This document shows positions 1 through 64,000 of a DNA stretch of 64,000 bases, in pieces. The notes below the pieces were generated by a model. The model did not search any database and was not told where the DNA came from. It saw only the letters and a list, made by a program, of their open reading frames with translations. Positions within the stretch are counted from its first letter, which is position 1, and every line of letters begins with the position of its first letter. Where the stretch lies: IMG/VR virus record IMGVR_UViG_3300048914_000231, positions 50,063-114,062 of that record; one strand, 5' to 3'. Made by a program: the position numbers and the translations under genes. The stretch is from a virus.

Positions 1-1119
1 CACCACCGGGAACCAGTTGTCCAGGTACATATCGCGCGAGCCGCCGGCCACCTCGATGGCGGGCGCGCTGGTGTCCGTGACCGAAGCTACGCTGCCATAT
101 GTGACGGAGAACCAGCCCTCGGCGTTGAGCGTGCCGTTCGGGTTGCGCACGAGGTTTTCAAAGTCGCCAACGGCGATCTTGCCGGCCGTGACCGCACCTG
201 CTGCCAGTTCGGTGGCGCCGATGGCGCCGGCGGCAATCTGCCCTGCCGTGATGGTGTCGGCGGCGATCTGCGCGGCAGTGATCGTGTTGGCGGCAATCTG
301 GCCCGCCGTGATGGTATTGGCGGCGATCTCGTTGCCGGTGATGGTGCCCGCCAGAATCTTGGCGGCCGTGACGGCACCGGCGCCGATCTTGGCCGTGGTG
401 ATCGAGTTGTCCGTGATCTGCGTGCTGGTGATCTGGCCAACCAGCTTGGTGACGTCGATCGAGGCAATCTGCGCGCTGGTCAGGGCGCCAACCAGTTTGG
501 ACGAGTCCACGGAGGCGATCTGGCTGCTGGTAAGCGTACCTGTGATGTCGATCGCCGGCGTGGCCGAAGTCCAGGCTGATCCGGTGTAGCGGTACAGCTT
601 GCTGTCGGTCGACAGCATCACCACCTTTGGCCCCGTGTAGCCGGACACGGCCGGCAGGGCCGACACGATCGACACCGGCTGGATGCCGCTGGCAAAGGAT
701 GCCGTGGATACCACACCGGAAGCCAGGTTGCCCGTCACCGGATCGATCGCTGCCACATTCAGGTTCGACGCCTGCACGGCGCCGGCGGCGATGTCCAGGT
801 TGGTCGCCAGCAGCGACTTGGCCACGGCCGAGTTGGACCAGGTTCCATCCGTGCGGCCGTAGATGTTGATCGCGCGCACCCAGTAATAGCGGTTCGTCAC
901 CGGATTGACGCTGGTGGACGAGTCCGTGAAGGTGTTCGTCGTCACGGTGCCGATCTTGGTCGCGCTCGCCACGCTGTTGGTCGAGTTGCTCCAGATTTCG
1001 GCGCCGGCGTAGGTCGTGTCGGTAGGCATGTCCCACAACAGGACCACGGCGCGCAGGCTTGGCGTGGCCGTCAGGTTGTTCAGGGTCGGTGCCGGTACGG
1101 GACGGATATTAAGCAGCAT
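1..1119 (-). CDS. Tail fibre / host-specificity accessory protein, runs off the left edge (not in ORF track)
   Basis: ATG at 1119 overlaps the end of the upstream gene; reads MLLNIRPVPAPTLNNLTATPSLRAVVLLWDMP...EIWSNSTN (FN3-like), then IAANTITAGQ-type repeats; no stop before base 1. Confidence 0.8.
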   Translation of the reverse strand, partial: MLLNIRPVPAPTLNNLTATPSLRAVVLLWDMPTDTTYAGAEIWSNSTNSVASATKIGTVTTNTFTDSSTSVNPVTNRYYWVRAINIYGRTDGTWSNSAVAKSLLATNLDIAAGAVQASNLNVAAIDPVTGNLASGVVSTASFASGIQPVSIVSALPAVSGYTGPKVVMLSTDSKLYRYTGSAWTSATPAIDITGTLTSSQIASVDSSKLVGALTSAQIASIDVTKLVGQITSTQITDNSITTAKIGAGAVTAAKILAGTITGNEIAANTITAGQIAANTITAAQIAADTITAGQIAAGAIGATELAAGAVTAGKIAVGDFENLVRNPNGTLNAEGWFSVTYGSVASVTDTSAPAIEVAGGSRDMYLDNWFPVV

Positions 1120-1573
1120 TGAAGTTCACCACGAAGTCAAGGTTGGTGCTGTATTTGATGGTGGCGGTGTAGGCGCCCGCCACCGTCGTCGTAAGGGTCA
1201 GCGAGCCGTCGCTGATGGTGCCGTTGGCGATCGGGTTGATGCCAACGCCAATCGGCACATCGATCTGGTACGTCGCGCCATTCGGAATCGGGCTGATCGT
1301 GATCGAATCGGTGCCGTTGGCAACGATCGAAGTCTTGTTGGCCGCGATCTGGGTGCCGCTGACGGCAATTGGCGGGCGCGCCTTGGTTGGCAGGTCGCCG
1401 CCGATCGGGATCGCATTCACGTCCACCACCTGCGTGACCGGGTCGGAACCGGTGATGATCACGTTGGTGCCGGGCGAACTGCCCTGCAGGCGCGCGGACG
1501 CCTCCGTCATCGCGGTGCCGGTGCGCAGAATGGCGCCGGTGGTGGTGTCGTACACCGTGTACTGGATTGTCAT
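1109..1573 (-). CDS. Tail-associated hypothetical protein
   Basis: Thr/Ile-rich beta-type sequence, coupled to the tail tip gene. Confidence 0.7.
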   Translation of the reverse strand: MTIQYTVYDTTTGAILRTGTAMTEASARLQGSSPGTNVIITGSDPVTQVVDVNAIPIGGDLPTKARPPIAVSGTQIAANKTSIVANGTDSITISPIPNGATYQIDVPIGVGINPIANGTISDGSLTLTTTVAGAYTATIKYSTNLDFVVNFNAA

Positions 1574-4500
1574 TTCTTAACGCCCATCATGAAGATTTCG
1601 TTGTAGCCAAGGATGACGTCGGGGTGCGCCGACCACTCCACCTCGACCTTGGTCGTGCCGGCCGGCAGCTTGACTGACGCCGAGCACACCGGAGCATCGT
1701 TGGCGACGCGGCCCATGATTCCGCGCACCACGGTGCCGGCAACCTTGATGCGGATCGACCAGTAGCGGCTGTTGTTGGCAAAGCCCTGCGCGCTGGTGAC
1801 CAGGATGTAGACCATGCCGTCCTGCGGCATTGCCATGTAGCCCTCGTTGACGACGGTCCAGGTGCCTTCACCCACGCCCTTGCGCTGGCGGTCCGGCGCG
1901 GTGACAACGATCGGCACCGTGACGGCTTCGCCAGCCAGCTTCAGCGTGTTGATCTGGGCATCGCCAATCATGGCCGACGAGATCGAGGCGTCGCCGATCA
2001 GGGCGTTGGACAGAATCACGCGCGGCACGCCGTTCACGGTGCCGACAGTGAATGGCTGCACACCCGGGTAGCTCGGCATGATCAGGCCGAACTTGTCGGC
2101 GTAGATCACGAACTCGGACGTGCCCACGCCGGCCAGGCTGGAGGTCGAAGACAGGCCAAAGCCGGCGATGTAGCCGTTGTTGTCGATCTTGAGGCTGTAC
2201 TGGCCGGACAGGCCGCTGATCGTATTGGCGTTGGTCGAGAACGCCTGCTCCATCGTCACGCCGCCAACGTTGTTCAGACGGCTGGTGATCTGGTAAATCG
2301 CCTGGGCCGCGGCGGACGTCGACGTGGCTGACACGTTGTTGAGCTGCGTGATCGCCGCGGTGGCGGCCGGCAGGCCGGTGGTGGCGTCGTTGACCTGTGC
2401 CTTGAGCTGGTACAGCGTCCTGGCGTTGGTCGAGGCCGACGTGGCCGACACGTCTTCCAGCGCGGTGATCTTGGCCGTCGCCGCCGGCAGGCCGGTGACC
2501 GGGTCGTTGAGAACGTCGCTGACGGCCTTCACGCGCGCGTTGACGCTGCCGGCCACGGTGTCCGCGGCGTCGATCAGGTCGATCCTGGTCTTGAGCGCCG
2601 GCAGCAGCTTGGAGTCCGCGATGACGCCATCGGCGATTGCCGCCACGTTCAGGTTGGTGGTGGTGAACGTCTGCATCGACGACACGTTCAGTTCCGTGCG
2701 GCCGAAGGCGTCGTAGGCCGCCAGTTTGTAGTAGTAGACGGCGTTGAACATCAGGCCGGGCACCGCGAACGACGTGTCCGGGCCGCTGTAGACCAGATAG
2801 GTGTCGCTGGGCGTGCCATTCAGGTTCGAAGCGTTCTGCGACATCCACATGCACACGCCGGCGAAATCCGGATCGTCCGTATGCTGGTAGCTGACGCTGA
2901 CCGAATCGAACGACGGCAGCGCGCTGAAGCTGGTCAGGCCCGGCGACGGGTTGAAGGCGTCGAGCAGGGCCGGCGTGCCGAGATTGTTGAACGTGTCGCG
3001 CTGGCGAACCTGAAACACCAGATGGCGGGTCAGGCCGTCCGAGAAGTTCTTGTCGTAGATGTAGACGTAGCTGTTGTCCGTCGTGTACTCGGTGCGGCGC
3101 AGTGTCGTGCCGTCGGCTTCGAACACCTTGATTTCGTAATCCTTGAAATGCGGATCGAGCGCACCGGCATCAGCGCCGTTCGGTTCGCTGCCGAACTCGT
3201 AGGAGTGCGTGACCGAGTTGTAGCGCCAGTTGATCTTGCAGTCACGGCCGGACCAGACATAGTCCACGCCGGTAGGCATGCCGACATCAATACCCTGCGT
3301 CTCGCCAATCACGGTATAGGTCGCGGTTGGCGCGTCCTCGTACTGGCTGCGCTTGTCGAACAGGTCGAACGCCACCACGCGCACGCCCAGGACGTCACCG
3401 CGCGCGGCGCTGATGACGACGCTGGTGACGCTCTTTACGGTATTGATCTTTTCTTCCGTGCGTCCGTTTCTGGTGACGTACACGTCGGCGCCGCCGTACA
3501 TGCCCACGGTCGACGCCGTCCAGCTGGCCACCACGCTGGTGACGACATTGTCACCGGCAATGTAGGTCTCTTCGTAGACGGCCAGGTTGGCAACCGGTCC
3601 AATCGGAGTGTTCGGGTTGGTCGGTACGGCCACGTTGCTGCCGTAGCGGCTGTAGTCATACACTTCGGGGCGGTATTCGATGGCGGTAATGTCGCGCCGG
3701 TATTCGGAGTCGCCCGTGATCGACTTGATGCGAAACGCCTTCTTGACGCGCGCGGCCTCGCCGAACATCCATTTCGTGAACTGGGCCGGTGCGGCGCTCA
3801 TGGGCGTTTGCAGCGTGACGGTATCGCTGGTGCCAGGCGTGACCACGACCGGGAATTCCTCGATCACGTCGGTATCCCACAGCACATAGGTCTGGCCCGG
3901 AACGACCCCGGCGACGCTTGACAGAATGACGCCATTGCTGAAGGTGCCGTCGACGCCGATATCCTTGCCGCCCACGACAATGCGCCTGACAGTCAGGCCG
4001 GGCGTGAAGCCGGTCAGCGTCACGCTGTTGCCGGTTACGCTGACCACGCTGCCGCTGGCGCGCTGCACGCTGTCACGCATCGCCAGCAGATTGTAGGTCT
4101 TGCCCGAGGCCATGGTCACGGGGCGGTCAAGCTGCATGACCGACGTGGTGGAGCCCGCGTTGAAGCGCCCGGCCTGCGCCCAGTTGGTCAGGTCGGTCTG
4201 TACATAGATCAGGTCGCCCACGCGGCAGGCGATCGCCTCCAGCGGTGCCCCGAACGTGATGGTCTTGAGGATGTAGCGGTTCAGGTTCAGCTGGAACTGC
4301 GCTTCCTTGTAGGCGCGGTCATAATCGACCACGCCATACAGCGTGACGGCGCTGTTGCGCTGCGGTGCGCCTGAAGTGAATGCCACCGGATCATAGACCT
4401 TGATGGTGCGCTGCTTGTACCTGTCGGTCCTGTCGAAAAAGGTGACGTCGATCTCGTTGGCGCGGTCGGCGGTGCCCAGCCAGGTTTCCTTGTACGAGCC

Positions 4501-6255
4501 CTGGATCATGTTCGCGACCGAGAACATCATCACCGGCGTATCGGGCTTTTCCGTAATGACGGTAAAGCGCGTGCCGGATGGCACCAGCTGGCTGTGCCCG
4601 ACGCGCAGCACCAGCTGGCAGGCGTCCCAGACATTCGTTTCGGTCTCGATGGGGCCATTCCAGGTCATGCCCTGCGCGTCGCAGTAATCGGCAAAACTCT
4701 TGAATGCCACCAGATCCAGCCGTGCGGTCGGCATGGCGCCGCCATAGCGCGTGTGCGTGAGAATGTCCCAGACGATCCAGGCCGGATTGGTCGACGCGGC
4801 GACGCTCCAGTCGGTGCCGTCGTACACGCTGATCATGCGCCCGCCATTGACGAACGTGACGTTGGGCAGGCCGGACAGCTGGTCGGTCATCTTGATCTTG
4901 AGCGCGACCAGCGCCGTGTTCGGATAGCTCACGTCATCCAGCGTGATTTCGTTCACGTCCGACAGGTACACGTCGTCCAGGATGTTGTCCTTGGTCGACT
5001 TGGGCGTGACGCGGCGCACGCGAATTTCATAGGCGCCGTTGGTCAGTACATTGGTCGTGTACGAGCGACGCACGGCGCTGCGCTTGTCCGAGCCGATCGT
5101 CACACCGGCCGAGTAGACCGGATAGCGCGCGGCACGCACGCCATCCACGGTGCTGATCACCGCGCCCGATTGCTCCACGTAGGCGAGCGTAAACAGGTCA
5201 TCGACCGGATCGCCGGACGGGCCGGTCCAGGTGTGGCCGTCATAGGTCGCGTATTCCCACGCGGCGATATCGGTCAGCAGCGGCAGCGTTGCCCAGTTGG
5301 TGTCGCCCACGCGGCGATATTCGACATCGATGTCGACCGAGTAGTGTTTGGACGAACCATTGCCGGTGTCGATCTCGCACATGCCGGTCGGCGCCACGAA
5401 ATCCAGGCGCATCTTGTCGACGTTGGCCGTGGTGGTCGAATAGAACCAGTCGGTCGTAAGTTTCTGGCTCTTGTTGATCGGCGTGATGTTATCGTTGAAC
5501 CAGTCGATCATCGTCTGGTTCGACGTGCCAAGACGCGTCTGAACTTCGACGTCGTGATAATCCGTCAGCGGATTTTCGTTGATCTCGATGTCCGTGATCG
5601 AATTGACCGGTCCCTCGCCGGCCGAGACCAGCATGAACAGGGTCTGGTTGTCGTCTTCGTCGGTGGTGGTGTACATGCCGACGATGTTGCCGCCGGTGCG
5701 AAACTGGCCGTAGCAGACCGGAACCGGGATACCTTCGATCGATGTGTTCTTGGCGCCATCAACACCATAGGACGACCTGGTGTCGCTCGCGGTCGTGGTC
5801 GGTTTCGGCGGCGCGAAGATCGTATTGACCAGCATCGAGCCGGCAATCGTGATGCCGGCCTGAATTACAGCACCGCCGATGGTGAGTCCGGTGCCGGTCA
5901 TGCCCATAGCGCCAGCGATGGCCGCGCCGGTGCCCGCCGTCATGACCGAAACGGCGATCAGTGCCACGATCGCCAGAATCTGCTTGGTGCCACCGCCGCC
6001 GGCCGGCACCGGGCAGATCACGACGTTGTCGGTCTTGTCCAGGTACGTGACGGCAAACTGTTCGGGCTGCACGATGCGGCCTGACACCGAAACCACAATC
6101 GGATCGGCTTCGACCAGCGGAAAGTAGTCGGCCAGGGTCTTTTTGCTGCGCCAGACCAGTTCGGTACGCTCCTGCTCGCGCGGATTGAACGGATTGAGAA
6201 TCCGAATTACCGGAATCAGGTGCTTTTTACCTTGGCGCTTCTTCGTTTCCGACAT
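1570..6255 (-). CDS. Tail tip / central tail fibre protein (lambda J-like with I-like N-terminus)
   Basis: 1561 aa; GIPVPVCYG, AGEGPV, YPNTALV, STNPAW motifs; FN3 regions; C-terminal DUF1983-like YSLKIDNNGYIAGFGL. Confidence 0.9.
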   Translation of the reverse strand: MSETKKRQGKKHLIPVIRILNPFNPREQERTELVWRSKKTLADYFPLVEADPIVVSVSGRIVQPEQFAVTYLDKTDNVVICPVPAGGGGTKQILAIVALIAVSVMTAGTGAAIAGAMGMTGTGLTIGGAVIQAGITIAGSMLVNTIFAPPKPTTTASDTRSSYGVDGAKNTSIEGIPVPVCYGQFRTGGNIVGMYTTTDEDDNQTLFMLVSAGEGPVNSITDIEINENPLTDYHDVEVQTRLGTSNQTMIDWFNDNITPINKSQKLTTDWFYSTTTANVDKMRLDFVAPTGMCEIDTGNGSSKHYSVDIDVEYRRVGDTNWATLPLLTDIAAWEYATYDGHTWTGPSGDPVDDLFTLAYVEQSGAVISTVDGVRAARYPVYSAGVTIGSDKRSAVRRSYTTNVLTNGAYEIRVRRVTPKSTKDNILDDVYLSDVNEITLDDVSYPNTALVALKIKMTDQLSGLPNVTFVNGGRMISVYDGTDWSVAASTNPAWIVWDILTHTRYGGAMPTARLDLVAFKSFADYCDAQGMTWNGPIETETNVWDACQLVLRVGHSQLVPSGTRFTVITEKPDTPVMMFSVANMIQGSYKETWLGTADRANEIDVTFFDRTDRYKQRTIKVYDPVAFTSGAPQRNSAVTLYGVVDYDRAYKEAQFQLNLNRYILKTITFGAPLEAIACRVGDLIYVQTDLTNWAQAGRFNAGSTTSVMQLDRPVTMASGKTYNLLAMRDSVQRASGSVVSVTGNSVTLTGFTPGLTVRRIVVGGKDIGVDGTFSNGVILSSVAGVVPGQTYVLWDTDVIEEFPVVVTPGTSDTVTLQTPMSAAPAQFTKWMFGEAARVKKAFRIKSITGDSEYRRDITAIEYRPEVYDYSRYGSNVAVPTNPNTPIGPVANLAVYEETYIAGDNVVTSVVASWTASTVGMYGGADVYVTRNGRTEEKINTVKSVTSVVISAARGDVLGVRVVAFDLFDKRSQYEDAPTATYTVIGETQGIDVGMPTGVDYVWSGRDCKINWRYNSVTHSYEFGSEPNGADAGALDPHFKDYEIKVFEADGTTLRRTEYTTDNSYVYIYDKNFSDGLTRHLVFQVRQRDTFNNLGTPALLDAFNPSPGLTSFSALPSFDSVSVSYQHTDDPDFAGVCMWMSQNASNLNGTPSDTYLVYSGPDTSFAVPGLMFNAVYYYKLAAYDAFGRTELNVSSMQTFTTTNLNVAAIADGVIADSKLLPALKTRIDLIDAADTVAGSVNARVKAVSDVLNDPVTGLPAATAKITALEDVSATSASTNARTLYQLKAQVNDATTGLPAATAAITQLNNVSATSTSAAAQAIYQITSRLNNVGGVTMEQAFSTNANTISGLSGQYSLKIDNNGYIAGFGLSSTSSLAGVGTSEFVIYADKFGLIMPSYPGVQPFTVGTVNGVPRVILSNALIGDASISSAMIGDAQINTLKLAGEAVTVPIVVTAPDRQRKGVGEGTWTVVNEGYMAMPQDGMVYILVTSAQGFANNSRYWSIRIKVAGTVVRGIMGRVANDAPVCSASVKLPAGTTKVEVEWSAHPDVILGYNEIFMMGVKK

Positions 6256-6616
6256 ACTCGAAATATCCTACGATGCGGTGCTGCCAGTCCGCCAGGCGGA
6301 CAATCGTCACGCCACCGGAGGGTTCCCAGGCGTGAATCATGTGGTGTGGACCGAATACATAGCCCACGTGCGCGGCATACCTGCCGACCCGGATGAATGC
6401 CACGGCGCCGTGACGTGGTTCGATCTGGCGCCACTGGGGCAGACTGGCCGTCATCATGGCCATGATGGTCGGCTGGTCGGTCGCGCTGCCGAAGTCCGGC
6501 AGCACCACGCCGTCGCGGCGCGCGCATTCCATCACCAGGCCATAGCAGTCCAGCGCGTCGGGTCCGCGCGCGCCGTATTCGAACGGCACGCCGATCAGGT
6601 CGGCGAAATCAGCCAT
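6227..6616 (-). CDS. NlpC/P60 tail peptidase (lambda K-like)
   Basis: DLIGVPF..GARGPDALDCYGL, HVG, MIHA; start trimmed to MADFAD. Confidence 0.88.
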   Translation of the reverse strand: MADFADLIGVPFEYGARGPDALDCYGLVMECARRDGVVLPDFGSATDQPTIMAMMTASLPQWRQIEPRHGAVAFIRVGRYAAHVGYVFGPHHMIHAWEPSGGVTIVRLADWQHRIVGYFEYVGNEEAPR

Positions 6617-7241
6617 AGCGGGTGTCGCGCGAATTGATGCCCGGGAAAGCGCCGAAATGAATGACGTTCTGATGCGCGCGGCAGCCATTGGCGCCTTCAA
6701 GCGACAGGTCGCACGACGACATCGAGCCGGTATAGCCACATTCCTGACTCTTGTAGCGCCACTGGCAGTAATCCTTGGTCTGGCGCCGGCGCGGGAAGGT
6801 CTTGGTAATGTTGTTCTCGGCGCCCAGCGTGAAGGCGCAGACGTAGTTGGCCGTCTCGGCGGCCGTGACCTGGAAGTACTCGATCACCTCGGGGCTTTGC
6901 GTCAGGTTGCCGGCGTTGACGACGGTGACCGTGACGGCGAACCCTACGCCGCCGCCATAATCCTGCATGCGCTGCTGTACCGTCAGCGTGTAATCCTTGA
7001 TCGACAGGTTGATCTCGGACTGCGTGCCGGCCTCGGACTTGAGCGTGATGTCGAATGCGGCCGGCGAGTACGTAAAACCGTTGTACGTGACCGGGTCCGG
7101 GTTGCGGGCCAGATGCAGCGTCTCGACGGTGACCAGCGTCGCCGGATCGATCACGGCGACGTCCAGAAGAATGATCCAGGGTACTTCGGAAGAAATCCGG
7201 TTCTTCTCGATGATGCTGGCGACGGAAAGGGAGGTGGTCAT
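6609..7241 (-). CDS. Minor tail protein (lambda L-like)
   Basis: C-terminal CQWRYKSQECGY...C...C...FGAFPG Cys cluster. Confidence 0.85.
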   Translation of the reverse strand: MTTSLSVASIIEKNRISSEVPWIILLDVAVIDPATLVTVETLHLARNPDPVTYNGFTYSPAAFDITLKSEAGTQSEINLSIKDYTLTVQQRMQDYGGGVGFAVTVTVVNAGNLTQSPEVIEYFQVTAAETANYVCAFTLGAENNITKTFPRRRQTKDYCQWRYKSQECGYTGSMSSCDLSLEGANGCRAHQNVIHFGAFPGINSRDTRYG

Positions 7242-7284
7242 GCGGCGATTATACATCAGTCACCGCTGACCTATCAATCGGGCA

Positions 7285-7656
7285 TCAGGCCTGCGCCAGT
7301 TTGAAGGCGACGTCCCACAGTTTGGTTGGTCCGATACCGGAGTACCTGAACGTCATGTCGCCATCGAAACGCACCTGCCAGGTGGTCAGATTGACCGGAT
7401 CGGTCCAGTCGAAGATTACCGCGCCGCCACCCACCGTGGCGTAGAAGTTCATCAGGGTGGTGCGGTCCGCGTCCGTGATGCCCTTGTAGCCGGTGGTGAA
7501 GGTCTTACGCGGCGTGCGGGTGTGGCGCGCGCGCGAGACGACATAGCCACCTTCCATTTCGGACTTGATGGCCACGTCCTCGATCGCGATCGAGTACTGG
7601 GTGGAATCCTGGCCGCCTTTACCCAGGGCCAGGGTGGGGAATACCGGATTTGTCAT
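7285..7656 (-). CDS. Distal/minor tail protein (M-like)
   Basis: Follows the TMP; MEGGYVVSRAR, FDWTDP motifs. Confidence 0.75.
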   Translation of the reverse strand: MTNPVFPTLALGKGGQDSTQYSIAIEDVAIKSEMEGGYVVSRARHTRTPRKTFTTGYKGITDADRTTLMNFYATVGGGAVIFDWTDPVNLTTWQVRFDGDMTFRYSGIGPTKLWDVAFKLAQA

Positions 7657-7659
7657 AAA

Positions 7660-10600
7660 TTAACCTTTCAATGCGTCCTTCATGCCCGAGCGAAACGGAC
7701 CCGGGGTGGTTACGGCCGACAGCACCACGTCCAGAACCATCTGCTTGCCATCAAAGCGGGCGTTGCCCTGCTGGGCGTTGACCGGCGTGGACGTCTGGTT
7801 GATCACGTTGACCTGAACGTTGGCGCCGGCGGCCTGTGTGCTACCCTTCATCGTCACCGGAATCGAACGTCCGTCCGGCAGCGGGACGTAGGCTTCCGTG
7901 CCGGCTTCACCGTAGATCGCGACCTGCGGGCTGTTGGCCACGCCGCCGTTGGCGTACTTGCGCAACTGCAGCGGCCCCATACTCGTCATGATGCCGCCGT
8001 TGGCAAACATGAACTCGGCGACCGAGCCTGCCCCAACGCTGTTTTCCGCTGCCGTGGCACCGGCGGCCATGTCACCGCCGCCAAACAGGGAGCCCAAAAA
8101 TCCACCGCCACTCACGCCAGACCCGCTTGTCATCAGCCGTTCGGCGAACATCTGCAGTGCCGGAATGGCCTGGCTGTAGATCGTGGTGCCCATCTGCATG
8201 GAGGCGCTGGCCGTGGTCTCGTCGGCGGTCACACGCTGGGCCGCCGCGGCCGTGGCCGCAACATCGCTGGCGCCCGTTTTGGCCATGCCGAACACGTTGG
8301 TCTTGAGCCAGTCGCCGCCGGCATCGGACAATTGTCTGAGCGGCTCGGCCAGCGCCTGTTTCAGTTTGGCCGAAGCGATCTCCATCAGCATTTTCTTGAT
8401 GAAGTCCTTGACCGCCAGATGACCGGTATTGAGCGAGTCCACGATCATGCTGACAAAGCTGTCGGCCGCGTTGGCGCCAATCTGGTCGACCGCTCTGCCG
8501 ACGTCCTGCCATTCGCGCGCCATTCTGGCGGTCGCGGACTCCATCTGGCGCGCTTCCTGTTCCGCGCGCAGCCGGCGGCGCTCGTTATAGATGCGGTCGG
8601 TGTTGTCGCGGTCGCGCTGGTAATCCTCGTCGATGGCCAGCAGCATTTCGGTGCGCTGCTCCTCGGTCTCGATGCCGGATTCCTTGCCCAGTGTGGCGCC
8701 CGCGATCAGGCTGCGCTCCCTGGCGTACGTATCGTCCAGCGTCTTTTTGCGCATGTTCAGCTGCGCATCCTCGGCCGCGCGCTCGGCTTCCAGACGCAGG
8801 CGAATGCGCTCGCGCTCGGTATCGGCCAGTTCGGCCTTCGACTGGCGGTTCTTGTCCAGGTAGCCCAGCGCGAACGTATTGTTGTCGGCGCGCGCCTGGT
8901 TGAACAGGGCCATCCCCTTGGCGATATTCCACTTTTCGAACGCACTGGTGCCGGCGCCAAGACGCTGTTCGGCACGCTGCAGCTCCTTGTTCAATGCCTT
9001 GAATGCGTCGGTCTGCTTGGCGAGACCGCCATTTTCCAGCGTATTCATCGCTGAATTGGCTTCGTAGAGGGACGCAGCGACACGCTCGTTGGCAAACGTC
9101 ACGGCCTTGATCTGCTCGTTGTAGAGCATGGCCTGATAGGTCTCATCCTTCAGCTGCCTGATTTTCGGATCGTCCGCGGCCGGATTCTTCGTCTTGTCGT
9201 GGTTGACCGAATAGTCGCCCGCCTTGCGCTTGCCCTCGACCAGATCGATCGCCTCCTGGCGCAGGGTCTCCAGCGTCTCGCCGCCGGCCACCAGCGCATC
9301 CAGCTTGGTCTTGGCGGCGTTCATCTTGCCCTGTTCCTCATACAGGGCTTCGTTCAGCGGATCGCGGTCGCCGCGGCGCTTGCCGCTGGTGGCCGCGGCA
9401 TTGTCGATGCGCGCGGTCAGTTTGTCGTTCGGCTTGTCCTTGGGTTCGGCGACTTTTTGCTCGACGCGCTTGTCCGGGGTCAGCCTGACCGGCTGGCGCT
9501 TCTTGCTCTCTTCCGTGATCAGGGTTGCATCGTAGCGATGCTCGTTGATTGCCGAACGCCTGTCGATGTCGGCTTTCTTGCCGGCGTACTCCTCGTCGCT
9601 GTCCAGGTGTACCAGATGGCGTGCCCAGGCCATCAGACCTTCGCCGCCCAGCGTCAGGCGACGCCAGTTCGCGATGATGTGGGTGATGGCGTTATCGATG
9701 CGCTCGCCGATCGTCAGCGTCATCGTACCGAACAGGTCGAACGAATCGAGCCAGTTGCCGATCACCGTGCCGATGTCAAACGCCAGCACGACGAGGCCAA
9801 ACACCTTGAACACCTTGGTCAGCGCGGCAAAGGCGCTACCGATGAGGCCGACACTACCGGCCGCGGCCGGGCCGACGCCAATCAGCGAGCGCAGCACACC
9901 CATCAGGCCGGTGGCACCGAACATCGACATGAAGCCCTTGACCGACAGCACGACACCGGCGAAGCCGGCACCGATCACGGACAGGGTCGCGGCCACCTGG
10001 TTGTTCTGGCCAAACTCGCGAAACATCATCACGACACGGCTGCCGAACTCCAGCAGCTTGGTCAGGGCCGGCAGGATCGTATCGCCGACGATGACCTTGA
10101 AATTGGTCAGCTGGGCGTTGAACTTCTGCATGTTGGCCGCGTAGCTGCCACCCAGGCGCTCGGCGGTCTTGTTGACGCCGTCGGCGCTGTTGATGGTTTG
10201 CGACTGGTGTTCAAGGCGCTCGCGCGCGGCTGGCGTGCCCACGGCGGTGACGGCGGTGACGGCCGACTGCGTGATGCCCAGGCGCTGCAGATACTGCTGG
10301 ACCGCCAGCATCTGGTCCTGAACATTGTTCGGATCCATGCCGTTCTTGTAGAAGCGCGCGCGGTTCTTCTGCGTGTAGGCGACGATCTGCGGCACCATGT
10401 CCTGAATCGCACGCACCGGGTCGCGCAGCCACAGATCGACGTTCTTGAAGCTGCCGTTCTTGGCGTCCTTGAGCACGCCGGCGTCATCCTTCGACAGGTC
10501 CAGGCCGCTCTCGTCGAGAATGCCGGCGCCGATCGTTTCCTGAACCGCCTTGTTCGACTTGGTCTTGCCGGTGGCATAGGCCTGCATCATCTTGATGATG

Positions 10601-12213
10601 GTGCCGACGGTCGACACGCCGCCGCCCGAGCCGCCATCGCCGCCCGAGACCTTGAACTGGTCGATCAGGCCGACGAGATTGACCAGGCCTGCATCCGACA
10701 GCATGTTGGCGCCCGAGCCGACGCGACGCAGTGCGTTTTCCATGTCGGCCAGGTTGACCTTGCCGGCGGTGCCGATCATCGACTTGTTGAGCACGTCGAA
10801 GGTCTTGAGCATCGCGTCCGGATCGGCCGTCTGCTGGCGCATTTCGGTCACGCCGTAGATGTTGCGCAGCGTGGACTGCAGGTCGCCGTGGCCGGCGCCG
10901 AGCAGCTCCATGTTGTTGGCGGCCGAGATCGCGGCCGGCAGGGTCGCGTCGATCACGCTTTCGTGGTTGTAGCCGAGCGACGAGATCGCCGACATCTTCG
11001 ACTTGATCGCGTCCTTGGTCGAAACGACCCCCAGCTGGTCGCTGATCCTTTGCGCGTCCGCAAACAGCTTGTCTTCCTGAACCTTGGGCAGGTTCAGCGC
11101 CTGCACCATGATGCGCGCGCGCTGGTCATCGTCGGCCTCGCCGACCGACCTGCCGATACCCTGCTCGATCTTGGCGCCGGCATACATCTGCGCCATGCCG
11201 CGCCACATGTCGGCGATCATCTTGGCCTGGGCACGCTGTTCTTCCAGTTCCTGACGCTGGATGCGACGACGTTCTGCCGACGCCTCGCGCGCGGCGCGCA
11301 GGCGTTCTGCCTCCGCCTGACGGGCGGCGCGGACCTTTTCGGCCTCCGCCGTGCGCACGTCGCGCGCCTCTTCTTCGGCGTAGACCTTTTTCTGGCGCGC
11401 GAAGTCGGCAGCATTCTTGGCGGCGTCGCGCGCGGCCTGGGCTTCGCGCCGCGCGGCCATTTCACGAATGCGCGCGATTTCCGCGTCGTTACCCTTGCCG
11501 ACGGCTTTCGACACCCGGTCCATCTGCAGTTTGGCTTCAACGTTGCGCAGAATCGCCTGACGCTCGGCATCCAGCGACGAGATCGAGGAAATGCGCGCGG
11601 CCTGGGCCGTGCGGGTGCTGGCGATCAGGGCGTCGGTGGCGGCGATTTCGCGCCGTACCAGTTCGGCGTTCGCGTTCAGGCGTGCAGCCTCGCCCTCGTA
11701 GCCGGTAGCGGTGGCGCCGGAACCAGCCTTCTTGCTGCGACGCGCCTTTTCGGCGGCCAGTTCCGCGGCCATTGCCTCGGCGCGCATCTGCGACTCCAGC
11801 TTGCGCAGTTCGGCATGGGTCTTGATGCGCGAATCGAGCAGCTTCTTGTTGGAGTCGATTTCGTTTTCGAGCACCTTGAGCTTGGCGTCAATCTGCGCGG
11901 TCGCGGCAGCCTTGGCCTGGGTCGCGGCGTCCTTGACGCCCTTGCTGATGCTGGACATGCCACCCAGCAGATTTTTCTGCAACGACTCGACGGTCGTTGC
12001 CAGCGATTTGGACAGCGAGGCGAAGCCGTTGGCGAAGCCGGACATGCCGCTGGACATATCCTTCAGGCCGCCTTCAACCTTGCTGGTGGATTTGGTAAGG
12101 CCGTCCAGCTGACCGGACAGGCCTTTCACCTCTTCCTGATTCTTGCGGACCTTGACGCTGAATCCGCTGTCGTCCATCGAGAGAACGACCTTGATTTCCT
12201 TACCGATCGGCAT
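7660..12213 (-). CDS. Tape measure protein
   Basis: 1517 aa Ala-rich coiled coil, hydrophobic middle, C-terminal FANGG...YGEAGTEAYVPL. Confidence 0.93.
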   Translation of the reverse strand: MPIGKEIKVVLSMDDSGFSVKVRKNQEEVKGLSGQLDGLTKSTSKVEGGLKDMSSGMSGFANGFASLSKSLATTVESLQKNLLGGMSSISKGVKDAATQAKAAATAQIDAKLKVLENEIDSNKKLLDSRIKTHAELRKLESQMRAEAMAAELAAEKARRSKKAGSGATATGYEGEAARLNANAELVRREIAATDALIASTRTAQAARISSISSLDAERQAILRNVEAKLQMDRVSKAVGKGNDAEIARIREMAARREAQAARDAAKNAADFARQKKVYAEEEARDVRTAEAEKVRAARQAEAERLRAAREASAERRRIQRQELEEQRAQAKMIADMWRGMAQMYAGAKIEQGIGRSVGEADDDQRARIMVQALNLPKVQEDKLFADAQRISDQLGVVSTKDAIKSKMSAISSLGYNHESVIDATLPAAISAANNMELLGAGHGDLQSTLRNIYGVTEMRQQTADPDAMLKTFDVLNKSMIGTAGKVNLADMENALRRVGSGANMLSDAGLVNLVGLIDQFKVSGGDGGSGGGVSTVGTIIKMMQAYATGKTKSNKAVQETIGAGILDESGLDLSKDDAGVLKDAKNGSFKNVDLWLRDPVRAIQDMVPQIVAYTQKNRARFYKNGMDPNNVQDQMLAVQQYLQRLGITQSAVTAVTAVGTPAARERLEHQSQTINSADGVNKTAERLGGSYAANMQKFNAQLTNFKVIVGDTILPALTKLLEFGSRVVMMFREFGQNNQVAATLSVIGAGFAGVVLSVKGFMSMFGATGLMGVLRSLIGVGPAAAGSVGLIGSAFAALTKVFKVFGLVVLAFDIGTVIGNWLDSFDLFGTMTLTIGERIDNAITHIIANWRRLTLGGEGLMAWARHLVHLDSDEEYAGKKADIDRRSAINEHRYDATLITEESKKRQPVRLTPDKRVEQKVAEPKDKPNDKLTARIDNAAATSGKRRGDRDPLNEALYEEQGKMNAAKTKLDALVAGGETLETLRQEAIDLVEGKRKAGDYSVNHDKTKNPAADDPKIRQLKDETYQAMLYNEQIKAVTFANERVAASLYEANSAMNTLENGGLAKQTDAFKALNKELQRAEQRLGAGTSAFEKWNIAKGMALFNQARADNNTFALGYLDKNRQSKAELADTERERIRLRLEAERAAEDAQLNMRKKTLDDTYARERSLIAGATLGKESGIETEEQRTEMLLAIDEDYQRDRDNTDRIYNERRRLRAEQEARQMESATARMAREWQDVGRAVDQIGANAADSFVSMIVDSLNTGHLAVKDFIKKMLMEIASAKLKQALAEPLRQLSDAGGDWLKTNVFGMAKTGASDVAATAAAAQRVTADETTASASMQMGTTIYSQAIPALQMFAERLMTSGSGVSGGGFLGSLFGGGDMAAGATAAENSVGAGSVAEFMFANGGIMTSMGPLQLRKYANGGVANSPQVAIYGEAGTEAYVPLPDGRSIPVTMKGSTQAAGANVQVNVINQTSTPVNAQQGNARFDGKQMVLDVVLSAVTTPGPFRSGMKDALKG

Positions 12214-12228
12214 GCCTACCTCAAAAAG

Positions 12229-12582
12229 TTACTGGCCTGTGTTCTGGCCCGCCATCCTCTTGAGTTCGGCGAACCCATCTTCGTCGCGACGTGCGAGCAT
12301 TGGATTGACCTCGTCATCCATGCGCACGATGGTGCCGGCTTCCAGCACCAGAGCCTGCCTGAGAGTCGCAACATTCTCCGGCGTGCCTTGTGAAACCATA
12401 CTGAGCGTCAGACGCCGCTGATCGTCCCTGGCTTCGATTCGGTCGATGTTCCGGTTCATGGCCCAGAACGTTTTCAGGGGCAGTGCGCGGATTGCGTCAA
12501 ACCCCATGCCGTAGTAACCCATCACCCGACAGAAGAAGAACCCGAAATCGAGCTCCTCTACCTGCCGGTCTTCTACTTTCCC
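12229..12582 (-). CDS. Tail assembly chaperone, -1 frameshifted extension (gpGT-like)
   Basis: Frame is open from slippery GGGAAAG (12576-12582): KVEDRQVEELDFGFFFCRVMGYYG... Confidence 0.8.
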   Translation of the reverse strand, partial: GKVEDRQVEELDFGFFFCRVMGYYGMGFDAIRALPLKTFWAMNRNIDRIEARDDQRRLTLSMVSQGTPENVATLRQALVLEAGTIVRMDDEVNPMLARRDEDGFAELKRMAGQNTGQ

Positions 12583-12887
12583 GCTTCGTCGGCGACTTCC
12601 TCGGCGCCCTCGACATCGGCACCGCGCACGAATTCGGCGATCTGGTTGAGTTGCTCCAGCGTATATTTCCTCAGCTTCTCTTCCTTGAGCGTCGGCACCA
12701 GGCGCAGGATGGTCTTGACCGTGAAGCGCACCTGCGCTTCGACATCCTCGTGATCCATGGCCTTGACCGCCATCGTGGTCTCGATGAACGCATCGACGTC
12801 GATGCTGTTGATGGCGTGATCGACGCCGTCGACCTTCAGGAAGCGGCCCGTGGCGGGAGTGAATTTGTCCAGGTCGAGAAATTTCAT
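12573..12887 (-). CDS. Tail assembly chaperone (gpG-like)
   Basis: Between tail tube and TMP; ends GCG GGA AAG TAG. Confidence 0.85.
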   Translation of the reverse strand: MKFLDLDKFTPATGRFLKVDGVDHAINSIDVDAFIETTMAVKAMDHEDVEAQVRFTVKTILRLVPTLKEEKLRKYTLEQLNQIAEFVRGADVEGAEEVADEAGK

Positions 12888-12945
12888 GATGTCTCCTTGG
12901 GAGGATCAGCCCCGCCAGGGAGGCGGGGCTTGGGTTGCCGGCCGG

Positions 12946-13788
12946 TTACTGGCCGATGTAGAACAGCTTGTTGGTGGTCGGGTCCGGGTAGGCCTTGAAC
13001 TCGGCGTTGAACACGCGCTCGTCTTCCAGCTTGTACGCGAACGTCAGTGCGCCCGACGAAGCGGCCAGCGGAATGACAAAGTCGTCCGACTTGTCGTTGT
13101 CGGCCTTGCCCAGCGGGTGCAGGCGCAGTTCCTTGGCGATCGACAGCAGGTCGATGCCGATACCGGTCGACACGTCCACGCGCGCGGCGGTGACGGCAGT
13201 GCCGCCCGACAGGGTGGCGCCAGACACGGTGACCGATGCGCCGGCGGTGCCGGTTGCGATCGTGAAGGCGTTGCCGGCGGTGCCGCGCAGGTCGTAGGTC
13301 ACGGTGACGATGTTGGCTGCAGCGACGTAGTTGGCCAGGGCGATGGCCGGCACGCTCGACGCGTTCAGCACGGTGGCCAGGTTGGCTGCGGTGACGGCGG
13401 TGGTGCCGCCGATGGTGACGTCCAGCGGGCCGGCGGCGGCGGTCTTGAACGTGACCGTCTGGCCGTTGATCGTGATCGTCTGGCCGTTGGTCGGCTGGGT
13501 CGCGATGGTGACGGTGCCGGTTGCGAACACGCCGTCCGAGGTCAGGGTTGCGCCCGGCATCGTGGCCACGAGGTTGTCCAGCGTGGTTTCAGCCAGCGGG
13601 GCCTTCACGGTGCACTGGCGGCCCATGATGTATTCGTTGATCGGGGTCTTGCCGAACTGGTCGACGTTGACCTCGTGGGTGTCGGTTTTCACCTCCACCT
13701 CGACGCCACCCTTGGTGTAGCCGAGATCCGTTCCGTTGAACAGAACGCGGCACACGCCAAGCTTGACGTTTTTAGTATCGCTTGCCAT
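12946..13788 (-). CDS. Major tail (tube) protein
   Basis: NVKLGVC, DLGYTKGGVEV, VDQFG, LAETTLDNL motifs. Confidence 0.9.
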   Translation of the reverse strand: MASDTKNVKLGVCRVLFNGTDLGYTKGGVEVEVKTDTHEVNVDQFGKTPINEYIMGRQCTVKAPLAETTLDNLVATMPGATLTSDGVFATGTVTIATQPTNGQTITINGQTVTFKTAAAGPLDVTIGGTTAVTAANLATVLNASSVPAIALANYVAAANIVTVTYDLRGTAGNAFTIATGTAGASVTVSGATLSGGTAVTAARVDVSTGIGIDLLSIAKELRLHPLGKADNDKSDDFVIPLAASSGALTFAYKLEDERVFNAEFKAYPDPTTNKLFYIGQ

Positions 13789-13857
13789 CTAAAACTCCTT
13801 TGCAAAGGTATAAGTCAGTACTGACTGACGGAATATATCACAAAAGTGGACAGTTTC

Positions 13858-14334
13858 CTACATGAAGTCACGCAGAATGTCCACCAGTTCCGCATCAATG
13901 GTGGCGTCGATTTCCGCTTCCACCGCACGGTCCATGAAAGCACCACCAACCTGCACGTCGACGGTTTCCTGCTTCAGGCGCGACCGGTCGCCCAGCTGCA
14001 TCAGGCCGGCCGGCTCCAGGTGCTCGTGAATCTCGTAGGCGTAGTCGCCCACGGTATGGCCGGGCCGCTCCGGCACTTCCATGTCGGTGTCGATGTAGAC
14101 CTCGACTTCGGAGCGCTGAAAACGACCAAAGGCGTCGCGCTCGCGCCCGCCGTCGCCGCGCACCTTGATCGCCGCTTCCAGGTTGCCGTGTTCTTCCGGC
14201 GCCATCTTGCGCGCGGTGTCGCGAATCCTGTAGGCGCGCCTGATCAGGACATTCATCACGCGGCGCTTGGCGGTGGTGTCCAGGCGGATGAACATCTGCC
14301 CGGCCGATACGAGGCCTTCGATCTTCACCGGCAT
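13858..14334 (-). CDS. Neck / tail completion protein (HK97 gp10-like)
   Basis: ARKMAPEEHGNLEAAI, YAYEIHE, FMDRAV. Confidence 0.75.
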   Translation of the reverse strand: MPVKIEGLVSAGQMFIRLDTTAKRRVMNVLIRRAYRIRDTARKMAPEEHGNLEAAIKVRGDGGRERDAFGRFQRSEVEVYIDTDMEVPERPGHTVGDYAYEIHEHLEPAGLMQLGDRSRLKQETVDVQVGGAFMDRAVEAEIDATIDAELVDILRDFM

Positions 14335-14336
14335 GG

Positions 14337-14723
14337 TCACTCCTTCACGAAGCAGCAATCGAACATCAGGTTGAATTCGATCAGGTTGCCTTTCGAGAGC
14401 GGGAATGGCGTCGGCTCGGTACGCGGGCGGCAATAGTTGAAGAAATGGTTTTCGACCTGCGTTTCCATCATGGTCAGGGCGCTCATGATGTCGCGCGTCA
14501 GTTCCTCGCCGGTGTCGAAGCTGGCCGCCGGCACGCGCACGATCAGCTGGAATTCGGTCTTGAAGAAGCCCGGCAGTTCGTAGTTGATCGCGGTGCCGGT
14601 CAGCGGCGTGCGCAGCAGGACGGCTTTCTCCGCCTCGGCCGGCATCATGTGCACGAACAGGTCGGTGCCCTGCGTGCCCAGGCCCCTGTCCTGCAGCAGG
14701 TTAGCAAGCGGCATCAGGTTCAT
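14337..14723 (-). CDS. Tail terminator / minor capsid-family protein
   Basis: Position; GTDLFVHMMP, FQLIVR. Confidence 0.7.
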   Translation of the reverse strand: MNLMPLANLLQDRGLGTQGTDLFVHMMPAEAEKAVLLRTPLTGTAINYELPGFFKTEFQLIVRVPAASFDTGEELTRDIMSALTMMETQVENHFFNYCRPRTEPTPFPLSKGNLIEFNLMFDCCFVKE

Positions 14724-15070
14724 TCTTTACCCCACATGGTGGCGTTGATCTCGTAATGATCCAGGCGCATGTCGACATCGAAACGCGGCTGCCGGCCGGT
14801 GATGCGCAGCTTGTAACCGGCCACGATGATGATGTCGTCGATCTGCGCGCGCGTGCTGGCGCCCAGCAGGATCACCGACTGCGCCTCCATTTCCTGCGCG
14901 GTGCCGCGCGAGGCAGACGAGTCGGCGCGCACGCTGGACTTTTCATTGCTGATGACAAGCTTGACCACGGCGCACTTCTCGCCCACCAGCGGGCCCGGGA
15001 TGGGCTGGCCGCGCACGTCGTTCTTGCCGGAGGCCAGCTGGATCTTACAGGGTAGGGTTGGTCGGAACAT
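14720..15070 (-). CDS. Head closure / head-tail adaptor
   Basis: Position; start trimmed to MFRPTLPC; SVRADSSASRG. Confidence 0.65.
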   Translation of the reverse strand: MFRPTLPCKIQLASGKNDVRGQPIPGPLVGEKCAVVKLVISNEKSSVRADSSASRGTAQEMEAQSVILLGASTRAQIDDIIIVAGYKLRITGRQPRFDVDMRLDHYEINATMWGKE

Positions 15071-15707
15071 GGGTCTGAATCCTTGCACTGCCATTGACGT
15101 GGAAAATCTGCCTGCGGCCGGCAACCGCTTCGGCCAGGTCGAGCACCGTATTGCGCGCCGGATCGGCGTACACGACGGCGACCCTGTCAGCCCCGAGCGC
15201 CGCAGCGCGCGCCAGCATGACATCGACATAGGTCTGGTAGGCGAAGTCGCGTGCCAGCAGCGACACCAGCTTGGCGGCATCCCATGCGCGGCCGGCGCTG
15301 TCGCGCGCGGTGAAGTGCGGCCGGCTCATCTTCTGCTGCAGCAGCAGGCCGACGGCGCCGGCCGGCTGGGTGAGCAAATCGGCGGGACGCTGCAGCCCGA
15401 GGCCCATCATGCGCACGATCAGGTCGTTCAGGTTCTTGACCGCGATACGCTGCAAATCAGCCCGCCAGTACGTCTCACGCTCGCCCACGCCCGATCCATC
15501 GGGCAGTTCGTTGAGGTAGCGCCCGGTCATCGCATGGACGCTGTTCATGAGCGTGTCGAGCAGCCCCAGACCGCGCTGGCGCAGTTCGGTAACGGCGTCA
15601 GGGCCGCGGCCGGCGGCCTTGAATCCAAGGTACGTGCCGGTCAGCGCCAGCACGTACACGTCATAGGCGGCGCGCACTTCGGCGCCGTACTGGTCATGGT
15701 TCATCAT
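15045..15707 (-). CDS. Head morphogenesis-associated hypothetical protein
   Basis: Coupled ORF, start MMNHDQ; DSAGRAW and FHVN motifs loosely like minor head proteins. Confidence 0.55.
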   Translation of the reverse strand: MMNHDQYGAEVRAAYDVYVLALTGTYLGFKAAGRGPDAVTELRQRGLGLLDTLMNSVHAMTGRYLNELPDGSGVGERETYWRADLQRIAVKNLNDLIVRMMGLGLQRPADLLTQPAGAVGLLLQQKMSRPHFTARDSAGRAWDAAKLVSLLARDFAYQTYVDVMLARAAALGADRVAVVYADPARNTVLDLAEAVAGRRQIFHVNGSARIQTHVPTNPTL

Positions 15708-16531
15708 GCGCGCGCGATCATCAGGGCAAACGAGACGTAGCCGGACAGGTAGCGCAGCGCCGCGCGCGACACCGGCAGGTCGAGCGGCTTGCCTTGACGG
15801 AACATCTGGCGTGATTCGCCGATATTGTCCTGAATCAGGCCGTCGCGACGTTTCTGGTCGATGGTCGAGCCGCCGAGGATTTCGTTGGCTTCGCACAGCT
15901 GGGCGTTGCGCAGCGCCGCCATGAACTCGACCGGCAGGTTCTGGTACTGGTCCGGACGCAGCAGTGACAGGTCGCCGGCGATCCCGTTACCGCCGATCCA
16001 GCTGGTGTCGCGCGACCCCTCGAAGCCATAAAACAGGCTGGACTGGTCGCGGTAACGGTCGATGTCGGTAAAGCGCAGGCGCAACACGCGGCGCCAGGCT
16101 TCGACCAGCGCCCGAATGCGGCCCTGCTCGTCGGCGCCATCCCAGCCGTCCAGACCAGGCATGGTCAGGGCGACGAACTGGGCCTGCACATAGCTCATGA
16201 ACGAATTGACGCCCATGAGCAGGGCCTCGTTCGCCTGGATCGCGTAGAACGCCGTCTTGCGCACCGTATTGCCGCCGACTTCGCAGTCGAGCATGACCTG
16301 ACGCATGTCCTGGGTCTGGCCGGCGGCCAGGGCGTTCTTTTCCGCCGGCACGACGACGACGGCCGTCTCGGAGTCCGGCACGAAGTCCGCGAGCGGGGTC
16401 GGCGGAATGATCTCGACGCCATTGACGTCGATGACGCTGTAGCTGATGGAAGTGACCGCCAGGGCGTTGCCGTCCTTGTCGGTCAGCGGCACCTCCAGCG
16501 ATACGTCTGTGTTGGCGGAAAAGATGTCCAT
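15704..16531 (-). CDS. Head-tail connector protein
   Basis: GVNSFMSY, ALRNAQLCEA, IGESRQMF. Confidence 0.7.
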   Translation of the reverse strand: MDIFSANTDVSLEVPLTDKDGNALAVTSISYSVIDVNGVEIIPPTPLADFVPDSETAVVVVPAEKNALAAGQTQDMRQVMLDCEVGGNTVRKTAFYAIQANEALLMGVNSFMSYVQAQFVALTMPGLDGWDGADEQGRIRALVEAWRRVLRLRFTDIDRYRDQSSLFYGFEGSRDTSWIGGNGIAGDLSLLRPDQYQNLPVEFMAALRNAQLCEANEILGGSTIDQKRRDGLIQDNIGESRQMFRQGKPLDLPVSRAALRYLSGYVSFALMIARA

Positions 16532-16534
16532 CGA

Positions 16535-16969
16535 TTAACCCTGTTTGGCGAGGATGTCGTCGATCAGGCCGGTGACGGAATTGTTCTTGACGCCGATGGC
16601 GTCACCGATGGCGCGCAACCCCTTGATGCCCTGCTTGTCGGCGATGTCTTCCAGTTCGGCGCGGCCGTACTTCTTGGCCGCCATCGCGAATGCGCTTTCC
16701 TGCGCCTGGTTGGCATTGATGATCATGGCCAGCGCCTCGTCGGCGTTGATCTCGCGCGGCATGTTGGACAGGTTGCTGTGCGAATGGTCCAGCAGCGACT
16801 GGGCCACAGACGCGGTTGTGCCGTCTTCCCACTCGCACAGAAACTGCGCGGCCAGACGTACGGCATCCTGCGGGCGCACGTCGGCGGTGGACAGACCGTC
16901 GACGAAGAACGTCGTGCCCATCTGGCCGGTGTAGGTATCGAAGCCCGGCTGGGTGAGGCGAATTTTCAT
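16535..16969 (-). CDS. Capsid-associated hypothetical protein (paralog of 16979-17293)
   Basis: Shared MKIRLTQPG..TG..G...F..GLS N-terminus. Confidence 0.75.
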   Translation of the reverse strand: MKIRLTQPGFDTYTGQMGTTFFVDGLSTADVRPQDAVRLAAQFLCEWEDGTTASVAQSLLDHSHSNLSNMPREINADEALAMIINANQAQESAFAMAAKKYGRAELEDIADKQGIKGLRAIGDAIGVKNNSVTGLIDDILAKQG

Positions 16970-16978
16970 GACTGCTCC

Positions 16979-17293
16979 TTATACGGGGTCGGCTTCCGGC
17001 GTGCCTGGCGGCTGGTCGACCGGTTCGACGTCGGTGTTGTCGGTGTTGGCGGGTGCGGGTTCATTGGCCACGTCCGGGTCGCCGGTGGTGTCGCGCACCA
17101 CGATGGAAGGGTCGGTAACGTCGAACTGACCCACGTCGATATCGTCCTCGACACGGTCGCACTGGATCAGGTTGGCGATGCCGGCGGCGGTTTCGATACT
17201 CACTTCGTCATCGGACAGTCCGTTGGTGAAGGTCAGGCTGCCAAAGAGGCCGGTGAAGCTTTCGTAGCCGGGCTGGGTAAGGCGAATTTTCAT
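16979..17293 (-). CDS. Capsid-associated hypothetical protein with acidic tail
   Basis: Same N-terminus; directly after the capsid terminator. Confidence 0.75.
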   Translation of the reverse strand: MKIRLTQPGYESFTGLFGSLTFTNGLSDDEVSIETAAGIANLIQCDRVEDDIDVGQFDVTDPSIVVRDTTGDPDVANEPAPANTDNTDVEPVDQPPGTPEADPV

Positions 17294-17310
17294 CTTGTCC
17301 TCTGGATGTG

Positions 17311-17336
17311 AAAAAGGCGGGCCGAAGCCCGCCTTT
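17311..17336 (-). terminator. Intrinsic terminator after major capsid gene
   Basis: AAAGGCGGGC-TTCG-GCCCGCCTTTTT on minus strand. Confidence 0.85.
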
Positions 17337-17371
17337 CATTCTAAATCAGTGCTGACTTAGCAGCAACCGCG

Positions 17372-18307
17372 TTAGATGTTGGTGACGCCCTGCAGGCCGG
17401 CGATCGAACGGGTCGATTTCAGGGCCAGGCCGGTGTACCACTTCAGACGGATGCGGGTAGCATCCTTGTTCTGCACCGTGCCGATGTTCTCGACCACGAT
17501 ACCGGCGTTGTCGCCGCCGTACAGACCGTGCAGACCGTCGTGCTCGTTCAGGCGCAGCGCGTACACCGTCGTGGTGTTGCCGACCGACGTACCCTTGGTC
17601 TCGGCGCCGGACAGGAACTCGTTCATGATGATCGGGATGCCGTTGTGGGTCAGCATCGGACGACCGAAGTTTTCCATCATCTGCATGACGGCATCGGTGC
17701 CGTACGTGGCGCGCAGCAGGGCGCGGTACGCACGGATGGTGCCGCGACGCATCACGATGACGTCGGCGCCATTCGGCACGGCGTCGCACAGTTCGTCCAG
17801 CATCGACAGCGTCAGGGCGTTGCCGTTGGTGCCGGCCGACACGACCTGCGAACCGCCGGCGGTAGCGGCATAAGCCTGGGCCTGGGTCAGCAGAACCGGC
17901 AGACCGTCGAAGATTTTCGAGTTGGTGCCCGAGTTACCGGTGGCCAGGGCGCGATGGAACTCGCGGCCGACCGTCTTGGCCTTCTTCTGGATCTGGATCG
18001 CCATCTGGGCGTTCTGGTCGCTCATGGTGCCCGACAGGAATTTGTCGACGTCCACGTCGCCTGCCAGGATGCGCAGTTTGGTCGTGACTTCCTGGAAGGT
18101 CGCTGCCGACTCGTTCACAGGATCGTTCGGATCGAGCCAGTCGGCGCTGCCGATGGTCGCTTCACGGTTGTACAGGTAGGCCTTGCCGTCGGTTTTCACG
18201 AACGGCAGGACGGAGAAAAGGTCATCGCGGTCGATGATTTCGTCGATGACGCCCGAGACCATGTCATTTTGGCTCAGACGCTCGGCTTCTACGCGCAGCA
18301 AAGGCAT
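17372..18307 (-). CDS. Major capsid protein (HK97 fold)
   Basis: LPF...GKAYLYNRE, ILAGDVDVDKF, FDGL, RLKWYTGLALKS. Confidence 0.92.
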   Translation of the reverse strand: MPLLRVEAERLSQNDMVSGVIDEIIDRDDLFSVLPFVKTDGKAYLYNREATIGSADWLDPNDPVNESAATFQEVTTKLRILAGDVDVDKFLSGTMSDQNAQMAIQIQKKAKTVGREFHRALATGNSGTNSKIFDGLPVLLTQAQAYAATAGGSQVVSAGTNGNALTLSMLDELCDAVPNGADVIVMRRGTIRAYRALLRATYGTDAVMQMMENFGRPMLTHNGIPIIMNEFLSGAETKGTSVGNTTTVYALRLNEHDGLHGLYGGDNAGIVVENIGTVQNKDATRIRLKWYTGLALKSTRSIAGLQGVTNI

Positions 18308-18386
18308 TTCATATCCTCAAAAGGAGTTGAACGGAACAATTTGGGTAGTTCGGGCCTAAGTCGCTCTAGTCACCGATTGGGAGGCA

Positions 18387-18428
18387 ACAATAGCTTATGT
18401 TGCCTCCTTTGTCAAGTCAGTGCTGACT
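18387..18428 (-). promoter_or_regulatory. Sigma70-type capsid promoter with abutting operator
   Basis: TTGACA-17 bp-TATTGT with AGTCA-GCAC-TGACT touching the -35 box. Confidence 0.7.
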
Positions 18429-18448
18429 TATCTACGGGCCCGAACGAA

Positions 18449-19342
18449 TTACATGGGCTTTTGTGCCAGCAGATTCAGGTTCGCCAGGCCGGCAGCGATC
18501 TTGCTGGCCGGGTCGGTCGGCTTGGCCTGGGTTGCGGGCTGGGCGGTGCGCTGGCTGATCGAACCGGCGCCGGCCTTCATCTTCGAGCGCAGCAGCGAAT
18601 CCTTGTCCGGGTCGGCGTCGATGATCTTGCGCAGCGCGTCCTCGAAACCGACGTTGTTGCCGAACTGGTCGACCAGCGGCGTGCGGCCGGCGGCGCCGCG
18701 CGGCTTGTCGTATGCGACGACCTGGCCGTCGACCGTGTCGAAGTGGGCGCCATAGATCGTACGCGCCTTGGTCGGGGTCAGGGTCAGTTCCTCGCCGATG
18801 AACTTGGACTGGGCAAACTGGGAACCGATCGCCAGTTCCTCGATCTGGCGCTGGGCCGCGGCCAGCTGCTCGGCCAGGGTCTGCTTTTCGGTCTGGATCG
18901 TCGACATCGCCTTGGTGTGTTCCTCGGCCATGCGCGCCTTCAGCGTTTCGAAATCACCCTTGGCGGCCAGCTGCGCTTCTTCCGCACTCTTGCGTTCGGC
19001 GATCAGCTTTCTGATCTCGGCCGGGTCAACGCCGTCGAATTCAGCCAGACGCGCCTTTGCGGCGGCGGCATCTTCCTCGGCCTTCTTCAGGGCTTCCTTC
19101 TTCTGCATCACTTCCTTGAGCAGCTTGGCTTCGGCGTCGGTGGGCTGGTTGCCCTTCCTGGCCGCTTCCTCGGCGGCGGCTTTATCTGCGGCAGCCTTGT
19201 CGGCGGCGGCTTTTTCGGCCGCGGCTTTTTCTTCCGCCGTCGGTTCAGCGCCGCCCGAGCCGCCGGACGAACCGCCGGTGCCATCGTTGGCCTGATCCAT
19301 GAAGCGGCGACCGCCTGGGAATTTCCAGTATTTCGGGTGCAT
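18449..19342 (-). CDS. Capsid scaffolding protein
   Basis: Coiled coil, AEKAAA repeats, LLKEVMQKK; between portal and capsid. Confidence 0.85.
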   Translation of the reverse strand: MHPKYWKFPGGRRFMDQANDGTGGSSGGSGGAEPTAEEKAAAEKAAADKAAADKAAAEEAARKGNQPTDAEAKLLKEVMQKKEALKKAEEDAAAAKARLAEFDGVDPAEIRKLIAERKSAEEAQLAAKGDFETLKARMAEEHTKAMSTIQTEKQTLAEQLAAAQRQIEELAIGSQFAQSKFIGEELTLTPTKARTIYGAHFDTVDGQVVAYDKPRGAAGRTPLVDQFGNNVGFEDALRKIIDADPDKDSLLRSKMKAGAGSISQRTAQPATQAKPTDPASKIAAGLANLNLLAQKPM

Positions 19343-19421
19343 CGTTTGCCTTTCTGACCTATCTCTCGGTCATCGGTGAGTAATGCGGCGCCTGTTCTCT
19401 CAGACGGCCGCGGTTGATGAA

Positions 19422-21071
19422 TTACTTCGTGTCCTTGCTTACGCTGCCCTGGCCGGGCCTGGCGTTCGCGGTGGCGGGCGCCTTGGCTCCGCCGGTGGTT
19501 GCGGTCAGCTTGCCGGCGCCGGTAGCCTCGGCCAGCTGGCCCGCAAGTTCAACCGGGTCGACCGGCCATTCCTTGAGCGAGGCGATCATTTTCTCTTTGA
19601 TCGCTTTGGCCACTTGCGGAAACAGCTTGTCGATCACGGCGTTCATCTGCTCGCGACGCACCTCGTCAGGTGCCTCGATGAGCATCAGGCGGGCGGCGAT
19701 ATCGAACTCGTCGTACAGGCCACGCGTGTCGAAGTTGTCCGGGTAGGACACCAGCTTCATACCTTCCGGGATGGTTTCGCCATGCCAGAGTGCGACCAGT
19801 TCTGCGATCCGGTTCTCGGTCACTTCCAGGCTGTCGGCTTTCGCCTGCAGCAGGGCGTTGACGCGTTCGAAGTCGTACGCCTTCGCCACGCCCGAACTGT
19901 TGTCGATGCCCACGGAGTTGTCCTCCTTGGTGCGCTCGCCAGCCAGGCCGGACGTGTGGTAAATCTCGTTGATGATCTTGTTGACCATGGCCAGCACCAT
20001 CTGTGCCTGCTTCGGGTCCGGCGAAATGTAGCCCGGCGTGCCGCCGCCTTCGCCGTCGTACAGAAACACGCGCTTGGTGCCCATGTCTTCCAGCACACGC
20101 GCGGTGTCCGAACCGGGCAGCACGTTCTGGGCCGGCATCACCAGCTGGCTGAAGGTCTGGTCCTGGATGATGGCGTCCAGGTTCGACAGGTAGTTGGCCA
20201 CGGCGCGGTCGAGGTAGGCGATCTCGTCGATGAACGACGGCGCCACGTAATCCTCGTCCGTGATGATGTGGTCGCACAGCACCACCGGCACCTTGTTCAG
20301 GTTGTGGCTGCCTTCGTCAACGACGACGATTCTGGTCTTTTTCGTGTTGCCGACCTGGCGTTCCTCCAGCAGGTGCCAGGACTGGCGCGTCCACAGACGC
20401 CAGCGGGTTTTCTGCGCGCCGCTGGAAGTCAGCGGATCCTGGTCGTCACGCGCGACTTCCAGCAGCAAAATCCAGTTCAGTTCGCCGTCATCGTCATTCC
20501 ACGAGAAGTCGAGAATCTGGGTCGGGCCGACCGCGTACGCATACGTGCGCACGCCGGCGCGACGCTCGTCCGCCTTGGACAGAACGACGTCGGCCGGCGC
20601 GTTGTTGTCGACCACGATCGCCACGCGACCGGAAATCGAGCTCTTGCGCGCGGCCTGACGCATGAAGTCGCGGATACCCAGGTTGTTCTTGGTGGACGAC
20701 TCCCAGAAGCGTTTGATGCATTCCGGGGCGTCGTCGGTGTTGCGGGTGATGTTCTGCTTGAACAGGTATTTGTTCAGCAGGTCAACCACTTCCTTGGTGT
20801 GGTTGAAGCGGTACGCGCGCTTGACGCGGTCGCCGTATTCGCCATCACCTTCCTTGATATAGCGGAAGACGTTCCCTTCCAGGAACCACTCGCGCCCGCC
20901 CTCATAGGTCGATTCCAGGAATTTCCAGTGCTGGGTGTGTTCCTCGTACTCCGGGTGCCGGCGGTTGACCAGATGGCGCAGGACTTTCTGGTCATCGCTC
21001 ATGATGGGCGACGACGCCTCGTCTTTTTGCAGATCGATCGTGGCTGTGGCGCCTGGTTTTGTGATATTCAT
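19422..21071 (-). CDS. Portal protein
   Basis: 549 aa after TerL; RHPEY..W..L...YEGG, SGVAKAYDF. Confidence 0.9.
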   Translation of the reverse strand: MNITKPGATATIDLQKDEASSPIMSDDQKVLRHLVNRRHPEYEEHTQHWKFLESTYEGGREWFLEGNVFRYIKEGDGEYGDRVKRAYRFNHTKEVVDLLNKYLFKQNITRNTDDAPECIKRFWESSTKNNLGIRDFMRQAARKSSISGRVAIVVDNNAPADVVLSKADERRAGVRTYAYAVGPTQILDFSWNDDDGELNWILLLEVARDDQDPLTSSGAQKTRWRLWTRQSWHLLEERQVGNTKKTRIVVVDEGSHNLNKVPVVLCDHIITDEDYVAPSFIDEIAYLDRAVANYLSNLDAIIQDQTFSQLVMPAQNVLPGSDTARVLEDMGTKRVFLYDGEGGGTPGYISPDPKQAQMVLAMVNKIINEIYHTSGLAGERTKEDNSVGIDNSSGVAKAYDFERVNALLQAKADSLEVTENRIAELVALWHGETIPEGMKLVSYPDNFDTRGLYDEFDIAARLMLIEAPDEVRREQMNAVIDKLFPQVAKAIKEKMIASLKEWPVDPVELAGQLAEATGAGKLTATTGGAKAPATANARPGQGSVSKDTK

Positions 21072-21111
21072 GGTGGCGAATCCTAACTCAGTGGTGACTT
21101 ACGGTCAAGCG

Positions 21112-22359
21112 TCAGCGAGACTTGCCGCCGATCTCGATCTTCCGCAGCGGGAATTCCAGTTCGATGCAGTAGCCGCCAGCGTCGGCGCTGTGTTCAACCC
21201 CGGCCGCCTTGTCGACGTCGCGCGAACCCGGCTTGTAGATGGTCTGCTCCAGTGCATTGATGAAATGCTTGCAGCGGATGTCCACGCGCAGCCGGATCGT
21301 GCCGTCGGCCGTGCGCAGCATGCGGTTGACCGCGTTGACGCGGTCGGCCACGGCCGGGTGCTTGCGCCGGAACTTGATGCGCTTGAAGCCCTTCTCGCGC
21401 AGGATGTCCAGGTCAGTCTCGCCGCGCGCGTGCTGGCGCTGGCCGCCGGCCGGGTCGGGGTAGATGATGATCTGCAGCATATGGCGCCAGTAGCGCTTTT
21501 CCAGCTCCTCGCACACCTCTTCGGTATTGGATGAGAACAGCACGATCTCGTCGACCGCCCACACCTCACCGTTGGGCTGTGGCTGAAAGATCACGGTCGA
21601 CATCGGGTCGATGTTGAAGTCCATGCCGACCCAGATTGGCAGCTTCGGGTTGAACGGGTACTGGCCCACGTGTTCGTTGCGGTCAAACGGATAGTAGACG
21701 CGGCCGGACATGGTCTCGAAACTGGCTTCGAATTCCTGCTTGAACGATTTTTCGTCCATGTCCTGCTTGGCCGCCTCGATCTCCGAGATCGGGATGAACG
21801 GCGACGTGATGGTCGGGAACTGCCAGGATTCCCATGCGTGCTTGGCCACGTTGGCCGGATCCTGGCCGCGCTTGTACAGTTCGTACAGGTAGTTGTAGGC
21901 CTTGGGCGTGCCGATGAAAATCGCGTCGCCGCGACGGTCGGCCAGAACCGGGCGCAGAACCTTGACCCAGGTATCGGCATCGATGTCCTGAAATTCGTCG
22001 AGCACCAGGAAGTCGACACCGACACCGCGCAGGGAATCACCCTTGTCGGCGCCCTTGAGCTCGATGACGGTGCCATTCAGTAGCGTGACTTCGAGGCGTG
22101 TCTCGTTGACCTTCTTGACCCAGCGGCGCGGGATTGCGTCGAGCAGGTCGGACCACATGATCTGCTTGGCCATCTTGTAGGTTGGGGCGACGTACCAGAT
22201 TTTGCGCTTCTTGACGCGTGCGCGCGTGATCATCAGCGTCTTGGCCAGCTGGGTCTTGCCCCACCGGCGGCCAGCCACCACGACGCGAAAACGCGCCTGC
22301 GACTTGTAGACGACCATCTGCTTCGGATGCAGGGTCAGGCTGGCAATCTTGGCGGCCAT
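21112..22359 (-). CDS. terL: Terminase large subunit
   Basis: AGRRWGKT Walker A, LRG...LVLDE Walker B, IGTP, GMDFN nuclease, HSADA. Confidence 0.95.
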   Translation of the reverse strand: MAAKIASLTLHPKQMVVYKSQARFRVVVAGRRWGKTQLAKTLMITRARVKKRKIWYVAPTYKMAKQIMWSDLLDAIPRRWVKKVNETRLEVTLLNGTVIELKGADKGDSLRGVGVDFLVLDEFQDIDADTWVKVLRPVLADRRGDAIFIGTPKAYNYLYELYKRGQDPANVAKHAWESWQFPTITSPFIPISEIEAAKQDMDEKSFKQEFEASFETMSGRVYYPFDRNEHVGQYPFNPKLPIWVGMDFNIDPMSTVIFQPQPNGEVWAVDEIVLFSSNTEEVCEELEKRYWRHMLQIIIYPDPAGGQRQHARGETDLDILREKGFKRIKFRRKHPAVADRVNAVNRMLRTADGTIRLRVDIRCKHFINALEQTIYKPGSRDVDKAAGVEHSADAGGYCIELEFPLRKIEIGGKSR

Positions 22360-22988
22360 CAGCCTTCCTCGACCACATTGTTGCCGTCTTCTTCGTCGGG
22401 CGGGTCGCCGTCATCCCCGTCATCGTCCTTCTGTGGCGCCACATCGTCCATTTCGTCATGGTCGCGGTCGCGCAGCGCCTGAATCTGGTCGGCGGTCAGT
22501 TCGGTGATCTGCAGCTCCGGCACCTCGTCCGGATCGACCGCATCCGGGCGGTCCAGACCCAGCACGGCCCAGCGCTCCTCGCGCACCTTCTTCAGGCCGG
22601 TGGCGGCCAGGTCCAGCGCCTTCAGGTTGTTGATCACGCTGGAGACCGGGTTACCGGCCTTTTTCGCTTCCAGCAGTTCGTTCCAGATCAGCTTGCCAAG
22701 GTTCGACGACATCACGTAGTGCTGTTCCTTGGTCTCCTTGATGCGCGCCGCCAGAATGGTCGCCTCGTCGACGGAAGCCGCAACCAGCCTGTCTTCCACC
22801 GCCTTGCGGGTGGCGGCTGCGGCCGAACCCTTGACAATGTGGTGTTTTTTGAAATGTCGTTCGAAGGTCGACATGGCGCAGCCGTACTTGGCGACCAGGT
22901 CGTCGTAGGTAACGGTGCCGGCCGCCCACTGGGCTTCAGCTTCTGCCCACTGGGCCGGCGTCAGGCGGCGTTTCGGGTTCTCGGACAC
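22359..22988 (-). CDS. Terminase small subunit (probable)
   Basis: N-terminal HTH-like region, acidic tail, overlaps terL start; GTG start at 22988. Confidence 0.75.
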   Translation of the reverse strand: MSENPKRRLTPAQWAEAEAQWAAGTVTYDDLVAKYGCAMSTFERHFKKHHIVKGSAAAATRKAVEDRLVAASVDEATILAARIKETKEQHYVMSSNLGKLIWNELLEAKKAGNPVSSVINNLKALDLAATGLKKVREERWAVLGLDRPDAVDPDEVPELQITELTADQIQALRDRDHDEMDDVAPQKDDDGDDGDPPDEEDGNNVVEEG

Positions 22989-23066
22989 GTGCAAACCTTT
23001 CAAGCAAAAAAAACGGGCGCAGGGAAGGCGCCCGAGGAGAACAATGGAAAAGCTGTTCAGGCCCCA

Positions 23067-23109
23067 ACTGTAAAACATATTTCCTCAGGATGTCAAGTCA
23101 GTGCTGACT
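23067..23109 (-). promoter_or_regulatory. Promoter of terminase operon with abutting operator
   Basis: TTGACA-18 bp-TACAGT; shares 21 bp TGTCAAGTCAGTGCTGACTTA with the capsid promoter. Confidence 0.7.
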
Positions 23110-23169
23110 TAACCCCGGGCCTCGGACCATCACTCCGGGGATTTCTGTCTTTCCGCGACTTCAGTTACC

Positions 23170-23317
23170 CGACTTGGCGGACCAGTTGGTAGTTGTCTGG
23201 ATTACAACGCGTTTCCGAAATACTTTTATACTTCTTGTTTACTACTTCTTCTTTATATATATAAGTACTTATAGAAAAGGGGTGTAATACCCAACTACCA
23301 ACTGGTCCGCCAAGTCG
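23170..23317. repeat. Perfect 26-bp inverted repeat enclosing an AT-rich core
   Basis: CGACTTGGCGGACCAGTTGGTAGTTG (23170-23195) and its reverse complement (23292-23317); palindrome TATAAGTACTTATA at 23260-23273. Confidence 0.95.
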
Positions 23318-23329
23318 TATAACCAGAAG

Positions 23330-23701
23330 TTACAAAATGTCCGGAATGATGGATTCCAGCACCGGTTCCAGGTCCGCGGAGAGGATGTCCGCCCCCAGTT
23401 CGATGATGTTGTCCACCTCCTGCGGGCGTGCCCGTGCGCTGGCCTGGCCGTACCCGCGGCCCTCGTCCGTGACCGTGATCAGGCGCCGGGCCGCGCCGCG
23501 GCGCTTCTCGATGCCCAGTTTCTTGACCAGGCCACGGTCGATCAGCACGCGCAGCGAGAACTGCAGGCTGTCCTTGGTGGTGTGATAGCGGATCCGCTCC
23601 AGAATCTGGTCCATGTCGCACGGCGTGCCGTCGTCGTTGGCGGCGGTGATCACGCGCATCAGTTCCAGCTGTTTGGCGGTCAGGTGCGGGGTTTTCGTCA
23701 T
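23330..23701 (-). CDS. Winged-helix DNA-binding protein
   Basis: LTAKQLELMRVI...SLQFSLRVLIDRGLVKK...VTDEG (MarR/LexA-N-like); start trimmed. Confidence 0.8.
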   Translation of the reverse strand: MTKTPHLTAKQLELMRVITAANDDGTPCDMDQILERIRYHTTKDSLQFSLRVLIDRGLVKKLGIEKRRGAARRLITVTDEGRGYGQASARARPQEVDNIIELGADILSADLEPVLESIIPDIL

Positions 23702-23715
23702 TTTGTAACTGCCGG

Positions 23716-24606
23716 TTAAGCGGGGTTGAGCGGCTCGGTTACAGCCTGGTTGTCGAACGCCAGTACGTTGATGCGCTCGGGCAGGCTGCGGCCAAAGTCC
23801 GGGTTGGTATAAATGCCATACAGCGGGCTGGCCAGCACCAGCTGCTGCAGGCTCTTGAGCAGGTAACCGACTTCCATCGCGTCGACCCGGGACGTGCCGT
23901 TGGCGCGGTTGTCGCCCGATTTCTCCATCGACGAGCAGCGATAGTAGAACTTGCGCATTTCGTCGACGCATTTGGCGCGCACCGCCGGCGGGAATGCGTC
24001 GAGCTCGGCCCTGATGCCCACATAGTCCATCGGCACCGAGCGGAACCAGCGCCCGAAGAACGCCAGACCCTTTTCGTAATGGCTGCTGCGCTTGGGTTTT
24101 GTGAAGCGCATGCCGGCTTTTGCCGCGAACGGGTTGAATTTGCTCATCGACGACTGGAATTCGACGAAGCGGCAGCCGGTCATGCGCATCATGAGGTTCT
24201 GCATGCGGTAGGCGATGCCGGCGCCGCGGAACATCGTGTCCAGCACCAGACGCGAGTTCGTGCAGCTGTGCTCGTTCAACCACATCGCGCGGGTTCGGTT
24301 GATCAGCTTCGTGTCGCGTCCATTCTGGTTCGGGCGCATGTGGGGCATCGCTTCGTTACGGCCCGACAGCAGCATCTTGGGCACGGTCATGACGCCCACG
24401 CCGATCACCTGACCATCGAGCACGCAGCGGTAGATTTTCGGCCCGATGCCGAGGTTTTCCGCCTTGTAGTGCAGCTCGTGCAGCAAGTTCCAGTCTTCCT
24501 TGGTACCGCGCTCGACGTAGACGCGGTCCAGCAGCGACAGGCGGTGGTTGGCCGGCACCGGCCGGCGCTCGACCAGCAGGTTGTCGTTGTCGATCAGGAC
24601 GGTCAT
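23716..24606 (-). CDS. GNAT-fold acyltransferase-like protein linked to ABC ATPase
   Basis: LHELHY, SRLVLDTMFRGAGIA (acyl-CoA motif A), MSKFNPF..KAG. Confidence 0.7.
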   Translation of the reverse strand: MTVLIDNDNLLVERRPVPANHRLSLLDRVYVERGTKEDWNLLHELHYKAENLGIGPKIYRCVLDGQVIGVGVMTVPKMLLSGRNEAMPHMRPNQNGRDTKLINRTRAMWLNEHSCTNSRLVLDTMFRGAGIAYRMQNLMMRMTGCRFVEFQSSMSKFNPFAAKAGMRFTKPKRSSHYEKGLAFFGRWFRSVPMDYVGIRAELDAFPPAVRAKCVDEMRKFYYRCSSMEKSGDNRANGTSRVDAMEVGYLLKSLQQLVLASPLYGIYTNPDFGRSLPERINVLAFDNQAVTEPLNPA

Positions 24607-24723
24607 TTCTTCACCCCGCCGCCGAAGATGATCAGAATGATGGCGAGCCAGCTCATGTCGGCCACTTCCAGATGAGAATGACGCCCACGGCAATCATGCC
24701 GAGACCAAAACAGTCAAACGTGC

Positions 24724-25035
24724 TCATGCCGGCACTCCCGCCGCGGCCAGGAATGAACGCAGCCTGGCGTCGGTCTGGCCGCCCGAGACCGATGCCTGGG
24801 CAGCGCCATCCCTGAACACGGTCAGGGTCGGTACGCCGCGCACGCCGTGCACGCTGGCGAGAGTGCGGTGTTCGCCGGCGTCGACGCCGATCAGCCTGAA
24901 ACCCAGTTCCGCGGCGAGCGCCTCAACCAGCGGCTTCATGCCCTTGCAGGGGCCGCACCAGCTGGCGTGGAACATGACGACGGTGGTGCCGGCGCCGACG
25001 TCTGCGGCGAAGTTTTCGGGGGTGGTGTTGTGCAT
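24724..25035 (-). CDS. Thioredoxin
   Basis: FHASWCGPCK, VRGVPT. Confidence 0.93.
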   Translation of the reverse strand: MHNTTPENFAADVGAGTTVVMFHASWCGPCKGMKPLVEALAAELGFRLIGVDAGEHRTLASVHGVRGVPTLTVFRDGAAQASVSGGQTDARLRSFLAAAGVPA

Positions 25036-25037
25036 GT

Positions 25038-25730
25038 TCAGTCCTTGATGGGGTCGGTCGGGTGCGGCGGCTCCCTGAAGCCGTCGGCGCTGGCGCCGGG
25101 GCGCAGAATGCGCACCTTTTCCCGGTAGCGTTTTTCGATATAGAGGCTGGGCGCCAGGTCGTCGACCATGTCGCCGTGAGTGGTGGCGACAATCACGGTG
25201 GCGCCCACCTTGCGCGCGATCTTCTGCAGGTTGAAGGCGAGCACCTTCGCGGTCACGCGGTCGAGCACGGCCAGAAATTCGTCGGCGACCCATACCTGCG
25301 CGCCGGATTCGATGATCTTGGCCAGGCGGAAGCGGTAGCGTTGGCCGTCCGACAGTTCGGCGGGTTTCCGGATGAACAGGTAGGCGTCGTTCAGGCCGGC
25401 GATCGACAGGAAGTTCAGTGCCTCGGTCGTGTTCTTGCCGATCTGGTCGATCAGCGGGCAGTCCAGCAGCGGCACCTCGTCGATGGTAACAACATTCAGG
25501 CCGCCCTCGACCATGCGTTCTGCCAGTTCGCGCAGCACGGTCGACTTGCCGGCGCCGGACTGGCCCGTGACGTACACAATGTCGCCCTGTTCGATGTCGA
25601 TCGGCTGGTTGTCAAAGACGACGAATTCCTTGTCATCCAGGCCCAGGCCGAAGGCTTCGGCGATCTCCAGCACGCGGTCGGTGCGCTCGACGGTTGTATG
25701 AAACCGCTTGTCGATTTTGTATGTTGTCAT
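25038..25730 (-). CDS. Soluble ABC-family ATPase
   Basis: GQSGAGKS, LSDGQ, WVADE, TTH; no transmembrane partner. Confidence 0.92.
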   Translation of the reverse strand: MTTYKIDKRFHTTVERTDRVLEIAEAFGLGLDDKEFVVFDNQPIDIEQGDIVYVTGQSGAGKSTVLRELAERMVEGGLNVVTIDEVPLLDCPLIDQIGKNTTEALNFLSIAGLNDAYLFIRKPAELSDGQRYRFRLAKIIESGAQVWVADEFLAVLDRVTAKVLAFNLQKIARKVGATVIVATTHGDMVDDLAPSLYIEKRYREKVRILRPGASADGFREPPHPTDPIKD

Positions 25731-25909
25731 TGCTGTCTCCAGGCTTTCAGGCACTGCGCCGGCGACAGCGCATCCATTTCGGTTTTCGGGTTGACGCAGC
25801 TGGCATGTACCAGCACGCGTACGGTCGCCCAGTACACGACGCGGCGCGGCAGACAGTACGCGATCGCGCCGCACAGGTGGTCCAGGATGTCGCTGATCAG
25901 TTCTTTCAT
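25727..25909 (-). CDS. Small hypothetical protein
   Basis: ATGA-coupled on both sides. Confidence 0.6.
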   Translation of the reverse strand: MKELISDILDHLCGAIAYCLPRRVVYWATVRVLVHASCVNPKTEMDALSPAQCLKAWRQQ

Positions 25910-26550
25910 GCGATCCCCGCGAACTGGCTGACGAATTCGACGAAGGCGTCAGCACCCTTCTTGCCGGTATCGGCCTCGATCTGTGCCATGAACATCGCGA
26001 TGGCGCGCTGGTCTGCGCCCCTGACGGTCTTGAAGCCCAGCGCCTGCGCGATCGGCACGCCCTTTTCGGTCGCGGCCGCGATTTGCCCCTTGGTTTCGAC
26101 GGCCTGCGCGGCGATTTCGGCGTCCAGGTCGGTGACGAAGGCGGCATCATTGACCTCGCCCAGATCGGCGGTCATGAAGTCCAGTTCCTTCCTGTCGAAG
26201 AACAGGTCCATCGAGAAGTCCAGCGTGGCCAGTTCCTGCTGCAGCAGGTCGGTGTCGATGTTGCCGATGGCGACGCGGTTGTCGGCCAGGCGCAGCGCGC
26301 GCACCTGCGCCGGCGTCAGGTCGTCGCGCACCCACACCGGCACCTTTCTGTCGCCGCGCGACAGGCCGGCCAGGCGCCGGCCGTGGCCGGCAATGATCAC
26401 GCCATCCTTGTCGACGACGATCGGCTGGGTCCAGCCGAATTCGTCGATGGACTTTCTGATCTTCGCCACCTGGGCGTCGTCGTGGATTTTCGAGTTGAGC
26501 TCGTAGGGCACCAGGCGGGCGATGTCCCAGACTTGAATATTCGGTTTCAT
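25906..26550 (-). CDS. ParB/Srx N-terminal domain protein
   Basis: SIDEFGWTQPIVVD...IIAGHGRRLA, LRLADNR. Confidence 0.9.
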   Translation of the reverse strand: MKPNIQVWDIARLVPYELNSKIHDDAQVAKIRKSIDEFGWTQPIVVDKDGVIIAGHGRRLAGLSRGDRKVPVWVRDDLTPAQVRALRLADNRVAIGNIDTDLLQQELATLDFSMDLFFDRKELDFMTADLGEVNDAAFVTDLDAEIAAQAVETKGQIAAATEKGVPIAQALGFKTVRGADQRAIAMFMAQIEADTGKKGADAFVEFVSQFAGIA

Positions 26551-26726
26551 GGAATGAATGAGAGCAGATAAAAGATGCACCACAAGAAGATCAGGACCGG
26601 CGTGCAGAAAATCAGGAAAGTTGCGGCCAGAAGTTCGCAATGCGCCTCGCGCGTGGTGGCGATCCAGAATGTGACCATCAGGACCAGGACGACCAGGACG
26701 AACGGGACGACATACCAGTGGATCAT
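26547..26726 (-). CDS. Small membrane protein
   Basis: Two hydrophobic stretches; start MIHWYVV. Confidence 0.5.
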   Translation of the reverse strand: MIHWYVVPFVLVVLVLMVTFWIATTREAHCELLAATFLIFCTPVLIFLWCIFYLLSFIP

Positions 26727-26844
26727 CGCTTGATCTCCTTCATGAGCGCGTGGTAGCCGGCGACCATGAGGGCCGCGGTGCCGGCAGCGATGGTCGTGCA
26801 CGCGCAGACCGTACAGGTCCAGACGAAAACGTCCGGCGGGGTCA

Positions 26845-27132
26845 TCACAGGGCCTCCGGCTGGGCCAGCGCGCGCACGAGCGCCATCACGCCCTCCTGAA
26901 AGTGCGTGCGGCCGATGGAGGCCCAGCGCTCCGGTTCGGCGGCGTTCATGCGCATGGATTCGCGCACCTGATGCTCGTCCTCCATGCTGCGGCACTTGTC
27001 GCGCTGGGCGGCGATATGCTCACGCACCTCGCGCACCAGTTCCAGCAGCACCTTTTCATGCAGCTTGACCTTGTTGATCAGGTCCAGCGTATCCTGATCG
27101 AGCTGGCGATAACCTTTGATCGGGTTGCTCAT
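26845..27132 (-). CDS. acb2: Acb2-family anti-CBASS cyclic-oligonucleotide sponge
   Basis: IKGYRQL...INKVK...AEPERWASIGRTHFQEGVMALVRALAQP matches my recollection of Acb2 (IKGYRDL...AEPGRWLAIGKT..Q.GMMA..RAIAQP). Confidence 0.88.
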   Translation of the reverse strand: MSNPIKGYRQLDQDTLDLINKVKLHEKVLLELVREVREHIAAQRDKCRSMEDEHQVRESMRMNAAEPERWASIGRTHFQEGVMALVRALAQPEAL

Positions 27133-27141
27133 GTGGTTCTC

Positions 27142-27306
27142 CTATGCTGCTTCCGGCAGACGCCGGAAGCGGATGGGGTGTTCGGTGAGGGTGTCTTCCG
27201 CGAGTGGCTCGAACATGTCGCCGTCATCGCATTCGTCGCACATGTAGGAGAGCTCCTGGTTGGAGCAGTCCTCGCAAAATTCGTAGCCCTTGTTGCAGCG
27301 CGCCAT
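27142..27306 (-). CDS. Small Cys-rich acidic protein
   Basis: CxxC..CxxC (CEDC, CDEC); start MARCNKG. Confidence 0.6.
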   Translation of the reverse strand: MARCNKGYEFCEDCSNQELSYMCDECDDGDMFEPLAEDTLTEHPIRFRRLPEAA

Positions 27307-27307
27307 G

Positions 27308-27967
27308 TCAGACCCCGATGTCCTTGAAGATGTGCACCAGCGCATTGCCGGCGTTGGTGAGGCTGTCCTCGTCGTCGAAGCGCTGGCGCTTTTTGACGGC
27401 GTTGATCTTGGCGGTGATGGTGTCGACGTCCTCGACCGGCACCTTGAAGCGCATGATGGCGTGGGTCTGTGCGGCGCGAACGGTCGGCGCGCCCGGGGCC
27501 GGGCCGGCGGTATCGTCCAGATCGAGCGCGTCAAGCTCGTCGAGCGCTATATTGCTGGTATTGAAGATCGATTCGAAATCGACGTCCGTATAGGGCAGGA
27601 AGACGCCCAGCTCGCCGGGCGTGCCCAGTTCGTCGAGCAGCTTGGACAGGGCGATGCTGTCGTCGTTGCCGTAGCGGCCATTGTCGACCAGACCGATCTC
27701 CTTGGCCTGCCTGTCGCTGATGCTGCCGAGGTTGATGACCGGCACCTTGTCGATTTTCAGGCGGATCGCCGAGTCCCGGCGGTGTGCGCCACCCAGGATT
27801 TGCAGCGTGCCGTCGGCAAGGGTGCGCACGATGATCGGCTTGAACATGCCGAAGCGCTTGACCGAGGCGTCGATTTTCGCCTCGTTCTCCGGGGAGACCA
27901 CGTTGGTGTTCCAGGGGTTGGGCTGGAGCGTGTGGGGGTCGGCGTAATGCTGGGTGGTAGTTGACAT
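27308..27967 (-). CDS. ParB/Srx N-terminal domain protein (second)
   Basis: LQPNPWNTN, FGMFKPIIVR, ILGGAHR, DNGRYG. Confidence 0.9.
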   Translation of the reverse strand: MSTTTQHYADPHTLQPNPWNTNVVSPENEAKIDASVKRFGMFKPIIVRTLADGTLQILGGAHRRDSAIRLKIDKVPVINLGSISDRQAKEIGLVDNGRYGNDDSIALSKLLDELGTPGELGVFLPYTDVDFESIFNTSNIALDELDALDLDDTAGPAPGAPTVRAAQTHAIMRFKVPVEDVDTITAKINAVKKRQRFDDEDSLTNAGNALVHIFKDIGV

Positions 27968-28038
27968 CTGCGGGATGAATTGATAGTCAGTCAGTGATGA
28001 CTTATACTTTAGCATCCAACTTTTGAATTGGCAACCAA

Positions 28039-29766
28039 ATGGAAAAAGTAACGATCGCGCGTAACGCCGTGACAGCCATGCTGCACAAGCCCAGTCGCGA
28101 TGTAAAACTGGAAGTGCAGGCGATTCTGTCGTACGCGGTCGCCGGCGCCGAGCATGCGATCGCCTTCAAAAAGGGGGTGTGGGACGGGCGCTCGTCGTTC
28201 CTGGACTTCAGGAACGGCACCTTCCCGGCCGGCTTTACGCACTACGTCACGGCGCACCTGCGGCGCAAGGGGTACGAGGTGCAGATCGCCCAGAAGGCCC
28301 TGCCCGAGCCGCTCGGCCCGGAAAACCCGGTGGTCGACGCCTTTCCGGAAGACCCGCGCTACGACTACCAGATGGAAACCGTGCGGCGTCTGGTCAAGCA
28401 CGGCCAGATCATCGCCCAGATCGCCACCGGCGGCGGCAAGAGCCGTACCGCGCGCCTGGCGTACGCGCGCATCAACCGCATGACCCTGTTCATCACGACG
28501 CGCTCGATCCTCATGTACCAGATGAAGGACAGTTTCGAGCGCGACCTTGGCGTGCCGGTATCGGTGCTGGGCGATGGCCAGTTCGGTCACACCACGTCGG
28601 ACGGGCGCCAGGCGGTGCGCAAGATGTGCGTCGGCATGGTGCAGACCCTGGCGGCCAAGCTGAAGGAAAAGACGGTCGAGGGCGAAGTCGAGGCCGTGAT
28701 CGACGCGCTGGTGGCCAGGGAGCTCAAGGCGGTCAAGGCGCTGGAGAAGAAGCTGGTCGACGCCGGTGCCACGCCGGCGCAGGTCAGGGCCCGGGTCAGG
28801 CAGCTGGAAGAACAGCAGCTGGCCGCGCGCTCGGACTCGAAAAAGATCCAGGCCGATTGCGCCGTCAAGGTGCATGAGCACATGGCGATGCGCGCGCGGG
28901 TGATTGAATTGCTGGGCCGGTTCGAATTCGTGATCATCGAAGAGGCGCACGAGGCATCGGCCGAGGATTTCTACAACGTCATGCAGCACTGCAAGAGCGC
29001 GCACTACCGCATGGCGCTGACGGCGACGCCGTTCATGAAGGCCGACGAAGAGGCGAACATGCGCCTGATGGCGGTGTCCGGCCCGATCGCGATCAAGGTG
29101 TCCGAGCAGACCCTGATCGACCGCGGCATTCTGGCCCAGCCGCATTTTCGCTTCATCCCGTGGGCCGGCAAGCCGCCCAAGCTGTTCAAGCACACCGGCT
29201 GGGCGTCGGCGTACCGGCTTGGCATCACCGAGCACGAATGGCGCAACCAGACCGCGACCGCCGTGTGCCGGCGCTTTGCCGAGTATGGTCTGACGTCGAT
29301 GGTGCTGGTACAGCACACCGCGCACGGTGAGACCGTCAGGCGCCTGATGCTGGCCGCCGGCCTGCGCGTGGATTTCATCCAGGGCGAGGATGACCAGGAC
29401 GGGCGCAAGGCAGCACTGCAGCGCCTGGCGCGCGGCGAACTCGACATCCTGATCGGCACCACGATCCTCGACGTCGGCGTGGACGTGCCGGCCGTCGGTC
29501 ACATCTGCCTGCTGGGTGGTGGCAAGGCCGAGGTGCAGCTGCGTCAGCGTATCGGGCGCGGCCTGCGCGAGAAGAAGAACGGCATGCCGAACCTGTGCTT
29601 TGTGACCGACTTCGCCGACACGCTCAACGAGCACCTGCACAACCATGCCAGACAGCGTCAGGCGATCATCAGGGACACGCCGGGATTCGACCGCTTCATC
29701 CTCTCCGACGGGCGCGACTTCGACCTGGAGGCGCTCGGCTTCAGGCGGCTGGCGGCAGCGGCGTGA
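28039..29766 (+). CDS. Superfamily 2 helicase
   Basis: ATGGGKS, EEAH, LTATP, GVDVP, QRIGRGLR. Confidence 0.95.
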   Translation: MEKVTIARNAVTAMLHKPSRDVKLEVQAILSYAVAGAEHAIAFKKGVWDGRSSFLDFRNGTFPAGFTHYVTAHLRRKGYEVQIAQKALPEPLGPENPVVDAFPEDPRYDYQMETVRRLVKHGQIIAQIATGGGKSRTARLAYARINRMTLFITTRSILMYQMKDSFERDLGVPVSVLGDGQFGHTTSDGRQAVRKMCVGMVQTLAAKLKEKTVEGEVEAVIDALVARELKAVKALEKKLVDAGATPAQVRARVRQLEEQQLAARSDSKKIQADCAVKVHEHMAMRARVIELLGRFEFVIIEEAHEASAEDFYNVMQHCKSAHYRMALTATPFMKADEEANMRLMAVSGPIAIKVSEQTLIDRGILAQPHFRFIPWAGKPPKLFKHTGWASAYRLGITEHEWRNQTATAVCRRFAEYGLTSMVLVQHTAHGETVRRLMLAAGLRVDFIQGEDDQDGRKAALQRLARGELDILIGTTILDVGVDVPAVGHICLLGGGKAEVQLRQRIGRGLREKKNGMPNLCFVTDFADTLNEHLHNHARQRQAIIRDTPGFDRFILSDGRDFDLEALGFRRLAAAA

Positions 29767-29832
29767 CGCTTGCGTAGCGTTATCACGTCATGCTACGCTG
29801 GGAATACCTCACTACTGACTGAAGGATGCCTC

Positions 29833-30057
29833 ATGAACCACACCCTGATTATGAACCTGTTCATCGGCATTCTCGTTGCCGGCGTCGCGTTCGTCACCAA
29901 CGATCCGCTGGCGCTGCTGGGCCTGTTCTTCATGCACGACCTGCCGCTGCACGTTGTCACGAACGAGCAGCAGATTCGCGCCGCCGCGATGGACAAGATG
30001 GATGACGATGATGACGCCGATGGCGGCGGCATCGGATTTACCGCGCCGATCAAATAA
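29833..30057 (+). CDS. Small membrane protein with acidic tail
   Basis: Hydrophobic N-terminus, DDDDD, IGF motif. Confidence 0.7.
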   Translation: MNHTLIMNLFIGILVAGVAFVTNDPLALLGLFFMHDLPLHVVTNEQQIRAAAMDKMDDDDDADGGGIGFTAPIK

Positions 30058-30081
30058 TTTCGCTGTCAATCGTGCCATTTC

Positions 30082-30105
30082 AGCGCCCCACGGGGCGCTT
30101 TTTTT
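30082..30105 (+). terminator. Intrinsic terminator
   Basis: AGCGCCCC-AC-GGGGCGCT followed by a T run. Confidence 0.75.
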
Positions 30106-30107
30106 AT

Positions 30108-30138
30108 TTGCGTTCACAAGATGAACGCACGCTATAAT
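30108..30138 (+). promoter_or_regulatory. Promoter with inverted-repeat operator for the array operon
   Basis: Perfect TATAAT at 30133; TGCGTTCA-N5-TGAACGCA at 30109-30129. Confidence 0.7.
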
Positions 30139-30173
30139 GAATGCACAGAATCACAAATGAACCGGAGAATTAA

Positions 30174-30458
30174 ATGAGCAATATTGACAAGCGCAACCGC
30201 TTTTCCATCGATCTGCCACCCGACTGGCAGGATTACCTGGCGCACACCGCCCGAATTCACCGGCTGACGCAGGGCGAGGTGGTGCAAACCCTGCTGGCCA
30301 ACATGCACAGCTGCGCCGGCATCGAGCAGGCTCTTGCCGCGCGGCGCGAGGAAAAGGTGGCAGCAAGGCGCAGCAAGGCGTCGATGACCGCGGCATTCAA
30401 GCAGTTGACACCCGAGCAACAGCGGCGCGCGCTGGAGGCGCTCGGAGCCGAATCGTGA
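30174..30458 (+). CDS. Ribbon-helix-helix-like DNA-binding protein
   Basis: RFSIDLP strand followed by two helices (DYLAHTAR / TQGEVVQTLL). Confidence 0.65.
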   Translation: MSNIDKRNRFSIDLPPDWQDYLAHTARIHRLTQGEVVQTLLANMHSCAGIEQALAARREEKVAARRSKASMTAAFKQLTPEQQRRALEALGAES

Positions 30459-30754
30459 AAGACAGGGCACCCGGGCCGAAGCCGGTTGAGGTGTGCCGGC
30501 ATGTATTCCGGCACGCGACGCTGAAGACGATCAATGCCAGGGTTGACCACATCGAATGGATCTTCTTCGAAGGTGAGAAATGGCCGCGCCAGCTGGTGTA
30601 TTTCACGAATGGATCGACCACGTTTGACGCCGCCGCACAGTGGACGCTGGCCCAGGCCAATGCGCTGGCCGAAACGGGCAACTGGACCAGGGAAATCTTC
30701 ATGACCGTGGAAAACGACAGGCCGGATGCATCGTACGGTACGGAGGTATGGTGA
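30455..30754 (+). CDS. Array ORF A, hypothetical
   Basis: GTGA-coupled; ends DRP...EVW. Confidence 0.75.
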   Translation: MKDRAPGPKPVEVCRHVFRHATLKTINARVDHIEWIFFEGEKWPRQLVYFTNGSTTFDAAAQWTLAQANALAETGNWTREIFMTVENDRPDASYGTEVW

Positions 30755-31029
30755 ACCTGCTGTTTATTGAACTGCATTCTGAAAAACTCAGGGATACCGC
30801 GCCGTTTGTGACGGCGTACGACCTGGATTATCCCGGGCCGAACAAGCGTCAGTGGCGCGTCGACAGGGCGCGCGGTGTCGAGTCCGGGGTCAATCGCGAT
30901 GGGAGTGGCATGCGGGGTGTATGGGCGTATCTGGCGGCCGGCACCTGGCTGCAGCTGACGCAGCAGGAAGCCTATACCAAATTTCCTGAACTGCAGACGG
31001 CGATCGAAAACTGGGTGGAGCCATGGTAA
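30748..31029 (+). CDS. Array ORF B, hypothetical
   Basis: Start corrected to ATG 30748; MVN...VEPW. Confidence 0.75.
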   Translation: MVNLLFIELHSEKLRDTAPFVTAYDLDYPGPNKRQWRVDRARGVESGVNRDGSGMRGVWAYLAAGTWLQLTQQEAYTKFPELQTAIENWVEPW

Positions 31030-31379
31030 ATCTGAGCAACAGCATAACGTACGAGAACTACCTGTACCTGCGCCGGCAGCTGGGTGAACAGGAAAACGGC
31101 GACTGGCCGTCGTCATCATGGAACATCATGTCGGCATCAGGCACGCAAAACGTGATCAACACCATGCTTGCCAAATGCGAAAACCTGATGCGCGAGCGTG
31201 ATCTGTCATGGGAGGCGTACAAGAAAGTGTGGAGCAAGGGGTCGGTGCCTGCGTATTTAAATCCGACCGCCTGGGAGGAAGCGCCGCTGTTCATCAAGGC
31301 GGCCATCATCAAGCCGCGTGAGGTGGGTATCGTTGACGTGCGCGAGGACGTGCCGCAAAGCGAGGTGACGCCATGGTGA
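31023..31379 (+). CDS. Array ORF C, two copies of the YxxY..W module
   Basis: TYENY...W / SWEAY...W; ends DVPQSEVTPW. Confidence 0.8.
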   Translation: MVNLSNSITYENYLYLRRQLGEQENGDWPSSSWNIMSASGTQNVINTMLAKCENLMRERDLSWEAYKKVWSKGSVPAYLNPTAWEEAPLFIKAAIIKPREVGIVDVREDVPQSEVTPW

Positions 31380-31588
31380 GATACCGGCCCGACGGACGCA
31401 AAATTGACACGAGCTACGCCAACTATCTGCGTCTGGCCGGTTTGAACCTGATCAGCGCCGACAACCAGCTGACGTCGAACGACTGGAACTGGCTTGATAT
31501 GGACGGCAAGGCTGGTGAAATCGAGCGCCTGATGAACCTGGCCGAAGTGCGCGACCGGCCGGAAAGCGGCGGGGTGGTGGCATGGTAG
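31373..31588 (+). CDS. Array ORF D
   Basis: SYANY...W; ends DRPESGGVVAW. Confidence 0.8.
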   Translation: MVRYRPDGRKIDTSYANYLRLAGLNLISADNQLTSNDWNWLDMDGKAGEIERLMNLAEVRDRPESGGVVAW

Positions 31589-31785
31589 AGCGTCTGTCCT
31601 ACCGTCATTACAAGTCGCTTCATTTTGCCGCCGGTTATGGAGAAGGTGAACTGGCCGACATCGTCATGTGGATGGATACGCCCGACCAGCTGAAACTCGC
31701 CGAGATTGAAATGCTGGAAGAACGCCTGCGCGAGATTCGTGACGAGGTGTCCGATATACCAACCAGCATGGTGACGCCATGGTAA
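31582..31785 (+). CDS. Array ORF E
   Basis: SYRHY...W; ends DIPTSMVTPW. Confidence 0.8.
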   Translation: MVERLSYRHYKSLHFAAGYGEGELADIVMWMDTPDQLKLAEIEMLEERLREIRDEVSDIPTSMVTPW

Positions 31786-31982
31786 AAGATTCAGCCTACC
31801 CTTACGAACGTTATGTGGAGTATTTCAAGATCGTCTGGCCAGGCATGCACCCGATGGATGAATATGAATGGTATGTGCGGCATGGACGCACGGCGCGCGC
31901 GAGGACGATCAAGATACTCGTTCGGCAGATTCCAGATCATCAGCGCAAAGCGCCATTCTTGAAGGAGAGGGTCACATGGTAG
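31779..31982 (+). CDS. Array ORF F
   Basis: PYERY...W; ends ERVTW. Confidence 0.8.
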   Translation: MVKDSAYPYERYVEYFKIVWPGMHPMDEYEWYVRHGRTARARTIKILVRQIPDHQRKAPFLKERVTW

Positions 31983-32182
31983 ACGTGAGCTATGACCGTT
32001 TTTACGCTTTGCGCAGGGCGCTGGATATGCCAGAAGAGGGGGAGGTGGCGCGCAGCAGGTGGGAGATTCTGCCGGAGGCGCATCGGCAAAGCGTCATCGC
32101 CATGATGACCGGCACGCTCAACGGGCGCAACACCGTCCTGTTCCCGTGCGACGCGCCTGAAAGTGAGGTGGTGCCATGGTAG
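31976..32182 (+). CDS. Array ORF G
   Basis: Start corrected to ATG 31976; SYDRF...W; ends DAPESEVVPW. Confidence 0.8.
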   Translation: MVDVSYDRFYALRRALDMPEEGEVARSRWEILPEAHRQSVIAMMTGTLNGRNTVLFPCDAPESEVVPW

Positions 32183-32385
32183 AGGATTGCACTTACGAGC
32201 AATACAAGGCGGCCTGCGTATCGATCAACGAAAAAGCATGTTGGACGCGAGGAGGATGGCTGGGCTTGGTCAAAGACGCGCGGATCGCGGTCATGGCAAA
32301 CCTGTTGAATGCCGGGGCCTGGTGGCCCGATAGGGAGCTTGGCGAGGGTGAGGATGTTCCAGAAACTGAGGTGACGCCATGGTAG
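32176..32385 (+). CDS. Array ORF H
   Basis: TYEQY...W; ends DVPETEVTPW. Confidence 0.8.
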   Translation: MVEDCTYEQYKAACVSINEKACWTRGGWLGLVKDARIAVMANLLNAGAWWPDRELGEGEDVPETEVTPW

Positions 32386-32573
32386 AGGAATTGTCGTACG
32401 AAGCATATCTGCGTCTTCGGCGCGCCGCCAGGCGCGAGGAAGCGCATGACGTCTCGCGCGAATCCTGGGAAGGCGGCAAGGTGGCGCGACGCTTCGTCAT
32501 CAGCTGGCTCACGCGGGAGATCGGGCAGCGCGTCGATGCGCAGGAACTGCCCGAATGGGGAACATGGGGATAG
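32379..32573 (+). CDS. Array ORF I (last)
   Basis: SYEAY...W; ends ELPEWGTWG. Confidence 0.8.
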   Translation: MVEELSYEAYLRLRRAARREEAHDVSRESWEGGKVARRFVISWLTREIGQRVDAQELPEWGTWG

Positions 32574-32619
32574 GGAAATTGGGAGCCTGACCTGGCGGTC
32601 TCTGTCGATGGGAAATTGG

Positions 32620-32828
32620 TATAAGGATCGCGTATCCGAGGACCGGGGCCATGTATAAGGATCGATCGTTTTCGGGCCGGCCCGGAAATATAAGGAAGGG
32701 TTATTGGAGACCGGAAGTTGAGGAAGGCTGGGCCATCAAAGGGCGAAATCCGCCCTAAGACATCGGTCTCGCGCGCACGCGTCGCGCGTCGCTTACAACC
32801 CGCACATTGACAGAATCTGCGAGACCGA
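32620..32828. repeat. Three phased TATAAGGA repeats plus a 10-bp inverted repeat
   Basis: TATAAGGA at 32620, 32654, 32689; TCGGTCTCGC 32763-32772 / GCGAGACCGA 32819-32828. Confidence 0.75.
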
Positions 32829-32941
32829 ACCAACAAGCAAGACCGCGACAAAGACCGCAACCGCAGCGGTACGGGTCAGCGCGGTATCGATGACGCTACG
32901 CGCATGCAGGTCTGCGCAGTAGTCAGCAGTACTGCGCGCGC

Positions 32942-33115
32942 TCACGCTTGCACCTGATACGACACACTGATATGCAACCCGATAAATTCATGCGGTTCAT
33001 CGTGCATGTTAAGCAGGTTTGCAAGCGAACCCGCATCGACGGGAAACGATTCGCCCGTCGTTTCATTCTCGACGATGAACGCATCGTTCTGTTCGTCATA
33101 TTCTTTAACAATCAT
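32942..33115 (-). CDS. 57-aa acidic protein (not in ORF track)
   Basis: RBS GGGGGA-AAACC-ATG; MIVKEYDEQNDAFIVENETTGESFPVDAG...VQA; 11 D/E versus 1 K and 0 R. Confidence 0.7.
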   Translation of the reverse strand: MIVKEYDEQNDAFIVENETTGESFPVDAGSLANLLNMHDEPHEFIGLHISVSYQVQA

Positions 33116-33126
33116 GGTTTTCCCCC

Positions 33127-33142
33127 TGTTTCACGTGAAACG
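33127..33142. promoter_or_regulatory. parS-like palindrome
   Basis: TGTTTCACGTGAAACG, 15/16 to the conserved chromosomal parS TGTTTCACGTGAAACA; intergenic. Confidence 0.75.
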
Positions 33143-33174
33143 GTGCACCGTAGTGCACCGTGCAGACTGATCAG

Positions 33175-33891
33175 TTATGCGTCGAGCGAATCAAGTTCAT
33201 CATTTTCTTCATGCTGCGTTTCGGGTACGTCAGCATTAATCGGTGCGATACCAGCACGCTTTGCAAGCGGTTCGAAATACTGCGTCATGTTCGTGACCAC
33301 TTCGGGCAACAGTTCGATATTCGCTTGACGTGCGCCCTTTACACCGTCAGTCATGCGCAGAATACGCAGCATTTCGCGCGTACTGCTAACCTGCGTGCTA
33401 CCCGTACCGGGCGTATGGTTGCGACGCTCACGCAGAATCTGCTGTTCGTCGAGCGCGTCAAATTCGATCTTAACCAGCGTTGCGAACGCGTTCTTTGCGG
33501 TAATCACACCGTTACCTACAAGGGTATTGACGATGATCGCACGCGAGTAACCGTCAAGCTTGCGCGGGTCTTTGAACCCGAACGCTTGAATGCATTTCAG
33601 CACCTTGACGACCGTCTTGCACTGAATGTAATCGGCGTCATTCGCGCCCTTCTGCTTGTCGTTACCGATCACGCTTGCGAAGTAGCTGTAATCGATAAAC
33701 GAGCGCGTTTCGTTCACCGCATGTAGAAACGGGCGATAGTTTTTCCCGTTCGGGTCAAGATGGTCAAGAATGCCCTTGATCTCTGCTGCGACATGCTTGC
33801 CGTCGTCGATCAGCGCTTGCTTGCGGTTCGTGACCGCTTCGAACATTTTAGCGATGATCGTTTCGGTTTTGGTTTTAGCGTTGATTTTCAT
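33175..33891 (-). CDS. Hypothetical protein, distant paralog of the 44432-45460 C-terminal domain
   Basis: 238 aa, RBS AAAGGT, own promoter, atypical composition. Confidence 0.85.
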   Translation of the reverse strand: MKINAKTKTETIIAKMFEAVTNRKQALIDDGKHVAAEIKGILDHLDPNGKNYRPFLHAVNETRSFIDYSYFASVIGNDKQKGANDADYIQCKTVVKVLKCIQAFGFKDPRKLDGYSRAIIVNTLVGNGVITAKNAFATLVKIEFDALDEQQILRERRNHTPGTGSTQVSSTREMLRILRMTDGVKGARQANIELLPEVVTNMTQYFEPLAKRAGIAPINADVPETQHEENDELDSLDA

Positions 33892-34043
33892 GATATTACC
33901 TTTCGTGTTTGATTAAGTTTATTTTGTGTTTTATGAGCTCTTGCAGTTGCGGGTAACTAGCCCGGTTCGTGCATGCTCACGCTTGAATTGTGAAAGAGCT
34001 TTTTACCGCTTTTCGACGCAGCGCTGTGTGCGTCGATGTAGTG

Positions 34044-34072
34044 ATATTAAAACCTGGCGAGTTTGCGTGCAA
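34044..34072 (-). promoter_or_regulatory. Sigma70-type promoter
   Basis: TTGCAC-17 bp-TAATAT with upstream A-tracts. Confidence 0.7.
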
Positions 34073-34782
34073 GTAGTTTTTGCACGTTTTGAACAAAATA
34101 TTTTTGCACGCAAAAGATGTGGTATTTTCGCGGATCGCTTGACGCCGGGTTGTGTTGCTGCTATTCGCGTCATGCGGGCGCGCTCTTGTTCCAGGCGGGG
34201 TGGCGCGGTCGGGCAGGCGCAGCCGAGGCATTGCCGAGGCGGGTGAACCCGGCGCAGCCGGTCCGGGCAGGCGGGTCCATGGCTGCCGGCGCCAGCTGGA
34301 AGGGCGGCGGGCCGAAACCCCGGAAATACCGTTGTCGTGGCTGCGGATGCTTCCGGGAATAGACGTCGCCGCGGCTACGGACCATCACCTGTTCATGGCA
34401 CTGCCACGGCGCGTCCTGGGTGGGTTTACAGGCCCGTGGCGGGCCTTTGTGTCACTTGTACTGGCGCATCTTTCTGAGCGGCTGGTTGACGCGCTGGCGG
34501 GCCTGACGCTGACGCTCCTGCTCGTGCTGACGCTCCAGCAGGCGGGTCAGGTCATGCTCAGGCTCGTAACGCTCGTGTTCGGCTTGCTGCGGCTCGTCGC
34601 GGTATTGGTGGCGCATGCTCAGTGCTCCTGACGTGCGTAATGATTAATGCCGCAATGCGCCACTTTGACCAAATTGCCAAAATCATCGGTAACATAGGCG
34701 CGCGGAATGGCGCTCTCCATGTTCGCGCGTACGTACCAGGCGCCATAGCGGTGCAATTGACGCACAGTGAATGTCAAACCTT

Positions 34783-34965
34783 TCATCTGGCACCTCCGAG
34801 CATGATCAGGGTGTCGGCGGTGCGCACGACGGGAACGGCAACGCCGGCTGCGTCGCGCAGAATGCTGATCTGGGTGGTCCGCAGGGCAAGGTGCAGCTGC
34901 GGGCGGGCGGTGATGTCATGGCGTGGTTGCAGGGCGACCAGGCGGGCTTGAATATGGGTTTGCAT
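34783..34965 (-). CDS. Small hypothetical protein
   Basis: RBS-like GAAAGAGAG; upstream CATAAT. Confidence 0.45.
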   Translation of the reverse strand: MQTHIQARLVALQPRHDITARPQLHLALRTTQISILRDAAGVAVPVVRTADTLIMLGGAR

Positions 34966-35154
34966 GTCTCTCTTTCGGTTGATCGCTGCAACGTTGCAGC
35001 AGAACCATTATGCGGGTGGGTGTGTGGCGCATGGCCGGCGAATTCACTGGCCTGGCATTCTGGCCTGCGATCGCGGCCTGTGCCTGGCCTGATGCCATGA
35101 AAAAGCCGAGGCGATGCCTGACGGCCGGTACAGGCGCCGCGTGGGCGCCTGGGC

Positions 35155-35445
35155 CTAGCAGGTGTGCTGGAACAGCCGGCCCGCGCTGACTTCCTTGTGG
35201 CACCAGGGGCATTGCGCGCGGACACGGTGTACCTTGCGGCCGGCCTTCAACGGCGCGATCCACACCTTGACCTTCACGTACTGTTCGATCGGCTTGTCGT
35301 TGTAAGCCACCGCTGCATTCAGGAACTGCGGCTCCAGCCCCGCGTTCGGCAGCTTCTGTTCGACCGTCAGGCCCAGCAGCGGCTTCAGATGGTGGCTCTG
35401 TGCGTTGCGGCCGTACTTGTTCAGAATCACGGTGGTGCGTTTCAT
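35155..35445 (-). CDS. Small Zn-finger protein
   Basis: CPWC...RLFQHTC; RBS GAGGGA. Confidence 0.7.
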   Translation of the reverse strand: MKRTTVILNKYGRNAQSHHLKPLLGLTVEQKLPNAGLEPQFLNAAVAYNDKPIEQYVKVKVWIAPLKAGRKVHRVRAQCPWCHKEVSAGRLFQHTC

Positions 35446-35563
35446 GGTGTGGTTCCCTCGGTGTGTTGTTGACGAGTTCTCAGTATCGAGGGCCATGTGC
35501 GGCACCGGTGTGGCGAGGTTCAGTCTGCCTAAAAATTGGGCAAAAAGAAGGAATATTCCATGG

Positions 35564-35882
35564 AATTGAGGATTTTGAGCATGAATCCTCGGCTACGCCT
35601 CGGAGCAAACCATACTTTGGCCGAAGCAAATTGAGGATTTTGAGCATAAACATGCTTCGAGGATGGGCCAAGGAAGGGCCTGGGAGGGCGTTTCGCGTGA
35701 AAATCCGGACCTTTCGTCGCCGTGGCCGGGGCTTGGGTGAGGTTGGGTGTCTTCTCTCCGCAGCTTGGGTGTTTGACCCCTTTCCGTAAGGAGCTTGGGT
35801 TACTTGGGTGTTTGACCCCTCCGCTATAAGTACTTATATATCTATACTAAAGTAAGAAGTACTTAAGTATTTTCGGAAACGC
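35564..35882. repeat. Direct repeats plus AT-rich core (origin-like)
   Basis: 19-bp repeat at 35564/35629; 18-bp repeat at 35764/35803; TATAAGTACTTATA at 35825. Confidence 0.8.
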
Positions 35883-36087
35883 CTTGGATACCCAGGCCTG
35901 GGTATACCGGGATGGAGAAGCCGCGGCACAGAGGGAAGGCGGCCCGGGAAGGCTGCTTCCTCTATGGGAGAAGACTGGCGGGCGCGGGAGGAAGCGGGTC
36001 GGCGGGCGATTTTTCGGGTGTTCGGTTACTTGGTGGCGGGAGGGAGGTGATGTTGATGATTAGGCATTACCTCCACCCTCAATCCTT

Positions 36088-36200
36088 ATACACGCTCCGT
36101 ACACGTCTTATACACACCCTACGCACGTTCTTCCACGCACTCCATACACGCCTCACACACCCTACGCACAGCCCTGTACGCGTCCTATGCGTGTACGTTG
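36088..36200. repeat. Degenerate ~11-bp periodic (T)ACACG/ACACAC repeats
   Basis: TACAC at 36089, 36100, 36111, 36145; 15-mer ACACACCCTACGCAC at 36112 and 36155. Confidence 0.7.
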
Positions 36201-36282
36201 AGCCTTCTTCACATACATGCCTGACGTTCTATGTGTGCATGTATTCTTCCCATTCCGGTATGGTTTGCTTGTGGTCCTTCTT

Positions 36283-36780
36283 CTATGCGTTGCTCCAGCG
36301 GTCTCTGCCGTCGATGTTCTTCTGTTGCGGTTGGTCGTTTTCGTTTTTTGAGCTACTGTCGCCGAAGGTTGCCCAGCCTGTGTACGCCATAGAGGCCTGC
36401 TCTTCTTTTTGCCCTGCGTGGCCTGGGTTTGCCGGTTGAGCGGCTGCCCTGTCGTTGAGGCTTTTTGGCATGTCTTTCCGGGTTTGTCTTTCCATCTTTT
36501 CGATTTCTTTTCTGATGGCGTCTGCGTTCTGCCTGAGTTCCCATCTTGCCTGCTTTTCCGGGTTGATGAAGGTTTGCGTTTTGCTTTCGAAGCCGGTTTC
36601 GTGCCTTGCGTTGTAGTAGTCGGCCATCTTGTGTGCCGTGCTTTCCGCTACGTATTTGAAGCCGAGACTTTGCAGGTTGCCGGGCTTGTCCTCGCCCATG
36701 ACGAGCCAGACCTGCCTGTCGAAGCGATTTTTGTCCTCTTCCGCGTAGTAGCGTTCGAATTCATACTTTGGCGTGCTCAT
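36283..36780 (-). CDS. Hypothetical protein
   Basis: Good RBS, charged composition. Confidence 0.7.
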   Translation of the reverse strand: MSTPKYEFERYYAEEDKNRFDRQVWLVMGEDKPGNLQSLGFKYVAESTAHKMADYYNARHETGFESKTQTFINPEKQARWELRQNADAIRKEIEKMERQTRKDMPKSLNDRAAAQPANPGHAGQKEEQASMAYTGWATFGDSSSKNENDQPQQKNIDGRDRWSNA

Positions 36781-36792
36781 ATGCGCAAACTC

Positions 36793-37440
36793 CTACCAGT
36801 TGGCCCACGTGTCGTAGGCGTCGATGCGAATTTCGTGTTCCAGCCTGATTTCGCTGCGCATCTGCCCGATCATGTCGATGCGCCAGTTGATCCGGATGGC
36901 GCGGTTTTCGATACGGTCCTGGCTGCAGTTGTCGATGACGACCTGATCCCTGAAGCCGTTGTGAAAATACAGAACCATGCAGCCGCTTTTTGCCTCGACG
37001 CTTGCGATATTTTCCCTTTGAACGATGGCCCAGTCGTGCCGGTCATCCTTCAGAAGCAGATTCATCTTTTCGGCCCGGTGTCTGGCCACGAGATTGCTTG
37101 AGCAGGTTTCGATCACGTCCCGCCGGTCGTGGTTCGTCGTTCTGATTCTGTACGTCAGGTTGAAGCCGTCGGCGCCGAATTCGGCATGGTAATCGCCGTT
37201 CGTGTCGCGCTCGATCAGCAGCCGGTTGATCCGGTCGATGCGCTCGTGCGTCAGGATATTGTCTCTGCTGCCGTCCGTGATCGCATACAGAATATCGGAC
37301 TGGTTCAGACGCTCCTGATAAATGTTGCCGGCGTCGTTGATGTAGACCCGCACCATCAGCGGATCGATTGTCACATTCGTGGCGTCGTTTTCCAGGCGCT
37401 CCTGCTGCGCGTGCGCTTCCTGTTGTTCCCGCCGATTCAT
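36793..37440 (-). CDS. Hypothetical protein
   Basis: RBS AGGAGGG. Confidence 0.7.
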   Translation of the reverse strand: MNRREQQEAHAQQERLENDATNVTIDPLMVRVYINDAGNIYQERLNQSDILYAITDGSRDNILTHERIDRINRLLIERDTNGDYHAEFGADGFNLTYRIRTTNHDRRDVIETCSSNLVARHRAEKMNLLLKDDRHDWAIVQRENIASVEAKSGCMVLYFHNGFRDQVVIDNCSQDRIENRAIRINWRIDMIGQMRSEIRLEHEIRIDAYDTWANW

Positions 37441-37584
37441 TTTCACCCCTCCTGCGCTATACTGCCTTCGACACGCTCGTGTCCCTTCTGCTTAGGCGCC
37501 CTGACCCCTGCACTCTGCGCCGGTGCACTGTTCGCTGCCATCCCAGCATTGCCGGTGACGTTCTTCCCAGCGTCACCGGCATTT

Positions 37585-37902
37585 TTATTGGGCCGGGCCG
37601 AACTTCATCGCGTGCATGATCCGGCCGAGATCGAGCGCGACGGCATCGAAGAACGCGCCGTCGTGATCCTGATCCAGAATGTCCGGTTCGTCCTTCACGA
37701 ACAGCCCGTCCTGATTCACGACGTAGCCGATGTTGTTGAGCAGCTGGTAGGTCTGCTCCTTGATGTCGTAATAGCGGCGGATCAGGCGGGTATCCTTGCT
37801 CGTCATCGCGTAGGCCTGCAGGTCGGTCATTTCGTCGACCTTGTTCCAGTACAGCCTGGCTTCCAGTTCGCTGGCTTCGCGCCAGGTCAGTTGCAGATTC
37901 AT
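37585..37902 (-). CDS. Hypothetical protein
   Basis: RBS AGGAGAG before MNLQLTW; own promoter. Confidence 0.7.
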   Translation of the reverse strand: MNLQLTWREASELEARLYWNKVDEMTDLQAYAMTSKDTRLIRRYYDIKEQTYQLLNNIGYVVNQDGLFVKDEPDILDQDHDGAFFDAVALDLGRIMHAMKFGPAQ

Positions 37903-38280
37903 GGACTCTCCTGTTATGCGCATGTGCGCTTTGCAATACGTCATTGTCGCCCCGGTGATTCGGCATTGCAATCTGGACACGCGGCGGGCTGGTCGATCGG
38001 TCCGACCGTTTAAACGCGTTTTGAGCGCTCGGATGCGTGCGACGTCATCAGGTGACAACCGATTGTAGAAAACGTCTTGTACGCCCGTTTTGACCCGTTT
38101 GCGGGCGGGCTGATCCCGTATCGGTCGATTTGCGCAAATGACGCTGGAAAAGTTCGGCACTGCTTGCGCGTTGGGTCCGCATTGTCTTGGCTAAGTTGTT
38201 GATTTTTAAGGCATTTGCCAAGGCGGTGAAATATTGCATAAATAGCAGGCATAAGCCTGCTATTGTTGTATTTCATGCAA

Positions 38281-38469
38281 TTACCTGGTGGAACCGCCAG
38301 GTCCGGGCGCCAGCACGTAGCCGCAGGTGCGCAGTGCGTCCTCCCTTGCCTCTTCTGCCGTGCTCCAGCGCGCGACGGAGACCGGCCTGCCATAGCCTTC
38401 CGTCACCACGGTCCATTTGCTGACGTGCCAGAGCGGGCGCGGATTTTGGTCTTGATGCCAGGTACTCAT
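38281..38469 (-). CDS. Small hypothetical protein
   Basis: RBS AAAGGA. Confidence 0.55.
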   Translation of the reverse strand: MSTWHQDQNPRPLWHVSKWTVVTEGYGRPVSVARWSTAEEAREDALRTCGYVLAPGPGGSTR

Positions 38470-38478
38470 GATGTCCTT

Positions 38479-38679
38479 TCAGGGCAGCTCGGGCGTAATG
38501 TGCCGATGTTCACGATGGCCGCACGCCTTGCACTGGTAGGCGTCGGGTTCGTCCGTGTGGCGCATTTCACCGCCGCAGTCCGGGCAGGGCGGGCGCAGGT
38601 TTGGATCGCGAAAGTCCAGGCCGGTCAGCAGGGTGGCAATCATGACGATCAGGATGATGGTTAAAAGAATGGCGAGCAT
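38479..38679 (-). CDS. Membrane-anchored Zn-ribbon protein
   Basis: Hydrophobic N-terminus; CPDC...CKAC. Confidence 0.6.
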   Translation of the reverse strand: MLAILLTIILIVMIATLLTGLDFRDPNLRPPCPDCGGEMRHTDEPDAYQCKACGHREHRHITPELP

Positions 38680-38760
38680 GACTGGTCTCCGTTTAGCGCT
38701 GGTTGGCTTCGGGCATGCTGGCATACAGCGCGAGTGCGGCCGCCGCACGGGTGGTTTTCA

Positions 38761-39048
38761 TCACAGTTCTCCGATCAGGGTCATGAACAGTTCGGTGCTG
38801 GCAACCGCGGCGGCAAATTCTGCGCTGCTGAAGTCGCCCGAATTCATCAGAACGGCGCGCGTCAGGTTCAGGATCGTCTGCTCGACGTCCACCTGGACTT
38901 CTTCATCGCTCCGGTAGGTCAGCACACCGAGCTCGGGATCGGCACTGGTGGCGCTGTCGGCACCATTCTTCACTACAACTTCCCCACCCGGCGTGATGAT
39001 CAGGGTGCCCACCGGGCAGGCGGAGAAGTTCAGGTTACGTTGGCTCAT
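38761..39048 (-). CDS. Hypothetical protein
   Basis: RBS AAGGAG. Confidence 0.65.
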   Translation of the reverse strand: MSQRNLNFSACPVGTLIITPGGEVVVKNGADSATSADPELGVLTYRSDEEVQVDVEQTILNLTRAVLMNSGDFSSAEFAAAVASTELFMTLIGEL

Positions 39049-39196
39049 CGTTTTCTCCTTCATGCGCTGTTGCGCTGTTTCGATAGAGTCATTATCGCGA
39101 CCGGTATGCGGCGATCGTGTGGCTGGTACATGCGCCGGGCCACTTTTCCATGGCATGTTTTGCGTGGAGCAAAAGCGGGCGCTCGGCCCGCTCGTG

Positions 39197-40099
39197 TTAC
39201 GGCTGTTCGCCGATCGCCTTGTAGCCGGCGTCGACCGCGGCGTTGGCCCTTTCCCATGCCGGGTCTTCGTTGCCGCCCTGTTCGTGCAAGTCTTCGGCGC
39301 GCGAACGGGCGTACGGCAGCAGATCGCGAATGACCGCCTTCGACGTCACGGTCGTGTCCGTGCGGTTGATACGCTCGCACAGACTGTCAATGTTTTCGGC
39401 CAACTGTGCGCGGTCATCGGCCGTTTCTACGCCGATATTATCTTCGGCCAGGATATCGATGATGCCTTCGCTCAACTGATGGCGCTGTTCCTGCAGGCAG
39501 CGCAGGCCAGCCAGAATCAGCGTGACATCGAGATTTTGCGGCGACGGCGGTGCGTAATCCAGGTTCGCCTGTTCTTCCAGATGCCGCCAACCTTCCAGCG
39601 CGGCCACTTTCATCGCTGGCGCCATGACATTCCAGGTGGGGCGCAAATCACCCAGCGCTTGATCGGCAAGGCCACCATCCGTAATGCCAGCGATTTCCTG
39701 TACGTGCAAGACAGCGGCTTCGATGTCGTTCAGCTTGGCGGCGTCCAGCAGCGCCTCATCGGTCATGCGCCGCCATGCCCGCGCCGGCTTGGCATCGGCT
39801 TCGACGAAGATGAAGATCGGCCAGCCGTACTGACGATGCAATTCTTCGGCGTACTCGATGGCGTCGGTGCGCATCGAGAAATCGCCGGCGCATTGCACAC
39901 CTTCGCAGAGTTGGCTGTTGCCGGGTTTGTAGTGCAGGTAGACGGAAAAGAAATCCGGGTATTCGTTGTCGCGCTCAATAACTTCCTGATCCATCCTGCC
40001 CACCCGTCGTACGCCATACACTTCGATGCCGTTGAAGTCTTCTGGCTGGCCGCCGATCACGGAATCGGCATAACGGTCAAACATTTTTTCCTGACTCAT
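39197..40099 (-). CDS. Acidic multi-module hypothetical protein
   Basis: 300 aa, RBS AGGAGA. Confidence 0.75.
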   Translation of the reverse strand: MSQEKMFDRYADSVIGGQPEDFNGIEVYGVRRVGRMDQEVIERDNEYPDFFSVYLHYKPGNSQLCEGVQCAGDFSMRTDAIEYAEELHRQYGWPIFIFVEADAKPARAWRRMTDEALLDAAKLNDIEAAVLHVQEIAGITDGGLADQALGDLRPTWNVMAPAMKVAALEGWRHLEEQANLDYAPPSPQNLDVTLILAGLRCLQEQRHQLSEGIIDILAEDNIGVETADDRAQLAENIDSLCERINRTDTTVTSKAVIRDLLPYARSRAEDLHEQGGNEDPAWERANAAVDAGYKAIGEQP

Positions 40100-40142
40100 G
40101 GTTTCTCCTGATGTGGGCCGGCATTGTGCCAGCCCGATTGTG

Positions 40143-40457
40143 TTAAATCTTTTCCCAGCCGACCGCTGCGCACAGCCAGGCGTTGCCGCCGGTCACGACA
40201 ATGTCGCCGCACGAGACAGAGCGGATGCGCCCGTACTTCTGCTCGCGCTCTTCCTGCCGGCCTGGATGGTTGGTCAGGTCGAAGCATTCTTCGGCGGCCG
40301 CTTCACCCACACGCGCGCCAACCTTGACAGTGGCCGCGGTCTTGTAGCGCCCATCCTGATACGCCGCGATCAGTTGCGGCTTGGACGATGAAAACCAGGC
40401 GTCGCGTTGCAGGTAATCAGGCGGGAACATCACGAAGGCGGTGTTATTGATGGTCAT
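40143..40457 (-). CDS. YodL-like domain protein
   Basis: FDLTN.P...RSVSCGDIVV......C..VGW. Confidence 0.6.
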   Translation of the reverse strand: MTINNTAFVMFPPDYLQRDAWFSSSKPQLIAAYQDGRYKTAATVKVGARVGEAAAEECFDLTNHPGRQEEREQKYGRIRSVSCGDIVVTGGNAWLCAAVGWEKI

Positions 40458-40544
40458 TTCGTTTCTCTCGGTTGTCGCTGCACGTCGCAGCAAAACCAGT
40501 ATGACGCCCGCAATATGGCAGCGGGCGTCGGCATGGTGGCTGGT

Positions 40545-41024
40545 TTAGTGCAGCGTTACGCCGGTCGGCGCGCCTTCGCGCCACAGCATGTCCTGATGAT
40601 GTGCGACGACGTGGTCGAAGCCCTCCTGCCAGGGCATCAGGCCCGCCAGGTCGGCAATCACCAGCTGGACGAACTGCTCCGGCTGCAGCGCCGGGTTGTC
40701 ATGAAATGCCACCGATGCCAGCTCCCTGACCATGTCCGGCTGGGCCGAGGTCTTGATGGCAAAATTGTTACCCTGCATGTCGAATACCTCGCCATCGGCG
40801 GGTGGGCCATTGTCGATCATGCGATGACCGGCGGCGTGCACGATGGCGCCGCAGGAAACGACATTCGGGCCGATGACCATGAGCTCCGGCAGACCGCGCC
40901 TGGCCAGGCCCAGTGTGTAGGCGTAGGGCGTGCCGTCCTGCAATTCTCCACCCATCACCGCAAAGCCGCATTGGCCCTTTTGCTTTGCGATCAGTGCGGA
41001 CTCTACCTTGTTCAACATTTCCAT
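40545..41024 (-). CDS. DUF4262-like protein
   Basis: YAYTLGL...GLPEL, QLVIAD..G.MPW. Confidence 0.75.
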   Translation of the reverse strand: MEMLNKVESALIAKQKGQCGFAVMGGELQDGTPYAYTLGLARRGLPELMVIGPNVVSCGAIVHAAGHRMIDNGPPADGEVFDMQGNNFAIKTSAQPDMVRELASVAFHDNPALQPEQFVQLVIADLAGLMPWQEGFDHVVAHHQDMLWREGAPTGVTLH

Positions 41025-41100
41025 TCTCTCCTTCGTGATGTGCGTCGCACCGTGCGACTGGTATATTGTGCCCGCGCATGCATGGCGTGGGTACGGCGGG

Positions 41101-41328
41101 CTAGAAGCTGCCGAAACCCGGGTATGGGCTTGGCTTCACACCGAACAGGTGGTCGAGGTCTTCCCGGCTTGCCGTTGGCAGAATGCGGCGGTATTCCTGA
41201 CAGCAGGACAGACACAGGAAACTGTTAGCCCAGCGTGCGGAAGGAACGGTGACTGTTCCACTGCGACATGTGTGGCAGTCAAACTGATCGCCCGGTTCGA
41301 ATTCACCGCTGATCGGATCGGGACTCAC
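41101..41328 (-). CDS. Small Zn-ribbon protein
   Basis: CHTC...CLSC. Confidence 0.5.
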   Translation of the reverse strand: MSPDPISGEFEPGDQFDCHTCRSGTVTVPSARWANSFLCLSCCQEYRRILPTASREDLDHLFGVKPSPYPGFGSF

Positions 41329-41492
41329 GCCACCTCCGGTAGTTGGGCGATCAGCTGCGGCAGGCTGCCGAGAATGCGCCGCACCGTCGATGGCGAAGTG
41401 CCGACATGCTGGGCGATATCGGCCGCCGTCATGGTGCGCGCCAGTTCGATCACGCGTGGCAGAATCTCTTCGATTCTCGGCGTGAGCTTCAT
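41325..41492 (-). CDS. Small HTH protein
   Basis: MTAADIAQHVGTSPSTVRRIL. Confidence 0.7.
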   Translation of the reverse strand: MKLTPRIEEILPRVIELARTMTAADIAQHVGTSPSTVRRILGSLPQLIAQLPEVA

Positions 41493-42202
41493 GCGTATTC
41501 CTCCGGATAGACCTCGGACAGGTCGCGCTTGCACACGTCTACACGCATGCGTGCCTCATTGATCTCCACGACCAGCTCCTCGCCTTCTTCATGGCGGGTG
41601 CCAATCCTTTCGACGCGGCGCGCCAGGTCTTCCATGATCATGGCGGCATCGTAATGCGAGCCGGCCGGGCTGTTCCAGCGCTGCATGGCGGCGCGCACGC
41701 CAACCCGCATCCAGTCGGCCAGGTTCTTGGCCAGTTCGCCGTCCGGGTCGATTAAATCAAGAGTTCGCAATTCGTATTCGTCATGTCCGAACTCCTCGTT
41801 GAACTTCTCGACGCCTTTGCGTACCGACTCGGCAATGATCAGCTCCATTTCCTCGCCGATTTCGTCTTCGGTCGGCACGCTGCGCACCGGTCCCGGCTGG
41901 GTGGTACCGTTAAAGAGGATGTATTCCAGCTGGCGCATTACCTCGCCGGTCCATGTCTGCGTTGGCGTGACGAAAAAGTTCTGCGCATACCACCAGCCGG
42001 ATTCGACCCGCAGGTACAGGCGCGCGCCCAGCGCCAGCATTTCATCGGCGATGGCGCCGTGTTTCAGGCCACCGGGCAGGTGTTCCATGCAGTCGTGTCC
42101 GATCGTGTCGCCAAACGACGCGTCGAAGTGCGGCATGTTCTTGAGAACCCAGCCGGTTGCGCCTTCCTGGTCACGGCCCCACACGAACACGTGCCGGCTC
42201 AT
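41489..42202 (-). CDS. Hypothetical protein with possible metal-binding HDxxEH motif
   Basis: GHDCMEH...DEMLALGA. Confidence 0.7.
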   Translation of the reverse strand: MSRHVFVWGRDQEGATGWVLKNMPHFDASFGDTIGHDCMEHLPGGLKHGAIADEMLALGARLYLRVESGWWYAQNFFVTPTQTWTGEVMRQLEYILFNGTTQPGPVRSVPTEDEIGEEMELIIAESVRKGVEKFNEEFGHDEYELRTLDLIDPDGELAKNLADWMRVGVRAAMQRWNSPAGSHYDAAMIMEDLARRVERIGTRHEEGEELVVEINEARMRVDVCKRDLSEVYPEEYA

Positions 42203-42495
42203 TTCGGCAGCTCCATGTGCCCGATGTAGTTGCCGACCCAGGCGGTGAACACGGCGCGCGCCTTGTCGTATTCGAACATCGAGGTGCCGAACACCTCGCA
42301 TTTGTGCTCGACGTCGGCGACGCCGCTGCCGGTGATCAGGCGATAGTCGACCACGTTGGCGACGTGGTTGTCGCCTTCGAACTTGGCGGTCAGACGAAAG
42401 CGCACGTGCGAATCCTGAAACAGGCGGTGCACGAACGTGGTCGGGTCGACCTGGCCGACGACGCCGGCATTAAAGTGGTCCAGAGGCATTTTCAT
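42199..42495 (-). CDS. Hypothetical protein
   Basis: Coupled to the downstream gene; own leader. Confidence 0.6.
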   Translation of the reverse strand: MKMPLDHFNAGVVGQVDPTTFVHRLFQDSHVRFRLTAKFEGDNHVANVVDYRLITGSGVADVEHKCEVFGTSMFEYDKARAVFTAWVGNYIGHMELPK

Positions 42496-42575
42496 TTTGT
42501 TTCTCTTCGTGTTGTTGCGATGTAGTAATTATGATGTCCGGTATGCGGCACCGGGGTGGCGCATTGATGCCCGCC

Positions 42576-42875
42576 TTACCAGCTGCCGGCCAGCGTATGG
42601 GTTGGCAGGTCGGCTTTGGCCAGTTCGTGCGCCTTGAGCCAAATCGCCTGTTCCCATTGCAGGTCGTGCCACAGTTTGTCGAAGCCACGGGTGCGTTTTT
42701 CAAGCCATTTGCCCTGTTCCAGTTGCAGGTCGCGCCAGGCCTGCTCCCACGCCTGGCGTTCCAGCTCGACGCGAACGCGCTCGCGCACGACCCTGTTGGC
42801 TTTCTCGCGCTCACGCAGCGCGGCGGCCTTCTGGATCTGATCGCGCTGCCTGACGCGTTTCTGCTTCTTGTTCAC
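42576..42875 (-). CDS. Basic coiled-coil hypothetical protein
   Basis: Internal W.DLQ.EQ..WL duplication. Confidence 0.55.
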   Translation of the reverse strand: MNKKQKRVRQRDQIQKAAALREREKANRVVRERVRVELERQAWEQAWRDLQLEQGKWLEKRTRGFDKLWHDLQWEQAIWLKAHELAKADLPTHTLAGSW

Positions 42876-43189
42876 ACCGCATCCTCAAGCAGTTCGTAGC
42901 GTGCATTGTGCTCGATGGTGGTTTCGGTGATCAGACCTTCCTTCTTGCCGGCGATGCCGCGCAGAATGGCGACCGAGCAGCAGATTTCAGGATACTTGCC
43001 GGTGTACGGCATGATCTTCTCGACGCGCATGCCATCGTTGCCGTTGGTCCAGAACCTGATCACGTCGCCAACCTGCAGTTCCGGCCCCATCCTGAAGCCG
43101 CGCTTTGCGTTCTGTTCGGCCGCCCAACTGCCGGCGCGCGGGGTGATCGGCTGGTGCCGGCCATTCCTGAATTGTCCGTAGCCCATCAT
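42872..43189 (-). CDS. Hypothetical protein
   Basis: Coupled; LQVGDVI SH3-like motif. Confidence 0.6.
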   Translation of the reverse strand: MMGYGQFRNGRHQPITPRAGSWAAEQNAKRGFRMGPELQVGDVIRFWTNGNDGMRVEKIMPYTGKYPEICCSVAILRGIAGKKEGLITETTIEHNARYELLEDAV

Positions 43190-43497
43190 GCCTCCCGCTG
43201 CAGCGTGGATTGACTGTCGAGCCAGGCGACGACGCCTTCGAACGACGCTTCCGGTGCGCCCTCGCTGGCCAGCAGGCGGTAGTTGACCTCGTTGGCGTAG
43301 TAGTTCTGCTGGCGCTCGCTGGTCAGGAACACGGCGGTGGCGAACGCGTCGGTGGTCTGGATCACGACGATCTTGCCGGCGCCGCTGCCGTCGCGCCTGA
43401 TGTGGAAACTGACATGCACGTCATCGTTGAAGATGGTCAGGCGCGTGCGCCATGCATTGTCATACTCCGGGACAATCGGTTTCATGTTTCTCTCCAT
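43186..43497 (-). CDS. Hypothetical protein
   Basis: First gene after an operator/promoter. Confidence 0.6.
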   Translation of the reverse strand: MERNMKPIVPEYDNAWRTRLTIFNDDVHVSFHIRRDGSGAGKIVVIQTTDAFATAVFLTSERQQNYYANEVNYRLLASEGAPEASFEGVVAWLDSQSTLQREA

Positions 43498-43698
43498 TAA
43501 TGTCGTACATCACGACTGACTGATAGCGATTATCGCGCGCGCTGCCCGGCGTCGCAACCGGACGCGCACTCTTCGCCACCGTGTTTCAGGTCCGACGATT
43601 TAAACGCGTTTTAAGACATTTTCGCGCAAACTGGTGCGCTGGTATCAACCGGGTCGTTCCAACGCCCTGTAGCGCGTTCTGCGGGCAGGAAAACCGGT

Positions 43699-44367
43699 TT
43701 ATGCTGCGTTATCTGGTTGAGACGATGACTCAGCTTTTCTTTTGGCGATCCCGGCCTGGCGCGAAGCACGTATTTTGGCGATTGTTTCAGCTGATTTCGG
43801 CTTGCCTTTCAAAGCAGCACTTCGCTTGGCGTTGGACTCAGGCTTCGACTGGCGTGAAGACGAAGCCGCGGACATTTTTGCACGTGCCTCTTCCGTGATT
43901 GGCTTGCGATTTCGTTGCGCTGCGCGCATTCGCTCCAAAGTCTCGGGTGATTTTGATTTTCCCTTGAGCGCCTCGGAAATTAGACGACGCGCATCTTTCG
44001 TTACTGATACGCGACCTTTCTTTGCCAGACTCATGCGGGCCTTGGACTCTTCGCTGCATTTGGTTCCGAGACGAGATTTGGAAACGCCACAGACATTGTA
44101 GCCATAACTGCCATCGGCGGCCTTGTGTGCATCGATAAATAGTTGCTCCTGAGCAGTCATATTCGCGACGCCGCACTCGCATAAGACAGTCAAAAGAAAT
44201 GCGCTCTCTCCATCAATGTCCCAGGCTCGTTGAAGGTGAGGCGAATGATGAGCGCCTTTCCTAAGAGCCCACTTGTGTTGCTTCCACCTACGCTCAATGT
44301 TGATTGAACTTCCGATGTAAATTTTGCCATTGGTGGTGTTGATGATGGAATAAATGCCAGTCGTCAT
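43699..44367 (-). CDS. GIY-YIG homing endonuclease with NUMOD3 repeats
   Basis: GIYSI.N..NGKIYIGSS, E, YGYN, SEESKARMS repeats. Confidence 0.93.
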   Translation of the reverse strand: MTTGIYSIINTTNGKIYIGSSINIERRWKQHKWALRKGAHHSPHLQRAWDIDGESAFLLTVLCECGVANMTAQEQLFIDAHKAADGSYGYNVCGVSKSRLGTKCSEESKARMSLAKKGRVSVTKDARRLISEALKGKSKSPETLERMRAAQRNRKPITEEARAKMSAASSSRQSKPESNAKRSAALKGKPKSAETIAKIRASRQAGIAKRKAESSSQPDNAA

Positions 44368-44376
44368 GCTGTTTCC

Positions 44377-44432
44377 AAAAAGAAAAGACCAGTCTAGGAT
44401 GACTGGTCTTTGTCGTCAAGTCAGTTTTGACT
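44377..44432 (-). promoter_or_regulatory. Overlapping terminator, promoter and operator
   Basis: Hairpin AAAGACCAGTC-N6-GACTGGTCTTT plus T run; TTGACG-17-TAGACT; AGTCA-N4-TGACT at 44419-44432. Confidence 0.65.
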
Positions 44433-45460
44433 TATTTGAGACCCAGACCTGCGTAGGCCATTTGGAGCAGCGGGCTGTGCGGATTCGGAGTCATTTCGCC
44501 TTTACTCTTGAGGGTCATACCGAGAATCGGCAGCATCATTTGCATCTGATTCGACTGGCTCGCCGCAGTCCCTGTGCTATAGGGTTTCGAAAGGAGGTTC
44601 GTGTACAGGTTTCCTTTGGCGCCGGTTGTGATTTTCCCATCCTGGTGCAACACGGTGATGGCGCGTTTCATCACCTCGTTCAGCTGACCGCCGTTCTTGA
44701 GCCACACAAAGAACATCAGAATTTTGTCGCGCACCTTGTCGGCGATGTAGCCCTCGGCGTTGCTGCTCGTGATGTTCATCTTGTGGATGAACTCGGCGTG
44801 CTCGGCCTGAATCTGCTCACCATCATGACGGTCGTCGAACACCAGCAGCGCGGCGGCATTGTCGGTGCCCAGCTTGGCGATCAGCAGGTCGCCCGGCTTG
44901 TGCGTGATACTCGACACGCGTGGCGCTTTCGGCTCGGCTGCCGCAGGCGGCGCTGCGTCTTCGGGCCCGGCATCGGGCGCGTCTTCGCCTTTCGCTTCGA
45001 TCGCGCCGGCATCGGGCTGCTTGGCTTCTTCACCGTCGCTGCCGTAGCCCGCCGGAACCGTCGTCTTTTTCTTGCCGCCTTTTTTGGCGCCGCCCTTCTT
45101 CGCCTTCACCGGCGTTTCGGGTTCGGCGGGGGCGGCAGCGACGGCGTCGATCGCGCCTTCGATGATCTCGTCGACCGGGTCGACGCTGACATCGGCGCCC
45201 TTCGCCTCGATCGTGCCGGCGTTGTCGCCCTCGATCGTTTCGAGAATCGAGTCGTCGAGACCGGCGAGTGGGTCGTTACCGGCCAGGGCCGCGATGTCGT
45301 TGACCAGATTGACCATGCCCGGCACACCGGCCGCTGCATCGGTGGCGATCACGCTCTCGATGCTTGCGCCGCCCGCGTCGAGCGAGGACAGCAGGTCGTC
45401 GAGCATGGCGTCGCCCGCGTTGACGTCGGTGGCGACGATGGTGTTTTCGGCTGCGTTCAT
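44432..45460 (-). CDS. Hypothetical protein, acidic disordered N-terminus plus folded C-terminal domain
   Basis: 342 aa, RBS AAGGAG. Confidence 0.85.
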   Translation of the reverse strand: MNAAENTIVATDVNAGDAMLDDLLSSLDAGGASIESVIATDAAAGVPGMVNLVNDIAALAGNDPLAGLDDSILETIEGDNAGTIEAKGADVSVDPVDEIIEGAIDAVAAAPAEPETPVKAKKGGAKKGGKKKTTVPAGYGSDGEEAKQPDAGAIEAKGEDAPDAGPEDAAPPAAAEPKAPRVSSITHKPGDLLIAKLGTDNAAALLVFDDRHDGEQIQAEHAEFIHKMNITSSNAEGYIADKVRDKILMFFVWLKNGGQLNEVMKRAITVLHQDGKITTGAKGNLYTNLLSKPYSTGTAASQSNQMQMMLPILGMTLKSKGEMTPNPHSPLLQMAYAGLGLK

Positions 45461-45759
45461 GTGCTACTCCTTCGTGTTTGGTTTGATTGATCGCTTTGTG
45501 CGATGACCGTATTGTCAGACCCGGGATTTGGCACCGCAACTGCTGAACCTGGCGACTTTTCCCGCTTCGCTGCTACGCTGTTTTGCTGCGCGCTGCATCG
45601 ATGTATTGAAGTTTGAAGCGCGCGGACAGGCGCGACAAGCGCGCGGCATGGAAGGTTTCGACTTGATGAATGTGAGCCCGCGCGCGTAGCAGCGCATGCC
45701 CGGCGCAGGTCAGGAAGAGTGCGGGCCAAGAAAAAGGCGCCGTGTGGGCGCCTTTGCTA

Positions 45760-45993
45760 TCACAGTCCTGCGAACACGTCAGCCGGCACGCCCTGTCGCC
45801 TGATCTGGCTGATCCAGTTTTTGGTCGCGCGCGGATCGGACGGCGTGATCGACAGGGTCAGTTTCATCCCGCCATCCGGCGCCACGATGCGCTTGTGCCG
45901 GCCGCCAGTATGAATGGTCCAGCCGCGGTCCAGCAGCCGGCGCACCACCTTGTTGGCGATCTCGCAGCTGGAAATGAACTGTCGCTTAGCCAT
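45760..45993 (-). CDS. HicA-like dsRBD-fold protein
   Basis: LLDRGW....GGRH.....PDG...TPSD. Confidence 0.75.
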   Translation of the reverse strand: MAKRQFISSCEIANKVVRRLLDRGWTIHTGGRHKRIVAPDGGMKLTLSITPSDPRATKNWISQIRRQGVPADVFAGL

Positions 45994-46291
45994 GACCCGC
46001 CTCCTCTTTCTCGCACTCGGCGATCATCCAGTCCAGCCACTGCAGGCGCGCTTCACGAAAATCACCCCGGTATCCGCCGCCGCGTGCGAAGTGACGGGGA
46101 TGATGGATCATCAGCCAGGTTGTGTAGGAGCTCGGCCCATCCATCATTCCCGTGATCCAGTCGATCAGCGCTTTGCGTCGCGCGGCGGGAACGCGCACGA
46201 TCGCAATGGCGTGACAGATCATGATGCGCCTTCCGCTTACAATGAGCTTGCGGGCGCGGCGCAGAATATCGCTGTCATTGACGTCAGCCAT
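45986..46291 (-). CDS. Hypothetical protein (paralog of 46284-46604)
   Basis: D..L.R.R.LI...ICHAI...Y..W...R. Confidence 0.7.
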   Translation of the reverse strand: MADVNDSDILRRARKLIVSGRRIMICHAIAIVRVPAARRKALIDWITGMMDGPSSYTTWLMIHHPRHFARGGGYRGDFREARLQWLDWMIAECEKEEAGHG

Positions 46292-46604
46292 GAGCCACCT
46301 CCCTGATCAGCTGGTCGATCAGCTTCAGACGCCCGCGCTTTTGCCAGCCCAGGCCGGACTTCTCGATGCCGGGGTCGGTCTGCGCCATCGCCCACAGGCT
46401 GTAGTAGGCGTAAGGGTCGATGATGTCACGCACCTTGTAAACAAAGTCCGTGATCTGCTGCGGCGTGCCGAACTGCCGGCCAACGACCTCGATGGCGTTG
46501 CAGATGAAGCGCTCGTCATCGCGCTCGATCATGGCGCGCACCTTCTGCAGGAATTCGACATCGGTGACGCTCTGGCGCGCCAGTGGTTTTGCGAGCGTCA
46601 CCAT
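46284..46604 (-). CDS. Hypothetical protein
   Basis: ICNAI...Y..W...R. Confidence 0.7.
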   Translation of the reverse strand: MVTLAKPLARQSVTDVEFLQKVRAMIERDDERFICNAIEVVGRQFGTPQQITDFVYKVRDIIDPYAYYSLWAMAQTDPGIEKSGLGWQKRGRLKLIDQLIREVAHG

Positions 46605-47029
46605 GCTGCGTCTCCGTCAAAGCCAGGCAGGACGATCATCGAGTCGGGCAGGTCCGGGTTGATCGGCTTGAGCGTGTTGCCTTCCTCGACGAACTTGCCG
46701 CCGTTGCTGTGCGATTCGGTCCACGAGGTCAGAAACTCCTCGTAGTGCGCGATCGCCTCTGCCTCGTTGCGGTGCCAGGTCTCGCCGTTCAGGGCGTCGC
46801 GCACCATTTCGCCGTTCTCCAGGTAGTTGTGGACGGTCATCCTGAATACCTTCTTGTAGGCTTCGAAGACGTTCTGCACGCCGTCGATCTTGCCGTACCA
46901 TTCCACCTCCACGTGCACGCGGCCGTTGTCATAGCGCCTGACCGAAACATAAGCCGCGTCCTGACGTAGTTCGATCCAGCGTTCGCGCCTGATATCATTG
47001 TCCTTGCGGTCCAAATATTGTGTTGCCAT
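46598..47029 (-). CDS. Hypothetical protein
   Basis: 143 aa, good RBS. Confidence 0.75.
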   Translation of the reverse strand: MATQYLDRKDNDIRRERWIELRQDAAYVSVRRYDNGRVHVEVEWYGKIDGVQNVFEAYKKVFRMTVHNYLENGEMVRDALNGETWHRNEAEAIAHYEEFLTSWTESHSNGGKFVEEGNTLKPINPDLPDSMIVLPGFDGDAAW

Positions 47030-47107
47030 GTTGTTTTCCCTTCGTGGTATTACGTCGCACTGTGCGACAAACGCTATTGTGCACAGTGCGACATGGAGCA
47101 GAGCAGG

Positions 47108-47473
47108 CTATCGCAGTTCCACCAGCTTGATTTCGTTATTTTCAAACGGCACCTGGCCGCCGTTGTACATGTGTTTGCCAAATACCATCATCAGGTGCCA
47201 CAACGTGTCGGTCACGGTGTCACCGGCGTTCAGGACGGGCGGGCGCACCTTGGCGGGAAACTGCCAGTAGTAGGCCTTCAGGATGTCGGCGCCGAACCTG
47301 GTCAGGACCGCCGAGACTTCGCTGTTGGTGTTGATGGTCAGTGGCAAAACGTACATGTTGACCGGAGTGTGTTCGGCCTGCATGTGCTCGCCATTCAATA
47401 CTTCCAGCTCTGCATGCAGGCCATCGCCATCTGCGTCAAAAGTGATATGAGCCCTTGCGACAGGTTCTGTCAT
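47108..47473 (-). CDS. Hypothetical protein
   Basis: Start MTEPVA; LWHLMMVFG...PFE motif. Confidence 0.65.
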   Translation of the reverse strand: MTEPVARAHITFDADGDGLHAELEVLNGEHMQAEHTPVNMYVLPLTINTNSEVSAVLTRFGADILKAYYWQFPAKVRPPVLNAGDTVTDTLWHLMMVFGKHMYNGGQVPFENNEIKLVELR

Positions 47474-47889
47474 GCTTTCTCTCCTTGCTCGCGCCACCTG
47501 GCGCAGATTTGCACGACGCGCTTGCACATTTCGACGTCGAACATGCCGATGTGGCAGTCCTTCGCCTCGATACCAAGTTCCCGGGCCAGCTTGGCGTACA
47601 TGACGCTGCGCAGGCTGCGCTCGCCGCCTCTCCAGAACGGATCGAACACGGTATGCGCATTGCCTTTCCACATGCGCAGATGGGCATTGGCCAGGCGCCC
47701 GAGCGGCTCTGTGCCGTCGCCACGCGCGTATCCAGAGCCGCTGCCGGCCTTGTGGCAGCCAACATAGGCGTCGCAGGGCTGGCACTGCCAGAAATTCAGC
47801 TTGTACAGGTCGGGCCGGTGCGGATAGATCGCGGCGCCGGGAACAAGGCGCGCGGGCTGGTTGCAGTAGGGGCAGATTGGCGTGGTCAT
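47470..47889 (-). CDS. DUF3268-like zinc-finger protein
   Basis: CPYC, C..CDAYVGCH, PLGRLA, FDPFW, CHIGMFD. Confidence 0.85.
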   Translation of the reverse strand: MTTPICPYCNQPARLVPGAAIYPHRPDLYKLNFWQCQPCDAYVGCHKAGSGSGYARGDGTEPLGRLANAHLRMWKGNAHTVFDPFWRGGERSLRSVMYAKLARELGIEAKDCHIGMFDVEMCKRVVQICARWREQGEKA

Positions 47890-48233
47890 GCCCACTCCGG
47901 TTTCTCGACGACGCCACGCCATTTGGCGTGACACTTTTCGTATAAAAGGATACTTCGATCTTCCATGCGCTCGGCAAGGTACGTGGTGCCTTCGGCCCTG
48001 CGCCAGTAACCGTCCTTCCACAGCGCATACCGCGGACTATTCCAGTGGTCCGTCACGACCTGATAGACGCCATCGACCGTCGGGTTGATGCCAATATCGA
48101 ACCATTCGGTCGGCGTCAAGCGCAGGTGTGAAAATTGATCGGCGTATTTCTTGTTGAATTCTGCGAACGCCTTCTTTTCCTCGTTCGTCGGCGCGCGACC
48201 AACGGCATTGAACACTTCCTGCAGCCGGCTCAT
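47886..48233 (-). CDS. Trp-rich family protein 1
   Basis: EWF...NP..DGVY...W.DG.W...WRGV.E.P. Confidence 0.7.
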   Translation of the reverse strand: MSRLQEVFNAVGRAPTNEEKKAFAEFNKKYADQFSHLRLTPTEWFDIGINPTVDGVYQVVTDHWNSPRYALWKDGYWRRAEGTTYLAERMEDRSILLYEKCHAKWRGVVEKPEWA

Positions 48234-48496
48234 GCCAACTCCGGATTTTCTACCAGGCCGCGCCAGCCGTTGTACCAGCCTGGAATTAAGCCCCAAGTGT
48301 GACCATTCTCCATTCTGGACAGTAGCTCGGCGTAACCTACGCTGAATGCTGCGCCGCACCAGTGCGCACCATTCCAGAAGCAATAGAAGGACTGGTCCTC
48401 ATAATGGTTTTCCGGGCCAGGTCGTAATTCATACACGCCAATAATCGACGGATTCACGTTAAGGCCAAACCAGTCCGTGACAGTTTTGTTTTTCAT
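48230..48496 (-). CDS. Trp-rich family protein 2
   Basis: DWF...NP...GVY...WNG..W...WRGL.E.P. Confidence 0.7.
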   Translation of the reverse strand: MKNKTVTDWFGLNVNPSIIGVYELRPGPENHYEDQSFYCFWNGAHWCGAAFSVGYAELLSRMENGHTWGLIPGWYNGWRGLVENPELA

Positions 48497-49011
48497 GCTT
48501 TCATCCTTGCGGTCAAATCGGCGAACCGTTCCAGTGAAACACCAAGTTCCCTGAGCCAGTGCTTGAAATAGAAGTGCAGTTCCTTTGCGCGCGGGTGCGT
48601 GTCGGCGTGGTAGGTCAGGAAGTCCGCGTAGTTCTGCACTTTGTCGGCAACCAGCATGTCACGCACCTCGGCGAGCGGGCCGGGCGTGGCCGATTTACCG
48701 GCCCAGGCCGGGCTGGAGCCACGCAGCATGATCACGCGGTCCGACAGCGATTCATTGGCGCGTGCCCGGTATTCCATCACCAACATCATCACGTAGGGGT
48801 TGAATTCGCCCACGCGCGGCAGGTTGGTGATCAGGTCGGCGTCGGCCTGGAACATCGGGTGCAGGCAGAACGCGTCGCGCGCCGCCCGGGTTGCGCCAAT
48901 GCAGTCCAGAACCGTCAGGCCTTCGACGATATGGTTGATCAGAAGGACGCCGCTGCGCTGGGCACGGCGCTCGCCGTAGAATGCGGCGATGGCATTGAAA
49001 GCGACGCTCAT
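48493..49011 (-). CDS. Conserved-looking phage protein, HD-like
   Basis: RSGV..INHI.EGL, FCLHP, MLVADKVQN. Confidence 0.7.
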   Translation of the reverse strand: MSVAFNAIAAFYGERRAQRSGVLLINHIVEGLTVLDCIGATRAARDAFCLHPMFQADADLITNLPRVGEFNPYVMMLVMEYRARANESLSDRVIMLRGSSPAWAGKSATPGPLAEVRDMLVADKVQNYADFLTYHADTHPRAKELHFYFKHWLRELGVSLERFADLTARMKA

Positions 49012-49283
49012 TACATTTTCTCCAGCGGGCCGGGCGGGAACGGGTAGTGCGGCTTTTCGATCAGACCGCGCCACCGAATGCTCGTCTGTCGTTCCGGCGC
49101 CTTCGTGCGACGTCGGGCCTGCTGTTGAACTTCGCTGTTATAGTCCGACCAGTATGCTGAGGACCAGTATTCGCCATTCCACCAGCGACGCACGAACATG
49201 TCACGCGATACGCTGGCGTTATACTCGCCGATCATCGGCGGCTTTTTTCTGGACCAGTCGGTCATCTTGGGCTGCTTTGCCAT
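49011..49283 (-). CDS. Trp-rich family protein 3
   Basis: DW...P..GEY...WNG..W...WRGL.E.P. Confidence 0.7.
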   Translation of the reverse strand: MAKQPKMTDWSRKKPPMIGEYNASVSRDMFVRRWWNGEYWSSAYWSDYNSEVQQQARRRTKAPERQTSIRWRGLIEKPHYPFPPGPLEKM

Positions 49284-49336
49284 ATATCTCTCCCTGTTGT
49301 TAAGTCTCAAGTTTAAACGGGCGCACGCGGCGCCCG

Positions 49337-50080
49337 TCAGGATGCGACAGGTTCCGCACGCACTGTCCAGCCCTTGTGTTTCTCTTGTTCGCCCCTGGCG
49401 ACGCGCATCATGGCGCAGGCGTGAATGTCACGCGTGGCGCAGAAATGTTTCATGCTTGTGGCGACATGCTCAGTGCCGTCCGGGGCCGTGATCAGGTATC
49501 GGAACTTCACCTTTGCGGCGCGCTGCAGTTCCTTGGCCTCGTCGGTGTGACCTTTCCCAAGGAAGGCCGTCCTGGCGCGCTCCCGGTATGCTTCGCGCTT
49601 TTCGTCGGACCAGCAGGCCCGGCTGCTTTCGCTGACTCGCGCCCTCTCCTCGTCGGTCAACGGCCTGCGCCTCTTGCCCTTCGTCGCGGCGCTGATATTC
49701 GCGCGGTGCTCCTCGGTGAACGGGCCGCGCTTCTTGCCGCGTGCGGCCGCGGCTATCTTCTCCTTGGCTTCCTCGCTGAACTTGACGCCGAGCGTGCTGC
49801 CGGCCGTCTTGGCGATGTTGTAGAAGGGGTCGAGCCGATCCATGTGGCGCTGCTCCGCGGCGATCAGATCATCCTTTTCGACAAGCTCCACCACTTCGAA
49901 CAGAAATGCCGATTCGCCGTATTTGTTGAAGGCGGCCTGCAGCTTCCGGTTGCGGTGCTTGCCATTTCGAAGCTGCGACAGATGAATGTTCTTCCGCTTC
50001 CGGAGATTCACGGCGCTACCGATGTATTGCCGTGAATTCACCGCATTGGTGATGGAATAAATTCCACTCGCGTCGATCAT
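49337..50080 (-). CDS. GIY-YIG homing endonuclease with NUMOD3 repeats
   Basis: GIYSITN..N...YIGSA, YNI..TAGS.LG. Confidence 0.93.
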   Translation of the reverse strand: MIDASGIYSITNAVNSRQYIGSAVNLRKRKNIHLSQLRNGKHRNRKLQAAFNKYGESAFLFEVVELVEKDDLIAAEQRHMDRLDPFYNIAKTAGSTLGVKFSEEAKEKIAAAARGKKRGPFTEEHRANISAATKGKRRRPLTDEERARVSESSRACWSDEKREAYRERARTAFLGKGHTDEAKELQRAAKVKFRYLITAPDGTEHVATSMKHFCATRDIHACAMMRVARGEQEKHKGWTVRAEPVAS

Positions 50081-50635
50081 TTACGCTGCAGCCTTCATGC
50101 CTGGAAGCTGGTAAAAGCCGCGATCAAGACCCTGGAAGAAGCACTGCATCATGACGTGGACGTCATACTCAGCGGCGTGTGCGAGAGCGGGATCGTAAGG
50201 AATCCCAAGAGCAAACGCCAGCTCCATCAGCTTCGGGCTCTTGCCGTCCATCGTGGCCCAGCGGCCCTGCTCCATCGTGCACATGGTGCCGGCAGGGCCA
50301 AACGACAGGCCGACACGCGCCAGCTCGGCGCTCAGAAACGGCTCGTCAAAGGCGCGGTTGTGGATGATCACGTAGTCGCACCCGGCCAGGCGGCGCGCAA
50401 CATGCGGCGCGACCGCGTCCCATTTCGGCTGGCCCGCCAGCTCGGCATAGGTAATGCCGTGCACCGCCTGCGCTTTCGGATCGATCGGGCGCTCCGGGTC
50501 GATGCGATGCACAAAGCGATCCACCAGCGTGCGCGTATGCAGGTCGTACGTCAGCAGCGCCACTTCGATGATGCGGTGACCGGTCGACTGGTCCAGACCG
50601 GTCGTTTCAAGGTCCAACCCTGCGATTAACGGCAT
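50081..50635 (-). CDS. DnaQ-like 3'-5' exonuclease
   Basis: DLETTG, HN..FD, H.A.YD (DEDDh). Confidence 0.92.
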   Translation of the reverse strand: MPLIAGLDLETTGLDQSTGHRIIEVALLTYDLHTRTLVDRFVHRIDPERPIDPKAQAVHGITYAELAGQPKWDAVAPHVARRLAGCDYVIIHNRAFDEPFLSAELARVGLSFGPAGTMCTMEQGRWATMDGKSPKLMELAFALGIPYDPALAHAAEYDVHVMMQCFFQGLDRGFYQLPGMKAAA

Positions 50636-50645
50636 GAGCTTCTCC

Positions 50646-51176
50646 TTAGCGCGGACGCTGCGCGCGCGTGGTCGGGCCGCCAGGGCGTTTCTCGGCCGGC
50701 GCCGCGATAACCGGTGCCATTCTTGCGGCCACACCCGGCCCGACAACTTCCAGACGCTGGGCGGCAACGAAACCGGTGTCGCTGAACGTGCCTTCTTCCT
50801 TCTGTTTGGCAGTCTGCTTCGGCTGCACGTTGTAGTAGACGCAGCCATTGATGAAGGTCGAGCGCTGCACCGTGATGCCAACCAGCCCGGTGACGACATC
50901 CTCGACTTCGTTGCCAAGCTCGATGGTTTGCGGCGCAGCCGGGGTCACGCGATCGGCCGCGCCGTCGGCCACGAAATCCAGCTGCGGCAGGTCGATCGAC
51001 AGGGCCGTCGGGATCGCCAGCGAATCGCCGGTATTCGTCGTGCCTTCCGGCAATTGCGGCTGCACCGCCAGCTGCACGCTGCCGGACAGCATTTCGATGT
51101 ATTGTGTTGCCATGCCGGTGAAGCCGGTGGCGATGTCGCGAACAATGTTGCCAAGTTGTGGCACTTTACGTTTCAT
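50646..51176 (-). CDS. Hypothetical protein with tandem duplicated domain
   Basis: LGN.V.D..TG..G.....G....VQP twice. Confidence 0.75.
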   Translation of the reverse strand: MKRKVPQLGNIVRDIATGFTGMATQYIEMLSGSVQLAVQPQLPEGTTNTGDSLAIPTALSIDLPQLDFVADGAADRVTPAAPQTIELGNEVEDVVTGLVGITVQRSTFINGCVYYNVQPKQTAKQKEEGTFSDTGFVAAQRLEVVGPGVAARMAPVIAAPAEKRPGGPTTRAQRPR

Positions 51177-51264
51177 GAATTTTCTCCCTTGACGATCAGT
51201 CACGTCTGATCTATTCGAACATTGTACGGGCGCCCGTCAGGACGGGCAACCCGTGAAGCTGGCG

Positions 51265-51690
51265 TTATTCGCCCAGACCGGCCAGGACGTCGTCCAGCGG
51301 GTCGGCCGCCGGCGCTTTTGCGACCTGGTCGGGCTTCGGTTCCGGTTGCGCAGTGCGCTTCGAACCCTTGTCGGCACGCGGCTTGCGCTGTTTGGTTGCA
51401 TCGGCGGAACCCTTGCGCGGGCGGCCGACCGGATTGACCGCCTTGTTCAGCAGCGTGCGCAGCGCGTCGGCGTGCCTGACGATGAAGGCCGGCAGGTCGG
51501 CCAGGTCGAGGAAGATGCCGGAAGTGATCGGATCGTTGCTCGCGTCCAGGAAAAAGGCGGCGTTCGGATCGATACCGTTGACGAACTCCTCGACCAGCGG
51601 CGTGGTGCGCAGTTCGACGTTCTTGGCGTCGCATGCCTTTTGGGTTTCGTGCAGCGAACCGTCGTTCGCCTTGTACATCGTGACTTTCAT
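51265..51690 (-). CDS. Hypothetical protein with AT-hook-like GRPRK
   Basis: YKANDG.L, GRPRK, RKPRADKG. Confidence 0.7.
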   Translation of the reverse strand: MKVTMYKANDGSLHETQKACDAKNVELRTTPLVEEFVNGIDPNAAFFLDASNDPITSGIFLDLADLPAFIVRHADALRTLLNKAVNPVGRPRKGSADATKQRKPRADKGSKRTAQPEPKPDQVAKAPAADPLDDVLAGLGE

Positions 51691-51735
51691 GGATTCTCCA
51701 GTGAGGTGAGGGCCGGCGGGTGCCGGCCTGGTAAA

Positions 51736-52038
51736 TCAGGCGACGCGCCTGTCTTCGGCGCCGATGATCGGCTTGTTCGACAGGCGGTAATGCTGGCGGC
51801 GGTCGCCCATCAGGTCGCGCAGGTCGCGAATGCTCATGCCGGTGAGCTCATGCATGCGGATCAGCATCGAGGCACCGATCGGCAGGTGGTGGTGACGGAT
51901 CTTGCTGATCACCGGAGGAGCGACTTCCAGCATGCGCGACAGCGCGGCATCGTTCTTCAGCTGCATCCTGGCGAGCAGGATGTCCAGCAGGTGGTTCGGG
52001 TTATAGGTATCCGGCAGTTCGACCTTCGTGTTGGCCAT
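51736..52038 (-). CDS. XRE-type HTH regulator of a family I associate with Oxalobacteraceae
   Basis: YNPNHLLD...LKNDAALSR.LEVAPPVISKIRH...GASMLIRMHE...LMGDRR. Confidence 0.85.
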   Translation of the reverse strand: MANTKVELPDTYNPNHLLDILLARMQLKNDAALSRMLEVAPPVISKIRHHHLPIGASMLIRMHELTGMSIRDLRDLMGDRRQHYRLSNKPIIGAEDRRVA

Positions 52039-52108
52039 GTTTTCTCCGTTATAAATTGGTTTCTAGTCAGTGCTGACTGATCACATTATAGCTTAAACGA
52101 AATGAAAT

Positions 52109-52333
52109 TTACGCGGCGCGCAGCGTCTTCCTGTTGTAATGCCGGCGAATCACGTAACCGCGCAGGATCGACGCCACCGTGAACATGCCGGTCAGCGTCA
52201 GGTTCTGCGCCAGATGGACCGGCGCGTGCACGATCAGCGGCACCACGAACATGTTCAGCAGGGTGGAAATGAAAAAGCCGACGAGCGTGCTGACCAGCGT
52301 CTCGTGCAGGCTGTGACGACGGGATTGGCTCAT
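52109..52333 (-). CDS. Small two-TM membrane protein
   Basis: MSQSRRHSL.E...G...FTVASI.R.Y..RR. Confidence 0.75.
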   Translation of the reverse strand: MSQSRRHSLHETLVSTLVGFFISTLLNMFVVPLIVHAPVHLAQNLTLTGMFTVASILRGYVIRRHYNRKTLRAA

Positions 52334-52539
52334 GTCTCTTGCTCCTCTTCGAACAGCTGCCAGTTGGCGATCATGATGGAGGAACCGCACGGCAGGTTGG
52401 TGCTCACGTTCAGGATTTGGGCCTCCATGCTTTCAATATCGGCGATACAGGTGATTGGCCGGTTGCGTACCATTTCGCAACGTCCGCATCCACTTGTGCC
52501 TTCCCTGTTCAACCATTGATAAAATACAAAATATCTCAT
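52330..52539 (-). CDS. Small hypothetical protein
   Basis: ATGA-coupled; MRYFVFY. Confidence 0.55.
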   Translation of the reverse strand: MRYFVFYQWLNREGTSGCGRCEMVRNRPITCIADIESMEAQILNVSTNLPCGSSIMIANWQLFEEEQET

Positions 52540-52838
52540 CGATCCTCCATGTTGCAAATGTTGTCGTACTCATCGAACACGCGGCGCGATTCGCGATTGA
52601 TCAGCGCAGCGTCAAAACCCGCCACCGGGCGCCCGTTAACATAGTCGGGCATGCGCGCGCTGGCGCTGTGACCGAACGTCTGGCGCTTGCCTGGCTTCTT
52701 TGGCGTGCGCCCGCCGTTCTTGCGCTTGGCGGTGCGGCTGCAAAAGTCGCTGCACCATCGGGATTTCGGCTTGTCGCGATCCGAGTTGTGCACCCGATAC
52801 GCGCCGCCACAGTGCTCACAACGGCAGGTAATCATCAT
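52536..52838 (-). CDS. Zn-finger hypothetical protein
   Basis: CEHC...WCSDFC. Confidence 0.6.
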   Translation of the reverse strand: MMITCRCEHCGGAYRVHNSDRDKPKSRWCSDFCSRTAKRKNGGRTPKKPGKRQTFGHSASARMPDYVNGRPVAGFDAALINRESRRVFDEYDNICNMEDR

Positions 52839-52903
52839 CTGGTCCTGAAACGAAAGCGCCCTTCGGACGCATGGCGCGCGAAGGGCTATTGTCCGGCTGC
52901 CGG

Positions 52904-54037
52904 TCAGAAGGCGTCGTAGTTGAAGTGCATCGACTTCGGCACCTGACGTTTGAACTGCAGCGTGTAGCCGGGGTGCTCGGTGTTGTAGACAAACACGTCG
53001 TTGTCCATGTCGTACTTGACCATCAGGTCGTTGTTGATATGGACTTCCAGGTTTTCCGTCAGGTCGTTCGGATCGGTGGACACCCTGCGCTCGCCGGTTT
53101 CCGGGTCGCGGTGAATTGGCGGGTACAGGTCGAGCATGTAGCCATTCTTGGCCATCGGGCTGGCGTTGATGGTGTCATCCTGGCCGGCGCGCACGTTCAG
53201 GCGTTTTTCGCCACGATACAGGTGCACCTCGTAGATGCCGCCGCCGCTCGACATCGGCTTCATGTTCAGCATCTTCATCGCCTGGGTGGCGTTTTCGCCG
53301 TAGCGGTTCATTTCCTCGACCAGCGCCTGCAGCATGTCGAAGGAGAATTCCCAGAAGAATTGCGATGCCACGATCACGCCGACATAGTCCGACTTCTTGA
53401 TCAGCTTGTCGTCGCAGTATTCCTTGATGAAGTCCTTGTCCAGGCCCTTGAAGTCCAGCGCGTAGTACATGCGGCCGGGCCGGTTCGTGATGTAGCGGTT
53501 GACCTTGCCGAATTCGTTGGCAGTCAGGATGTACAGCTTGCGCGACGAGAACGTGCCGTCCAGCAGGGTCAGCAGCCTGTTCTGCCCGTCGATGTCGTAC
53601 ACCTTTTCGAATTCGTCAAAGAGCACGATGGACGGCTGCTCGATGGCGGCGAGGAAGTTGTTGAAGTCGTCGCCGGTGTAAGCCTGGTTGACCACCAGCG
53701 TGATCACGTCGTGGTTCTTCATGGCCAGTTCCGACACGCGCTTGGACAGCATGGTCTTGCCCGAGCCGGCGGTGCCGGTCAGCAGTACGCCGGTACTGCG
53801 CTCACGGCTCATGAACGTGGTCAGAATACGCTCGGCCTGCTCGTTGGTGTGGCCGTACAGCTTGGCCGGCGTCGTGAAGTTTTCCATGCGCTCCAGGTAG
53901 AAGCCGCGCAGCGGGTGGAATGCAACCCGGTACGTGCCGCCCGGCAGGCGGTTCAGCATGTCCAGATTTTCCTTCTTGCCGATGGTGAATTCGCTACCAT
54001 CGCGGAAAAATACGCTCTTGTTGTCGGAAACGTTCAT
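52904..54037 (-). CDS. AAA+ ATPase
   Basis: GTAGSGKT, LFDEFEK, TAN, NRPGR. Confidence 0.92.
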   Translation of the reverse strand: MNVSDNKSVFFRDGSEFTIGKKENLDMLNRLPGGTYRVAFHPLRGFYLERMENFTTPAKLYGHTNEQAERILTTFMSRERSTGVLLTGTAGSGKTMLSKRVSELAMKNHDVITLVVNQAYTGDDFNNFLAAIEQPSIVLFDEFEKVYDIDGQNRLLTLLDGTFSSRKLYILTANEFGKVNRYITNRPGRMYYALDFKGLDKDFIKEYCDDKLIKKSDYVGVIVASQFFWEFSFDMLQALVEEMNRYGENATQAMKMLNMKPMSSGGGIYEVHLYRGEKRLNVRAGQDDTINASPMAKNGYMLDLYPPIHRDPETGERRVSTDPNDLTENLEVHINNDLMVKYDMDNDVFVYNTEHPGYTLQFKRQVPKSMHFNYDAF

Positions 54038-54124
54038 TGGTTCTCCAGTTGATTGATAAGTCAGTAATGACGTTGTGTCATGTAGTGTATTGTGCGCGCC
54101 CGAACCTGGCGCGCACACGGACTG

Positions 54125-54673
54125 TTACCCGGATTTGTTCTTTGCCGCGGGCCTGAACAGCGGGTCGGCGCCGATGTAGATGGCTTCCGGGGCCTCCGGC
54201 CACTCGCGGCGCAGGACCTCGAACTCGCCTTCGTTCCAGAGACGCAGGAACTGCAGCTTGTCGTAGTCGTTGTCGTCGTTGTCGCGGTCGAGCACATGGT
54301 TGATGACTGTCACAGCCGCGTCGACCGGCCACTTTTCCTCGATCCCTTCGACCGTGACGTCGATCTTGTTGGCTTCGGCACCGCGCACGAAGAACCGGGT
54401 CTGTTTGCCATTGCGCAGCCTGACCGAGAAGGCGATCTTCTCCCAGCCATTTTGCGCCTGGCGAACGTCGATGGTCCGGATGATCAGTTCGGTGCCGGCC
54501 GGCAGCATGGCAGGCCAGGTCGGGTTGGTGTGCGCTGGTGCCCGGATGCGCGCGGCCGGCGCCGCCTTCAGTTCCCTGATCAGCGGCTCGTTTTGGGAGT
54601 CGTCCGGCAGGTTGAAATGCCAGTTCTGGGTCAGGACCATCTTCGTACCAAGCGGCGGGATGAAGACTTTCAT
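54125..54673 (-). CDS. Hypothetical protein
   Basis: IPPLGT...W.F.L; C-terminal WNEGEF...WPEAP...GADPL. Confidence 0.7.
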   Translation of the reverse strand: MKVFIPPLGTKMVLTQNWHFNLPDDSQNEPLIRELKAAPAARIRAPAHTNPTWPAMLPAGTELIIRTIDVRQAQNGWEKIAFSVRLRNGKQTRFFVRGAEANKIDVTVEGIEEKWPVDAAVTVINHVLDRDNDDNDYDKLQFLRLWNEGEFEVLRREWPEAPEAIYIGADPLFRPAAKNKSG

Positions 54674-54912
54674 ACGCTTCTCCGCAGCTGAATCTGGTCA
54701 ATGACGATGGCCTGGCCCTGCAGGCTTTCGACCAGTTCCTTCAGGCGCTCCGGCTGATACACGGCCAGAACTTCCGGTGTCGTGTCCTCGTTGCGAACGC
54801 GCACCTCGATGCCGGCGTCATTCAGCGCCTTCATGATCAGCATGGCGATCGTGCTCTTGCCGGTCTTGGCCTGGCCGAAGATGGTGATGGTGGGTGGATT
54901 CAGGGTGCTCAT
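54670..54912 (-). CDS. Minimal P-loop protein
   Basis: GQAKTGKST in 80 aa. Confidence 0.65.
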   Translation of the reverse strand: MSTLNPPTITIFGQAKTGKSTIAMLIMKALNDAGIEVRVRNEDTTPEVLAVYQPERLKELVESLQGQAIVIDQIQLRRSV

Positions 54913-54927
54913 GATGTTCTCCTTCGG

Positions 54928-55344
54928 TTAAATTTCAGTGTAGCCAGCGGCCAGCAGCTTCGCGGCGATATCCCGCATGGCGTCGCGCGCCTTTGCCGCG
55001 TCGGTGTTTTCGCGATGTTTTGCGTCCATCAATTCGCCATTCACATACGACTTCAGATACACGGTGTCGTCGCCAACCACGCGGTCCACGACAACCATCC
55101 TGAACCTGTCGACGAACACGCGTTTCTCTACCGGTGCCGATTTTGGCGCTTCGTTGCCGCCGGCCGTGATCAAGTCGATGATGTCTTCGTCGATCAGGCC
55201 CGCCACTGCCATCCACAGCGCGTCGATGCCGGTCGCGAACTGATGCGGCGTGATGCGGCCCGCGTGCGACGCGGTGATCAGGTACGAGATCGCCTCCATC
55301 GACTTGCGGGTGATCTCATCCTTGAGGTCTGGTATGGCACTCAT
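54928..55344 (-). CDS. Hypothetical protein
   Basis: Likely start MSAIPDL. Confidence 0.65.
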   Translation of the reverse strand: MSAIPDLKDEITRKSMEAISYLITASHAGRITPHQFATGIDALWMAVAGLIDEDIIDLITAGGNEAPKSAPVEKRVFVDRFRMVVVDRVVGDDTVYLKSYVNGELMDAKHRENTDAAKARDAMRDIAAKLLAAGYTEI

Positions 55345-55531
55345 AGCCTTTGCTCTTTCTGTAATGAAAGTATTTGCCATCAAACATGACCATTGTCAGT
55401 TTGCCGTCTTTACACATGCGCCGCGTCAGCTTGCGCACTTTCTCCGCGCTGTAGCTGTATTTGTTGACGTAGAAGATGCCGCTTGAGGCGATTTCAAGAA
55501 TCTGCCTCTCGGTCCAGCGCCTGGGCTTCAT
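55316..55531 (-). CDS. Small basic hypothetical protein
   Basis: ATGA-coupled. Confidence 0.5.
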   Translation of the reverse strand: MKPRRWTERQILEIASSGIFYVNKYSYSAEKVRKLTRRMCKDGKLTMVMFDGKYFHYRKSKGYECHTRPQG

Positions 55532-55746
55532 TTAAGGTGCCAGGTGACTTCGAACGGCGCGTAGACCAGCGCCAGGGTCAGAAAGCCGGCGGCGCCCACG
55601 AAGGCCAATGCGATCATTGCAATGAGTGACCATGCGGCGCCCGGCGACAGTTGAGCAAGGATCGGCAGTGCGCCGAACCATTTCACGCCGTAAAACATGC
55701 AAGCGATGCCGATCAGAATCAGCACGACGAATCCGAAAATTGCCAT
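55528..55746 (-). CDS. Small membrane protein
   Basis: Two hydrophobic helices; start MAIFGF. Confidence 0.55.
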   Translation of the reverse strand: MAIFGFVVLILIGIACMFYGVKWFGALPILAQLSPGAAWSLIAMIALAFVGAAGFLTLALVYAPFEVTWHLK

Positions 55747-55842
55747 TTTGTTTCCCCTTGCGCGACAACCGCGCGAACATTTGAATGATACAGCGACAAC
55801 GCAGGAGCGACCAGTCATCAATGACTGATCGCCGCTGGCATG

Positions 55843-56622
55843 TTACTTGTCGTAGACGGTCGCAATCGCGGCCCGTACGATCTCGCCGGCCGAATCGGTA
55901 TCCAGGCGCAGCTGCTTGAAGGACTTGTTGCGCTGGTTGAAGATGTACAACGCCACCGCCATCGTTTCATTCTTGTTGGCTGCGCTGGTGCGACCCTGCA
56001 GGTGCGCCTTGACAAGCGCAGCTGCCACGGGCGGGATCGAGTCGACATTGCTGCGGCACAGGTTCGCATACAGGTCCAGGACGTATTGCTCGTCCTCGCC
56101 CAGCAGAATGCGCGAAACAGCGCCCAGCTTCATTGCCGCCGACGAAAAGAACGTGGCATTGTTGCTGCAGTATTCCACCAGACGCCCCACAGCCGGGCCG
56201 ATTGCCGCATGCATCTTTTGCAGCGTTGCCGCCGACGGTGTCATTTCGTTCGTATAGACACGCGACGCGAAATTGATCACCTCGGCGGTGCGCGGCGGCA
56301 GGCGCAGAATGTCGGCCGCGGTGCGGCGCACGCCCTGATCCAGTACCGCGAAGGTTTCCGGCGCCACGCCGCGCGTGACCATCATTTCAACCGTGGCGCC
56401 GGTACGTGCGATCGCCATCAGGCGGTGCTGGCCGTCGACCAGCTTGCCGGTGTCGTCGAAAGCAATACCCTGATGCGTCACCCGCCATTCGCCGCGGGTG
56501 ATGATACGCATGTATTTGGCGACGACGGAATCGCGCACGTCGCGGTTTTCCCTGTTGTGACAAAGCATTGCGCTGGCGATTTCCGGTGTGATCTTCTCGA
56601 TGCCAGTGGTGATTTTGCTCAT
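55843..56622 (-). CDS. ParB-like N-terminal domain protein (third)
   Basis: ITPEIA..ML..N..NR, GEW..THQGIAF, DGQHRL, D.G..RT. Confidence 0.85.
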   Translation of the reverse strand: MSKITTGIEKITPEIASAMLCHNRENRDVRDSVVAKYMRIITRGEWRVTHQGIAFDDTGKLVDGQHRLMAIARTGATVEMMVTRGVAPETFAVLDQGVRRTAADILRLPPRTAEVINFASRVYTNEMTPSAATLQKMHAAIGPAVGRLVEYCSNNATFFSSAAMKLGAVSRILLGEDEQYVLDLYANLCRSNVDSIPPVAAALVKAHLQGRTSAANKNETMAVALYIFNQRNKSFKQLRLDTDSAGEIVRAAIATVYDK

Positions 56623-56739
56623 TTTCGAGCTTCCCCTCATGTTTGATTTTAGACATGTCGCGCAATTGCGACATAACAAGTATGCGATGAAGCGCGCGGA
56701 CGAACAAGTCAGAAATGACTTCGTCCGCGCGCTTCGCCT

Positions 56740-57375
56740 TCAGTGCAACAGGTTGCCGCCGGCGACGTACAGCTGGCTGGTCTGCTGGTGATGATGCTCG
56801 GATGCGCCGACGATCGTCTCCAGCGTTGCCACGCGCTCGTTCAGGTCCGTCACGTGGCGGGCAATGTAGCGCGGCACCAGCTTGCAGCGCGGGTCCGCGG
56901 CCAGGCCCAGCATCAGGCTGTTCAGATGCTCGATGTAGGCCGGGTTCGACACCGCCTTGCCCTCGGCCGCCACCAGCGGAATGCCCGGCTGCACCAGCAC
57001 GACGGTGGAAAACCGCCTGTTCAGCACGTCGTAACACGCGTCGATGTAGCTACCCAGTTCCGGCATGCATTCAGACGGCACAGAATCGCCCACGGCGTCG
57101 CCAAGCGTGTAACCCAACAGGTCAATCGGGCAGCGGTCGAAAATCGCCTGGCGGCCCGCATAGCGCTCGTAGACGGCATCCAGGCGCTTGAGGATTTCCT
57201 GTTGTACCGACAAGCGCTGCGCAAACAGCATCGGCACCGCCGGGTCTAGACCAAGATCGCGAAAAATCGCCGAGACGCTCGTCTCGACGAACTCGATGCC
57301 ATGCTTGTCGGCGTATGCTTTCGCCAGCGTGGTCTTGCCGGTGCGATGCGCGCCGAAAAGGCTGATTGTCGTCAT
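56740..57375 (-). CDS. P-loop nucleotide kinase (dNMP kinase / AAA_28-like)
   Basis: GAHRTGKTT, FDRCPID..GY. Confidence 0.8.
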   Translation of the reverse strand: MTTISLFGAHRTGKTTLAKAYADKHGIEFVETSVSAIFRDLGLDPAVPMLFAQRLSVQQEILKRLDAVYERYAGRQAIFDRCPIDLLGYTLGDAVGDSVPSECMPELGSYIDACYDVLNRRFSTVVLVQPGIPLVAAEGKAVSNPAYIEHLNSLMLGLAADPRCKLVPRYIARHVTDLNERVATLETIVGASEHHHQQTSQLYVAGGNLLH

Positions 57376-57388
57376 ACGGGCGCTTTCC

Positions 57389-57688
57389 CTATGCCGCTTT
57401 GGCTTTCGCCAGATTGGCCTGGCGTCTGGCCAGGTTTTCCTGCGACTTCTTCAGACGCGCTTCCTGCTCCGCCAGCATTCTTTCGGCGATCGTGATTGCC
57501 TGCGCGCGCGTTTCGAACAGCGTTTTCAGATAGTACTGCCTGCCTTTGCTGTCGACCTCATAGCCGGTGCGCTCGTAGTCGCTACCTCTCCAGCCACGCC
57601 CCATCGCTTTGCCGGTGAGGACGATTTCCTTGATGTTCATCGATGTCGTGACCTGGAACATCGAATAGGGGAATTTCTTTTTCGCCAT
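57389..57688 (-). CDS. Hypothetical protein
   Basis: Within operon; coiled-coil end. Confidence 0.65.
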   Translation of the reverse strand: MAKKKFPYSMFQVTTSMNIKEIVLTGKAMGRGWRGSDYERTGYEVDSKGRQYYLKTLFETRAQAITIAERMLAEQEARLKKSQENLARRQANLAKAKAA

Positions 57689-57690
57689 AA

Positions 57691-58362
57691 TTACAGTCCT
57701 TTCGACAGGATAACGCGTTCGTTGTCGAGATCGCGGCGCAGCGCGCGCACGGCGTCAAAGTCGCCCGAAGCGTAGCGCCCGGCCAGCTTGCCGTTGCCCT
57801 GCAGTTTTTCGATATTGCGCAGCTGGATCGAGGACTTGCTGATCACGCCGCCGGTCAGCCTGGTCAGTTCGTCGACTTCGATGGCGTCATACCAGCACGC
57901 GTCACCCGACTCTTCGGCGTAGTTGACGATGTCCAGACCCTTGCCTTCCAGCTGCGCCTTGAGCGCTTCCAGCTGCTCGGTCGATTCGGTGAAGCGACCC
58001 AGCGCCGCGTGCAGCAGACGAATGTTCAGGTTGCGGTCGTCCAGCGAGACGAGGTCCGGGTCTTCGGCCGCCTGACGCTCGGATGCCATCTGGTCATCGT
58101 TCAGGCGCTCGTTGATCGACAGCGGTCCGTCGACGGCCTCGCCCATGAAGTCGGCGATGTTGGCGATGACTTCCAGGGCCGGGACGAATGCGGCATTGTC
58201 GATGGCCTTGCCGTAGAAGACGCGACGCTTGACCTGATCCATCACATTGCCGGCGGCGATCGCCAGTTCCAGCAGCGCATGCAGCGCGAACTGGTTCATT
58301 TCGATGGAAGCGGGTCGCGATTCGGTCTTGAGGGCGAGAGGCTGGTATTGTTCGAAATTCAT
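57691..58362 (-). CDS. MazG-like nucleotide pyrophosphohydrolase
   Basis: YQ..A..T, LLHAALG..TE..E, EESGD..WY, NIEKL..RY. Confidence 0.82.
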   Translation of the reverse strand: MNFEQYQPLALKTESRPASIEMNQFALHALLELAIAAGNVMDQVKRRVFYGKAIDNAAFVPALEVIANIADFMGEAVDGPLSINERLNDDQMASERQAAEDPDLVSLDDRNLNIRLLHAALGRFTESTEQLEALKAQLEGKGLDIVNYAEESGDACWYDAIEVDELTRLTGGVISKSSIQLRNIEKLQGNGKLAGRYASGDFDAVRALRRDLDNERVILSKGL

Positions 58363-58410
58363 GTGGTTCTCCTTGAGGTGACGGGCGGCGTTTTGCCGCC
58401 CGGTTGGTGT

Positions 58411-58674
58411 TTAGCCGTGGTCGTAGCCAGTCAGGCTGTTCAGTGCTTCGGCGCCGATTGCGCTGCCCAGCAGGATTTCGATGCGTCCGGCCGCCTGACG
58501 TGCCAGGGCCGCCTCTTTGGCCGCCGCTTCCCGTGCCGCCTGCGACTGTTCGGCGGCGATGCGGTGCTGCTCCGCTTCCGCTGCGTGGTTTTCTTCCACT
58601 TCGCGCAGGTCCGACAGAACGCGCTGGAAGCCGGCCATGACGGTCGCGGTGGTTTTCTTGCCGAGGTTGAACAT
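58411..58674 (-). CDS. Coiled-coil hypothetical protein
   Basis: RBS AAGGAG. Confidence 0.65.
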   Translation of the reverse strand: MFNLGKKTTATVMAGFQRVLSDLREVEENHAAEAEQHRIAAEQSQAAREAAAKEAALARQAAGRIEILLGSAIGAEALNSLTGYDHG

Positions 58675-58686
58675 GGTGTTTTCTCC

Positions 58687-59607
58687 TTAGTTGTGGGTGT
58701 GGTAAATGTCGAATTCGACGAGCTCGCGGAACTGGCGCCAGCCGAAGAAGTTCTTCGATTGCTGGGTCGCGAGCGGCAGCGGGTAGCCTTGGTGCTCGAC
58801 CGGGCTGGCGTGCAGCGGGCGGGCGCCGACCAGCATGTTGTAAAGATGCAAATCCTCGCGCTCGAGCGGCGCGCGGCCGTCGTGGGTCAGGTACGAGACA
58901 CGCGCGCAGCGGGCCGCCGACAGCTTCGCCAGGTGCAGCGGGTTGTCGCGGTACTGAGCACGCTCTTCCTGGGTCACATACGGCAGGTGCCAGGCGTCGG
59001 CGATCAGGCGGTCACGCGGACGGAACACCGGGGTTGACGCCTTCTCTGCTTCTGCCATGATCAGTGCCAGCTGGTGAATCTCGGGCTGGGCGTCGGGGTG
59101 CGCACGCAGTTCGTTCCAGTTGGCGATCTCGGTCGTAGTCAGGATCACGCTGATGTGCGAGTCCGCTTCCAGGCGGCGATTCACGATCTGCTTGTGGAAG
59201 CCGGCAGCTGCGAACGCTTCGGCGCCGTGCGACTGGAGCCAGCCCAGGAACTGCCAGAACACTTCGCGGGTTGCCTTCTGCGGCACCGGGAATGCGTGCT
59301 CCATGCCGCAGAAGTAGCCGTAGGCTTCGGCGAGCGGCGCTGGCACCAGGATCAGTTCGTTGCATTCCTCGCGGGCCTGCATGCCGGGCTGGTTCTTGCC
59401 CCAATGGATCGGCATTGCCGGGTCGGTGCGAACCTGCTCGATCATCTTGGCGACCGGGATCGCACGGGACGAGCTGGCGTTGCGGCTGAATACGCGGTGC
59501 GTCATCAGCTCGGCGTGGATGAAGCGCGGGTAGCGCAACTGGTACGTGGCGAGCTTCTTGCCGTGGTCAGCGACGCTGTGCTCGACGATTTTGGCTTCGA
59601 TGGTCAT
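58687..59607 (-). CDS. thyX: Flavin-dependent thymidylate synthase (phage type)
   Basis: ELMTHRVFSRNASSSRA, LRAHPDAQPEI, SAARCARVSY, HASP.EH. Confidence 0.85.
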   Translation of the reverse strand: MTIEAKIVEHSVADHGKKLATYQLRYPRFIHAELMTHRVFSRNASSSRAIPVAKMIEQVRTDPAMPIHWGKNQPGMQAREECNELILVPAPLAEAYGYFCGMEHAFPVPQKATREVFWQFLGWLQSHGAEAFAAAGFHKQIVNRRLEADSHISVILTTTEIANWNELRAHPDAQPEIHQLALIMAEAEKASTPVFRPRDRLIADAWHLPYVTQEERAQYRDNPLHLAKLSAARCARVSYLTHDGRAPLEREDLHLYNMLVGARPLHASPVEHQGYPLPLATQQSKNFFGWRQFRELVEFDIYHTHN

Positions 59608-59718
59608 TTTATTTACGGGTCAGGCGGTACATGGTCCATGCGCCGGCGATGTAGCCGACGGCCATCAGGGCGAGGGATGCCTCGACGATTTCGGTGAACG
59701 AGATATGCGGGATCATGA

Positions 59719-60192
59719 TCAGCGACGGCCCGAACGCAACGATGAAAAGCTGCTGCGGCTGGAGAACGACGTCGACGAGGAACGCGACGTCAGGCCGGAC
59801 GACGAACGCATCGCACCGTAGCTTGAACCCGAGAACGATGCACGCGCGGGCGCAGGAGCTGCAACTGGCGCTTTCGGTGCCGCCTGCTGCACGACGACGG
59901 TCTTGTTGACGACAGTCGTCCGGTTCACGCTCGTGTGGTTGTCGTAACCGCGCGAACCGCTGTTGCCGGCGCTGCCGGCGCTGCCCATCATGTAGCCAAG
60001 TGCGCCTGCGGCCAGCATGCTGCCGGTGTGGTCCTGCTGCTGAACGATCACTGGCGCCGGCGCGGCGACAACGGCCGGCGCCTGCTGCACGACCTGCGGC
60101 TGGGTATAGATGGGCGCCGGTGACGGGTTGCAGGCAGCCAGCCCCAGAATGATGGCCGACGTCACGCAGATGGCGATGGTGGTCTTTTTCAT
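59719..60192 (-). CDS. Lipoprotein with Ser/Arg-rich tail
   Basis: Signal peptide with LAAC lipobox. Confidence 0.75.
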   Translation of the reverse strand: MKKTTIAICVTSAIILGLAACNPSPAPIYTQPQVVQQAPAVVAAPAPVIVQQQDHTGSMLAAGALGYMMGSAGSAGNSGSRGYDNHTSVNRTTVVNKTVVVQQAAPKAPVAAPAPARASFSGSSYGAMRSSSGLTSRSSSTSFSSRSSFSSLRSGRR

Positions 60193-60218
60193 GAATTACC
60201 TTCGTAGGTGGATGATTG

Positions 60219-60488
60219 TCAAGCGGGTGGCAGAACGAGGTTCACGCCCTTGGTCGCCAGAAGCTCCTGTAATGCCGGCATCGCCATGCGCGCCTTCCTG
60301 CCGCCGTCCCAGCCCTGCTGGGCGTAGAACGCCAGCGTGGCGATCACGACCATGGCCGAGCTTTCGGTCAGCATGATCTTGACTTCCCTGCCCGGTTCGG
60401 TCGGCGCAGTCGGCGCTGGCCCGATTTCCTTTTCAGGTTCGGGCCTGGCGTTATCGCGCTTCGAAAACAGATCGATCACATTGCTCAC
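60219..60488 (-). CDS. Hypothetical protein
   Basis: GTG start with RBS AGGAGA. Confidence 0.65.
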   Translation of the reverse strand: MSNVIDLFSKRDNARPEPEKEIGPAPTAPTEPGREVKIMLTESSAMVVIATLAFYAQQGWDGGRKARMAMPALQELLATKGVNLVLPPA

Positions 60489-60569
60489 TAGTTTCTCCTG
60501 ACTGCGGGCGCTACCTCGCGCCCGCTTGCATACATTATAGTTCAGCGCTGACTTACTTCTGACGGCAAG

Positions 60570-61574
60570 TCAGAATTCCATGTCGAGCGTGCCGCCGGCC
60601 TGGTAGTCGGTCGGCTTGCCTTCGAAGAAATTGGTCTCGACGCCATTGACCGCGCTGAACGATTCCACCCACGGGGTCGGGTTCTTCACGCCCGGGAACA
60701 GCGGCGCCCAGCCCAGCGACGCGACGCGCTCGTTGGCCAGGAACTTGATGCGCTGGTCGATAATCTGGTCGGTCAGGCCCACAACGCCGCCCTCGATGCT
60801 GTGCTGACCCCAGGCGATCTCCAGGTTCGTCGCAGCGATCAGGATCGCGCGCGCCTTGTCGTAAAAGTCCTTCGTGAAGATACCCGGGTTTTCCGCCTGC
60901 AGGGTGTGGTAGATGTGCACGAAAAACGCCAGGTGGGCCAGTTCGTCGCGCTGGATGTACTTGATCTGGTCCGCGGACTTGAGCATCCGGCCGCGCTTGG
61001 CCAGAACGTAAAAGCCCATGAAGCCGGAGAAGAAATAGATGCCTTCCAGCGCGATGTTACCGATCACCGCCAGCGCGAATTTTTCCGGGCTGTAGTCGCC
61101 GCGCAGCGCATCGCTCTGGGCCATTATGAACTCGTTCTTGGCTGCCAGCACCCTGTCGGTCATGTACATGCCATAAATCTGCTCGGGCCTGAGCGAGACC
61201 GCCTCGATCATGGTGGCGTAGGCGCGCACGTGGTTGGCCTCTTCGTAGGCCTGACGCGCGAACACCATCGACACTTCCGGACTGGTCACGTGCACGCTGA
61301 TGTTGGTGATCAGGTTGTCGAACTGGATGCCGTCCAGGTTGGACAGAAACGACAGGTTGCGGTCGTACATCAGGCGCTCGCCGTCGGTCAGCTTTTCCTG
61401 ATAGCACAGCTTGTCGTCACCCATCGGGATTGATTTTGGAAACCACGTGTTCGCTTCGAGGGTATCCATCATGTCCCAGGCCCACTTGTGCTTGAGCGGA
61501 TTGACGCACATCAGCCTGTCCTGAAACCCTCCGATCAAACGTCGTTCATTTACCATCTGTTGAATAGTTTTCAT
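60570..61574 (-). CDS. nrdB: Ribonucleotide reductase class I beta subunit
   Basis: LD, EEANH...Y (radical Tyr), LEGIYF, RDE..H, NFFE...Y. Confidence 0.95.
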   Translation of the reverse strand: MKTIQQMVNERRLIGGFQDRLMCVNPLKHKWAWDMMDTLEANTWFPKSIPMGDDKLCYQEKLTDGERLMYDRNLSFLSNLDGIQFDNLITNISVHVTSPEVSMVFARQAYEEANHVRAYATMIEAVSLRPEQIYGMYMTDRVLAAKNEFIMAQSDALRGDYSPEKFALAVIGNIALEGIYFFSGFMGFYVLAKRGRMLKSADQIKYIQRDELAHLAFFVHIYHTLQAENPGIFTKDFYDKARAILIAATNLEIAWGQHSIEGGVVGLTDQIIDQRIKFLANERVASLGWAPLFPGVKNPTPWVESFSAVNGVETNFFEGKPTDYQAGGTLDMEF

Positions 61575-62197
61575 TTCTTCACTTTCGTTGTTAAAGCCTG
61601 CTTTATGGACCATCCGTTTTCCAATCTATATCGGATGGTTCCCCATCCGATCCCTGTTTGCCTTGCCCACTGCATCAATGTCTGCCTCACGCCTTCAAAT
61701 TCGATGACACGGCTGGAGCGAGTATTGTTGGCCTGTTCCAGTACGGTCGCCCAGCGGCAGTTTCCCGGTTCATAGTTGCCATTGACGTCATCACGTTCGA
61801 TGCTCAAGCCCGCCGGTCGCTCGCCCATATCAGCCAAAAAGTTTTCGAACTTCTTCCAGCGCTCGCATACTGAAATTCCCCGTCCGCCATAGCGGTCATC
61901 GGACAGGTCATTACAACGCGCGATCATGCCGGCCCAGATGGAATACGTTTCAGTATTGGACATGCCGTGCGTTGCATTCAGCTTGCCTCGCGCTGCAGTT
62001 TTCTCTCGGTTGAGACAGCCGCACGACAATGTGACACCGGAGACAAGCGCGCAGCGCTGAATGATCTTGGCGGTTCCGCACTCACAACTACAAAGCCAGC
62101 GCTGACCCGACTTGTCGCGATCAGCCTGCTCTACCGCAAGCAGACGCCCAAATTTCAGACCTATCAGGCTATCGGGGAATCGACGTTTTGCACCCAT
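61571..62197 (-). CDS. HNH homing endonuclease
   Basis: C.CECG, SCGC, YGGRGI.VC.RW..F..F..DMG, ER.D.NGNYEP.NCRWAT. Confidence 0.92.
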   Translation of the reverse strand: MGAKRRFPDSLIGLKFGRLLAVEQADRDKSGQRWLCSCECGTAKIIQRCALVSGVTLSCGCLNREKTAARGKLNATHGMSNTETYSIWAGMIARCNDLSDDRYGGRGISVCERWKKFENFLADMGERPAGLSIERDDVNGNYEPGNCRWATVLEQANNTRSSRVIEFEGVRQTLMQWARQTGIGWGTIRYRLENGWSIKQALTTKVKK

Positions 62198-62210
62198 TAT
62201 CTTCTCGGTT

Positions 62211-62232
62211 GAAAGGGCGGCCGAAGCCGCCC
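62211..62232 (-). terminator. Hairpin after nrdA
   Basis: GGGCGGC-TTCG-GCCGCCC-TTTC. Confidence 0.6.
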
Positions 62233-62260
62233 ATTACGTCAGTGATGACTTACTCTTGCA

Positions 62261-64000
62261 TTATTGGCACGATTCGCATGTCGGGTCTTCAAGCGAGCAC
62301 ATCTTGCCGCTCATGTCTTCCGGCTGCGCGACTTCGGTCTGAACTGGCGCCGCCTGCTTGACTTCTGCCGACTGCGCGCGCAGGTAGTAGGTCGTCTTCA
62401 GGCCTTTCTTCCAGGCCCGGGTGTAGATCGCGTCCAGGTCTTTGCCCTTGACGTTGCCGGGAACCCAGATGTTGGTGCTCTGGGCCTGATCGATCCACTT
62501 CTGGCGCACCGCGGCCGGATCGATGATCCACTGCGGCGCGATGGTGAAGGCTTCCTTGCACAGTTCCGGGCGGCCGTGGCGCAGCGCCGGATCGACCACG
62601 ATGAAGGAACCGGACATGTTCTTCTTGGTCGTTTGACGCTTGAATACCGGCTCGATGGTCGCGGTGGTGCCGACGATGTTGGAGATTGTCGCGGTCGGGG
62701 CCACGGCCATCGTGTTCGAATTGCGCATGCCATAGGTGACAACCTGATTACGCAGCCAGTCCCAGTTCAGCACATAGTCGCGCGTCGTCAGGTCTTTGGC
62801 TTCCTGCTTGGCGGTGTCGATCGGCAGGATGCCCTGCGACCACAGCGAGCCGGCGAACGTCTCGTAGGCGCCGCGTTCTTTCGACAGGTTGCAGGATGCG
62901 TTGATTGCATACCAGGAGAAGCGCTCGGTCACTTCGTCGGCGAACTCCAGGTGCTCTTGAGACTCCCAGTCGATGCCGGCCATGACCAGCATTTCCGCCC
63001 AGCCCATCATGCCCAGGCCCACCGGGCGATGCTTCAGGTTCGAATTGCGGGCGCGCTCGGACGGGTAGTAATTGATGTCGATGACGTTGTCGAGCATGCG
63101 CATGGCGATGCGCACGGTGCGCTCCAGTTTTGCATAATCCATCCGACCGTCGACCATGTGCCGCGCCAGGACCACGCTGCCGATGTTGCAGACGGCGGTT
63201 TCGTCGTCGGACGTGTTCAGGGTGATTTCCGTGCACAGGTTCGAATTGTGGATGACGCCGACGTGCTGCTGCGGGTTGCGGCGGTTGCACTCGTCCTTGA
63301 ACGTGATCCACGGGTGGCCGGTTTCGAACAGGGCCATCAAGACCTTCTTCCAGACGTCGATGGCCGGTTCCTGACGCACGTACCTGCCTTCGGCTTCCAG
63401 TTCCTCGTAGCGGGCCCTGAAGGCTTCACCGTGCAGTTCGTGCAGTTCGGGGTAGTCCTTGGGCGAGAAGAAGCTCCAGACGCCGCGCGCCTCCTTGCGC
63501 TCCATCAGCAGGTCGTTGGTCCACAGGGCCGGGTAGATGTCGTGCGCGCGCATGCGGTCGTCGCCCGATTCCTTTTTCAGGTCGGCGAATGCGCCGAAGT
63601 CCGGGTGGTGCGGCTCGATGTACGGCGCGAACGAACCCTGACGCTTGCCACCCTGATTCACCGCCACGGCAGTGTCGTTGTAGACCTTGAGGTACGGCAC
63701 GATGCCCGACGAGACGCCGTCGGTGCCCTTGATGTGGCAGCCCATGTGACGCACGCGGTGCCAGTCGGTGCCCACGCCGCCGGCAAACTTCGACAGGTTG
63801 GCGCATTCCTGGATGGTGCCGTAGATCGAGGCGTAGCGGTTGACCTGGAAGTTTTCCGCCGTCAGGTCGTCGGCGTCGATGGTGTCGGCCACCGTGTTCA
63901 GGAAGCAGCTGGCCAGCTGGCTGTGACGGGTGCCGGCGTTGAACAGGGTCGGCGTCGAGCTCATGAAATCGAACGAGGACAGGACGTCGTAGAATTCCAG
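62261..64000 (-). CDS. nrdA: Ribonucleotide reductase class I alpha subunit, 5' end outside the window
   Basis: STPTLFNAG, SCF, NLCTEI, APTAT, KTTYY, C-terminal CxxC. Confidence 0.96.
   Translation of the reverse strand: MEFYDVLSSFDFMSSTPTLFNAGTRHSQLASCFLNTVADTIDADDLTAENFQVNRYASIYGTIQECANLSKFAGGVGTDWHRVRHMGCHIKGTDGVSSGIVPYLKVYNDTAVAVNQGGKRQGSFAPYIEPHHPDFGAFADLKKESGDDRMRAHDIYPALWTNDLLMERKEARGVWSFFSPKDYPELHELHGEAFRARYEELEAEGRYVRQEPAIDVWKKVLMALFETGHPWITFKDECNRRNPQQHVGVIHNSNLCTEITLNTSDDETAVCNIGSVVLARHMVDGRMDYAKLERTVRIAMRMLDNVIDINYYPSERARNSNLKHRPVGLGMMGWAEMLVMAGIDWESQEHLEFADEVTERFSWYAINASCNLSKERGAYETFAGSLWSQGILPIDTAKQEAKDLTTRDYVLNWDWLRNQVVTYGMRNSNTMAVAPTATISNIVGTTATIEPVFKRQTTKKNMSGSFIVVDPALRHGRPELCKEAFTIAPQWIIDPAAVRQKWIDQAQSTNIWVPGNVKGKDLDAIYTRAWKKGLKTTYYLRAQSAEVKQAAPVQTEVAQPEDMSGKMCSLEDPTCESCQ

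What the first reader, a model, noticed from the sequence alone, without database searches (positions are those of the whole stretch)
30455..32573. Chain of nine small genes joined by one repeated junction: candidate cassette array
Seen: eight successive boundaries (ATG at 30748, 31023, 31373, 31582, 31779, 31976, 32176, 32379) all use the same 7-nt overlap ATGGTRR, so each upstream gene ends Trp-stop and each downstream gene starts Met-Val. Best copies read GAGGTGACGCCATGGT (31362, 32368), GAGGTGGTGCCATGGT (32165) and GGTGACGCCATGGT (31770), packing RBS, stop and start into ~18 bp. The last six units are ~200 bp each, with little DNA similarity between junctions. Most other overlaps in the window are the usual ATGA type (one similar junction at 46598-46604). 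Inference: units are self-contained cassettes; recombination between junctions would add, delete or reorder genes while keeping translational coupling, giving an expandable repertoire with no integrase or attC. I know no described system matching this.
Basis: partly seen in the sequence, partly recalled or inferred. Interest (0 to 1): 0.9.

Follow-up and report, generated by a model that had tools for sequence, protein, structure and literature searches.

The report
Chained phage genes with tryptophan tails
A soil phage carries an operon of nine tiny genes, seven of them diverged copies of one unknown three-helix protein, each ending in a tryptophan-ended tail whose codons also hold the ribosome site and start of the next gene; related phages have gained or lost whole genes exactly at these joints.

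Summary
Eight successive boundaries use ATGGTRR, so each upstream gene ends Trp-stop and each downstream gene starts Met-Val.

The units are not unrelated cassettes.
- U3 to U9 are paralogs of an undescribed domain of about 55 aa with three helices. A profile built only from other phages' proteins scores them at E 1e-19 to 6e-6.
- U1 and U2 have different bodies but the same acidic tail, D-x-P-E...W.

That tail, or a Y-G-x-W variant, also sits on unrelated proteins:
- elsewhere in this 114-kb genome: 17 of 141 predicted genes end in Trp, P about 1e-11;
- on BRCT proteins of Stenotrophomonas phages;
- on the last gene of the array, which has no gene after it.

I read Trp-stop as the primary constraint. 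ATGGTRR is then the tightest ATG start that fits it, and Glu-Val (GAGGTG) supplies the Shine-Dalgarno site.

Two relatives with helicases 81-82% identical carry different unit sets, and every difference runs from joint to joint. I found no integrase, no attC-like hairpin and no deletion joints in contigs.

The function and the tail's partner are unknown.

The scan noted a Trp-tailed operon on other DNA before (e1-6006731).

The parts
30082..30109 (+). Intrinsic terminator (7-bp GC stem followed by a T run) that closes the helicase / membrane-protein unit just before the array operon
   Evidence: the same hairpin and T run are present in L003 and L013
30127..30146 (+). Conserved block GCACGC-TATAAT (-10 hexamer at 30133-30138), the likely promoter of the array operon
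   Evidence: Read directly and nearly identical in all three phages. The consensus scanner did not list it, because no good -35 is present. Its function is inferred.
30174..30458 (+). geneA, 94 aa, first gene of the operon. It looks ribbon-helix-helix-like by eye only. Its stop overlaps the U1 start as GTGA.
   Evidence: only PHROG 3203, unknown function, E 4e-4; 69% and 54% aa identity to L003 and L013, pN below pS
30455..30754 (+). U1, 99 aa. The body is unrelated to the family; the tail is D-R-P-D...Y-G-T-E-V-W.
   Evidence: orthologs in L003 and L013
30748..31029 (+). U2, 93 aa. Unrelated body, ending in ...W-V-E-P-W.
   Evidence: 66% aa identity to the L013 ortholog
31023..31379 (+). U3, 118 aa. 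Family member with a long insert, possibly a degenerate second domain.
   Evidence: E 6.8e-10; orthologs P0011 (= L003) and P0020
31373..31588 (+). U4, 71 aa, family member
   Evidence: E 5e-19; orthogroup of 7 rows with support 100/99
31582..31785 (+). U5, 67 aa, family member, fast-evolving
   Evidence: E 3.9e-8; nearest relative is P0015
31779..31982 (+). U6, 67 aa, the most divergent family member
   Evidence: E 5.3e-11; ortholog P0010, support 100/100
31976..32182 (+). U7, 68 aa, family member. Modelled as three helices (6-15, 26-31, 34-54) plus a low-confidence tail.
   Evidence: (E 4.8e-15); ortholog P0013, support 99/96
32176..32385 (+). U8, 69 aa, family member with no clear ortholog
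   Evidence: (E 6.1e-6)
32379..32573 (+). U9, 64 aa, last gene of the operon. Family member ending in ...P-E-W-G-T-W-G, although no gene follows it.
   Evidence: E 9.3e-20; orthologs P0009, P0014 and the L013 U9
32678..32738 (.). Conserved non-coding block just after the array. It is near-identical in L013, whereas the genes are only about 65-70% identical.
   Evidence: no Rfam match; no notable fold

Best explanation
This is a ten-gene operon of a 114-kb siphophage from root metagenomes. It consists of geneA and nine small genes and has its own promoter behind a terminator. The nine genes are real and translated. Seven (U3-U9) are old, diverged tandem paralogs of an undescribed domain of about 55 aa. 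That domain has three helices, an N-terminal S-Y-x-x-Y-L-x-L-R-R, a central Trp, and a disordered tail of about 12 aa, D-x-P-E...W. U1 and U2 have unrelated bodies but the same kind of tail.

The primary constraint is at protein level: these proteins must end in an acidic, Trp-terminated tail. This is probably a docking tag for one shared partner; that step is inferred. Given UGG followed by a stop codon, the tightest way to place an AUG is one base before the UGG. This gives A-UGG-U-RR and forces Met-Val on the next protein. The Glu-Val or Glu-Gly codons of the tail (GAGGTG, GAAGGAG) supply a Shine-Dalgarno site 4-8 nt upstream. The last five or six codons are therefore read twice: as tail, and as ribosome site plus start plus stop. 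A terminating ribosome stands 4 nt from the next start. I infer translational coupling that gives roughly equal amounts of all nine proteins.

Because the same 15-35 nt of tail and joint recur at every boundary, unequal recombination or replication slippage between them removes, duplicates or inserts whole units without breaking the chain. That accounts for the unit-by-unit differences between relatives. Shown here: coding, paralogy, the shared tail, the dual coding, and unit gain and loss at the joints. Inferred: coupling, docking, and the recombination mechanism.
For: Coding and paralogy:
- An HMM built only from external homologs hits U3-U9 at E 9e-20 to 6e-6 among 1699 six-frame ORFs of the genome. 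The next hit is at 0.045 and matches the tail only.
- pN is below pS for every unit compared with L003 or L013.
- Separate orthogroups exist for U3, U4, U6, U7 and U9.
- Natural single-chain forms carry two to four or more copies of the domain (P0012, P0016, P0017, P0023).

Tail on unrelated bodies:
- hhalign of the family against the X family aligns only the 11-residue tail. U1 against X, and the family against U2, give nothing convincing.
- 17 of 141 predicted genes end in Trp, against a Trp frequency of 1.3% (P 1e-11). Without the array the count is 9 of 132 (P 8e-5).
- In helicase relatives L004-L010 and in ANB28, the small genes end in ...G-x-W, including two BRCT proteins.

Tail independent of the overlap:
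- U9 and its orthologs keep a Trp tail with no gene behind them.
- Trp-tailed genes at window 42576-42875(-) and 36793-37446(-) are followed by gaps.
- Between ANB28 and BUCTxx99, a synonymous TAT to TAC change removes the overlapped ATG while Y-G-G-W stays.
- The D-x-P-E codons vary at third positions, whereas information content rises only from about -12 to +7.

Relatives use the other possible joints:
- L013 and L009 use GTG inside TGGTGA. ANB28 uses TAATG.

Model of U7:
- Three helices, with the tail at pLDDT about 53-55.

Operon structure:
- A terminator and a conserved TATAAT block precede the operon in all three phages.

Unit turnover at the joints.
Against: - No partner for the tail is known, and no expression data exist; no RNA run was listed.
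- Two joints (U1|U2 and U2|U3) have their GGAG only 1-2 nt from the ATG, which is poor for independent initiation.
- No RNA structure hides the starts, so coupling is not enforced by folding.
- A terminal Trp could in part be a by-product of the TGGTGA and ATGGT start solutions rather than their cause.
- Precise unit gains and losses are what selection would leave in any tightly overlapped operon, so they do not prove that the joints are the recombination substrate.
- My gene calls for the Trp count come from a home-made caller.
Confidence: 0.6

Rival explanations
1. The 16-19-nt joint is a dedicated recombination site, and the units are mobile, self-contained cassettes that are added, deleted and reordered at high frequency. 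This would give an integron-like expandable repertoire without an integrase.
For: Unit content differs between phages with 81-82% identical helicases, and all differences are joint-to-joint. Unit X is AT-rich, has no homolog of its body in this genome, and sits between U2 and U3/U4 in the relatives. Synonymous divergence in the array (pS 0.58-0.82) exceeds that of the helicase (0.38-0.44), as expected if units are exchanged with more distant phages. BUCTxx99 has one extra unit flanked by a 22-nt tail/joint repeat.
Against: Most units have stable orthologs in other phages. The shared units keep the same relative order (U1, U2, U3/U4 ... U9) in all three arrays. No inverted repeat or stable fold lies at the joints. 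No tyrosine integrase, RecT, ERF or YqaJ is found in the complete genome. Contigs of four metagenomes show no junction-to-junction joints, although contigs cannot show rare forms.
Confidence: 0.2
2. A plain tandem duplication family. The joint and the tail are inherited by descent, then frozen because seven bases serve as start, Trp codon and stop at once. The tail has no function as a peptide.
For: Seven units are paralogs. L013 Ya is sister to the L013 U9, a lineage-specific duplication (98/94). The DNA-level conservation covers exactly the Shine-Dalgarno site, the start and the stop.
Against: The tail is present on bodies that are not detectably homologous (U1, U2, X, BRCT proteins). It is also present on the terminal unit and on genes without an overlapping successor. 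It survives loss of the overlapped ATG. The D-x-P-E part lies outside the ribosome site and is conserved only at amino-acid level. Trp termini are enriched genome-wide.
Confidence: 0.15
3. The chain is read as one polyprotein by repeated programmed -1 frameshifting at each joint.
For: Each joint shifts the frame by -1. Single-chain multi-domain homologs exist in other phages (P0012 with 4 matched stretches).
Against: There is no slippery heptamer and no downstream structure at the joints. Every unit has its own ATG preceded by a Shine-Dalgarno-like run and an in-frame stop. Relatives replace the joint by GTGA or TAATG forms that do not preserve any frameshift site.
Confidence: 0.03

Closest known systems
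PeSL mobile regulatory cassettes of T4-type phages (Arbiol et al. 2010, PMC2839356; PMC4122927)
   Same: A short sequence that carries expression signals is repeated between small, non-essential ORFan genes in a plastic region. Insertions, deletions and replacements between close relatives map to that repeat.
   Different: A PeSL is intergenic: an early promoter plus a stem-loop terminator, so each gene is its own transcription unit. Mini-circles were shown physically for PeSLs. Here there is no intergenic DNA, no hairpin and one promoter. The repeat is a translational joint (Shine-Dalgarno, start, stop) that also encodes the C-terminal peptide. No circles or deletions were observed.
Translationally coupled overlapping genes (ATGA / TAATG stop-start overlaps with the Shine-Dalgarno site inside the upstream gene; textbook knowledge)
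   Same: Same strand, stop and start overlapping, and the ribosome site inside the upstream coding sequence.
   Different: The 7-nt form is used eight times in a row and is tied to a conserved terminal Trp. Coupling itself is not shown.
Integron gene-cassette arrays
   Same: A row of small, mostly promoterless genes of varied content expressed from one upstream promoter, with unit-wise gain and loss.
   Different: No IntI, no attC hairpins and no attI. The units overlap instead of being separated by recombination sites, and most units are paralogs.
C-terminal docking tails of replication proteins: E. coli SSB-Ct and phage T7 gp2.5 (own knowledge; the point about terminal aromatic residues and the invariant terminal Trp of McdB is discussed in PMC8359340)
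   Same: A disordered acidic tail ending in an aromatic residue, kept on proteins whose bodies vary.
   Different: The sequence is different (D-x-P-E...W, or Y-G-x-W in relatives), and the tail is carried by many small ORFan proteins rather than by one hub protein. No partner is known. The phage has no Pfam SSB.
Hyperplastic early-gene regions and tandem paralog arrays of large phages
   Same: Clusters of small, fast-evolving genes of unknown function that differ between close relatives.
   Different: This one has a uniform joint, a shared tail and a definable new domain family.

Membership tests
Integron gene-cassette array | IntI-type tyrosine recombinase encoded next to the array | tested here: not met
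   PF00589 has no match in the complete 114-kb genome, while the controls rang in 14 of 14 genomes
Integron gene-cassette array | attC site (imperfect inverted repeat, folded single strand) at the 3' end of each cassette | tested here: not met
   No inverted repeat at any joint. Folds of 81-nt windows around all eight joints give z-scores from -0.76 to +1.55.
PeSL regulatory cassettes (T4-type phages) | Sigma-70-like early promoter plus stem-loop terminator between the ORFs | tested here: not met
   The genes overlap by 7 nt. No promoter-like or terminator-like site lies at the joints.
PeSL regulatory cassettes (T4-type phages) | Gains and losses between close relatives bounded by the repeated element | tested here: met
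   Window compared with L003 and L013; ANB28 compared with BUCTxx99
PeSL regulatory cassettes (T4-type phages) | Circular excision products between neighbouring elements | not testable with these tools
   Only assembled contigs of the runs could be laid. None showed joints at the unit boundaries.
Translationally coupled overlapping genes | Same-strand stop/start overlap with a Shine-Dalgarno-like run inside the upstream gene | tested here: met
   There are eight ATGGTRR overlaps. GAGGTG, GGGGTG or AAGGAG lies 4-8 nt upstream at five joints (six counting the weak GGTG before U6), and GGAG lies 1-2 nt upstream at the other two.
Translationally coupled overlapping genes | Translation of the downstream gene depends on translation of the upstream gene | not testable with these tools
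   Needs reporter fusions or ribosome profiling
Unnamed S-Y-x-x-Y-L-x-L-R-R three-helix domain family (new) | Significant profile similarity to members from other phages | tested here: met
   U3-U9 score E 9e-20 to 6e-6 against an HMM built from external sequences only. 23 proteins reach E<=1e-3 among 1.84 billion representatives. No Pfam, PHROG, PDB, BFVD or Atlas match.
C-terminal docking tail (SSB-Ct / T7 gp2.5 type) | Disordered acidic tail ending in an aromatic residue, conserved on varied bodies | tested here: met
   Tail pLDDT is about 53-55. Pro and the terminal Trp are invariant in 20 sequences. The tail is shared with unrelated bodies.
C-terminal docking tail (SSB-Ct / T7 gp2.5 type) | The tail binds a defined partner through the terminal aromatic residue | not testable with these tools
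   No candidate partner. No Pfam SSB or proteasome/HslV family in the genome.

The most novel reading that the evidence does not exclude
The Trp-ended tail is a docking tag read by one hub protein of the phage or the host. The operon is then a library of small, fast-evolving effector or adaptor domains that all plug into that hub. Because the tail's codons also hold the ribosome site, stop and start of the next gene, the same 20-35 nt would act as a recombination linker. That linker would let any tagged gene, related or not, be inserted, lost or duplicated while staying expressed and tagged. This would be a translational counterpart of the PeSL cassette, shared by a whole clade of ~110-kb siphophages (variants D-x-P-E...W and Y-G-x-W).
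Probability: 0.25. Interest if true: 0.8.

Novelty: new variant of a known kind. Interest (0 to 1): 0.55.

Why it matters
The finding defines a new small-protein domain family. It also points to a clade-wide, undescribed C-terminal Trp tag on about a tenth of the proteins of these phages, including BRCT proteins in culturable Stenotrophomonas phages. If the tag has one partner, a single pull-down would assign a mode of action to dozens of ORFan genes at once. The array is also a clean natural case for an old question in phage evolution: do short conserved 'linker' sequences at gene borders guide modular exchange, or do precise borders only reflect selection? Here the linker is 15-35 nt, sits inside overlapping genes, and three related arrays already differ by whole units.

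Tried and rejected
Searches for a family or fold, all without a match:
- Pfam and PHROGs on all ten operon proteins gave noise only.
- Pfam and PHROGs on ten other Trp-tailed proteins gave only ExoX-like_C, on a protein ending W-G-A-F.
- Foldseek of the U7 model against PDB and BFVD gave nothing below E 0.9.
- The ESM Atlas gave no hit at 0.9 or above.
- Rfam gave nothing.

Searches for relatives:
- blastn of the array and tblastn of P0011 against the phage collection found no match.
The 112,325-bp JGI contig and the 664-bp ENA contig that hold P0008-P0011 could therefore not be read.
- The search for related loci found nothing with P0009 (viral and metagenome collections), P0012, P0017 or the downstream 238-aa gene.

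Reads and binding:
- Sequencing runs: four root-metagenome DNA holders, one of them the probable source. No RNA holder was listed.
- Only contigs could be laid, and they showed no joints at unit boundaries.
- Complex prediction of U7 with U8 gave no answer (score 0.00, controls not run). This says nothing for or against binding.

Ideas dropped:
- The tail docks to a phage HslV/proteasome-like peptidase: no PF00227 in the genome.
- The tail mimics the phage's own SSB tail: no PF00436.
- An RNA structure at the joints gates translation or recombination: no fold signal.
- U1 and X form a second family: hhalign probability is only 4.6%.

Literature searches for a described Trp-tail tag or a chained 7-nt overlap in these phages found nothing relevant.
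Full report
CONTEXT. The window is the last 64 kb of a single-contig virus record of 114,062 bp. The record has direct terminal repeats and is estimated complete. It is a siphophage: central tail fibre J, tape measure, large terminase and RNR large subunit are present. Its UvsW-like helicase (28039-29766, +) is 40-48% identical to those of Pseudomonas phage nickie, Rhizobium RHEph10-like phages, Stenotrophomonas phages ANB28 and BUCTxx99, and SSU5-like phages. Identical DNA occurs in contigs of four root-metagenome studies, one of them the probable source. Nearly all genes lie on the minus strand. The helicase and the array are a plus-strand island.

OBSERVATION.
- The 7-mer occurs 32 times in the window against 19.1 +/- 4.4 in shuffles, with 0 of 100 shuffles reaching 32. 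Nine copies lie within 1.64 kb.
- Unit lengths are all 2 mod 3, so frames cycle 2-1-0 down the chain.
- The longer motif around the ATG is present with at most 2 mismatches at six joints.
- Elsewhere in the genome, overlaps are mainly ATGA/GTGA or 1 nt.

WHAT THE UNITS ARE. The proteins align with a shared N-terminus (M-V-x-x-x-S-Y-E-x-Y-x-x-L-R-R), a central Trp, and a C-terminal D-x-P-E...W.
- A profile search of 1.84 billion representative proteins found only 23 hits. All are small proteins that start M-V and end in W, or multi-domain fusions of them.
- An HMM built from the external sequences alone picks out exactly U3-U9 among all 1699 six-frame ORFs of the genome, at E 9e-20 to 6e-6. The next hit, at 0.045, matches only the tail.
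- U1 and U2 are not detectably related to the family or to each other.
- A tree shows separate, well-supported orthogroups for U4 (100/99), U6 (100/100), U7 (99/96), U3 and U9. The duplications therefore predate the divergence of these phages.
- pN is below pS for every unit compared with relatives, so the plus-strand frames are under purifying selection.
- AlphaFold models U7 as three helices plus a low-confidence tail (pLDDT 74.7 overall, about 54 in the tail).
- No Pfam, PHROG, PDB, BFVD or Atlas relative was found. This is an undescribed domain family.

THE OPERON. A strong terminator (30082-30109) ends the helicase / membrane-protein unit. A block GCACGC-TATAAT follows, conserved in all three related phages, and then geneA. 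GeneA and U1-U9 therefore form their own transcription unit. This is inferred from sequence.

THE TAIL IS MORE THAN A JOINT.
(i) Across 18 joints of three phages, DNA-level information rises only from about -12 to +7 (consensus G-A-G-G-T-G-N-N-G-C-C-A-T-G-G-T-R-R). The D-x-P-E codons further upstream vary at third positions. The last 5-6 codons are thus dual-coded, while D-x-P-E is conserved as protein.
(ii) The tail sits on unrelated bodies. Profile comparison of the family with unit X aligns only the 11 tail residues.
(iii) Similar tails end other ORFan proteins at genome 759-1190, 2490-2909 and 2903-3244, and at window 42576-42875 (all minus strand).
(iv) By my own gene calls, 17 of 141 genes end in Trp, against a Trp frequency of 1.3% (P 1e-11). 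Outside the array the count is 9 of 132 (P 8e-5).
(v) U9 and its orthologs, which are the last genes of the operon, still end ...W-G-x-W(G).
(vi) In helicase relatives L004-L010 the small downstream genes end in ...G-x-W.
(vii) In Stenotrophomonas phage ANB28, nine successive genes end in Trp, eight of them with (N/D)-Y-G-x-W. Two of these are BRCT-domain proteins (Pfam E 2.6e-7 and 1.3e-6).
(viii) Between ANB28 and BUCTxx99, a synonymous TAT to TAC change removes the overlapped ATG. The next gene then starts at a GTG, yet Y-G-G-W is kept.

Given a terminal UGG plus a stop, only three tight joints are possible, and all three are used in the clade:
- ATG one base before the UGG (7-nt overlap, this phage);
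- GTG inside TGGTGA (L013 Ya|Yb, L009);
- TAATG (ANB28).
I therefore read Trp-stop as the cause. ATGGTRR, and the Met-Val start it forces, are its consequence in this lineage.

Two contigs carry helicases 81% (L003, IMG/VR) and 82% (L013, JGI metagenome) identical to the window's, with the same flanking genes on the sides each contig covers.

Array content:

| Phage | Units in order |
|---|---|
| Window | U1 U2 U3 U4 U5 U6 U7 U8 U9 |
| L003 | U1 U2 X U3 U4 Z... (contig ends) |
| L013 | U1 U2 X U4 Ya Yb U9 |

- X is an AT-rich unit of 87-93 aa with the same tail. Its body has no homolog in the window's genome.
- U3 is absent from L013.
- Ya is a lineage-specific sister of the L013 U9 (98/94).
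- Every difference runs from one ATGGT (or GTGGT) to the next.
- The same holds for the Y-G-x-W arrays. BUCTxx99 has one extra 130-aa unit relative to ANB28, flanked by a 22-nt repeat of tail plus TAATG.
- Synonymous divergence in the array (pS 0.58-0.82) is higher than in the adjacent helicase (0.38-0.44). This would fit exchange with more distant phages, although these values are near saturation.

This supports unit-wise turnover at the joints. It does not prove that the joints are the recombination substrate. In a chain of overlapping genes, only precise events would survive selection.

WHAT ARGUES AGAINST A DEDICATED CASSETTE MACHINE.
- No inverted repeats or stable folds lie at the joints.
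- The complete genome has no tyrosine integrase, RecT, ERF or YqaJ.
- Contigs of four runs show no joint-to-joint deletions, though contigs cannot show rare variants.
- The units shared between arrays keep their relative order.
- Most units have stable orthologs.

FUNCTION. Function is unknown. Multi-domain single-chain homologs (P0012 with four matched stretches; P0016, P0017, P0023 with two) suggest that the units act side by side. A U7+U8 complex prediction gave no answer. The tail resembles, in kind only, the acidic aromatic-ended tails of SSB and T7 gp2.5. PMC8359340 notes an invariant terminal Trp in McdB and cites reports of proteins involved in virus and phage capsid assembly that also end in Trp. 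No partner could be named. The genome lacks Pfam SSB and proteasome/HslV families.

COMPARISON WITH KNOWN SYSTEMS. The nearest described concept is the PeSL cassette of T4-type phages (PMC2839356). There, a repeated expression signal between small ORFan genes bounds the gains and losses between relatives and forms mini-circles. In this array the repeat is translational and coding rather than transcriptional and intergenic, and no circles were seen. It is not an integron: two defining features were tested and not met.

EARLIER NOTES OF THIS SCAN.
- Notes on this genome had flagged the common tail (e1-6041552) and an aromatic C-terminal tag on other proteins (e1-6041525). I checked both, and they hold.
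- A follow-up on another genome (e1-6006731) reached the same 'Trp-ended docking tag behind an RHH-like gene' reading.
- Another follow-up (e1-5844427) read a similar ending as purely dual-coded.
These are leads, not independent evidence.

VERDICT. The 'cassette array' reading is partly right: units are gained and lost at the joints. It misses two main points: the units are a paralogous family, and the joint follows from a conserved Trp tail. Novelty is moderate: a new domain family and an undescribed tail/joint arrangement within known kinds of phage gene organisation.

Noticed in passing
window 32573-32760 (core 32678-32738): The non-coding stretch after U9 holds short direct repeats: GTATAAGGATCG twice at 32619 and 32653, and GGGAAATTGG twice. 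It also holds a block of about 60 nt that is nearly identical in L013, although the neighbouring genes are only about 65-70% identical. The block is purine-rich (A-A-G-G-A-A-G-G motifs). It has no Rfam match and no notable fold, so it may be a protein-binding site.
   Followed up: partly
whole genome (outside the window: genome 759-4350 and 29963-30675, minus strand; window 36793-37446, 42576-42875, 46598-47029, minus strand): Trp is the last residue of 17 of 141 predicted genes. Two neighbouring genes at genome 29963-30675 end in W-A-S-W and are joined by TTGGTRR, a possible TTG-start version of the same joint. None of these proteins has a Pfam or PHROG match.
   Followed up: partly
L003 10757-10938: The U2 ortholog of the closest relative carries a perfect 91-bp tandem duplication that shifts its frame. 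This is either a recently broken gene or an assembly artefact.
   Followed up: no
L001 8972-11342 and L024 10973-14064 (Stenotrophomonas phages ANB28, BUCTxx99): Nine to ten successive small genes downstream of an AAA+ ATPase all end in Trp. All but the last end in (N/D)-Y-G-x-W. Two of them are BRCT-domain proteins. These are culturable phages in which the tail could be studied.
   Followed up: partly
window 29211 / 33753 (run X3): One contig of depth 2 joins 29211 (inside the helicase gene) to 33753 (inside the 238-aa minus-strand gene) with one extra base, skipping the whole array. It is not at a unit joint. It may be a chimera or a rare deletion.
   Followed up: no
proteins P0012, P0016, P0017, P0023 (other metagenomic phages): The three-helix domain also occurs as two to at least four copies in one polypeptide. 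In P0012 one internal boundary still reads ...D-D-A-M-V-T..., as if a joint had been fused by a frame change.
   Followed up: no
window 30082-30146; L003 10050-10110; L013 3945-4000: A terminator hairpin is followed directly by a conserved GCACGC-TATAAT block in all three phages. GeneA behind it looks ribbon-helix-helix-like by eye and could regulate this promoter.
   Followed up: no
window 30174-32573 compared with 28039-29766: Synonymous divergence from L003 and L013 is much higher in the array operon (pS 0.58-0.82) than in the adjacent helicase (0.38-0.44). This hints at a mosaic history with a boundary near the terminator.
   Followed up: partly

Follow-up and report, generated by a model that had tools for sequence, protein, structure and literature searches.

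A tryptophan-ended C-terminal tail shared by unrelated small proteins of a 114-kb phage, and its candidacy as a docking peptide

About 18 small proteins of a 114-kb phage, including those encoded by a nine-gene linked chain, carry a common C-terminal tail. We give an even chance to the reading that this tail is a protein-selected short linear motif, which docks unrelated small accessory proteins of the phage clade onto one shared partner and would thereby act as their common plug. As we picture it, the plug would consist of an acidic-proline element, [DE]-x-P-[EDQT], followed by a C-terminal Trp, often in the form [WFY]-[GA]-x-W-COOH, and would be presented on a disordered extension. That the tail binds any partner we infer from the evidence set out below.

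The window, meaning the whole stretch of DNA that was analyzed, comprises 64,000 nucleotides (positions 50,063 to 114,062 of IMG/VR record IMGVR_UViG_3300048914_000231), and all coordinates are counted from its first letter. The linked chain (ORFs A to I, the “array”) and the region upstream of it are arranged as follows.

27980..28008, plus strand: promoter-like site of the helicase unit, TTGATA-17-TATACT
27989-28002, plus strand: genome-wide operator AGTCAGTGATGACT, inside the spacer of that promoter-like site
28039..29766, plus strand: DEAD/DEAH-type helicase (PHROG phrog_16, E 6e-92)
29770..30057, plus strand: small hydrophobic protein, probably membrane-like as judged by eye, with an acidic tail and the end GFTAPIK
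30082..30109, plus strand: intrinsic-terminator-like hairpin, AGCGCCCC/GGGGCGCT, with a T run
30109..30138, plus strand: perfect inverted repeat TGCGTTCA-N5-TGAACGCA, then TATAAT at 30133-30138
30174..30458, plus strand: first gene of the array operon, 94 aa, putative ribbon-helix-helix-like regulator (fold judged by eye)
30455..30754, plus strand: ORF A, 99 aa, body unrelated to the module family, tail DRPDASYGTEVW
30748..31029, plus strand: ORF B, 93 aa, body unrelated to the module family, tail FPELQTAIENWVEPW
31023..31379, plus strand: ORF C, 118 aa, two three-helix modules and a disordered tail, DVPQSEVTPW
31373..31588, plus strand: ORF D, 71 aa, single module, tail DRPESGGVVAW
31582..31785, plus strand: ORF E, 67 aa, single module, tail DIPTSMVTPW
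31779..31982, plus strand: ORF F, 67 aa, divergent module (profile E 6e-11), tail QIPDHQRKAPFLKERVTW
31976..32182, plus strand: ORF G, 68 aa, single module (helices 6-15, 26-31 and 34-52), tail DAPESEVVPW
32176..32385, plus strand: ORF H, 69 aa, single module, tail DVPETEVTPW
32379..32573, plus strand: ORF I, 64 aa, final array gene, without a downstream partner, tail ELPEWGTWG

The strand map shows a single plus-strand block, which the helicase gene opens, and the small hydrophobic protein keeps its position after the helicase in relatives. The hairpin forms the boundary between the helicase and array units, and the array is a separate operon of translationally coupled genes. Judged by its sequence, the inverted repeat with its TATAAT is a candidate operator and -10 box for this operon. 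The stop of the 94-aa gene, the product of which matches phrog_3203 only weakly, overlaps the start of ORF A (GTGA). All ORFs and tails quoted in the original prediction (A, C, D, E, G and H) were found where it had placed them. The shared DxP...W tail that it described is borne out for C, D, E, G and H, with F (Q-I-P-D...VTW) and I (ELPEWGTWG) deviating. ORF B lies outside the module family, yet it has the tail (FPEL...VEPW); its orthologue at a related locus (L001) is 80% identical, and the orthologue of ORF A at the same locus retains the tail as DKPDVSYGVEAW.

All eight junctions from A/B to H/I consist of a 7-nt overlap, ATGGT(AA, AG or GA). A single such overlap encodes the terminal W, a penultimate NNA codon (P/A/V/T) and the M-V of the next gene. 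The Shine-Dalgarno sequence GAGGTG lies at -13 to -8, and the D-x-P codons lie at about -31 to -23. The last five residues of the array proteins, E-V-T/V-P-W, and the M-V that follows are set by the Shine-Dalgarno sequence plus the overlap. Being dictated by the junction as well, these residues, Trp among them, mean that the array alone could not prove a docking tail. For annotation this is a caution: the same bases can encode a peptide motif and at once serve gene expression, which matters whenever conserved junctions are read.

These junctions, together with the ATG overlap at 14 of the 27 D-x-P..W tails of the phage clade, are what would be seen if the tail were only a by-product of expression, encoding a Shine-Dalgarno sequence and an overlapping start, or a favorable termination context, with no role as a peptide. 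We consider this very unlikely. The other 13 of the 27 lack such an overlap, and some of these tails are at operon ends. The usual gene couplings in this genome are NTGA or TAATG overlaps, which do not require Trp; ATGGTRR occurs at 17 sites on the plus strand, 8-9 of them in the array. ORF I and its orthologues, which end PAWGSW, AAWGSWG and SGWGSW, are Trp-rich at the end despite having no downstream gene. The D-x-P element lies upstream of the Shine-Dalgarno sequence and had been proposed to be selected in the protein, and its codon use agrees with this: synonymous D and P codons drift at background proportions (GAC 18 : GAT 8, background 71:29; CCG 11, CCC 8, CCT 4 and CCA 4). Conservation through the ribosome-binding site alone, named at the outset among the results that would overturn the proposal, fails on the upstream position of D-x-P, its synonymous drift, the 13 overlap-free tails and the other couplings in the genome, which do without Trp. 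On the docking reading, it would be the need for a Trp ending that leads the phage to use the unusual 7-nt ATGGTRR coupling, with the Shine-Dalgarno sequence being read as E-V in the tail.

Outside the array, at least nine unrelated proteins end in this tail, either as D-x-P-[EDQT]...W-COOH or as [WFY]-[GA]-x-W-COOH. A terminal Trp was found in 19 of 230 coding-like ORFs of the 114-kb genome, versus 3.2 expected (P 1e-9), and D-x-P..W termini numbered 9-11, versus 0.05 expected; the ORF sets behind these counts were chosen with a crude GC3 filter and probably include a few W-ended shadows. The bodies of the tagged proteins are mutually unrelated by BLASTP. At least five W-termini have no overlapping start, one of them at an operon end with AT-rich DNA beyond. 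Three proteins outside the array are given as examples.

36793..37446, minus strand: unrelated 217-aa protein ending DAYDTWANW, stop without a start overlap
42576..42875, minus strand: unrelated 99-aa protein ending ADLPTHTLAGSW, stop without a start overlap
46598..47029, minus strand: unrelated 143-aa protein ending PDLPDSMIVLPGFDGDAAW

The sister-phage orthologue of the 143-aa protein ends PDAPELGGVGAW, and the tag is retained in orthologue pairs with bodies that are only 32-40% identical. The tails have a net charge of -1 to -3 and W as the last residue (F or Y in two orthologues), with a few small or polar residues forming the spacer between [DE]-x-P-[EDQT] and Trp. The conserved D-x-P stands 6 to 16 residues from the W, and what immediately precedes the W differs among tails. 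Such spacing and variety are loose for a single pocket, and there may be two elements or several readers. A DNA-level cassette boundary was considered for the tags outside the array and rejected, the only common DNA there being TGGTRR. The tagged genes outside the array are mostly in replication and recombination gene surroundings, mixed among genes for RuvC, SbcCD, a UvsX-like recombinase, ligase, primase and DnaB.

Terminal Trp was found enriched in betaproteobacterial relatives, that of Massilia sp. TN1-12 among them, and not in alpha- or gammaproteobacterial ones or in the host chromosome. For the tag, enrichment was seen in G001, in the Massilia contig and in two MAGs, one of Paraburkholderia and one of Betaproteobacteria; it was not seen in phage nickie, in the Ancylobacter, Paracoccus and Magnetospirillum relatives, or in 200 kb of Massilia chromosome. 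Syntenic relatives without the tag exist, which also speaks against the tail being a by-product of expression. In isolate genomes, relatives take the form of separate contigs, about 112 kb long, that of Massilia sp. TN1-12 being an extrachromosomal contig of 113 kb. With this close relative resident in a cultured strain, the system is testable.

Extrachromosomal persistence of this kind would suit a second reading, which we regard as unlikely: the tail may be a shared degron, its uncharged Trp end being read by a host or phage protease that keeps the accessory, possibly toxic, proteins short-lived. Non-polar C-termini destabilize bacterial proteins (C-terminal degradation signals and ssrA-type tags), and the final three to five residues of the tails are small and uncharged with an aromatic residue last. 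The array would also have its own, palindrome-controlled promoter. A non-polar-tail degron would not, however, be expected to conserve an acidic D-x-P-[DE], and we know of no bacterial C-degron with the sequence of the tail. Phyletic profiling, moreover, found no protease specific to tag-bearing phages, which counts against this reading.

On the evidence of sequence profiles, ORFs C to I are a genuine but rare protein family. The core described for them, [ST]-Y-x-x-[YF], a Trp about 20 residues on and then a basic residue with I/M, was confirmed in alignments. A profile search had been proposed together with the first observation; among 1.84 billion representatives it returned significant family matches to 27 protein clusters at E<=1e-3, nine of them at <=1e-10. 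All are metagenomic, and nearly all start with MV and end with D-x-P-[EDQ]..W. The array proteins gave no match past any threshold to Pfam, PHROGs, NCBIfam or PDB-sequence profiles. For ORF C, the ESM Atlas returned only unnamed viral clusters with scores in the noise range. A search for related loci with the family gave only L001 again and one 1.3-kb fragment, and the array had no blastn match in the phage collection. The term “hypervariable” proved too strong: the array paralogues are indeed only 18-36% identical, whereas sister-phage orthologues are 50-60% identical.

The expected common fold was obtained in AF2 models, in which each module is predicted as a three-helix bundle of about 50 residues (pLDDT 77-81) followed by a disordered tail (below 55). 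For G and C, the helices are at 80-93 and the tails at 43-55. The module duplication claimed for ORF C is seen both as a weak second domain in hmmsearch and as two AF2 units, residues 10-56 and 63-95, each with a helix / short-helix / long-helix order. The models support the view that small helical modules carry a constant disordered tail. Foldseek (PDB and BFVD) and VIA-wide searches with both models gave nothing above Z 5. The C-terminal domain of Red-beta and lambda Orf share a three-helix bundle that binds the SSB tail. In comparisons with it, the C model reached Z 4.6 in VIA (rmsd 3.2 over 50 residues) and the G model Z 3.9, and Foldseek gave TM 0.55 at E 4.9, all of them values within the noise range for helical bundles.

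Some proteins join several modules. Two are present in C, P0017, P0018 and P0021, and metagenomic P0003 (388 aa) fuses a B-like part to at least four, with one terminal tail only; where two of its modules meet internally, a relic “AMV” is left. Such fusions would fit an assembly of many modules in which the array proteins are subunits, the tail latches neighbors and the tag recruits other proteins. The conserved core residues, few in number, are aromatic and basic and would suit an acidic Trp-ended ligand, and strict translational coupling implies equimolar synthesis. We nevertheless hold such an assembly to be distinctly improbable, for the module family is absent from some sister phages that still carry the tag, and the module therefore cannot be the general reader. 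A complex prediction for G+H+I scored 0.08 against a mark of 0.32 and weighs neither way. If the tail is instead a docking motif for a shared partner, the array would be a set of diverged three-helix modules, every one bearing the plug.

Shared C-terminal docking peptides, among them the SSB tip, the acidic tails of T7 and the clamp-binding motifs, organize replication machines. The SSB tip is read by many genome-maintenance proteins through a hydrophobic pocket with a basic lip. Like the tip (..D-D-D-I-P-F-COOH), the tail combines acidic and hydrophobic residues with Pro on a disordered extension, has an aromatic free C-terminus, stands in a replication and recombination context and would offer one peptide for many interactions. 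Unlike the tip, it has Pro 6-16 residues from the end, a terminal Trp, no D-D-D run and no [IL]-P-F end, and it is carried by many proteins instead of one hub. Clamp-binding C-terminal motifs include bacterial QL[SD]LF, Q-L-x-L-x-L and the tails of T4 gp43, gp33 and gp55. Several of the phage proteins resemble these in the spacing of two hydrophobic or aromatic residues, the second being three positions after the first, [WFY]-[GA]-x-W. The Gln-Leu start is absent, however, positions 3-4 are small residues and not Leu, and D-x-P has no counterpart; only one phage protein, ending QWGAF, comes near the motif. In T7, as described in one paper (PMC12339929 and references 41 and 42 therein), gp2.5 and gp4 have acidic Phe-ended tails that dock on T7 DNA polymerase, with the terminal aromatic residue essential. 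Those tails are likewise phage-encoded, disordered, net acidic and aromatic at the last residue. They belong to two known replisome proteins, whereas here about 18 small carriers annotated without function have mildly acidic tails (-1 to -3), and the SSB, helicases and polymerase of this phage do not end in the tag. The known docking tails sit on one hub or on a few known enzymes; here, one phage clade has a single tail on some 18 proteins. Once found, the reader would indicate where in the cell a whole set of phage proteins annotated without function belongs.

Address labels on unrelated proteins are also known from packaging, namely encapsulin cargo peptides and the T4 capsid-targeting sequence. 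By analogy, the tail could load its proteins into the procapsid for injection with the DNA; unrelated cargos have in common a short peptide at the end of a flexible linker. A report on McdB (PMC11321042) provides a precedent, an invariant C-terminal Trp that mediates binding to a protein shell. We give procapsid loading little credence. The consensus of the cargo-loading peptides is another one, and the tagged genes lie outside the head module, occupying replication blocks and a plus-strand operon under its own regulation. None of the head proteins of the phage, nor its protease or scaffold, ends in the tag, and a cleavage site is not evident.

For a docking motif, our first guess at the reader is a replisome or recombination hub of the phage or the host. 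It follows from the placement of tagged genes among replication and recombination genes, together with a D-V-P-D in the phage SSB. The likeness to the SSB tip seen in the original prediction itself gains a little: within its acidic tail, the gp32-like SSB of the phage contains DFDDVPDLD at an internal position, and the SSB of the Massilia host terminates in DMDDDIPF. Where D-x-P tags are most numerous, the SSB tail of the phage contains DFDDVPDLD, EFEDIPDFD or DFEDVPDFD. The correlation is imperfect, with two tag-bearing relatives having no SSB D-x-P and G002 showing the opposite, D-x-P in the SSB but no D-x-P..W tails. It is possible, if rather doubtful, that the tag copies the D-[VI]-P-D of the phage SSB and that the 18 or so accessory proteins, the nine-gene array included, use it to enter one and the same pocket on an enzyme of replication or recombination, from the phage or from its betaproteobacterial host. 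In such a “toolbelt in reverse”, many clients with an SSB-like tip would compete with SSB, or replace it, at one reader. This, if true, would be an undescribed route by which a phage wires accessory proteins into the replisome.

The phage polymerase is DnaE-type, and canonical SSB, PolA and beta clamp genes were not found in the phage. Phyletic profiling for a reader gave only small unannotated proteins and one weak sigma-like protein, none of them a clear candidate. As to the roles suggested in the original prediction, adaptors to host defence proteins or decoys, the analysis brought out no tie between them and the array, and they would be speculative. A CobT-like vWA and CobS-like AAA+ pair, considered since D-[VA]-P resembles integrin ligand motifs, was rejected as the reader, the pair being present also in the tag-less phage nickie. 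In metagenomic contigs from root runs, no cassette variation was seen, and no RNA run was listed as containing the DNA. The phage comes from plant-root bacteria, and its DNA was found in root metagenome runs.

Neighbouring genes of the array, a plus-strand chain of ORFs A to I (window 30455-32573; all coordinates are those of the window unless marked as genome), overlap by the seven nucleotides ATGGT(AA/AG/GA) at eight of eight junctions, A/B to H/I. The overlap sets the final residue of the upstream protein as Trp (TGG), the third base of its penultimate codon as A, hence Pro, Ala, Val or Thr, and residue 2 of the downstream protein as Val. The Shine-Dalgarno sequence GAGGTG lies 8-13 nt upstream of the start and is translated as Glu-Val in the tail. 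ATGGTRR-type sites number 17 on the plus strand, 8-9 of them within the array; composition predicts ∼7 per strand. Read from these signals, the C-terminal tail (D-x-P-[EDQT]...W or [WFY]-[GA]-x-W) would be a pure by-product of gene expression.

The tail is nevertheless more than a junction product on six counts: codons, overlap, usual coupling, unrelated bodies, orthologues and the last gene. Codons were tallied in 27 D-x-P..W tails from this phage clade. Asp is encoded by GAC and GAT at 18:8 (background 71:29), and all four Pro codons are used (11, 8, 4 and 4), near background. The ATG overlap is absent from 13 of the 27, and no start overlaps the stop of the following tagged proteins:

genome 759-1190, protein ending ..DVPENSSGAW, at an operon end
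genome 2490-2945, protein ending ..DIPTSTPTW
window 42576-42875, protein ending ..DLPTHTLAGSW
window 36793-37446, protein ending ..TWANW

Since genes in this genome are usually coupled by NTGA or TAATG overlaps, for which Trp is not needed, the need for Trp seems to have given rise to the 7-nt overlap, and not the reverse. The bodies of tagged proteins are mutually unrelated by BLASTP, and orthologue pairs with bodies only 32-40% identical retain the end (EYQEFGAW/EYAEFGSW, GAGWASW/GDTWGSW, QWGAF/NWGSY, DLPDS..DAAW/DAPELGGVGAW and DRPDASYGTEVW/DKPDVSYGVEAW). The QWGAF/NWGSY pair, the only tagged proteins with Phe or Tyr as end, comprises a 118-aa minus-strand protein with an ExoX-like C-terminal (FGKHKG) motif (genome 10257-10613; L012:10260-10613) and its orthologue. 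A Trp-rich end is also conserved in I, the last gene of the array, and in its orthologues, although no gene lies downstream of them. The original prediction that the tail is selected as protein, and not by the ribosome-binding site alone, is upheld by the background codon use, the tails lacking the overlap, the unrelated bodies and the diverged orthologues.

The record, from root metagenomes, is a complete virus genome of 114,062 bp with terminal repeats, and the window covers its bases 50063-114062; the phage is of siphovirus type (G+C ∼61%). It encodes a lambda-J-like tail fibre, tape measure, portal, large terminase, ParB-like protein and ribonucleotide reductase. The left arm carries RuvC, SbcCD, a UvsX-like recombinase, a zinc-finger gp32-like SSB, a DnaE-type polymerase, ligase, primase, DnaB and a CobS/CobT-like AAA+/vWA pair. 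This conserved pair, also present in phage nickie, lies on the minus strand:

genome 21366-22568, minus, CobS-like AAA+ (AAA_5, CbbQ_C; ROS/MUCR-like N-terminal part)
genome 23359-25320, minus, CobT-like vWA

On the strand map, the minus strand bears almost all genes; the sole plus-strand block is the helicase (28039-29766) and the array. Among cultured phages, Pseudomonas phage nickie and ∼115 kb Rhizobium phages are nearest by portal and helicase. Because nearer relatives (loci L033, L036, L038 and L040) form separate 112-114 kb contigs in isolate assemblies of Massilia (strain Massilia sp. TN1-12), Magnetospirillum, Ancylobacter and Paracoccus, the group appears to consist of extrachromosomal, plasmid-like prophages.

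As the ORF sets, obtained with a simple GC3 filter, include a few shadow ORFs, terminal-Trp counts are approximate: Trp is last in 19 of 230 coding-like ORFs of this genome (3.2 expected, P 1e-9). For D-x-P..W termini the count is 9-11, where 0.05 would be expected. Five proteins of this genome end in [WF]-[GA]-[AS]-[WF].

Table. ORFs with terminal Trp in other sequences (approximate counts).
G001 (sister phage): 13/212, P 4e-6
Massilia contig: 14/218, P 4e-6
Paraburkholderia MAG region: 12/203, P 1e-5
Betaproteobacteria MAG contig: 8/170, P 2e-3
G002 (relative phage): 6/175, P 0.03 (weak)
Phage nickie: 4/200, not enriched
Ancylobacter relative: 2/222, not enriched
Paracoccus relative: 5/210, not enriched
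Magnetospirillum relative: 4/210, not enriched
Massilia chromosome, 200 kb: 5/254, not enriched

Pairwise identity among paralogues C-I is 18-36%. Their family profile matched C-I at E 1e-11 to 1e-21 and nothing else in this genome, and gave 27 matches at E≤1e-3 among 1.84 billion representative proteins; the predicted common family is genuine but rare. Nearly all matches have an M-V start and a D-x-P-[EDQ]...W end, and all 10 of those looked up were metagenomic, several on ∼112 kb contigs. The array had also been called hypervariable, which is contradicted by the orthologues: because each paralogue has its own, 50-60% identical, the array is, on sequence comparison, an old set of diverged paralogues and not a rapidly varying cassette.

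The AF2 model of ORF G is a three-helix bundle (helices 6-15, 26-31 and 34-52; mean pLDDT 77) followed by a disordered tail. That of ORF C, said to hold the module twice, does have two three-helix units, again with a disordered tail (pLDDT 81, pTM 0.66). Family and fold searches with the array proteins gave no significant match. The metagenomic protein P0003 (388 aa) is a fused array version from another phage, in which a single chain joins a B-like N-terminal region to four or more family modules. A relic AMV marks one of its internal boundaries, and it has just one terminal tail, DKPQSSEAGSW.

In sister phages, the post-helicase slot is occupied by other small families whose ends are of the same kind. 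One, at L002 10144-11435 (G001 8860-10151), has R-Y-F near the start, a later G-x-W-x-E-[VI] and a Trp-ended tail. In L001, the closest viral contig, a single gene of this R-Y-F family is inserted between B and C, and the B orthologue (8693-9062) is apparently split into two overlapping ORFs, which may be a frameshift or sequencing error.

The array is a transcription unit of its own. Downstream of the genes for the helicase and a small hydrophobic protein lie:

30082-30099, strong terminator-like hairpin, with a T run
30109-30129, perfect inverted repeat with 8-bp arms, TGCGTTCA-N5-TGAACGCA, abutting TATAAT (30133-30138)
30174-30458, plus, first gene of the unit (94 aa), preceding ORFs A to I; judged by eye, it looks like a ribbon-helix-helix regulator

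The palindrome AGTCA-N4-TGACT (≤1 mismatch) has 14 copies in the window (7258-62250) against 1 expected. One falls within the promoter-like site of the helicase, in its spacer; none lies in the array unit or between 28.0 and 44.4 kb of the window. The array operon apparently uses an operator of its own, separate from this genome-wide one. The small hydrophobic protein (29770-30057) always follows the helicase, here and in L002 and L005-L008. These proteins contain an acidic stretch, and G-F is conserved close to their end (GFTAPIK, MGFTADVR, MGFIH, GFTAKL, GFGFAAPVEE).

The tail is best read as a putative docking tag; rival readings make it a by-product of expression alone, a degron, a capsid-loading label or an inter-subunit latch. 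The logic of a docking tag is that of the SSB tip, of the C-terminal docking peptides of T7 gp2.5 and gp4 (PMC12339929), of clamp-binding motifs and of the terminal Trp of McdB (PMC11321042). The sequence matches none of these, and the direction is reversed: here many clients bear the tag, there one hub. Part of why the tag matters is that a close relative of the phage resides in a cultured Massilia strain.

The two elements of the tag may be separable. The aromatic end occurs throughout the betaproteobacterial group of relatives, and D-x-P-[DE] is commonest in phages whose SSB tail contains D-[VI]-P-D, although this link is imperfect. In the gp32-like zinc-finger SSB of this phage (genome 13160-14062, minus; L028:1163-2062), the acidic tail includes an internal DFDDVPDLD, which resembles the bacterial SSB tip, and its last residues are ELDDLLSDLPE. 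The counterpart of DFDDVPDLD in sister phages is EFEDIPDFD or DFEDVPDFD; the nickie SSB is without the D-x-P part, and the host SSB has the canonical end DMDDDIPF.

No reader of the tag was found, and phyletic profiling gave no clear candidate. Because the tagged genes are located between recombination and replication genes, their position points to a genome-maintenance hub as the possible reader. A 255-aa minus-strand protein (genome 19841-20608; L028:7844-8608) that weakly matches Sigma70 region 2 (E 4e-4) is kept mainly in tag-bearing relatives.
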